This document shows, one piece after another, positions 1-10,442 of a DNA stretch of 10,442 nt. Position 1 is the stretch's first letter. Each line of letters starts with the position of its first letter. Both the position numbers and the translations under genes were made by a program. The notes under the pieces are model-generated. The model did no database searches. It was given only the letters and a program-made list of their open reading frames with translations, and had not been told where the DNA came from. The DNA is taken from positions 1 to 10,442 of the forward strand of contig JBNJFE010000026.1 of assembly GCA_051746505.1 (NCBI GenBank). Direction: 5' to 3'. Origin of the DNA: Campylobacterota bacterium (GTDB lineage: Bacteria; Campylobacterota; Campylobacteria; Campylobacterales; Sulfurovaceae).

Positions 1-60
1 CGGTGGGGACCAAAGCGTTTGCCCCGATACTGCAGGGGTGAGTATCAAGGAAGCCAAACC

Positions 61-1980
61 TTAGTATTCACCTTTATAATTGGCACTTAGCAGGTAGTGT
101 ACGTCCAGCTCGTGCAGGGAGGTGACCATCTTGGGATCATCGACGTATGCTATGATCGTTTGAGCCCCGGCTTCGCTGATCATAAACTGCAGGGCTTTGA
201 CCCTGCTTTTATCCTCAAAATACAGTTTTTCCACATAATCCTGATCGACAATAATAAAGCGGGGTTTGATGCGCTGCAGATAGGTCAGCTTCTCCTGTGC
301 CAGCGTAAAGCCGCTGATGGCGATATAATGCCCGAAGCGGTACACCAGTTTGGCAAACTGTATCATCTTGTCGATTTCCTGCTGGGCGACGTCGTCTTTT
401 ATGGTAAAGCAGATTTTGATATTTGGGTTTTGCCGGAGTTCTTCGAGTTTATTGCCAAGCCAGCGTATATGGTCCAGACTGCCGATGAAATCGCTTGAAA
501 TCGTCACCATCGCCGTGATTTTATGGTTGATCATGCGGTATCTGCTGCAGATTTTATCCAAAACCTTTTTATTATAATCGGCCACAAGCCCCTTTTCATA
601 CAAAATAGAGAAAAACTCCCGCTTGGAATAACTGTTTTCCTCCCGGTCGACGATATAAACAAGGACTTTCAGAAAGCTTTTTTTATCCTCTTTGAGGTCC
701 TGGATGGGGCGCAGTTCGATATTGAAGCCGTCATTGTTAAAAGCGTATTCGATGAGGTCGATGCGTTCCTCTTTGGACAACGCCTTGTGGCCGTGGCCGG
801 TGATGGCGATCTTTTTGTTATCGGTTTTGATCATGGCCTCATTCAGAGCGGTATCCAGTCTGGAAAGCAGGCTTTTGGTGCTTTCACCCTTTTCGTATTC
901 GCTCATTGAGATCGCAATAGACGTTTGCATATCTTTAAACTTGTTTTGCAGTTTTTCTTCCAGCTGATGGTATTGTTTGTCAATATGCTGCTTGATCTGG
1001 CTTAAACTGTGTTCGGTGAACAGGTAGGCAAACGTATCTGGCTTGATGCGCGCCAGTATCGTATAGCCAAGGTCGGTATTTTGCAGCTGGGCCGAAAATG
1101 TCTGCAGCGCGTCATTGATCTGGTTGTAACTGTGGGCTTTGTTGAGCTGATCGTAATTTGTGATTTTTATAAATACGACGACGCCGCTTTCGTGGGATGT
1201 TTTGTTTTCCAGCTCGGTGGAGAGGTGCATCATAAAGTAGCTTCGGTTATGCAGCCCCGTTTGATCGTCGTTGTAAATAAGCTCGTAATAGCGGTTGAGC
1301 ATTTCGGTATCTTTTTTAAACTTGGATTTGAGATTGACCACGCTTTCATTGAGCATCACCACCAACTCCCGCAAATCCTGGGTTTTTGGGTATTCGCGGT
1401 TTTCTATAAATTTCCCCTCTTTTAAATGAAATATCTGTTTGCGCAACGCCTGCAGGGGCTGCAGGAGCGATTTGAAAAGAAGTGCCGTCAGTATCACGGC
1501 TACGATATAGGCAAGGGCAAAATAGACAAAGAGCGTATAAAATTCCTTCATGATTTTTTGCTGCATCACCTTCTTATCCGGTGTTATCGACGCGGCAAGG
1601 TTTTTATCCCCACTTCCCTTGAAATTGACCGTCACGGGAGTTGAGGTAAAACCGGCGACTGTTTGTGCGAGCATTCCGGCACTTTGGGAAGTAGAAGAGA
1701 AATCTTTATCATACAGGGTATTTCCCACAAAATCTTCTATGTGCACATGAGTAAAACGGTTGCCGCTAAAAACGGCATCGGCTGCTATTGCGAGGTTTTT
1801 GGCGGCAAAATCTTTGTGCATCAGCATCGTTTCAAGCTGGCCGGTTGCATGCTTTGCCTCCTGCTTTGCCGCGGTAAGGATTTCATGCTTTAGATGGGAA
1901 AAAGAAAAGAAAAACAGTGTCGTTACAAGCAGAAAAAAGAGTATGGAAAAAGAAAAAAGAGATTTTGTGTATAAACTCAT
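61..1980 (-). CDS. LapD-like inner-membrane signalling protein with TM, periplasmic domain, TM, HAMP, degenerate GGDEF and degenerate EAL
   Basis: The 639-aa ORF has an N-terminal TM helix (res ~7-27), a ~120-aa periplasmic segment and a second TM (~147-170). The GGDEF-domain onset is DQTGLHNR, but the GG(D/E)EF motif is replaced by KPDTF. In the EAL domain the EAL motif reads KVL, DDFGTG is replaced by ISGFTL and EGVE by AYVDD. KVL is the motif I recall from Pseudomonas LapD. A TATAAT -10 box lies on the minus strand at 2012-2017, and the RBS aaggat sits 6 nt before the ATG. Confidence 0.75.
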   Translation of the reverse strand: MSLYTKSLFSFSILFFLLVTTLFFFSFSHLKHEILTAAKQEAKHATGQLETMLMHKDFAAKNLAIAADAVFSGNRFTHVHIEDFVGNTLYDKDFSSTSQSAGMLAQTVAGFTSTPVTVNFKGSGDKNLAASITPDKKVMQQKIMKEFYTLFVYFALAYIVAVILTALLFKSLLQPLQALRKQIFHLKEGKFIENREYPKTQDLRELVVMLNESVVNLKSKFKKDTEMLNRYYELIYNDDQTGLHNRSYFMMHLSTELENKTSHESGVVVFIKITNYDQLNKAHSYNQINDALQTFSAQLQNTDLGYTILARIKPDTFAYLFTEHSLSQIKQHIDKQYHQLEEKLQNKFKDMQTSIAISMSEYEKGESTKSLLSRLDTALNEAMIKTDNKKIAITGHGHKALSKEERIDLIEYAFNNDGFNIELRPIQDLKEDKKSFLKVLVYIVDREENSYSKREFFSILYEKGLVADYNKKVLDKICSRYRMINHKITAMVTISSDFIGSLDHIRWLGNKLEELRQNPNIKICFTIKDDVAQQEIDKMIQFAKLVYRFGHYIAISGFTLAQEKLTYLQRIKPRFIIVDQDYVEKLYFEDKSRVKALQFMISEAGAQTIIAYVDDPKMVTSLHELDVHYLLSANYKGEY

Positions 1981-2084
1981 AAGGCAATCCTTAAATAAAA
2001 TTCATGCCTCTATTATACTGTGATTTTATTAAGCGGTGATAAAATTACAAAAAATTTGTAATATATCAAGTTCAGTCTTGTTTC

Positions 2085-2118
2085 AAAAAGTAAAGCTTCG
2101 GGGCAGAAAGCCCCGAAA
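2085..2118 (-). terminator. Rho-independent terminator downstream of acs
   Basis: An 8-bp perfect stem, ttcggggc/gccccgaa at 2098-2105 and 2111-2118, encloses a 5-nt loop. It sits immediately after the acs stop codon. On the minus-strand transcript it is followed by gcuuuacuuuuug, which is U-rich. On the plus strand no U tract follows. Confidence 0.6.
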
Positions 2119-2125
2119 ACGGTAA

Positions 2126-4087
2126 TTACTCTTCCATAATCTTTGCGATCTTGTCGACAATGGAAGGGTCTTCCAGCGTTGAAGTATCCTGGGCCACTTC
2201 TTCGCCTTTGGCAAGACTTCGAAGGATTCTTCTCATGATTTTGCCGCTTCTTGTTTTCGGCAAGCCCGGAACAAACGCGATATCGTCGCATTTCGCGATC
2301 GCGCCGATCTCATCGATGATAAGCGCGTTGATCTCTTTGGTCAATTCCAACTCATCCGCCACGCCGTCTTTTTCCTCTACCGGTACGGATTTGAGGACGA
2401 CGTAGGCAAAGATGCCTTCACCCTTGATCTTGTGGGGTTTGCCCACAACTGCCACTTCTGCCACATGGTCGTGGTTTTTGATCGCTGCTTCAACTTCGGC
2501 CGTACCCATTCTGTGGCCGCTTACGTTGATAACGTCATCGGTTCTGCCTGTGATGGTGATATAGCCGTCTTCATCGATCATCGCGCCGTCGCCGCTGAAA
2601 TAAACGGGTTTGCCGTCTTTCTTGCAGTCGCCGAAATAGGATTTTTTAAACCGCTCTTCATCGCCCCAGATCGTTCGGATCATTGAAGGCCACGGTTTGG
2701 TGACGCATAAAAAGCCTTTTTTGCCCGTTTGGGTCGGAGTACCGTCTTCTTCGATCACTTCGGCTTTGATACCCGGAAGCGGGAAGGTCGCGCATGCGGG
2801 CTTGATCGGCGTTGCCGCAGGCAGCGGCGTAATCATATGGCCGCCTGTTTCAGTCTGCCACCAGGTATCCACGATCGAACACTGTCCGGTGCCCACTTCG
2901 TTGTAGTACCAACTCCACGCTTCGGGGTCGATTGGTTCACCCACGGTACCAAGGATTCTAAGCGAACTCAGGTCGTATTTCGCAGGCTCGTCCGGGCCTG
3001 TTTTGTGCAGCATACGGATCGCTGTGGGCGCTGTGTAGAACTGGTTGATTTTGTATTCTTCGACCATTCTCCAGCATCTGCCCGCGTCGGGGTATGTCGG
3101 CACGCCTTCAAACATGATCGTGGTCGCGCCGGCTGCCAGCGGACCGTATACGATGTAAGTGTGCCCCGTGATCCAGCCGATATCAGCCGTGCACCAGAAG
3201 GTGTCGTTGTCTTTGATGTCAAAGGTCCACTCCATAGTCATCTGCGCCCAGAGGATATAACCCGCGCTTGAATGCTGTACCCCTTTTGGTTTGCCCGTAG
3301 AACCGCTGGTATAAAGCAGGAACAGGGGATGCTCGCTGTCAACGGGCTCGGCGTCGCATCTGCTTGATTGGCTTTTGACCAGTTCGTGGTACGCGTAATC
3401 ACGTCCGGCGACCCACTCGATATCCTCGCCGTTACGCTCAACGACGCAGACTTTGTCTACACATTCACACCCCTGGGACAGCGCTTTGTCCACAACGGGC
3501 TTGAGCATATAGGGTTTGCCTTTTCTGTATGCCCCGTCAGCGGTAACGACCAGTTTGGCTTCCGCGTCGATAATTCTGTCTCTGAGCGCGTCGGCGCTGA
3601 AGCCGCCAAAGACGATACTGTGGATCGCGCCGATTCGGGCACACGCCAGCATCGCCACCGCCGCTTCGGGGATCATGGGCATATAGATAACAACCCGGTC
3701 GCCTTTTTGTACGCCGAATTTGTTTTTGAACATATTGGCTGTTTTATTGACTTCATAATACAACTCTCTGTATGTCAGAACCTGCTGATCGCCGTTATCG
3801 CCTTCAAAAATGATAGCGGCTTTGTTCTTTTTATCCTGTAAGTGTCTGTCCACACACTGATGGGCAACATTGAGTTTGCCGCCGTTAAACCATTTGTAAA
3901 AGGGCGCGTCGCTTTCATCTAAGACCGTATCATAGTCTTCAAACCAGTCGATTCTGTCTTGGGCAAAGCAGCTCCATGTACCTTCATAATCTTTTTCAAA
4001 CTTTTCTACCAGATCTTGATACTCGCACATATTTTGAATCAGCGGTGCGTCAAACATTTCTTTTTGGGGGTAATAAATCTTGGACAT
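2126..4087 (-). CDS. acs: Acetyl-CoA synthetase (AMP-forming)
   Basis: The 653-aa ORF carries the AMP-binding signature [11 protein letters not shown] and aligns end to end with acetate-CoA ligases, including [14 protein letters not shown] and FSGDGA. The C-terminal [14 protein letters not shown] block contains the conserved catalytic lysine that is the known target of acetylation. Confidence 0.97.
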
Positions 4088-4118
4088 AGCAGTTTCCTTT
4101 TCCTATTTGAGACTCGGT

Positions 4119-4140
4119 ATTTCTTGTGACTTCAAGAAAT
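4119..4140. promoter_or_regulatory. Inverted repeat ATTTCTTG-N6-CAAGAAAT in the acs 5' region
   Basis: The repeat has 8-bp perfect arms separated by 6 bp and lies 32-53 bp upstream of the acs start codon at 4087. It is a candidate operator or 5'UTR element. Because the region is AT-rich, the repeat could be a chance occurrence. Confidence 0.25.
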
Positions 4141-4333
4141 ATATCAGTATAACTATATTTTTATAACATAGCAATAGTGTAGCATCTCTTTAAAAGTTGT
4201 GTATTTTTCTTACAACTTCCTGCTGAGTGTGAATTTTAGTAACATATGGCAGCGCTTAGGGTTGCAAAGCGTAGAAATAATAATATTGTTTAAGAAAAAT
4301 TTGAGCAAAAATGTGTAGTTCTGGCTGTGCGGG

Positions 4334-4349
4334 CATCGGCGCGCCGATG
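4334..4349. repeat. 16-bp perfect GC-rich palindrome CATCGGCGCGCCGATG
   Basis: The palindrome is read directly from the sequence. It is embedded in an otherwise AT-rich intergenic region and is followed by a -10-like tcATAAT. It may be a binding site for a dimeric regulator. Confidence 0.5.
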
Positions 4350-4408
4350 TTCATAATACGTTAATGAAAAGTTTATAAATCATTAAATTTTTAAGCGTAC
4401 AATTTCAC

Positions 4409-4422
4409 TGTCCCCCAAGCAA
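4409..4422 (+). repeat. 14-bp direct repeat TGTCCCCCAAGCAA, copy 1
   Basis: An identical 14-mer recurs at 4655-4668, 246 bp downstream in the same regulatory region. Confidence 0.6.
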
Positions 4423-4482
4423 TACCCTCCCGGTACCGTCTTCAGGTGCCGGGCCCCGAATTTACGGACAAGGAGGCCGGCC

Positions 4483-4830
4483 ATGTGCAAAAAAACAGCG
4501 ATCACGACAGTTAGCGCATTTTTGTCAGCGGTCCGAGGCATCCATCCAAAGCAGTGGGACCAGACAGTAAAAGCGCACGCGGGCAAAGCGTCTGCTTGGT
4601 TTCGATCCGGTCAGACAAACGATACCCTGATACGACAATTTTTCCATCTTGACTTGTCCCCCAAGCAAAATGAACAACTCCTTTTATTGCGGATCAAACA
4701 CAGGCAGCCCGTCCCTTCTCCCGCTGGCGCTTTGAAGGCTCACGGCTTTGAAAAAGACAGATATATCGATATAATGCCCCAAAAAAAGACACAACAAGCC
4801 AAAGCCCGGTCAATCGATAACAGACAGTGA
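4483..4830 (+). CDS. Hypothetical small basic protein of 115 aa; it is uncertain whether this ORF is coding
   Basis: A perfect Shine-Dalgarno AAGGAGG sits 6 nt before the ATG, and the ORF ends 13 nt before the response-regulator start. The protein has no recognisable domain and looks low-complexity or disordered, especially in its C-terminal half. A near-consensus sigma70-type promoter lies inside its 3' end. The region may instead be a structured leader or sRNA. Confidence 0.3.
   Translation: MCKKTAITTVSAFLSAVRGIHPKQWDQTVKAHAGKASAWFRSGQTNDTLIRQFFHLDLSPKQNEQLLLLRIKHRQPVPSPAGALKAHGFEKDRYIDIMPQKKTQQAKARSIDNRQ
4655..4668 (+). repeat. 14-bp direct repeat TGTCCCCCAAGCAA, copy 2
   Basis: This copy is identical to 4409-4422. 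It lies inside the questionable small ORF and about 80 bp upstream of the predicted -35 at 4748. Confidence 0.6.
4748..4775 (+). promoter_or_regulatory. Sigma70-type promoter TTGAAA-N16-TATAAT for the response-regulator and kinase operon
   Basis: TTGAAA lies at 4748-4753 and TATAAT at 4770-4775, with a 16-bp spacer. A 12-bp palindrome TATATCGATATA at 4762-4773 overlaps the -10 box and is a possible autoregulatory operator. The predicted leader of about 60 nt contains the RBS aaggata ahead of the GTG at 4844. Confidence 0.4.
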
Positions 4831-4843
4831 AAGGATAGAAACG

Positions 4844-5533
4844 GTGATACGCGTAGCAATGGTCGAGGATGATCTGGATTTAGCCAATCTCCTCACCGAA
4901 TATTTACAACAGTTTTCGATCGAAGTTGACAGCTTTGAAGATCCTTTCATCGCTTTAAGCGCGATCGGTTTAAAAGAGTATGATCTGATCATTCTCGATC
5001 TTTCGCTGCCGGGCATGGACGGCCTTGAAGTTTGTAAAGAGCTGGTGGACAAATATGAAATCCCAATCATTATATCATCGGCAAGAAGCGATATAGCCGA
5101 TAAAGTCACCGCACTGCAACTGGGTGCGGATGACTACCTTCCAAAACCCTATGACCCCCGAGAACTTGAAGTGCGTATAAAAGCGCTGCTTCGAAGAACC
5201 AATAAAGGCAGTCCGCAAGACAGCGGCAAAGAAAGCAGCGGCGGTATCTTTGTGTATGACCCCAGAAAAAAAATTATTACCAAAAACGGCAGCGAGCTAC
5301 AGCTGACTGCGGCGGAGTTTGAACTTTTGAGCCTGCTCATCAGCAGAAAAGGGTTTGTCGTCAGCCGCGAAGAGATTCTTAACGAATGCGAACTGCTGCA
5401 CAGCGATGATGAAAAAAGCAGTTCGATTGCCGTTATCATCAGCCGAATCCGCTCCAAAATCGAAGCCAACAGCAAAAGACCCCAGTATCTGGTGACCGTC
5501 CGCGGCGTGGGATACAAGCTCAAAGAGGAATAA
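4844..5533 (+). CDS. OmpR/PhoB-family two-component response regulator
   Basis: The receiver domain shows VAMVEDD, the phospho-acceptor context DLIILDLSLPGMDG and the conserved PIIISSARSD with lysine. The C-terminal winged-helix has LTAAEFELLSLL and YLVTVRGVGYKL. A GTG start at 4844 is preferred, with the RBS aaggat 6 nt upstream. The ATG at 4859 is the alternative start. Confidence 0.9.
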   Translation: MIRVAMVEDDLDLANLLTEYLQQFSIEVDSFEDPFIALSAIGLKEYDLIILDLSLPGMDGLEVCKELVDKYEIPIIISSARSDIADKVTALQLGADDYLPKPYDPRELEVRIKALLRRTNKGSPQDSGKESSGGIFVYDPRKKIITKNGSELQLTAAEFELLSLLISRKGFVVSREEILNECELLHSDDEKSSSIAVIISRIRSKIEANSKRPQYLVTVRGVGYKLKEE

Positions 5534-6787
5534 TTGCCCAAAACAAACTCTATTTTCTTTACCATTTCGCTTGTGTTTGCCATCGCGGGATTTTCTATTT
5601 TGATCAGTTTTTATTTTCTGCATCAAGCCAATACGATGCAGCATCAAAGCTTTTTGGAAAGAAAGCACTTTGCCGTTTCGCGTATCCTCATCCGCGCCCA
5701 CAACGAGGATATGATTTCCAAGGACCTTTTATCCTCCCTGGATTCGCTTAATTACAAACTCAAAACCGATCTGCAGCAGATCGCGGATTTTTTGCAGGAT
5801 GAGGATGTGGTGCTGCTGCACTCAAAAGATTTGCAAAACGGGCAAAGTGTCAATATTTACCAGATGCGAAACCATCATTATATCCTGGTCAACTCCTCAG
5901 GCAGTCTGTATCTGCTCAAAGACAAAACGCCGGTCGTGTTTTTCAACCCCGCCATTATCATTATCTTTTTAGCCATTATGGCGGTATTTATCCTTATATA
6001 CCTGACCACGGTGCGCAAACTGTATCCCATCAAAACGCTGAAAAACCATATTAAAAAGCTGGGCAATGAATCTTTTGATATCAAGTACAATATCAAAGGC
6101 AGCGATGAAATATCCGAACTGGCCCAGGAGTTTGCCAAGAGTTCCAAACGTTTGGAAAAACTCAAAGAATCGCGCAATATTTTTATACGCAATATCATGC
6201 ATGAACTCAAAACCCCCATCATGAAAGGCAAGCTTTTAAACGAATTGCCAAAGACCGAAGATAACAATGAAAAGATGAAGGAAGTTTTTTACCGGCTGGA
6301 AAATTTGATCAACGAGTTTGCCAGTATCGAGGAAGTGATCGCCGCATCAGAAAGTATCACGATGAAAAGCTACTCCATAGCCGACGTGATCGATAACGCA
6401 AAAGATATGCTGCTGTATGACGAAGACAGTGAGCGCATTGTTGTCCAAAACGCTTCTGCGTGCACCCAGAACGTTACGCTTAACTTCAAGCTTGCCTCTA
6501 TCGCGTTTAAAAACCTCCTTGATAATGCGATGAAATACGCAGAGGATAAAAAGGTCACGATCGTATGCCGCACGGATGCGGTGAGCTTTCAAAACAGGGC
6601 TAAGCCCTTAAGCGAAGATTTACAAACCTATTTTGAACCCTTTGTCAAAGACGCCAAGCAAAATAGTTCCAGCTTTGGCCTGGGATTGTATATCGTGAAA
6701 AAAATCCTGGAAGTACACGGGTTTGATTTAGCCTATACCCATGAACAGGGATACAATATCTTTACGGTGCGCTTTACAGATCGCTGA
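5534..6787 (+). CDS. Sensor histidine kinase with 2 TM helices, a periplasmic domain of about 105 aa, HAMP, and HisKA plus HATPase domains
   Basis: The H-box is IMHELKTPI, the N-box LLDNAMKYA and the G2 box GLGLYIVKKIL. TM helices lie at about 8-30 and 138-160. A TTG start follows the regulator's TAA stop directly in the same frame, and a GTG at 5573 is the alternative. The G1 (DxGxG) box is not recognisable. Confidence 0.85.
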   Translation: MPKTNSIFFTISLVFAIAGFSILISFYFLHQANTMQHQSFLERKHFAVSRILIRAHNEDMISKDLLSSLDSLNYKLKTDLQQIADFLQDEDVVLLHSKDLQNGQSVNIYQMRNHHYILVNSSGSLYLLKDKTPVVFFNPAIIIIFLAIMAVFILIYLTTVRKLYPIKTLKNHIKKLGNESFDIKYNIKGSDEISELAQEFAKSSKRLEKLKESRNIFIRNIMHELKTPIMKGKLLNELPKTEDNNEKMKEVFYRLENLINEFASIEEVIAASESITMKSYSIADVIDNAKDMLLYDEDSERIVVQNASACTQNVTLNFKLASIAFKNLLDNAMKYAEDKKVTIVCRTDAVSFQNRAKPLSEDLQTYFEPFVKDAKQNSSSFGLGLYIVKKILEVHGFDLAYTHEQGYNIFTVRFTDR

Positions 6788-7226
6788 AATCGATATCGCT
6801 GCTGTCAAAGGAATCGTTTTTGGTAAAAAAGGCGGGTTCCTTGCCGCCGGCGTGATCGAGCAGATCGCAAAGCCGATACAGCAGTTTGTGCGCATCTTTG
6901 TCCGTTGCCTTTAACAGCGTGGACGCCAGCTTTGGATTGTGCTTTTGATCAAGCAGTCTGGTATAGAGGTTTTTGATCGCAAAATGCGACTCTTCCAGGT
7001 CCGTATACTGGTAAAAAAGCAGAAAATACCCCTCTTCTAACTCCAGTACCGTGTCACTGGGGCGCGTCATTTTGTCCAGCATCTGTTTGTCAAGTGAAGA
7101 ATCGGCCCGCAGTATAGCGACGCTGACGGGAACGTCGTATTTGATGAGCTGGTTGAGAAAGTGCGGCAGGGTCTGCTGCGTGGTTTCACTCCAGGGTTTG
7201 ATGCGTTGAAAACAGTGTTGGGCCAT
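6774..7226 (-). CDS. Hypothetical 150-aa protein with a degenerate GGDEF-like (nucleotidyl-cyclase-fold) core
   Basis: The segment VAILRADSSLDKQMLDKMTRPSDTVLELEEGYFLLFYQYTDLEES follows the GGDEF-domain pattern (vallDiD...R..D...RlGGDEFlll..t.le.a), with LEEGY in place of GGDEF. The DxLTGLxNR onset is absent. The ORF converges with the kinase 3' end and overlaps it by 14 bp, and it is divergent from the EncFtn gene. Confidence 0.5.
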   Translation of the reverse strand: MAQHCFQRIKPWSETTQQTLPHFLNQLIKYDVPVSVAILRADSSLDKQMLDKMTRPSDTVLELEEGYFLLFYQYTDLEESHFAIKNLYTRLLDQKHNPKLASTLLKATDKDAHKLLYRLCDLLDHAGGKEPAFFTKNDSFDSSDIDFSDL

Positions 7227-7307
7227 GGCGGTCTCGCTTTTTTCTTTTCATTGTACTAAAAAATGTCTGTTAAAGAAAACTTTGGTACCATATTTGCAAA
7301 GGCTTTG

Positions 7308-7322
7308 TAAAAAAGCTTTTTA
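7308..7322. promoter_or_regulatory. Palindrome TAAAAAAGCTTTTTA in the divergent promoter region upstream of the encapsulin operon
   Basis: The AAAAAGCTTTTT core at 7310-7321 is a perfect palindrome lying 25-35 bp upstream of the EncFtn ATG. The inverted repeat CTTTG-N12-CAAAG lies just 5' of it. It could be an operator for a metal or redox regulator, or it could be chance in AT-rich DNA. Confidence 0.2.
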
Positions 7323-7345
7323 CTCCAACGAAAAAGGAAACGAAA

Positions 7346-7717
7346 ATGGCTCATGAAGGTTTTCACGAAGATCCAAGTCAATTATCAAATTACGCAAAAG
7401 ATTATCACAGAATCATAGAAAGTACGATGGAAGAACTTGAAGCGGTAGACTGGTACAACCAGCGGGCCGAGTGCGCCACCGACGAGGAGGCCAGGCGCAT
7501 TATGGAACACAACCGTGATGAAGAGATTGAACACGCCTGCATGGGTATTGAGTGGCTGCGCAAAAATTCGCCCGTGTGGGATGAGATGCTAAGGGAGTTT
7601 TTATTTAAAGACGGCGATATCGTCGGCAACGAAGAAGCAATGACCGGCGGTGAAAGCCAGGAAAGCGAGCCCGCGGGCAGCGGCGGTACGCTCAATATCG
7701 GAAAAAACAGCAGATAA
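7346..7717 (+). CDS. Encapsulated ferritin-like protein (EncFtn), an encapsulin cargo with a C-terminal targeting peptide
   Basis: The core MEELEAVDWYNQRAECATDEEARRIMEHNRDEEIEHACMGIEWLRKNSPVWDEMLREFLF matches the EncFtn or Flp four-helix ferroxidase family, with conserved Glu and His iron ligands in the ExxH contexts. The C-terminus is a Gly/Ser/Glu-rich linker ending in GSGGTLNIGKNSR, which resembles the encapsulin cargo-loading peptide consensus (S/T)LxIGxL(K/R). The RBS aaggaaa lies 5 nt upstream. Confidence 0.85.
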   Translation: MAHEGFHEDPSQLSNYAKDYHRIIESTMEELEAVDWYNQRAECATDEEARRIMEHNRDEEIEHACMGIEWLRKNSPVWDEMLREFLFKDGDIVGNEEAMTGGESQESEPAGSGGTLNIGKNSR

Positions 7718-7727
7718 AGGAGAGATA

Positions 7728-8531
7728 ATGGAAATTTTAAACAGAGTAAACGCCCCTTTCGGTGAGGGCGTATGGAGTGAAATCGATGAGGTTATGGGGG
7801 AGTTTTTAGGCAAACGCCTTAACCTTAGAGCCGCGGTTGATTTCAAAGACGGGTATGATTATCATACTGACGGTATTTCCACGGGAGAAATTAAATCCGT
7901 CTCAAATAAAAACGATCTGAGCATTCAGGCAAGAGTGCCTTTAAATATGATCGAAATCAAAAAGCGTTTTAAACTGGGCGGCAGCGTGATCGAAGATATC
8001 AAACGGGGTATGAGCGATTATGACGACAGCGCGTTTGCCGATGCTGCTAACGCCTTTGCCGCAAGTGAAAACGGTATGATCCTGCAAGGTATGAAACAAG
8101 CTGGAATCGAGGGGATCATGAGCAGCGGCGAAGTCAAAAGCGTCAGTGTGAATTCTGCCAAGGATATCCTCTCAGCCGTGGCCAAGGGCCTTGGTACGTT
8201 TAACAAAGAGTTTGTCGGCGGTCCCTTTAAACTCGTGATATCAAGTGCGACCATGGCCAAGCTGTATACGGAATTTTTTGACGGTATCAGCGTCAAAGCC
8301 AAGCTTGATGATATCCTGGGCGCAGGCAATATCGTAGTTAACGAAGATATCGGTGACAAAGACGCGCTGCTGCTTTCGCAGCAGGGCGGAGACTTTGAAT
8401 TTTACAGCGGGCTTGACGTAAGCGTGGGCTTTGAGAAAGAGACCAAAGACGGTGTGGAACTGTTTATAACCCAGACATGCGCGTTTCGAGTGCTTGGCCC
8501 AGAAGCGGCTATAGCCATCAAGATGAAATAA
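7728..8531 (+). CDS. Family-1 encapsulin nanocompartment shell protein (HK97 fold)
   Basis: The 267-aa product runs MEILNRVNAPF...GGDFEFYSGLDVSVGFEKETKDGVELFITQTCAFRVLGPEAAIAIKMK and aligns along its full length with Thermotoga maritima encapsulin, including the C-terminal GGDF...LFITETF motif. The ATG at 7728 has the RBS AAAGGAGAG and sits 10 nt after the EncFtn stop. The tabulated start at 7650 would overlap EncFtn and is rejected. Confidence 0.9.
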   Translation: MEILNRVNAPFGEGVWSEIDEVMGEFLGKRLNLRAAVDFKDGYDYHTDGISTGEIKSVSNKNDLSIQARVPLNMIEIKKRFKLGGSVIEDIKRGMSDYDDSAFADAANAFAASENGMILQGMKQAGIEGIMSSGEVKSVSVNSAKDILSAVAKGLGTFNKEFVGGPFKLVISSATMAKLYTEFFDGISVKAKLDDILGAGNIVVNEDIGDKDALLLSQQGGDFEFYSGLDVSVGFEKETKDGVELFITQTCAFRVLGPEAAIAIKMK

Positions 8532-8541
8532 AGAGGTCTTT

Positions 8542-8763
8542 ATGACAAAAGAAGAGTTGGCCAAATACAACGGCAAAGAGGGTAATAAAGCGTATGTCGG
8601 CTTTGAGGGCAAGGTATATGATGTTACCGCCAGTGCGTTGTGGAAAGATGGCGTACACAAAAAGAAACTGCACGCGGGCAATGACCTTACCGGCGAGATG
8701 GAAAAGGCACCCCATGGCAAAGAAGTGCTGGAGCGCTTTGAAGTCGTGGATACTTTAGAGTAG
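8542..8763 (+). CDS. Cytochrome-b5-like haem/steroid-binding-domain protein (COG4892-like), 73 aa
   Basis: The protein reads EELAKYNGKEGNKAYVGFEGKVYDVTASALWKDGVH...HAGNDLTGEMEKAPHGKEVLERF, the typical pattern of small prokaryotic cytochrome-b5-domain proteins, including the LxxYNGKDG...VYDVT...W..G.H...AG.DLT motif. The RBS aagagg lies 5 nt upstream and the gene begins 10 nt after the encapsulin stop, so it is probably co-transcribed. Confidence 0.7.
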   Translation: MTKEELAKYNGKEGNKAYVGFEGKVYDVTASALWKDGVHKKKLHAGNDLTGEMEKAPHGKEVLERFEVVDTLE

Positions 8764-8766
8764 GCC

Positions 8767-9585
8767 TTAAGCCCTTTTGCGCCGCTGCAGGAGTTTTTGC
8801 AGCGCCAAAACGATAAAAAGCGTCAATGACGCTACCGCGATCACGGCAGCCCCGCTGCTGAGATCGTAGGTGTAGGCTAGTCCCAGGCCGCTTAACATAA
8901 AAATAAGCGAAATAAAAAACGAAGCGATCATCATGTGCGCCAAAGAGTTGACAAAACGCTCGGCCAAAAACGGCGGGATCGTCAGCAGCGCGATGATAAG
9001 AATCAGGCCCACCGCCTGGATGCTGATAATAACACCAAGTGAGATCAATACGATCATGAGCATATAAAAGCTTTTGGCGTTCACCCCCTGCAGGGCCGCG
9101 AATTCACTGTCAAAACTCACGCTTAAAAACTCTTTGTAAAAGAGTATGACCAGTCCCACAATCAGGGTATCAAGAGTAGCCATCATCCATATGTCAAAAT
9201 CCCCCAGGCTCAGGATGCTTCCAAACAGATAACTCATCAGTTCAACGTTGTAGCCGGGCGTAAGATCCAGCAGTATGATCCCCGCAGCCATCCCAAACGC
9301 CCAGATCGCGCCGATAACGGTATCAATGCGCTCTTTGGAGTGAAACGAAAGCATGGCGATAATAACACCAAAGACCACCGCGCTTGCCAGCGCCCCCAGG
9401 ATAGGCGTAAAACCCAAAAACACCGCCAGCCCCAGTCCGCTGTAGCTGCCGTGCGCGATGCCGCCTGCGACAAAGACCATCTTGTTTACCACCGTCAGCG
9501 AACCGATCACCGCTGTGGCTATACTGACCAAAAACGCCGCGATCAGAGCGTTTTGGATGAAATCATACTGCAGCAGTTCAAACAT
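8767..9585 (-). CDS. znuB: ABC-3 family metal (Zn/Mn) ABC transporter permease
   Basis: The product begins MFELLQYDFIQNALIAAFLVSIATAVIGS, has 8-9 TM helices and ends QRRKRA. The start is placed at the ATG at 9585 inside an ATGTTTGA overlap with the upstream ATPase stop. The tabulated 9663 start would overlap the ATPase by 85 nt and is rejected. Metal specificity cannot be read from the sequence, so the znu symbol is tentative. Confidence 0.85.
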   Translation of the reverse strand: MFELLQYDFIQNALIAAFLVSIATAVIGSLTVVNKMVFVAGGIAHGSYSGLGLAVFLGFTPILGALASAVVFGVIIAMLSFHSKERIDTVIGAIWAFGMAAGIILLDLTPGYNVELMSYLFGSILSLGDFDIWMMATLDTLIVGLVILFYKEFLSVSFDSEFAALQGVNAKSFYMLMIVLISLGVIISIQAVGLILIIALLTIPPFLAERFVNSLAHMMIASFFISLIFMLSGLGLAYTYDLSSGAAVIAVASLTLFIVLALQKLLQRRKRA

Positions 9586-10288
9586 GATCGCATCCTGCGT
9601 GAATGAGTTCGACCGGGCAGACGTGATCACTGTCAAAGTCTTCTCTTTTTTTACTGATAGCATTGTGCATATGCAGTTTGTGGTCTATATGCGCGATCTT
9701 TGTCGCGTATCCCAGCAGTACCGCCGTATCGTGGCTGACGATGATAATGCCCACTTTTTTATTGAGCTTTTTGAGCAGGTCGTAGGTTTGCTGTTTGGAC
9801 TGCCTGTCCAGGCTGGCGGTGGGCTCATCCAGCAGCAGGATGTCAGCTTCGCTGCACAGGGCCCTGGCGATAAAGGCGCGCTGGCGCTGGCCTCCGGAGA
9901 GTTTGGAAATGTTTTGATCCGCAAAATCTTCCATGCCGACTGCTTCCAGGGCTTCATAGGCTTTGGCTTTATCTTTTTTGGTAAAAAAGCCAAACTTTTT
10001 TTGCGACAGGCGGCCCATGAGAACCGCGTCTAAAACCTTCATGGGAAAGTTTTTACCCGCCTGGGTGTTTTGGGGCACATACGAGAGTTTGATCCCCTTT
10101 TTAATACTGATGCGGCCGCTTTTTGGCGTAAGCAGTCCCAAAATCAGCTTTATCAGCGTGGATTTACCTCCGCCGTTTGGCCCGATAACGGCTAAAAAAT
10201 CGCTTTTGTCATAATGCAGCGTAATATCCTGCAGCACCGTTTCCCCGTCATAGGCAAAGCTTATGTTGTCCAGTTCCAGATCATGCAC
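9578..10288 (-). CDS. znuC: Metal ABC transporter ATP-binding protein
   Basis: Walker A is GPNGGGKST, the ABC signature LSGGQRQR, Walker B ILLLDEP and the H-loop IIVSHD. The start is a GTG at 10288, 1 nt after the stop of the upstream periplasmic-binding-protein gene. Confidence 0.9.
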   Translation of the reverse strand: MHDLELDNISFAYDGETVLQDITLHYDKSDFLAVIGPNGGGKSTLIKLILGLLTPKSGRISIKKGIKLSYVPQNTQAGKNFPMKVLDAVLMGRLSQKKFGFFTKKDKAKAYEALEAVGMEDFADQNISKLSGGQRQRAFIARALCSEADILLLDEPTASLDRQSKQQTYDLLKKLNKKVGIIIVSHDTAVLLGYATKIAHIDHKLHMHNAISKKREDFDSDHVCPVELIHAGCDHV

Positions 10289-10289
10289 G

Positions 10290-10442
10290 CTACAAAACCT
10301 TTGAAAGTTTTTGCGCCATCTGCAGCAGGTTGTGCTCCCATTTTGGACTCAGCGGCGACACCGTAATCGTTTTGCCGCCGATGCTTTCGGCGATGGTTTG
10401 CGCGCTTTTTTGCGAAAATTCCGGGGCGACAAAAACGGCTTT
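10290..10442 (-). CDS. znuA: Periplasmic metal-binding protein (TroA/ZnuA-like), C-terminal fragment that continues beyond the window
   Basis: The minus-strand translation ...AVFVAPEFSQKSAQTIAESIGGKTITVSPLSPKWEHNLLQMAQKLSKVL* resembles the C-terminus of cluster-9 solute-binding proteins, as in ...VF.EPQFS.K.A..IA.E.GAKV..LDPLG.... The TAG stop at 10290-10292 lies 1 nt upstream of the ATPase start. Confidence 0.55.
   Translation of the reverse strand, partial: KAVFVAPEFSQKSAQTIAESIGGKTITVSPLSPKWEHNLLQMAQKLSKVL

Follow-up and report, generated by a model that had tools for sequence, protein, structure and literature searches.

A remote LapD homologue without the LapG-docking tryptophan in uncultured Campylobacterota

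The locus described here raises the question whether a membrane protein with degenerate GGDEF and EAL domains can be taken for a LapD-type receptor. To our knowledge, LapD, the textbook case of inside-out c-di-GMP signalling, has always been reported in company with LapG. The window, which is the whole analysed stretch of 10,442 nucleotides from a Campylobacterota bacterium, encodes such a protein of 639 residues. An initial annotation had read it as a c-di-GMP receptor that controls a periplasmic protease.

The gene and its surroundings

The gene and the elements that precede it are as follows.

61..1980, minus strand: complete gene of the 639-residue LapD-like degenerate GGDEF-EAL membrane protein (ORF listing; stop codon TAA at 61-63)
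2012..2050, minus strand: promoter-like TTGTAA-16-TAAAAT (2050 to 2023) and a perfect TATAAT (2017 to 2012) upstream of the gene (scan and direct reading; consensus matches only)
2096..2118, minus strand: terminator-like hairpin of 9 pairs (6 G-C), then a T-rich tail, right after the acs stop codon (consensus scan, suggestive only)
2126..4087, minus strand: acs, directly upstream of the gene at 61..1980

A Shine-Dalgarno sequence, AAGGA, was read directly 8 nt ahead of the ATG of the gene, and 60 nt of the window are left downstream of it. The placement given in the initial annotation, with acs upstream and about 60 nt remaining downstream, was thus correct. An identical protein (P0001) was found in a Campylobacterota MAG. 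It belongs to a clade of some seven sequences, every one of which stems from Campylobacterota MAGs or metagenomes and is encoded downstream of acs. Because of this conserved adjacency an operon with acs was considered. The terminator-like hairpin and the promoter-like elements lie between the two genes, and co-transcription is therefore not favoured, although both are consensus matches only. In every orthologous locus the LapD-like gene is found downstream of acs, apparently as a transcription unit of its own.

The linkage to lapG was then analysed. A tblastn search with two LapG sequences gave no match in the window or in the orthologous loci L001, L002, L003 and L005. Genes for LapG, type I secretion or an adhesin did not adjoin the gene in the window or in the four orthologous loci, where the neighbours are acs, HK-RR, modABC, nadC and an SSF symporter, with acs upstream and mod/nadC downstream. 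The view beyond the window edge was taken from L005, whose protein is a 94% orthologue. The claim that the window holds no LapG or adhesin gene therefore stood and could be extended past its edge. In the canonical relatives L008, L009 and L010, lapG overlaps the start of lapD in all three cases and is translationally coupled to it. In the clade studied here, this slot is filled by acs.

These data bear on the reading of the initial annotation, a genuine LapD-type c-di-GMP receptor whose LapG protease and adhesin are encoded elsewhere in the genome, which we regard as unlikely. It is helped by the scope of the search, as the absence of lapG was established over ±7-10 kb of MAG contigs around the gene. 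On the other hand, Navarro et al. surveyed LapD systems in which lapG was operonic with lapD without exception, and the three relatives above show the same operonic arrangement, yet lapG is missing from five loci here.

Domain order and kinship with LapD

The protein was divided into the following parts.

1891..1962, minus strand: transmembrane helix 1, about residues 7-30 (hydropathy scan; continuous AF2 helix of residues 2-54)
1543..1890, minus strand: periplasmic domain, residues 31-146 (about 116 residues), a degraded LapD_MoxY_N-type fold without tryptophan (hhalign, HMM and Foldseek)
1465..1542, minus strand: transmembrane helix 2, about residues 147-172 (hydropathy scan; AF2 helix 136-187)
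1285..1464, minus strand: HAMP-like two-helix module and S-helix, residues 173-232 (clade alignment; AF2 helices to 187 and 201-236; NCBIfam LapD model aligned from residue 142)
796..1284, minus strand: degenerate GGDEF domain, residues 233-395 (Pfam GGDEF at 237-384, E 1.6e-18; alignment to LapD)
64..771, minus strand: degenerate EAL domain, residues 404-639, with intact fold and replaced pocket residues (Pfam EAL at 411-630, E 1.2e-20; TM-score)

The order of a transmembrane helix, a periplasmic domain, a second transmembrane helix, HAMP, GGDEF and EAL, as proposed initially, was recovered from the open reading frame, the hydropathy scan, Pfam and the AF2 models. The HAMP module stayed below the Pfam threshold. 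It is supported by the AF2 model, with a helix 136-187, a connector and a helix 201-236, and it aligns with the LapD relatives, of which 13 out of 75 matched Pfam HAMP. The HAMP/S-helix region, residues 173-232, is also the most conserved N-terminal stretch in the clade alignment. The arrangement TM-periplasmic-TM-HAMP-dGGDEF-dEAL within about 640 residues, collinear with the relatives from residue 1, is that of LapD.

The periplasmic domain was more difficult to assign. At the Pfam gathering threshold LapD_MoxY_N (PF16448) had no match in residues 31-146, and its sole match, at residues 335-373 with an E-value of 0.013, was spurious. When Pfam and NCBIfam were applied to the single protein no periplasmic call was obtained, and the domain was resolved by a profile search with the N-terminal region of the clade. 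This search retrieved 333 representatives, nearly all of about 640 residues and collinear from residue 1, and the domain that they carry is almost exclusively LapD_MoxY_N. Pfam LapD_MoxY_N was found in 70 of the 75 relatives tested, and all 75 matched NCBIfam LapD at E <= 1e-10.

When only the periplasmic part was compared with 114 LapD relatives, hhalign returned a probability of 92.7% and an E-value of 4.2e-7. An HMM of the LapD periplasmic domain scored 18.0 bits, about twice the maximum of 9.7 bits among 2000 decoys. The best Foldseek matches for the domain were 4u64, the output domain of the Legionella LapD CdgS9 (TM 0.65), followed by 3pjv. The segment on which the initial annotation had made the LapD assignment depend is blank in Pfam, yet LapD-type by hhalign and Foldseek. 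The two AF2 models reached pLDDT values of 92.2 and 90.9 and had LapD cytoplasmic modules and LapD output domains as their top PDB matches; since the input alignment consisted mostly of LapD relatives, this fold match depends partly on the sequence evidence.

The protein shares its length and domain order with LapD of P. fluorescens Pf0-1, CdgS9 of Legionella, LapD of V. cholerae and BpfD of Shewanella. Common to both are also the LapD/MoxY periplasmic fold, the dead GGDEF and EAL domains and the D/R connector between the S-helix and GGDEF, although the identity to LapD is only 15-22%. The best NCBIfam model of the protein is LapD (NF045673), which aligned to residues 142-594 only and reached 140.8 bits against a cut-off of 1020. 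The profile and model comparisons argue that the protein is a true but remote LapD homologue from end to end, with the periplasmic domain included. This full-length homology speaks for a genuine LapD receptor, as does the fold match, and the low NCBIfam score speaks against it.

An identity with CsrD was also considered. CsrD of E. coli (GAPES4-HAMP-dGGDEF-dEAL) is, like the protein described here, a membrane protein with two transmembrane helices and degenerate GGDEF and EAL domains, and the NCBIfam CsrD model (PRK11059) aligned to residues 5-557 with 102.4 bits against a cut-off of 663. GAPES4 was not among the Pfam matches listed at E <= 0.1. The CsrD model was matched at least as well by all LapD relatives, so that the match reflects the shared architecture, and since the periplasmic domain is LapD-type this identity was rejected. 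We know of no CsrB/C sRNAs or RNase E as features of Campylobacterota.

The docking surface and the EAL pocket

The residues by which LapD contacts LapG and c-di-GMP were compared at three sites.

1597..1617, minus strand: residues 122-128 (GSGDKNL), the beta3-beta4 hairpin tip, where LapD has its LapG-docking GWxQ loop (alignment; AF2 strands 116-121 and 127-134)
1030..1044, minus strand: KPDTF in place of GG(D/E)EF, residues 313-317 (direct reading; aligns to LapD RGGEF)
655..669, minus strand: KVLVY in place of ExLxR, residues 438-442, with Y442 in place of LapD R450 (phmmer against LapD 3pjw and FimX 4j40)

In LapD, W125 is essential for the binding of LapG, and the binding is abolished by the W125E exchange (PMC3032553). 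The listed tryptophan positions include none in the periplasmic domain of P0001-P0005. The tryptophans of the GWxQ, PxWF and LW motifs of LapD are therefore all gone from the 639-residue protein. G124 aligns to W125, in a column that holds Trp in 94% of the 114 relatives and E, D, T, Q or K in the other clade members. The Trp of PxWF, present in 91% of the relatives, is L, V, L, F or P in P0001-P0005; the sixth clade member, P0009, keeps this tryptophan only (VPDWF). In the 639-residue protein the PxWF tryptophan is replaced by Leu, and the LW column holds Met. The loss of W125, of PxWF and of LW, with no tryptophan left in the periplasmic domain, argues against a genuine LapD.

The hairpin tip carries a motif of its own, (E/K)-N-(L/I)-x, which is conserved in the clade and includes the invariant N127. 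This conservation suggests that the former LapD output surface may still dock something.

In the GGDEF domain, the stretch ARIKPDTFAY aligns to TRIRGGEFAV of LapD, and KPDTF is invariant in the clade except for one K-S-D-T-F variant. The connector pair D238/R311 is invariant. An RxxD I-site is absent from the translation, where LGYT stands at the corresponding position of the domain.

The EAL fold was found intact, with a target-normalised TM-score of 0.85 to the LapD EAL domain bound to c-di-GMP (3pju/3pjt), whereas its pocket was not. KVLVY aligns to KVLSR of LapD and to EVLLR of FimX, and the clade members have Y, F, F, F, L and N in the column of the ExLxR arginine. DDFG reads ISGF and EGVE reads AYVD. 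R424, invariant in the clade, replaces the Gln of QP, I577 the Lys of KxD and L631 the Gln of QG. At the phosphodiesterase positions we found K438 (EAL Glu), T493 (NLS Asn), T526 (ExxE), S556/G557 (DDFG), I577 (KxD) and A611/Y612 (EGVE). Compared with LapD, Tyr thus stands for R450, and further replacements are seen at QP (Gln), KxD (Lys), QG (Gln), ExxE (first Glu) and DDFG (Asp). Two of the 12 EAL signature positions are kept and 10 are lost; across the clade 0-2 are kept, whereas about two thirds of the relatives keep at least 6. Besides the ExLxR Arg, almost all the other EAL signature residues that contact the nucleotide or a metal are lost. With KPDTF, KVLVY, ISGF and AYVD in place of the signature residues, both domains are predicted to be catalytically dead, in agreement with the initial annotation.

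The ExLxR motif has been reported to determine the binding in degenerate EAL receptors (PMC10333796, PMC9276943). Its arginine, R450 in LapD, aligned to Tyr, which also argues against a genuine LapD. The arginine introduced at R424 could in principle compensate for the lost one. The KVL sequence had been cited in favour of LapD. It is indeed the same in LapD of P. fluorescens and supports the genuine receptor to this extent, but it is no hallmark of the family because E stands at the first position of the EAL motif in 86 of the 114 relatives. The pocket does not by itself decide the matter: 44 of the 114 relatives lack the ExLxR arginine and keep the GW tryptophan, and degeneracy of the pocket would not exclude the control of LapG. 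A degenerate EAL domain as proof against a LapD identity is weakened accordingly, all the more as P0011 has an adjacent lapG, and strongly degenerate pockets in some LapG-linked homologues count for the genuine LapD.

Among PDB sequences, the GGDEF-EAL module was matched best by FimX of Pseudomonas and Xanthomonas (4j40, E 1.2e-15), in which neither domain is catalytic, as here. FimX is cytoplasmic with a REC/PAS N-terminus, whereas the 639-residue protein is anchored by two transmembrane helices. FimX binds c-di-GMP and has kept ExLxR together with the QP Gln, the KxD Lys and the QG Gln, which are lost here.

Selection and the probable function

The gene has five to six orthologues and a dN/dS of 0.079 against L005, and for these reasons we take it to be real and functional. 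The omega value was 0.034 in the EAL domain, 0.051 in the GGDEF domain and highest, at 0.13, in the periplasmic domain, which evolves fastest and has only about six invariant residues. All parts of the protein are under strong purifying selection, strongest in the EAL domain. A long branch leads to the clade. A pseudogene or relic was rejected on the dN/dS value.

The loss of LapD functional motifs in both the periplasmic and the EAL domain and the small, long-branched clade would fit a decaying remnant of a former lap locus that has become functionless after the loss of lapG and the adhesin. All six members have an intact reading frame, omega is lowest in the supposedly dead domains, more than 150 positions are invariant among members of only 42-49% identity, the synteny is conserved and the AF2 models are confident. 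The remnant is largely refuted already by dN/dS, and we consider it very improbable.

Since the docking residues for LapG and the binding residues for c-di-GMP are lost, the protein probably does a job other than that of LapD within a small group of uncultured Campylobacterota. The control of a periplasmic protease by a c-di-GMP receptor, as initially deduced, is not borne out, as the docking tryptophan, the ExLxR arginine and a linked lapG are all absent. We give about even chances to a divergent LapD-family descendant that is uncoupled from LapG and acts as a transmembrane adaptor or receptor. It would no longer be a c-di-GMP-gated trap for LapG and would most likely be a dimeric transmembrane adaptor, in which the HAMP/S-helix would still link the periplasmic domain with the degenerate GGDEF-EAL module, itself highly conserved. 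We infer that this module would signal by protein-protein contact and not by canonical binding of c-di-GMP, with a logic as in CsrD or in dead EAL proteins of the YdiV type. The conserved motif at the hairpin tip, a compensation by R424 and the 44 relatives with the GW tryptophan but no ExLxR arginine would count against this reading. E. coli CsrD, which does not bind c-di-GMP and works via macromolecular interactions, may serve as a functional analogy for such a c-di-GMP-blind adaptor.

Alternatively, the protein could be a retargeted inside-out receptor, where the remodelled EAL pocket, with R424 for the Gln and an aromatic residue for the arginine, senses a cytoplasmic nucleotide and the hairpin captures a periplasmic partner that is not LapG. 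Either c-di-GMP, bound in a non-canonical pose, or another nucleotide could be the ligand, and the signal would be transmitted outwards via HAMP. Among the surface loops of the periplasmic domain, only the hairpin tip with its invariant N127 carries a motif that is conserved in the clade. Conservation is also seen for the substituted residues of the pocket, with R424 invariant and residue 442 hydrophobic or aromatic in five of the six members. The lowest omega in the EAL domain and the high conservation of the HAMP/S-helix point in the same direction. c-di-GMP is made in the lineage, which has genes for intact GGDEF and GGDEF-EAL enzymes.

DvhD of Desulfovibrio vulgaris follows the LapD logic without the docking tryptophan and from different molecular parts, and shows that a LapD-like logic can be rebuilt (PMC13090378). 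With its dCache, PAS and HD-GYP domains DvhD is not homologous to the protein described here. It is encoded with the protease DvhG and an adhesin, and the reverse is seen here, where the LapD parts are kept and the partner genes are missing nearby. Against the retargeted receptor, no candidate gene for a periplasmic partner adjoins in any locus, the periplasmic domain evolves fastest, and the ExLxR Arg, the KxD Lys, the QG Gln and the Asn and Glu metal ligands were lost together. We hold such a receptor to be possible but doubtful. Its re-tooling at both ends, with GWxQ turned into the (E/K)-N-(L/I)-x tip for a non-LapG partner and with the pocket (Gln to Arg424, Arg to aromatic 442) reading a ligand other than canonically bound c-di-GMP, seems improbable on present evidence.

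A separate observation was made among the retrieved LapD_MoxY_N relatives. About 40% of them (44 of 114) lack the ExLxR arginine and keep the LapG-docking tryptophan, and at least one, P0011, has an adjacent lapG. Such relatives may interest the c-di-GMP field more broadly.

The practical impact of the LapG-uncoupled descendant is limited, as its very small clade comes from MAGs and metagenome contigs only and as any partner or phenotype named for it would be speculative. It cautions that a TM-HAMP-dGGDEF-dEAL architecture alone is not sufficient for the annotation of a LapD-type receptor. If our preferred reading is true, a conserved LapD descendant that is under selection and is without the docking tryptophan, the ExLxR motif and a linked lapG would mean that the LapD chassis can be repurposed. 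If the protein is re-tooled at both ends, Campylobacterota would have built a new output of inside-out signalling on the LapD chassis.

The LapD-like gene and its descent

The gene was present as one open reading frame next to acs, and 60 nt of the window remained beyond its stop codon.

61..1980, reverse strand: LapD-like gene, 639 aa, ATG start, TAA stop at 61-63
2126..4087, reverse strand: acs, upstream of the LapD-like gene

The ATG is preceded by the ribosome-binding site AAGGA at a distance of 8 nt. In a hydropathy scan the transmembrane segments spanned roughly residues 7-30 and 147-172, with a periplasmic segment of about 116 residues between them, and Pfam matched GGDEF at 237-384 (E 1.6e-18) and EAL at 411-630 (E 1.2e-20). 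The GGDEF motif is replaced, since 'ARIKPDTFAY' pairs with 'TRIRGGEFAV' of LapD in the alignment, and so is the EAL motif, where 'LKVLVYIVD' pairs with 'YKVLSRLLD' of LapD and 'YEVLLRLLN' of FimX. DDFG is changed to ISGF and EGVE to AYVD. The reading frame, domains, substitutions and flanks described in the initial annotation were thus all confirmed. The NCBI label of the protein is 'EAL domain-containing protein' only.

A word-indexed search with the query returned an identical protein from a Campylobacterota MAG and four relatives of about 49% identity. Residues 1-230 of these five, covering TM1, periplasm, TM2 and HAMP, were converted to a profile and scored against 1.84 billion representative proteins. 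At E <= 1e-30 only 3 representatives were found, and the query clade is therefore tiny; about seven sequences are known, all from uncultured Campylobacterota or Campylobacterales. At E <= 1e-3, about 330 more representatives appeared, nearly all of about 640 aa and collinear from residue 1. LapD_MoxY_N of Pfam was detected in 70 of the 75 relatives tested (best E 5.6e-47), NCBIfam LapD was matched by all 75 at E <= 1e-10, and their consensus carries the published LapD motifs of the periplasm, VPxWF, GWxxxG and AYxxLW (PMC3032553). The best NCBIfam model for the query was also LapD, with a score of 140.8 bits where the cut-off is 1020, and with only residues 142-594 aligned.

A LapD/MoxY-type periplasmic domain had been named earlier as a point to check. 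Pfam gave no LapD_MoxY_N match in the periplasmic segment of the query, the sole match to this family being spurious and inside the GGDEF domain, but profile comparison with the LapD relatives did recover the relationship. To exclude that the TM helices or HAMP were driving the match, the periplasmic segments were cut out and each group was realigned separately. With these, hhalign reported 92.7% probability (E 4.2e-7, 80 columns). A LapD HMM of the periplasm only scored 18.0 bits on the query segment, compared to 9.7 bits for the best of 2000 shuffled decoys, and 32.7 bits on the segment of the clade member P0009.

The AlphaFold2 models were confident, with a pLDDT of 92.2 for the full-length query and 90.9 for the isolated periplasmic domain. 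The best PDB matches of the full-length model were the S-helix-GGDEF-EAL modules of V. cholerae and P. fluorescens LapD, and its EAL domain superimposed on c-di-GMP-bound LapD-EAL with a TM-score of 0.85, normalised to the target. The periplasmic model had a single PDB match at E <= 0.001, to the output domain of CdgS9, the LapD orthologue of Legionella (4u64, TM 0.65, 120 columns), followed by P. fluorescens LapD 3pjv and then generic PDC-type sensor domains. Since the AlphaFold2 input alignments consisted mostly of LapD relatives, the fold does not count as a line of evidence separate from the sequence. Taken together, the query protein is a genuine, very divergent LapD superfamily member over its entire length.

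LapG docking and the c-di-GMP pocket

The output domain of LapD is domain-swapped and has conserved PxWF, GWxQ and LW motifs; LapG binding requires W125 at the tip of the hairpin and is abolished by W125E (PMC3032553). Five of the six clade members (P0001-P0005) have no periplasmic Trp at all, their only Trp being located in the EAL domain. Trp occupies the GW column in 94% of 114 LapD relatives, and these five have G, E, D, T or Q there; in the PxWF column, 91% of the relatives have Trp and the five have L, V, L, F or P. The most basal member, P0009 (42% identity, same syntenic position), has kept VPDWF and lost GW, and therefore resembles an evolutionary step on the way from canonical LapD to the query clade. 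This positional orthologue (L002/L006 10001-11917, 'Epsilonproteobacteria bacterium tcs-49') retains a faint LapD_MoxY_N match and has already lost the ExLxR Arg. The periplasmic residues kept in the clade belong mainly to the core (A67, F71, I81, D83, F84). One surface feature is also kept: the hairpin that carries GWxQ in LapD has (E/K)-N-(L/I)-x at that place, and N127 in it never varies.

In LapD, R450 just after KVL is at the centre of the c-di-GMP site (PMC3032553); the query has Y442 where LapD R450 and the FimX Arg are aligned. In degenerate EAL receptors, ExLxR is reported to decide whether c-di-GMP is bound, and in CsrD a single L-to-M change abolishes binding (PMC10333796; PMC9276943). 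Twelve EAL signature positions were scored (QP, E-x-L-x-R, NLS, ExxE, the second Asp of DDFG, KxD, the last Glu of EGVE and QG). The query clade keeps 0-2 of these, and about two thirds of the relatives keep at least 6.

Erosion of the pocket extends beyond the clade, as 39 of the 114 relatives keep 5 or fewer positions. The ExLxR Arg is absent and the GW Trp kept in 44 of the 114 LapD_MoxY_N relatives (about 40%). P0011 keeps 3 of 12 and is nonetheless plainly linked to LapG, its start being overlapped by a Peptidase_C93 lapG (locus L008, 7360-9914), with a type I secretion operon adjoining. By the ExLxR rule, LapG-linked receptors lacking the Arg should not bind c-di-GMP canonically. Because degenerate pockets also occur in GW-keeping relatives and in P0011, the EAL argument alone cannot exclude LapG control.

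Gene neighbourhood and lapG linkage

In all homologues surveyed by Navarro et al. 2011, lapD and lapG are in one operon (PMC3032553). In the three canonical loci fetched (P0011, P0014, P0051), lapG overlapped the lapD start in every case, as Peptidase_C93 at P0011 and P0051 and as a homologue of it at P0014 (33% identity, E 2e-31). At P0011 and P0051, type I secretion outer-membrane genes or giant ORFs are neighbours as well. The P0014 homologue (L009 1671-2291, 206 aa, 33% to the L008 protein) has no Pfam match on record, showing that some divergent LapGs escape precomputed Pfam annotation.

Throughout the query clade acs is the gene upstream, and downstream come modABC/modE, nadC, TauE, an SSF symporter and a rhodanese. 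With two LapG sequences that detect each other at about 1e-31, tblastn found no LapG in the window or the four orthologous loci, which bears out the absence of an adjacent LapG noted initially. That the protein is a canonical LapD served by a distant lapG, as first read, is unlikely. What is specific to the clade is a combination: all periplasmic Trp motifs and the lapG linkage are lost, and the pocket is eroded furthest, so that even the KxD Lys (kept in 99 of 114 relatives) and the first ExxE Glu (105 of 114) are gone.

The order of histidine kinase and OmpR-type response regulator, divergent acs and LapD-like gene is kept in all four of the window (2126-6787), L001, L002 and L005. Between these loci the LapD-like protein is 43-94% identical and acs 88-98%, so the former evolves much faster. 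In L005 an SSF-family symporter is found about 4 kb downstream of the LapD-like gene, preceded by a 106-aa ORF, an arrangement that may resemble the acs-yjcH-actP acetate module of E. coli. Consensus matches, namely a terminator-like hairpin of 9 pairs 3' of the acs stop (2118->2096) and promoter-like elements 5' of the query gene (TTGTAA-16-TAAAAT, 2050->2023; perfect TATAAT, 2017->2012), suggest a transcription unit separate from acs. A perfect palindromic hairpin inside the EAL coding region (189-206, GCAGGGCTTTGACCCTGC), terminator-like on both strands, is probably fortuitous.

An encapsulin block (window 6774-8531; L005 3451-5163) lies between the histidine kinase and znuBC-like ABC genes. 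It looks like an insertion, as it is present in the window and L005 and absent from the syntenic L001 and L002.

6774-7226, opposite strand: unannotated 150-aa ORF, no family match
7346-7717: EncFtn, encapsulated-ferritin gene
7650-8531: Linocin_M18 encapsulin shell ORF

The longest shell ORF begins with GTG at 7650 and overlaps EncFtn by 68 nt, with the Pfam match from residue 27; translation probably begins at the ATG of 'MEILNRV', near 7725.

Selection and proposed function

The query and its 94%-identical L005 orthologue gave a dS of 0.34 and an overall omega of 0.079.

Table. Omega by region, query versus L005 orthologue
EAL: 0.034
GGDEF: 0.051
TM2/HAMP/S-helix: 0.10
Periplasmic domain: 0.13

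Members of the clade are only 42-49% identical and yet share more than 150 invariant positions, some of them in clade-specific motifs such as ELRPIQDL, SILYEKG, HIRWLG and the C-terminal NYKGEY. The lowest omegas and these positions make the 'dead' cytoplasmic module the most constrained part, and the periplasmic domain the least; that the gene is a functionless relic is highly improbable. Intact enzymes are encoded near the orthologues (RxxD-GGEEF; GGDEF-EAL with EALVR, DDFG and EGIE), so the lineage makes c-di-GMP.

Among the papers listed by a literature search, none linked LapD or LapG to Campylobacterota. The query is a LapD-superfamily protein, catalytically dead and under purifying selection, devoid of the LapG-docking and ExLxR features and unlinked to lapG. 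We give an even chance to the proposal that it would no longer trap LapG and would act as a HAMP-coupled dimeric transmembrane adaptor, whose conserved dGGDEF-dEAL module may signal via protein contacts as in CsrD and YdiV-type proteins. An inside-out receptor retargeted to a new periplasmic partner, with a remodelled ligand pocket, is possible but rather doubtful; it is favoured by the conserved motif at the GWxQ position, by the conservation of R424 and of an aromatic residue at 442 as replacements, and by the very low EAL-domain omega. The sequences come from MAGs and metagenome contigs only, and no candidate periplasmic partner is encoded beside the gene at any of the loci. The query would be a clean example of the LapD chassis put to another use, and it warns against assigning function on the strength of architecture.

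Follow-up and report, generated by a model that had tools for sequence, protein, structure and literature searches.

The Spy/CpxP/ZraP family (Pfam PF07813) groups helical proteins that are small, exported and marked by a pair of LTXXQ motifs, and the genes cpxP and zraP lie beside two-component systems, cpxP being divergently transcribed. Response regulators of the PhoB/OmpR type act at promoters with a characteristic pho-box layout, in which phased direct repeats stand in place of the -35 hexamer. Campylobacterota promoters generally do without reliance on a -35 hexamer, and the acid-responsive ArsRS system of Helicobacter pylori, a member of the same phylum, pairs its ArsS kinase with an OmpR-type regulator. 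A point of comparison for a small periplasmic partner of a sensor kinase is CpxP, which keeps CpxA inactive until stress titrates CpxP away (PMC11790278).

The stretch of DNA analyzed here, called the window in the following, is 10,442 nt long and comes from a member of the Campylobacterota (Sulfurovaceae; contig JBNJFE010000026.1 of assembly GCA_051746505.1, positions 1-10,442). In it, a GGDEF-EAL gene and acs, both minus-strand, are followed by a gap of 756 bp and then by the plus-strand genes of an OmpR-type response regulator and a histidine kinase. We consider it quite probable that positions 4360-4843, within and up to the end of this gap, comprise the promoter, the leader and the first cistron of a three-gene operon (spy/cpxP-like gene, response regulator and ArsS-family kinase), and that this first cistron is decaying. 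The original prediction had singled out the region for an abrupt change of composition at about 4400. The step is real (GC 0.327 at 4088-4399 versus 0.505 at 4400-4843), but the "GC-rich island" inferred from it is not: a GC content of 0.505 is ordinary for the window (0.472 as a whole, 0.516 in acs), and the outlier is the AT-rich promoter region upstream. Within their respective coverage of 4376-4843, four independent Logan assemblies agree with the window except for one synonymous difference at 4809, and this agreement rules out an assembly artefact. Two further features of the gap were set aside. An ORF on the minus strand (4383-4586) has no family match and shows no sign of conservation, and a perfect 10-nt inverted repeat (4403-4412 / 4823-4832), the first arm of which lies mostly upstream of the predicted +1, was taken as a chance occurrence, as about 0.5 such pairs are expected by our own estimate.

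The small gene between acs and the response regulator

The response regulator (4844-5533, plus strand) is of the OmpR/PhoB type, with the Pfam domains Response_reg and Trans_reg_C, and is 76-80% identical to that of syntenic relatives; the syntenic loci were reached through regulator orthologs of 75-79% identity. The sensor histidine kinase that follows on the same strand (5534-6787; HAMP and HATPase_c domains) passes the ArsS-family model of NCBIfam (NF038389) with 395.6 bits for a cut-off of 250; a metagenome scan with the kinase as query returned no match. With such a kinase, an OmpR-type partner and a host from the same phylum, the pair is similar to ArsRS of H. pylori. That system responds to acid, whereas the likeness found here comes from sequence and assigns no signal to the kinase of the window. 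No report of a Spy-like gene linked to ArsRS in Campylobacterota was found in the literature searched.

Ahead of the regulator lies an ORF of 115 codons (4483-4830, plus strand). The original prediction had located it correctly, together with the Shine-Dalgarno sequence AAGGAGG (4470-4476), 6 nt before the ATG at 4483, and the palindrome GGCCGGCC (4475-4482) that overlaps it. The palindrome is not conserved, and relatives show GGAGGTT at the position equivalent to AAGGAGG. Gene callers did not call this ORF, and direct searches with the 115-aa product found no match in a collection of 5.8 billion proteins, in the JGI metagenomes or by exact-product look-up; by itself, it reaches no Pfam or NCBIfam threshold either. 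Its homology was found solely via the neighbors of the orthologs of the response regulator. In the syntenic loci (L085 to L097), acs is followed by either a gap or a small gene, and then by the regulator and the kinase. The small gene, encoding approximately 144-162 aa, is present between acs and the regulator in five loci (L091/L092, L093, L094, L095 and L096/L097), and overlaps the start of the regulator by 14 nt in four of the five, a layout that suggests translational coupling. It is also found directly before the orthologous regulator in Arcobacter, Sulfurimonas and other loci, and the three-gene arrangement is therefore old.

The frame of the window ORF is matched by the proteins of these relatives, as seen from tblastn (E=5e-13 for L093 and 3e-9 for L094) and from a family HMM built from 77 members with the window left out. 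This HMM aligns with 44 bits (E=1.6e-13) in frame +0 at 4387-4827, over HMM positions 28-113 of 156, and has no other match in the six-frame translation of the window. The family itself points to Spy and CpxP by several routes. Three relatives score 19-23 bits against the Pfam LTXXQ family (PF07813), just below its cut-off of 24.3, and PF07813 is the precomputed annotation of two more distant family members. The best matches of the family in NCBIfam are Spy and CpxP, and its profile matches the solved structures of Spy (3oeo, E=3e-10; 3o39, 1e-7) and of CpxP (3qzc, 0.024). The predicted fold is also closest to both: with the AlphaFold model of a full-length relative (P0124, pLDDT >90 in the core), the top matches in Foldseek are Spy and CpxP, with a probability of 1.0 and a target-normalised TM-score of about 0.5-0.6. 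An exhaustive search brought the family to 580 cluster representatives, typically of 140-170 aa.

Judging from these sequence relationships, the ORF is a descendant of a signal-peptide-bearing Spy/CpxP-like gene that lies between acs and the response regulator across Campylobacterota. Of the options left by the original prediction, that of a genuine small protein upstream of the regulator is right by descent, the ORF being a diverged, truncated ortholog of a conserved Spy/CpxP-like gene. The doubts that it had raised hold in part: the ORF is not spurious, but it does lack the defining second motif and went uncalled by gene callers, and "low-complexity" falls short as a description of a protein that gives a 44-bit alignment to a family. 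The relatives share with the Spy/CpxP/ZraP proteins their small size, export, helical nature and two LTXXQ motifs, and with cpxP and zraP the position beside a two-component system. Unlike cpxP, the gene is here the first cistron of the regulator-kinase operon, and the intact gene of the relatives overlaps the start of the regulator; the partner kinase belongs to the ArsS family, unlike CpxA or ZraS. By analogy with CpxP and CpxA, the exported protein of the relatives, of 145-170 aa, would work in the periplasm, either as a chaperone or by modulating the kinase, and we infer a CpxP-like role toward the kinase from this analogy.

The upstream promoter and the leader

Upstream of the ORF, three direct-repeat boxes, GTTAAT (4360), GTTTAT (4371) and ATTAAA (4382), follow each other with an 11-bp phasing and at positions that are conserved across the phylum (4360-4387, plus strand). 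The last one ends 10 nt before TACAAT (4398-4403), the predicted -10 hexamer of the operon promoter, which is conserved in the clade. There is no -35 hexamer, the boxes being found in its place, and for this reason the promoter went unlisted in a simple scan for promoters. Searched as [GA]TT[AT]A[TAC], with positions counted from the start of the -10 hexamer, boxes are found at -49, -38, -27 and -16 in 12 other loci, eight of them close and four distant (L001, L003, L005 and L006), and partial sets occur in four further loci. The window keeps the boxes at -38, -27 and -16, while at -49 it has part of a GC palindrome of 16 nt (4334-4349) instead. At the -10 position, TACAAT or TATAAT is present in all nine clade loci, and TATACT, TATAAT or CATAAT in the distant ones. 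This arrangement resembles pho-box promoters in its 11-bp-phased direct repeats, in the distance of 10 nt between the proximal box and the -10 hexamer and in the lack of a -35 hexamer; it differs from them in the sequence of the boxes, here [GA]TTAA[TA], and in that binding by the regulator is putative. An arrangement of this kind suggests a promoter that the operon's own regulator activates, and hence autoregulation. The boxes at 4360-4387 would be putative binding sites of the response regulator, and better candidates for this than the repeated 14-mers discussed below.

Transcription most likely starts near G4410, as far as the order of elements indicates. TACAAT is followed by six bases and then by the motif GTCCCCCAAGCAAT (4410-4423, plus strand; predicted +1 to +14 and predicted to be single-stranded), and the conservation of this motif starts at the expected +1, seven bases after the -10 hexamer. 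From G4410 on, the window shares the motif without any change with L088, L093, L094 and L095, and one extra base is inserted in L091 and L096; the two bases immediately ahead of the motif differ among loci. It includes the first copy of the 14-mer (4409-4422). The complement of the motif reads TTGCTTGGGGGAC.

The motif is followed by a hairpin of 9 bp, CCCGGUACC-GUCUUCA-GGUGCCGGG (4429-4453, plus strand), which is found in minimum-energy folds and is backed by covariation. A hairpin of 9-14 bp occupies this place in every motif-bearing locus, and its sequence differs from locus to locus. In the model-based alignment, compensatory double changes occur in seven of the 13 pairs, and 88.6% of the alignment cells are paired, versus 37-49% when the partner columns are slid; on four of five measures, at most one in 500 shuffles reached the observed values. 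The hairpin of the window (4429-4453) is out of register in this alignment, and these figures are therefore conservative. A covariance model detects one full copy of the leader element in each close-clade locus and none in the distant loci. Across 29 sources (the window and 28 loci), the scan found no further copy with both motif and hairpin, and its other plus-strand matches are weak and partial, including a near-copy in the coding sequence of L085 (13 bits). The "structured leader" that had been offered as one possible reading is thus right for 4410-4482, with its invariant motif and a hairpin with compensatory changes.

The leader would consist of an invariant single-stranded motif, GUCCCCCAAGCAAU, then the hairpin, and then a strong ribosome-binding site. 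Three ways in which the motif could act on its own mRNA were considered, of which the first two were rejected. As an anti-Shine-Dalgarno sequence, it would oppose CCCCC to GGAGG with a central mismatch, and no fold pairs the two. Pairing elsewhere within the same mRNA fails as well, the best duplex being weaker than the mean of shuffled motifs in six of seven loci and no better in the window. A leaderless upstream ORF starting at the motif, the start triplet of which would be ATG or TTG in intact loci, is unconvincing, with peptides that are unconserved past SPKQ and codons that show no synonymous variation. The likeliest reading is that the motif offers a trans-acting factor a single-stranded site.

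The original prediction had also envisaged a small RNA. Were the region an independent small RNA or a riboswitch, with the ORF a mere chance open frame, one could explain why 4400-4843, taken on the plus strand, folds better than shuffled sequences do (z = -2.9) and why the 5' hairpin is conserved. We nevertheless hold this to be very improbable: a search of the whole window against Rfam 15, a check proposed at the outset, matched no known RNA family at E<=1, no conserved terminator was found after the hairpin, the frame has significant protein-level homology, and past the first 60 nt the relatives conserve the protein sequence, not that of the RNA.

The repeated 14-mer and the internal promoter-like site

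The window contains the 14-mer TGTCCCCCAAGCAA at exactly two places, 4409-4422 and 4655-4668, offset by 246 bp, and a tolerance of two mismatches adds no third. Among 200 dinucleotide shuffles, there was none with two matches, even at this tolerance, in agreement with the original prediction that two exact copies at 4409 and 4655 are improbable by chance. The second copy (4655-4668, plus strand) lies in codons 58-62 of the ORF, TTG TCC CCC AAG CAA (from 4654), which encode L-S-P-K-Q, the first LTXXQ motif of the family. At this site, relatives encode LTPKQ, LTPTQ or LTPQQ via other codons, for instance CTG ACC CCA AAA CAA, and match 10-12 of the 14 positions of the leader motif (10 or 11 of 14 in the five intact-gene loci); L085 has CTG TCC CCC AAA CAA. 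The proposal of paired regulator-binding sites consequently lacks support, the second copy being LSPKQ coding sequence that is unconserved at the nucleotide level in relatives. By their sequence contexts, the two copies are different things, the leader motif on one side and LSPKQ codons on the other, and no repeat unit is apparent. Their exact identity is most likely a coincidence. It would have arisen from a chance resemblance at 9-10 of 13 motif bases, subsequently completed by a T-to-S change and by GC-ward synonymous changes. An exact identity over 14 nt by coincidence is in itself an event of low probability.

The alternative is that the two 14-mers, on the same mRNA or DNA, form a functional pair for one trans-acting factor, which could be a small RNA rich in G, a protein that binds RNA or a regulator that binds DNA. 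This would account for an exact identity that is improbable by chance, it would fit with a first copy that is strongly constrained in sequence and kept unpaired, and the coding position of L085 reads GTCCCCCAAACAA, which is nearly a copy as well. Yet the intact-gene loci match the first copy at only 10 or 11 of 14 positions and vary as LTP[KTQ]Q codons would, and the covariance model finds a single copy of the leader element per locus. By our own calculation, a 9/13 match is expected about 0.5 times by chance in a gene of 480 nt, and what else differs is a T-to-S change plus synonymous changes toward GC, in a lineage that is enriched in GC. Moreover, the repeats to which OmpR-type regulators bind are closely phased, unlike two sites at a distance of 246 bp. 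We therefore find a functional pair improbable and retain the coincidence of a leader motif with LSPKQ codons. A wider proposal would make the invariant, C-rich 14-nt sequence GUCCCCCAAGCAAU at the extreme 5' end of the mRNA and the hairpin, jointly, an undescribed clade-specific cis-regulatory RNA, which would dock a small RNA rich in G, or else a protein that binds RNA, controlling the Spy/CpxP-like cistron of an ArsRS-type envelope-sensing operon, with the second copy in the window as a second site; we regard this proposal, taken as a whole, as rather doubtful.

Further downstream within the ORF, 74 nt before the start of the response regulator, TTGAAA-N16-TATAAT (4748-4775, plus strand) agrees with the promoter consensus at 11 of 12 positions. 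When the intergenic region of 756 nt was simulated 2000 times with a first-order Markov model, 1.2% of the simulations contained a match as good (P ~0.012 per region), and this one is the only match of its quality in the whole window. A palindrome, TATATCGATATA (4762-4773), overlaps the -10 box; it is not conserved in relatives, and some 12-nt palindrome is present in about 22% of the simulated regions. Both hexamers are built from codons, TTGAAA from F-E-K and TATAAT from D-I-M, and relatives have at these codons the weaker TTCGATAAA...CAAATAATG (TTCGAT...AATAAT). Four of the five intact-gene relatives have another TATAAT about 120 nt before the regulator, in a segment that is deleted from the window. 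The internal promoter-like site and palindrome of the original prediction are present where it had placed them, and the promoter match is statistically rare, but they are specific to this lineage and unconserved.

Judged by its sequence, the internal site may add to the transcription of the regulator and the kinase. Could it be their main promoter, with the upstream promoter and the ORF left as relics? As the best sigma-70 consensus match of the window, at a distance of 74 nt from the regulator, it would replace the TATAAT that the relatives have about 120 nt before the regulator and that was deleted here. Its hexamers are, however, by-products of conserved codons and weaker in relatives, the upstream boxes, -10 hexamer and leader are still intact in the window, and a -35 hexamer is an element on which promoters of this phylum generally do not rely. 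We find this role somewhat unlikely for the internal site, and keep the boxed promoter at 4360-4403 as that of the operon.

Truncation of the window's copy

Alignments with the relatives show that about 41 codons are missing in-frame from the window ORF. The segment lost carried the second LTXXQ motif (LTIEQ or LTDNQ in relatives), which leaves L-S-P-K-Q (codons 58-62) as the sole such motif, and the ORF ends 14 codons before the ancestral stop. Unlike Spy and CpxP, the window's copy has the first motif only, as LSPKQ, and is without its C-terminal third. The parts kept are the start and two blocks, HLDLSPKQNEQLL (KLDLTPKQTEQLL in relatives) and FEKDRYIDIMPQKK (FDKEKFVQIMKQKR in relatives). 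The N-terminus of the relatives opens with MKK and runs through about 18 aa of hydrophobic core to LQA or ALA; that of the window has MCKK and a core of 13 aa, with 9 aa missing, and its maximum Kyte-Doolittle value is 1.83 versus 1.67-2.62 in relatives. The window protein is 27-40% identical to those of the relatives, and only over local stretches of 54-99 residues, whereas these are 43-79% identical among themselves over about 140-150 residues at comparable divergence of the response regulator. A structure model of the window ORF reaches a mean pLDDT of 59.9. In sister loci the gene has fared no better: L085 has a remnant of 50 aa, L088 has fragmentary similarity with indels and no long ORF, and in L087 the gene is absent. 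We propose that the copy of the window is decaying, through the in-frame loss of about 41 codons, a shortened signal-peptide core and an elevated substitution rate, and its product probably no longer adopts the canonical Spy/CpxP fold.

Some observations sit uneasily with simple decay and would fit continued selection, namely the ideal Shine-Dalgarno sequence, the 115 codons open in the ancestral frame and a deletion that is in-frame. From composition, an open frame of 115 codons has a probability of about 0.028. The ORF might accordingly encode a functional short accessory protein with a single LTXXQ-type helix pair, exported and acting as a kinase modulator or a periplasmic chaperone. In line with this, a perfect Shine-Dalgarno sequence and ATG are found at the ancestral start, the N-terminus is still hydrophobic, and the LDL[ST]PxQ and F[DE]K...IM blocks are kept. 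But the protein is without the long C-terminal helix and the second LTXXQ motif, some of its substitutions are unfavorable to helices (PVPSPAG, MPQ), its divergence exceeds that of its relatives, and its low pLDDT is to be set against the value above 90 for the core of the full-length relative. In addition, the few other C-terminally truncated members that were found (P0268 and P0158) also look broken, the gene is wholly lost in sister lineages, and the ORF escaped the gene callers. All in all, a functional short form appears unlikely to us.

What is left of a decaying cistron may nonetheless still be translated, thereby preserving the coupling to the response regulator. This possibility arises from the junction between the two genes (4828-4846, plus strand), where the stop codon TGA of the ORF (4828-4830) directly adjoins the Shine-Dalgarno sequence AAGGA of the regulator (4831-4835), with the GTG start at 4844, so that the ORF stop sits on the ribosome-binding site of the regulator. 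Translation of the remnant kept for the sake of this coupling would be one way to reconcile the signs of decay with the open frame.

Collectively, these observations turn an unannotated "intergenic" stretch of 756 bp into an annotated promoter, leader and gene remnant. The phased boxes provide concrete candidate binding sites for the regulator in a four-box promoter that is deeply conserved, and the leader motif is a small, well-defined element that is directly testable. A Spy/CpxP-like periplasmic protein would be the ancestral first cistron of the ArsS-family two-component operon across Campylobacterota. Its repeated loss in one clade, where the regulator pair has been kept, makes this lineage a natural experiment on the dispensability of such an accessory protein.

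Decay of the Spy-like gene in sister lineages

The Spy-like gene, the ancestral Spy/CpxP (LTXXQ) first cistron before the OmpR/PhoB-type response regulator gene, is preserved in the window as a truncated 115-aa ORF (4483-4830), and forms a decay series across sister lineages in three of the syntenic relative loci: L085 (5856-6008), L088 (5780-6000), and L087 (5880-6000). The first carries a 50-aa remnant that retains LSPKQFEMLLDI and overlaps the start of the response regulator gene, the second only fragmentary similarity with indels, and in the third the gene is completely deleted, the promoter lying ~105 nt from the response regulator gene.

We also compared the triplet 4408-4410, whose last base is the first base of the invariant leader motif (4410-4423), with the same position in L085-L096. 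Where the Spy-like gene is intact, this triplet reads ATG or TTG, versus CTG or ACG in loci that have a truncated copy or have lost the gene, a sequence pattern that could reflect a leaderless upstream ORF. Separately, a perfect 10-nt inverted repeat, TTTCACTGTC (4403-4412) and GACAGTGAAA (4823-4832), flanks the entire leader and ORF, its second arm spanning the ORF stop. As the first arm lies mostly upstream of the predicted +1 (G4410), we attribute this repeat to chance.

Genes downstream of and convergent with the kinase gene

Downstream of the ArsS-family sensor histidine kinase gene, the window encodes an EncFtn-like encapsulated ferritin (7346-7717) and an encapsulin shell protein (Linocin_M18, 7650-8531). 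In three relative loci (L085, L089, and L091), ABC-3 transporter genes directly follow the kinase gene, with ZnuA and Fur alongside them in L085 and L089. By comparison with these three loci, the EncFtn-like/encapsulin pair (7346-8531) looks like an insertion. A 150-aa ORF on the minus strand (6774-7226), convergent with the kinase gene, had no match in Pfam or NCBIfam.

Sequence elements in the gap between acs and the response regulator gene

The ATAACTATATTTTTATAACATAGCAATAGTGTAGCAT block (4149-4185) adjoins the acs start and is kept in all nine syntenic loci. On its minus strand, two copies of TGCTA, 11 bp apart, immediately precede a -10-like acs hexamer (TATAGT/TATAAT). The block probably serves as the acs operator and promoter. 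At 4334-4349, a GC-rich, perfect 16-nt palindrome, CATCGGCGCGCCGATG, is found in the window but not in the relatives, and occupies the place of their fourth GTTAAT-like box (-49 from the -10 start). The AT-rich half of the gap also harbors repeated TGTGTA and GTGTGAA...GTAACA blocks (4198-4204, 4227-4247, and 4312-4318), whose conserved forms in the relatives are GTGTGTAAAAT, GTGTGAAAT-N3-GTAACACATTTGT, and GTGTAAATTTGAGACT. These blocks may be regulator sites common to both divergent promoters.

Follow-up and report, generated by a model that had tools for sequence, protein, structure and literature searches.

The stretch of DNA analysed here (the window, 10,442 nucleotides from a Campylobacterota bacterium of the family Sulfurovaceae; contig JBNJFE010000026.1) carries three genes arranged head to tail on the plus strand. 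These are encFtn, coding for an encapsulated ferritin cargo of 123 aa (7346..7717), the gene for a family-1 encapsulin shell of 267 aa (7728..8531), and a gene for a soluble, MAPR-like cytochrome b5 of 73 aa, here termed cytb5M (8542..8763), all three ORFs being recovered where the original prediction had placed them. Upstream, the intergenic region at 7227..7345 (plus strand) presumably holds the promoter and 5' UTR and features an SD-like AAAGGAA at 7333-7339; on its far side a divergent ORF of 150 aa and unknown family occupies 6774-7226 on the minus strand. This region differs at only one of 119 positions from its counterpart in the sister genome (L009). A promoter scan located no sigma-70 consensus site within it, and the search for a Fur- or PerR-type operator upstream of encFtn returned nothing convincing, only short palindromes. 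Downstream, and outside the operon, a convergent metal ABC transporter (8767..10288, minus strand) comprises an ABC-3 permease (8767-9663; PF00950, 8e-64) and an ATPase (9578-10288; PF00005), whose best NCBIfam matches, AztA and AztB, fall below cut-off. Past the end of the window come genes for a ZnuA-like binding protein and a Zur-like regulator, L001 and L009 showing ZnuA there together with a Fur-family ORF of 119 aa. Within the window itself there is neither a Fur-family (PerR) gene nor a ZIP gene, and no structured RNA was matched in Rfam.

The first two genes form a recognizable unit. EncFtn matches PF22277 (2e-37) and TIGR04535 (140 bits, cut-off 125), and its translation contains HNRDEEIEH in agreement with the ferroxidase motif HxxxEExEH (PMC11202242). 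Comparison with other EncFtn sequences points to a C-terminal targeting peptide, GTLNIGKNSR (7685..7714, plus strand): most of 18 other Campylobacterota EncFtn end in G(S/T)LNIG(K/N)N(K/R)K, with a few variants such as GLKIG and KTIG, and this LNIG-type motif parallels the GSLGIGSL of distant phyla. The shell matches PF04454 (1e-50) as well as the "family 1 encapsulin shell" equivalog NF041155 (170 bits, cut-off 100). Alignment to residue 1 of its homologues places its start at ATG 7728, the mechanically called ORF beginning at 7650. Its best solved relatives are the Thermotoga maritima encapsulins (~6e-38), which it also resembles in length, and EncFtn directly precedes the shell gene in 76 of 80 related loci. 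The flavin-stacking tryptophan of the T. maritima shell (W90 in LaFrance 2021, W87 in the 3DKT sequence; PMC8610991) aligns with a serine in the window shell, leaving an electron relay through shell-bound flavin of the T. maritima type unsupported.

The third protein matches PF00173 (2e-8; 34.6 bits, cut-off 23.7) and no other Pfam family, the Bfd-type PF04324 included; its likeness to the ferredoxin partners of ferritins lies in proposed function and not in family. Its homologues are named "predicted heme/steroid binding protein" by JGI, which is the wording of COG4892. Against solved structures it matches 6VZ6 (4e-22) and 6NZX (9e-21), both haem-bound and 56-57% identical to it, while classical cytochromes b5 reach only 0.05-0.8; its AlphaFold model (pLDDT 94) likewise superposes on 6VZ6 and 6NZX with TM-scores of 0.94 and 0.93, respectively, compared with ~0.69 for classical b5. 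Sequence and modelled fold thus both assign the protein to the prokaryotic MAPR-like class cytb5M, closer to 6NZX and 6VZ6 than to classical b5. In alignment to 6VZ6, whose haem is ligated by H42 and H61 and contacted by S34 (bioRxiv 10.1101/2021.11.30.470528), the predicted axial ligands are H39 (8656-8658) and H58 (8713-8715) and the predicted haem-contacting residue is Ser31 (8632-8634), all on the plus strand. Across 21 diverse cytb5M members both histidines are invariant and the serine nearly so (at least 90%). By ligands, fold and likeness to 6VZ6 and 6NZX, that is, by homology, this is very probably a haem protein, as had been proposed. Its 73 residues contain no signal peptide and none of the encapsulin targeting motifs searched for (G(S/T)LxIG, LxIG and TVGSL-like), and on that ground we reject it as an encapsulated or secondary cargo. 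The original prediction of an EncFtn and family-1 shell pair, followed after 10 nt by a cytochrome-b5-domain (COG4892-like) ORF with its own SD, is therefore borne out by coordinates, by Pfam and NCBIfam matches above cut-off and by the JGI wording; judged by database matches so far above threshold, the identities of the three ORFs are not a matter of chance.

The packing of the three genes is operon-like, again as had been predicted. The encFtn-to-shell spacer (7718..7727, plus strand) measures 10 nt, with an SD, AAGGAG, at 7717-7722 overlapping the encFtn stop codon; the shell-to-cytb5M spacer (8532..8541, plus strand) is likewise 10 nt long, with an SD, AAGAGG, at 8531-8536, 5 nt before the ATG. 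The latter spacer is identical in L009, and a population variant (L004) keeps the short gap between shell gene and cytb5M with AGGAGG and a GTG start. The possibility of an independent promoter or terminator at the 8531/8542 junction had been raised: consensus scans found no promoter-like site on the plus strand from 7866 to the cytb5M start and no terminator consensus between the shell gene and cytb5M, and a gap of 10 nt leaves no room for either. A weak, putative terminator-like hairpin with a T-run, detected by consensus scan only, follows at 8774..8798 (plus strand), 11 nt after the cytb5M stop and within the 3'-terminal part of the convergent permease gene; it is mostly kept in L009, where positions 8775 and 8781-8782 differ. 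From this arrangement we infer that encFtn, the shell gene and cytb5M are co-transcribed. All three are under similarly strong purifying selection relative to the sister genome, with dN/dS values of 0.05 (encFtn), 0.049 (shell) and 0.079 (cytb5M) at a dS of 0.37-0.58. Their GC content is also similar (0.47-0.50), and a recent foreign origin of cytb5M finds no GC anomaly to rest on.

The original prediction also proposed a survey of encapsulin neighbourhoods for a conserved gene of this kind and took a lack of co-occurrence as grounds for dropping the hypothesis; measured by that yardstick, the outcome largely speaks against it. A shell-alignment scan of 185,579 species genomes yielded 80 species-level EncFtn-encapsulin loci, only one of which, that of the sister genome (94% shell identity, fully syntenic neighbourhood), contained cytb5M when searched with a broad HMM (E <= 1); the same search found it at none of 19 other Campylobacterota loci. 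Conversely, the 80 loci nearest in cytb5M sequence, 483 kb in total, included no encapsulin or EncFtn. A conserved three-gene operon is thereby ruled out, and cytb5M does not recur as would a conserved non-cargo accessory in the sense of Andreas & Giessen (2021). The arrangement is instead a lineage-specific variant of the known EncFtn-encapsulin system. The gene following the shell in other Campylobacterota codes variously for a ZIP permease, glutathione peroxidase, DJ-1/PfpI, an AIR-synthase-like protein or others, so that the third position is a variable slot. Literature searches revealed no link between cytochrome b5 or COG4892 and encapsulins, in keeping with the earlier impression that no such partner belongs to the described systems.

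The wider family of cytb5M offers a different perspective. A word-indexed protein search returned four homologues and a full HMMER search more than 2,000 clusters; a locus scan with a 7-sequence alignment then gave our sample, the 80 metagenomic loci most similar to the window protein, picked by similarity and two peptide patterns. Stand-alone genes accounted for 56 of the 80 and membrane- or enzyme-fused forms for the remaining 24. Among the former, 35 lay downstream of, and on the same strand as, a gene for DpsL, an archaeal-type Dps-like mini-ferritin (PF00210, NF040955; above NCBIfam cut-offs, with matches to PDB 7STW and 2CLB), as against none of the fused forms (Fisher p = 3e-8). This share of 63% is a property of the 80-locus sample and should not be extended to the full family with its more than 2,000 clusters. 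In an unbiased Pfam census, the gene immediately upstream of cytb5M was a ferritin in 25 of 49 cases and a ZIP in seven, all other families occurring at most twice. ZupT-like permeases were often present in the DpsL-cytb5M loci, and a divergent, PerR-like regulator of the Fur family stood at 14 cytb5M loci. When these profiles for DpsL, ZIP and Fur were run against the 80 encapsulin loci to gauge the background, they hit only 1, 1 and 2 loci, respectively. The linkage spans the Theionarchaea, the Thermoplasmata and a Clostridia-containing cluster, and persists as cytb5M identity drops to 50%. Two relatives illustrate the settings encountered: P0337 (59% identical) belongs to an operon of the order POR-DpsL-cytb5M-rubrerythrin-desulfoferrodoxin, and P0312 (60% identical) in an FMN reductase-ZIP-cytb5M operon. 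We found no description of a DpsL-cytb5M partnership, nor anything relevant on Dps with cytochrome b5 or on cytb5M function, in the literature. By gene neighbourhood, stand-alone cytb5M is thus recurrently tied to iron cages of the ferritin superfamily, the cage in the present case being an encapsulated ferritin, and the linkage to DpsL makes it plausible that the haem proteins of this family and ferritin-like cages are functionally connected.

We suggest, as an explanation of the locus whose chances we put a little short of even, that, in one lineage of uncultured Campylobacterales, encFtn, enc and cytb5M are transcribed as a unit and that cytb5M is an external electron carrier for the EncFtn cage. 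EncFtn would be loaded into the T. maritima-like family-1 shell via its C-terminal GTLNIGKNSR and would oxidise Fe(II), the iron being deposited within the shell as mineral. The product of cytb5M, a predicted haem b protein with bis-histidine ligation that stays unencapsulated in the cytoplasm, would most likely act as a one-electron carrier serving the ferritin-like cage from outside. Its electrons may serve to release stored Fe(III) in the form of Fe(II) or, in a second variant, may re-reduce the di-iron site or mineral iron under peroxide stress; for DpsL, this carrier role probably falls in many anaerobes to related stand-alone cytb5M proteins. We infer that cytb5M makes contact with the shell, which way electrons flow and to what end, reductive iron release included, and that a reductase stands upstream. 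Against the proposal, the protein is too large for the pores of a T=1 shell, and no electron path through that shell can be named for an untargeted, oversized cytb5M facing a shell that lacks the flavin-stacking tryptophan. Nor does the operon encode a reductase for the haem protein, for which the FMN reductase beside ZIP and cytb5M in L174 offers a candidate type.

The alternative that bears up best is that cytb5M is a general small electron carrier which landed behind a mobile encFtn-enc cassette and is co-transcribed with it while serving unrelated partners. It would account for the confinement of the three-gene arrangement to one lineage and for EncFtn-Enc neighbourhoods and downstream genes that differ in every other Campylobacterota species. 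It also suits the variety of contexts in which cytb5M domains occur, from DUF2231 membrane, POR and multihaem cytochrome fusions to monocistronic genes. A neighbour-joining tree of the 73-residue domain, which carries no support values, may point the same way, grouping the window protein with 86-aa forms of Desulfuromonadales that have no ferritin neighbour. A chance arrival is harder to reconcile, however, with a junction between shell and cytb5M that is packed exactly like that between cargo and shell, with a 10-nt spacer and SD, or with the similar strength of selection on all three genes, and the family-level link to ferritin-like proteins makes it less likely that such a gene would happen to land beside another ferritin-like system. 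We consider this origin unlikely, though with an appreciable chance of being correct.

A second alternative draws on the company kept by cytb5M elsewhere. The protein may be a rubredoxin-like carrier that feeds peroxide or superoxide detoxifiers and shares a stress regulon with iron-sequestering cages (DpsL, EncFtn-encapsulin) without reducing them directly. The PerR-like character of the regulator in DpsL-cytb5M loci would fit such a role, as would the rubrerythrin and desulfoferrodoxin genes that follow cytb5M in L170 and L171, the catalase-peroxidase upstream of it in two loci, and the glutathione peroxidase or DJ-1/PfpI found after the shell gene in other Campylobacterota. Yet the dominant and nearest neighbour of cytb5M is a ferritin and not a peroxidase, and the window contains no peroxidase or superoxide reductase, which leads us to regard a purely co-regulated stress carrier as distinctly unlikely.

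Two further readings fare worse. That cytb5M buffers, chaperones or senses haem, as has been proposed for eukaryotic MAPR, and so links haem or iron status to storage, is suggested by its place in the MAPR-related branch of the b5 fold and by neighbourhoods of iron homeostasis that would suit a haem or iron sensor. Its predicted bis-His hexacoordination is, however, that of electron-transfer b5 and of the solved cytb5M proteins rather than the Tyr ligation of MAPR (bioRxiv 10.1101/2021.11.30.470528), and the partners to which our sample shows the cytb5M domain joined, POR, multihaem cytochromes and DUF2231, are redox modules; a non-redox role is accordingly very improbable. A partnership with the convergent znuABC-like transporter, for example in reducing or handling imported metal, is hardly credible: the transporter gene does end 3 nt after the cytb5M stop, and elsewhere cytb5M often lies next to ZIP metal permeases, but the convergent orientation of the transporter excludes co-transcription with cytb5M, a Zur-like regulator of its own is encoded past the window end, and zinc is not redox-active.

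The locus bears on the way in which iron is released from EncFtn-type encapsulins. Published tests of iron release in the T. maritima system were negative, and both their authors (PMC8610991) and a 2024 review (PMC11202242) invoke an unidentified electron carrier; the sole demonstrated encapsulin reductase is an internal cargo of Myxococcus xanthus (PMC11126975). To this question the locus contributes an expressible candidate of 73 aa with close relatives of known crystal structure, and the linkage to DpsL suggests that this candidate is one case of a broader association in which haem proteins of its family are paired with ferritin-like cages. The general form of our proposal, in which stand-alone cytb5M proteins are dedicated, trans-acting haem electron carriers of haem-less cages of the ferritin superfamily, of DpsL in many anaerobic archaea and bacteria and of the EncFtn nanocompartment in this Campylobacterales lineage, is one that we advance as doubtful. 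Were the carrier role correct, cytb5M would do from outside what built-in haem and Bfd together do for bacterioferritin, it would acquire the first physiological role for a prokaryotic cytb5M, and EncFtn-encapsulin would gain the "missing electron carrier" through which its iron is let go. Were the link one of co-regulation or chance only, the locus would amount to an encapsulin operon of the ordinary kind, joined in this lineage by a passenger gene.

Among known systems, the closest are the EncFtn (Flp) family-1 systems of T. maritima, Rhodospirillum rubrum and Haliangium ochraceum, with which the window shares a cargo gene that immediately precedes the one for the shell, a C-terminal targeting peptide, HxxxEExEH and a shell of ~265 aa. 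The described Flp systems consist of two genes (PMC8346489), whereas the window adds a tightly coupled third for a predicted haem b protein, carries the targeting-peptide variant GTLNIGKN, and has a shell without the flavin-stacking tryptophan of T. maritima. An extra small redox protein proposed to mobilise iron is also a feature of the IMEF encapsulin operons of Firmicutes (PMC8346489). There, however, the partner is a 2Fe-2S protein with a Fer2_BFD domain that has an N-terminal, targeting-like TVGSL, co-purifies with the shell and is conserved in many IMEF operons, while cytb5M is a predicted haem b protein of b5 fold, lacks such a motif and is confined to one lineage. A dedicated encapsulin redox protein is likewise known in M. 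xanthus EncD, an encapsulated flavin ferric reductase for which the release of Fe(II) has been demonstrated (PMC11126975). A targeting signal takes EncD into the shell as cargo, where it draws electrons from diffusible NAD(P)H; cytb5M, by comparison, is untargeted, predicted to be haem-based, and would need a protein or small-molecule reductant.

Haem-mediated entry of electrons into a ferritin-type cage for reductive release, the analogy drawn in the original prediction, has its precedent in BfrB-Bfd of Pseudomonas aeruginosa (cited in PMC8346489 and PMC11202242). The haem of Bfr is built into the cage between subunits, with the ferredoxin docking outside, whereas the predicted haem of the window system is carried by an independent protein of 8 kDa, and EncFtn is enclosed in an HK97-fold shell that makes up the cage. 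The cytb5M structures 6NZX (Hadesarchaea) and 6VZ6 (Methanococcoides burtonii) have fold, bis-His and Ser in common with the window protein, and their literature assigns them no physiological role and makes no mention of ferritin. At the loop that reads HQVLH in members linked to DpsL, the window protein has the lysine-rich HKKKLH. In the DpsL-(ZupT)-cytb5M operons the cage is a 12-mer Dps-like mini-ferritin and not EncFtn within an encapsulin; the two cage proteins display no pairwise sequence similarity, and upstream of the window cytb5M the DpsL gene is absent, EncFtn and the shell gene standing in its place. The order of genes is nonetheless that of the window, with the gene for a ferritin-superfamily cage first and a stand-alone cytb5M last.

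The original prediction proved right in every detail of its three ORFs, their coordinates, the 10-nt gap and the Cyt-b5 gene's own Shine-Dalgarno (SD) sequence, as judged from ORFs, profile matches and junction sequence. All three genes lie on the same strand in the ORF reading of the window. The first (7346-7717, + strand) encodes an encapsulated ferritin, EncFtn (PF22277, 2e-37; TIGR04535, 140 bits, cut-off 125), the second (7728-8531, +) a family-1 encapsulin shell (PF04454, 1e-50; NF041155, 170 bits, cut-off 100) and the third (8542-8763, +) a 73-aa Cyt-b5-domain protein (PF00173, 34.6 bits, cut-off 23.7). A mechanical ORF list begins the shell gene at 7650; the true start is 7728, since 60 homologues and the T. 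maritima structures all have their residue 1 aligned to the ATG there. All the sequence-level defining features tested for a family-1 EncFtn encapsulin system were present in the first two genes, which on sequence grounds form an ordinary system of this kind. EncFtn ends in GTLNIGKNSR (7685-7714), and LNIG-type C-terminal variants, the counterpart of the canonical GSLGIGSL, occur in most Campylobacterota EncFtn. Across the relatives' loci L009-L027 the ending is mostly G(S/T)LNIG(K/N)N(K/R)K, a lineage variant of that canonical targeting peptide.

Both junctions span 10 nt, with the SD sequence (AAGGAG before the shell gene, AAGAGG before the third gene) placed 5 nt ahead of the ATG. A promoter or terminator inside the second junction is impossible, as it is only 10 nt long, and a consensus scan detected no promoter-like site on the + strand from 7866 to the start of the third gene. 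The sole suitably placed terminator-like hairpin in such a scan (8774-8793, followed by TTTTT) starts 11 nt past the stop of the third gene; we place little weight on it because it is weak and located within the convergent permease gene. In L004, a population variant, the sequence of this junction differs while the short gap and strong SD are retained. Relative to L009, the syntenic locus of a sister genome, dS was 0.37-0.58 and dN/dS was 0.05 for encFtn, 0.049 for the shell gene and 0.079 for the third gene; the last value marks a maintained coding gene, whose GC content (0.48) is that of its neighbours. Co-transcription of the three genes is likely. In the same comparison (L009:6001-6801) the dS of the shell gene, 0.58, exceeded the 0.37 of both operon partners. 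Protein identity was 94% for the shell, 93% for the third protein and 94% for the ABC ATPase, and 97-99% for EncFtn, the response regulator, the kinase, the 150-aa ORF product, Acs and the permease.

The third gene clearly belongs, by its sequence, to the cytb5M class. Its closest solved relatives, 6VZ6 from Methanococcoides burtonii (4e-22) and 6NZX from a Hadesarchaea member (9e-21), define this class of prokaryotic relatives of eukaryotic MAPR/PGRMC, and their crystals hold haem through axial H42 and H61 with a serine contact at S34 (bioRxiv 10.1101/2021.11.30.470528). The equivalents in the window protein, by alignment, are H39, H58 and S31, the two histidines being invariant among 21 diverse family members. 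An AlphaFold model (mean pLDDT 94) superposes on 6VZ6 with a TM-score of 0.94 and an rmsd of 1.2 Å. Direct reading of the sequence revealed no signal peptide or membrane segment, and the product is predicted, its haem from homology, to be a soluble cytoplasmic haem b protein. Three other identities were rejected: classical cytochromes b5 score only 0.05-0.8, membership of the Bfd-type ferredoxin family was dismissed, and a secondary encapsulin cargo failed the targeting-motif test. No encapsulin targeting motif was found in the 73 residues, so the protein does not qualify as cargo under the known loading mechanism; it may nonetheless act like Bfd-type or cargo partners without belonging to either family. 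Among its relatives, an 86-aa form (59-62% identical; L008:431-1163, L007:2-595), whose named members are Desulfuromonadales, carries a conserved PEPPKKKKWG(L/M)F tail and in both of these loci is paired in tandem with another, longer Cyt-b5 gene. A convergent radical-SAM gene adjoins the 86-aa relatives in L008, the Desulfuromonas relative in L169 and the 105-aa form in L172.

A survey of one genome per species (185,579 species), queried with an alignment of 37 shell proteins, returned 80 shell loci, 20 in Campylobacterota and 60 in other phyla. EncFtn lay directly upstream of the shell in 76 of them, and cytb5M lay within 6 kb in L009 alone, a MAG from an uncultured member of the Campylobacterales whose shell is 94% identical and whose flanking proteins are 93.6-99.3% identical in unchanged order. 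A broader HMM search for the domain (88 domains, E <= 1) again yielded only L009. Conversely, neither encapsulin nor EncFtn occurred at any of the 80 metagenomic loci carrying the most similar cytb5M genes (49-63% identity, 483 kb in total). Judged by the original prediction's own criterion, this near-absence of co-occurrence speaks against a conserved three-gene system; cytb5M failed the recurrence test as such an accessory, and the arrangement is lineage-specific. In the 19 other Campylobacterota species unrelated genes surround the EncFtn-shell pair, and the gene after the shell depends on the species (DJ-1/PfpI, AIR-synthase-like, ZIP permease, glutathione peroxidase, polysaccharide deacetylase or proteins of no family). 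One rival reading is that cytb5M is a co-transcribed passenger in this variable third slot. Genes in the slot are often stress- or metal-related, for example a ZIP permease, a glutathione peroxidase and DJ-1/PfpI (L016:6849-7691, L027:6795-7328, L011:6911-7465, L012:6914-7468), the start of the glutathione peroxidase gene overlapping the shell stop.

Clustering the neighbours of the 80 cytb5M genes revealed a different association. In 35 loci cytb5M was directly preceded, on the same strand, by a ferritin-like gene, identified as DpsL, an archaeal-type Dps-like mini-ferritin (PF00210; NF009990 and NF040955 above cut-off; PDB 7STW and 2CLB, 1e-65 to 1e-77). Examples within L089-L168 are L110:5362-6228, L105:5368-6219, L103:4556-6243 and L099:4061-6252, with L170:2742-3626 in addition. 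All 35 cases fell among the 56 stand-alone cytb5M genes (63%, a figure for this sample alone, chosen by similarity to the window protein and by two peptide patterns from a family of >2,000 clusters at 50% identity), against 0 of 24 genes fused to a DUF2231 membrane domain, POR or multihaem cytochromes (Fisher p = 3e-8). An unbiased tally of Pfam families in the one gene next upstream gave Ferritin in 25 of 49, ZIP in 7 of 49 and other families in at most 2. A ZupT-like ZIP permease, often between DpsL and cytb5M, occurred in 30 loci and a divergent Fur-family regulator, best matching PerR, in 14. In the 80 encapsulin loci, which served as background, the same profiles matched 1 (DpsL), 1 (ZIP) and 2 (Fur). 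Two relatives reached by a separate route lie in a POR-DpsL-cytb5M-rubrerythrin-desulfoferrodoxin operon (P0337, 59% identical) and an FMN reductase-ZIP-cytb5M operon (P0312, 60%). Having a PerR-like regulator, rubrerythrin and desulfoferrodoxin as neighbours also fits a second rival, in which cytb5M is a rubredoxin-like electron carrier of a peroxide/superoxide defence regulon, co-regulated with iron-sequestering cages and not acting on them. A third, that the protein is a non-redox haem buffer or sensor, is disfavoured by its bis-His ligation and by the fusion of the domain to redox modules.

Named members of the DpsL-linked set include Theionarchaea, Thermoplasmata and a cluster with a Clostridia protein. 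Identity among the DpsL proteins is 84-93%; among the linked cytb5M proteins, which form 8 clusters at 70% identity, its median is 66% and its lowest value 50%. Divergence to 50% while linked implies an association that is old or repeatedly selected; part of it may stem from a horizontally spread cassette. Targeted literature searches found no description of the linkage, and the word "ferritin" has zero occurrences in the paper defining the class (bioRxiv 10.1101/2021.11.30.470528). A neighbour-joining tree built from the 73-residue domain, without support values, places the window protein outside the main DpsL-linked group and near 6VZ6, with the 86-aa Desulfuromonadales proteins, whose genes showed no ferritin neighbour; the relative P0375 is likewise isolated. 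Inference from DpsL to the window gene consequently holds at the level of the family and not of the orthologue. A second cytb5M class has the domain N-terminally fused to DUF2231 (L089:5992-6693, L092, L096, L097:1132-3522, L144:1332-3797, L130:4001-6313); a NifU gene with a BFD-like [2Fe-2S] domain follows some of these genes, one additionally carries pyruvate:ferredoxin oxidoreductase domains, and in two cases the domain lies within a multihaem cytochrome c protein.

Beyond the 3' end of the window, a ZnuA-like binding protein extends the convergent ABC transporter (L009:8563-9851; also locus L001:2383-3237), followed by a divergent 119-aa Fur-family (Zur-like) regulator, which together indicate a separately regulated zinc/metal uptake operon. 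A fourth rival, that cytb5M is a partner of this znuABC-like transporter, fails as an operon because of the gene orientation, and the transporter has its own Zur-like regulator. On the other side, a 150-aa ORF divergent from encFtn (6774-7226, - strand), without Pfam or NCBIfam match and 99% conserved in L009, shares 14 nt at its 3' end with the end of the histidine kinase gene. The gap of ~750 nt between the acetyl-CoA synthetase (-) and response regulator (+) genes (4088-4843) contains only a 115-aa ORF of no matching family, and the window as a whole returned no Rfam match.

EncFtn decamers are loaded by their C-terminal peptide and oxidise Fe(II) at an HxxxEExEH centre, the mineral forming inside the shell (PMC8346489, PMC11202242). 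Iron release from these systems requires electrons from a donor not known (PMC8610991, PMC11202242); with the flavin-binding T. maritima shell, release tests in vitro were negative and an unknown auxiliary protein was proposed (PMC8610991). We suggest that cytb5M could serve the ferritin-like cage as an external one-electron carrier, whose electrons would serve either to mobilise Fe(III) or, under peroxide stress, to recycle iron. The electron path is the weak point of this carrier model: the protein has no targeting motif, and T=1 pores are too small to admit it. Flavin, the only relay known in a shell, is unavailable here because Ser at shell residue 97 (8016-8018) replaces the FMN-stacking Trp of T. 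maritima encapsulin, and the consensus of 37 related shells has no aromatic residue at this position. Possible routes are long-range tunnelling from a protein docked at a pore, or a small diffusible mediator that the protein reduces.

The window finding is modest alone; with the DpsL linkage, it bears on the identity of the iron-reducing protein for ferritin-like cages that lack haem. The locus reads as a known nanocompartment operon joined by a previously undescribed, lineage-specific haem accessory. In IMEF operons the redox accessory is a Bfd-like ferredoxin (PMC8346489), whereas the candidate here is a predicted haem protein; EncD of M. xanthus is an encapsulated flavin reductase that does release Fe(II) (PMC11126975), whereas the window protein is untargeted. 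On the best reading, cytb5M is a third kind of redox accessory, after the IMEF ferredoxin and EncD.
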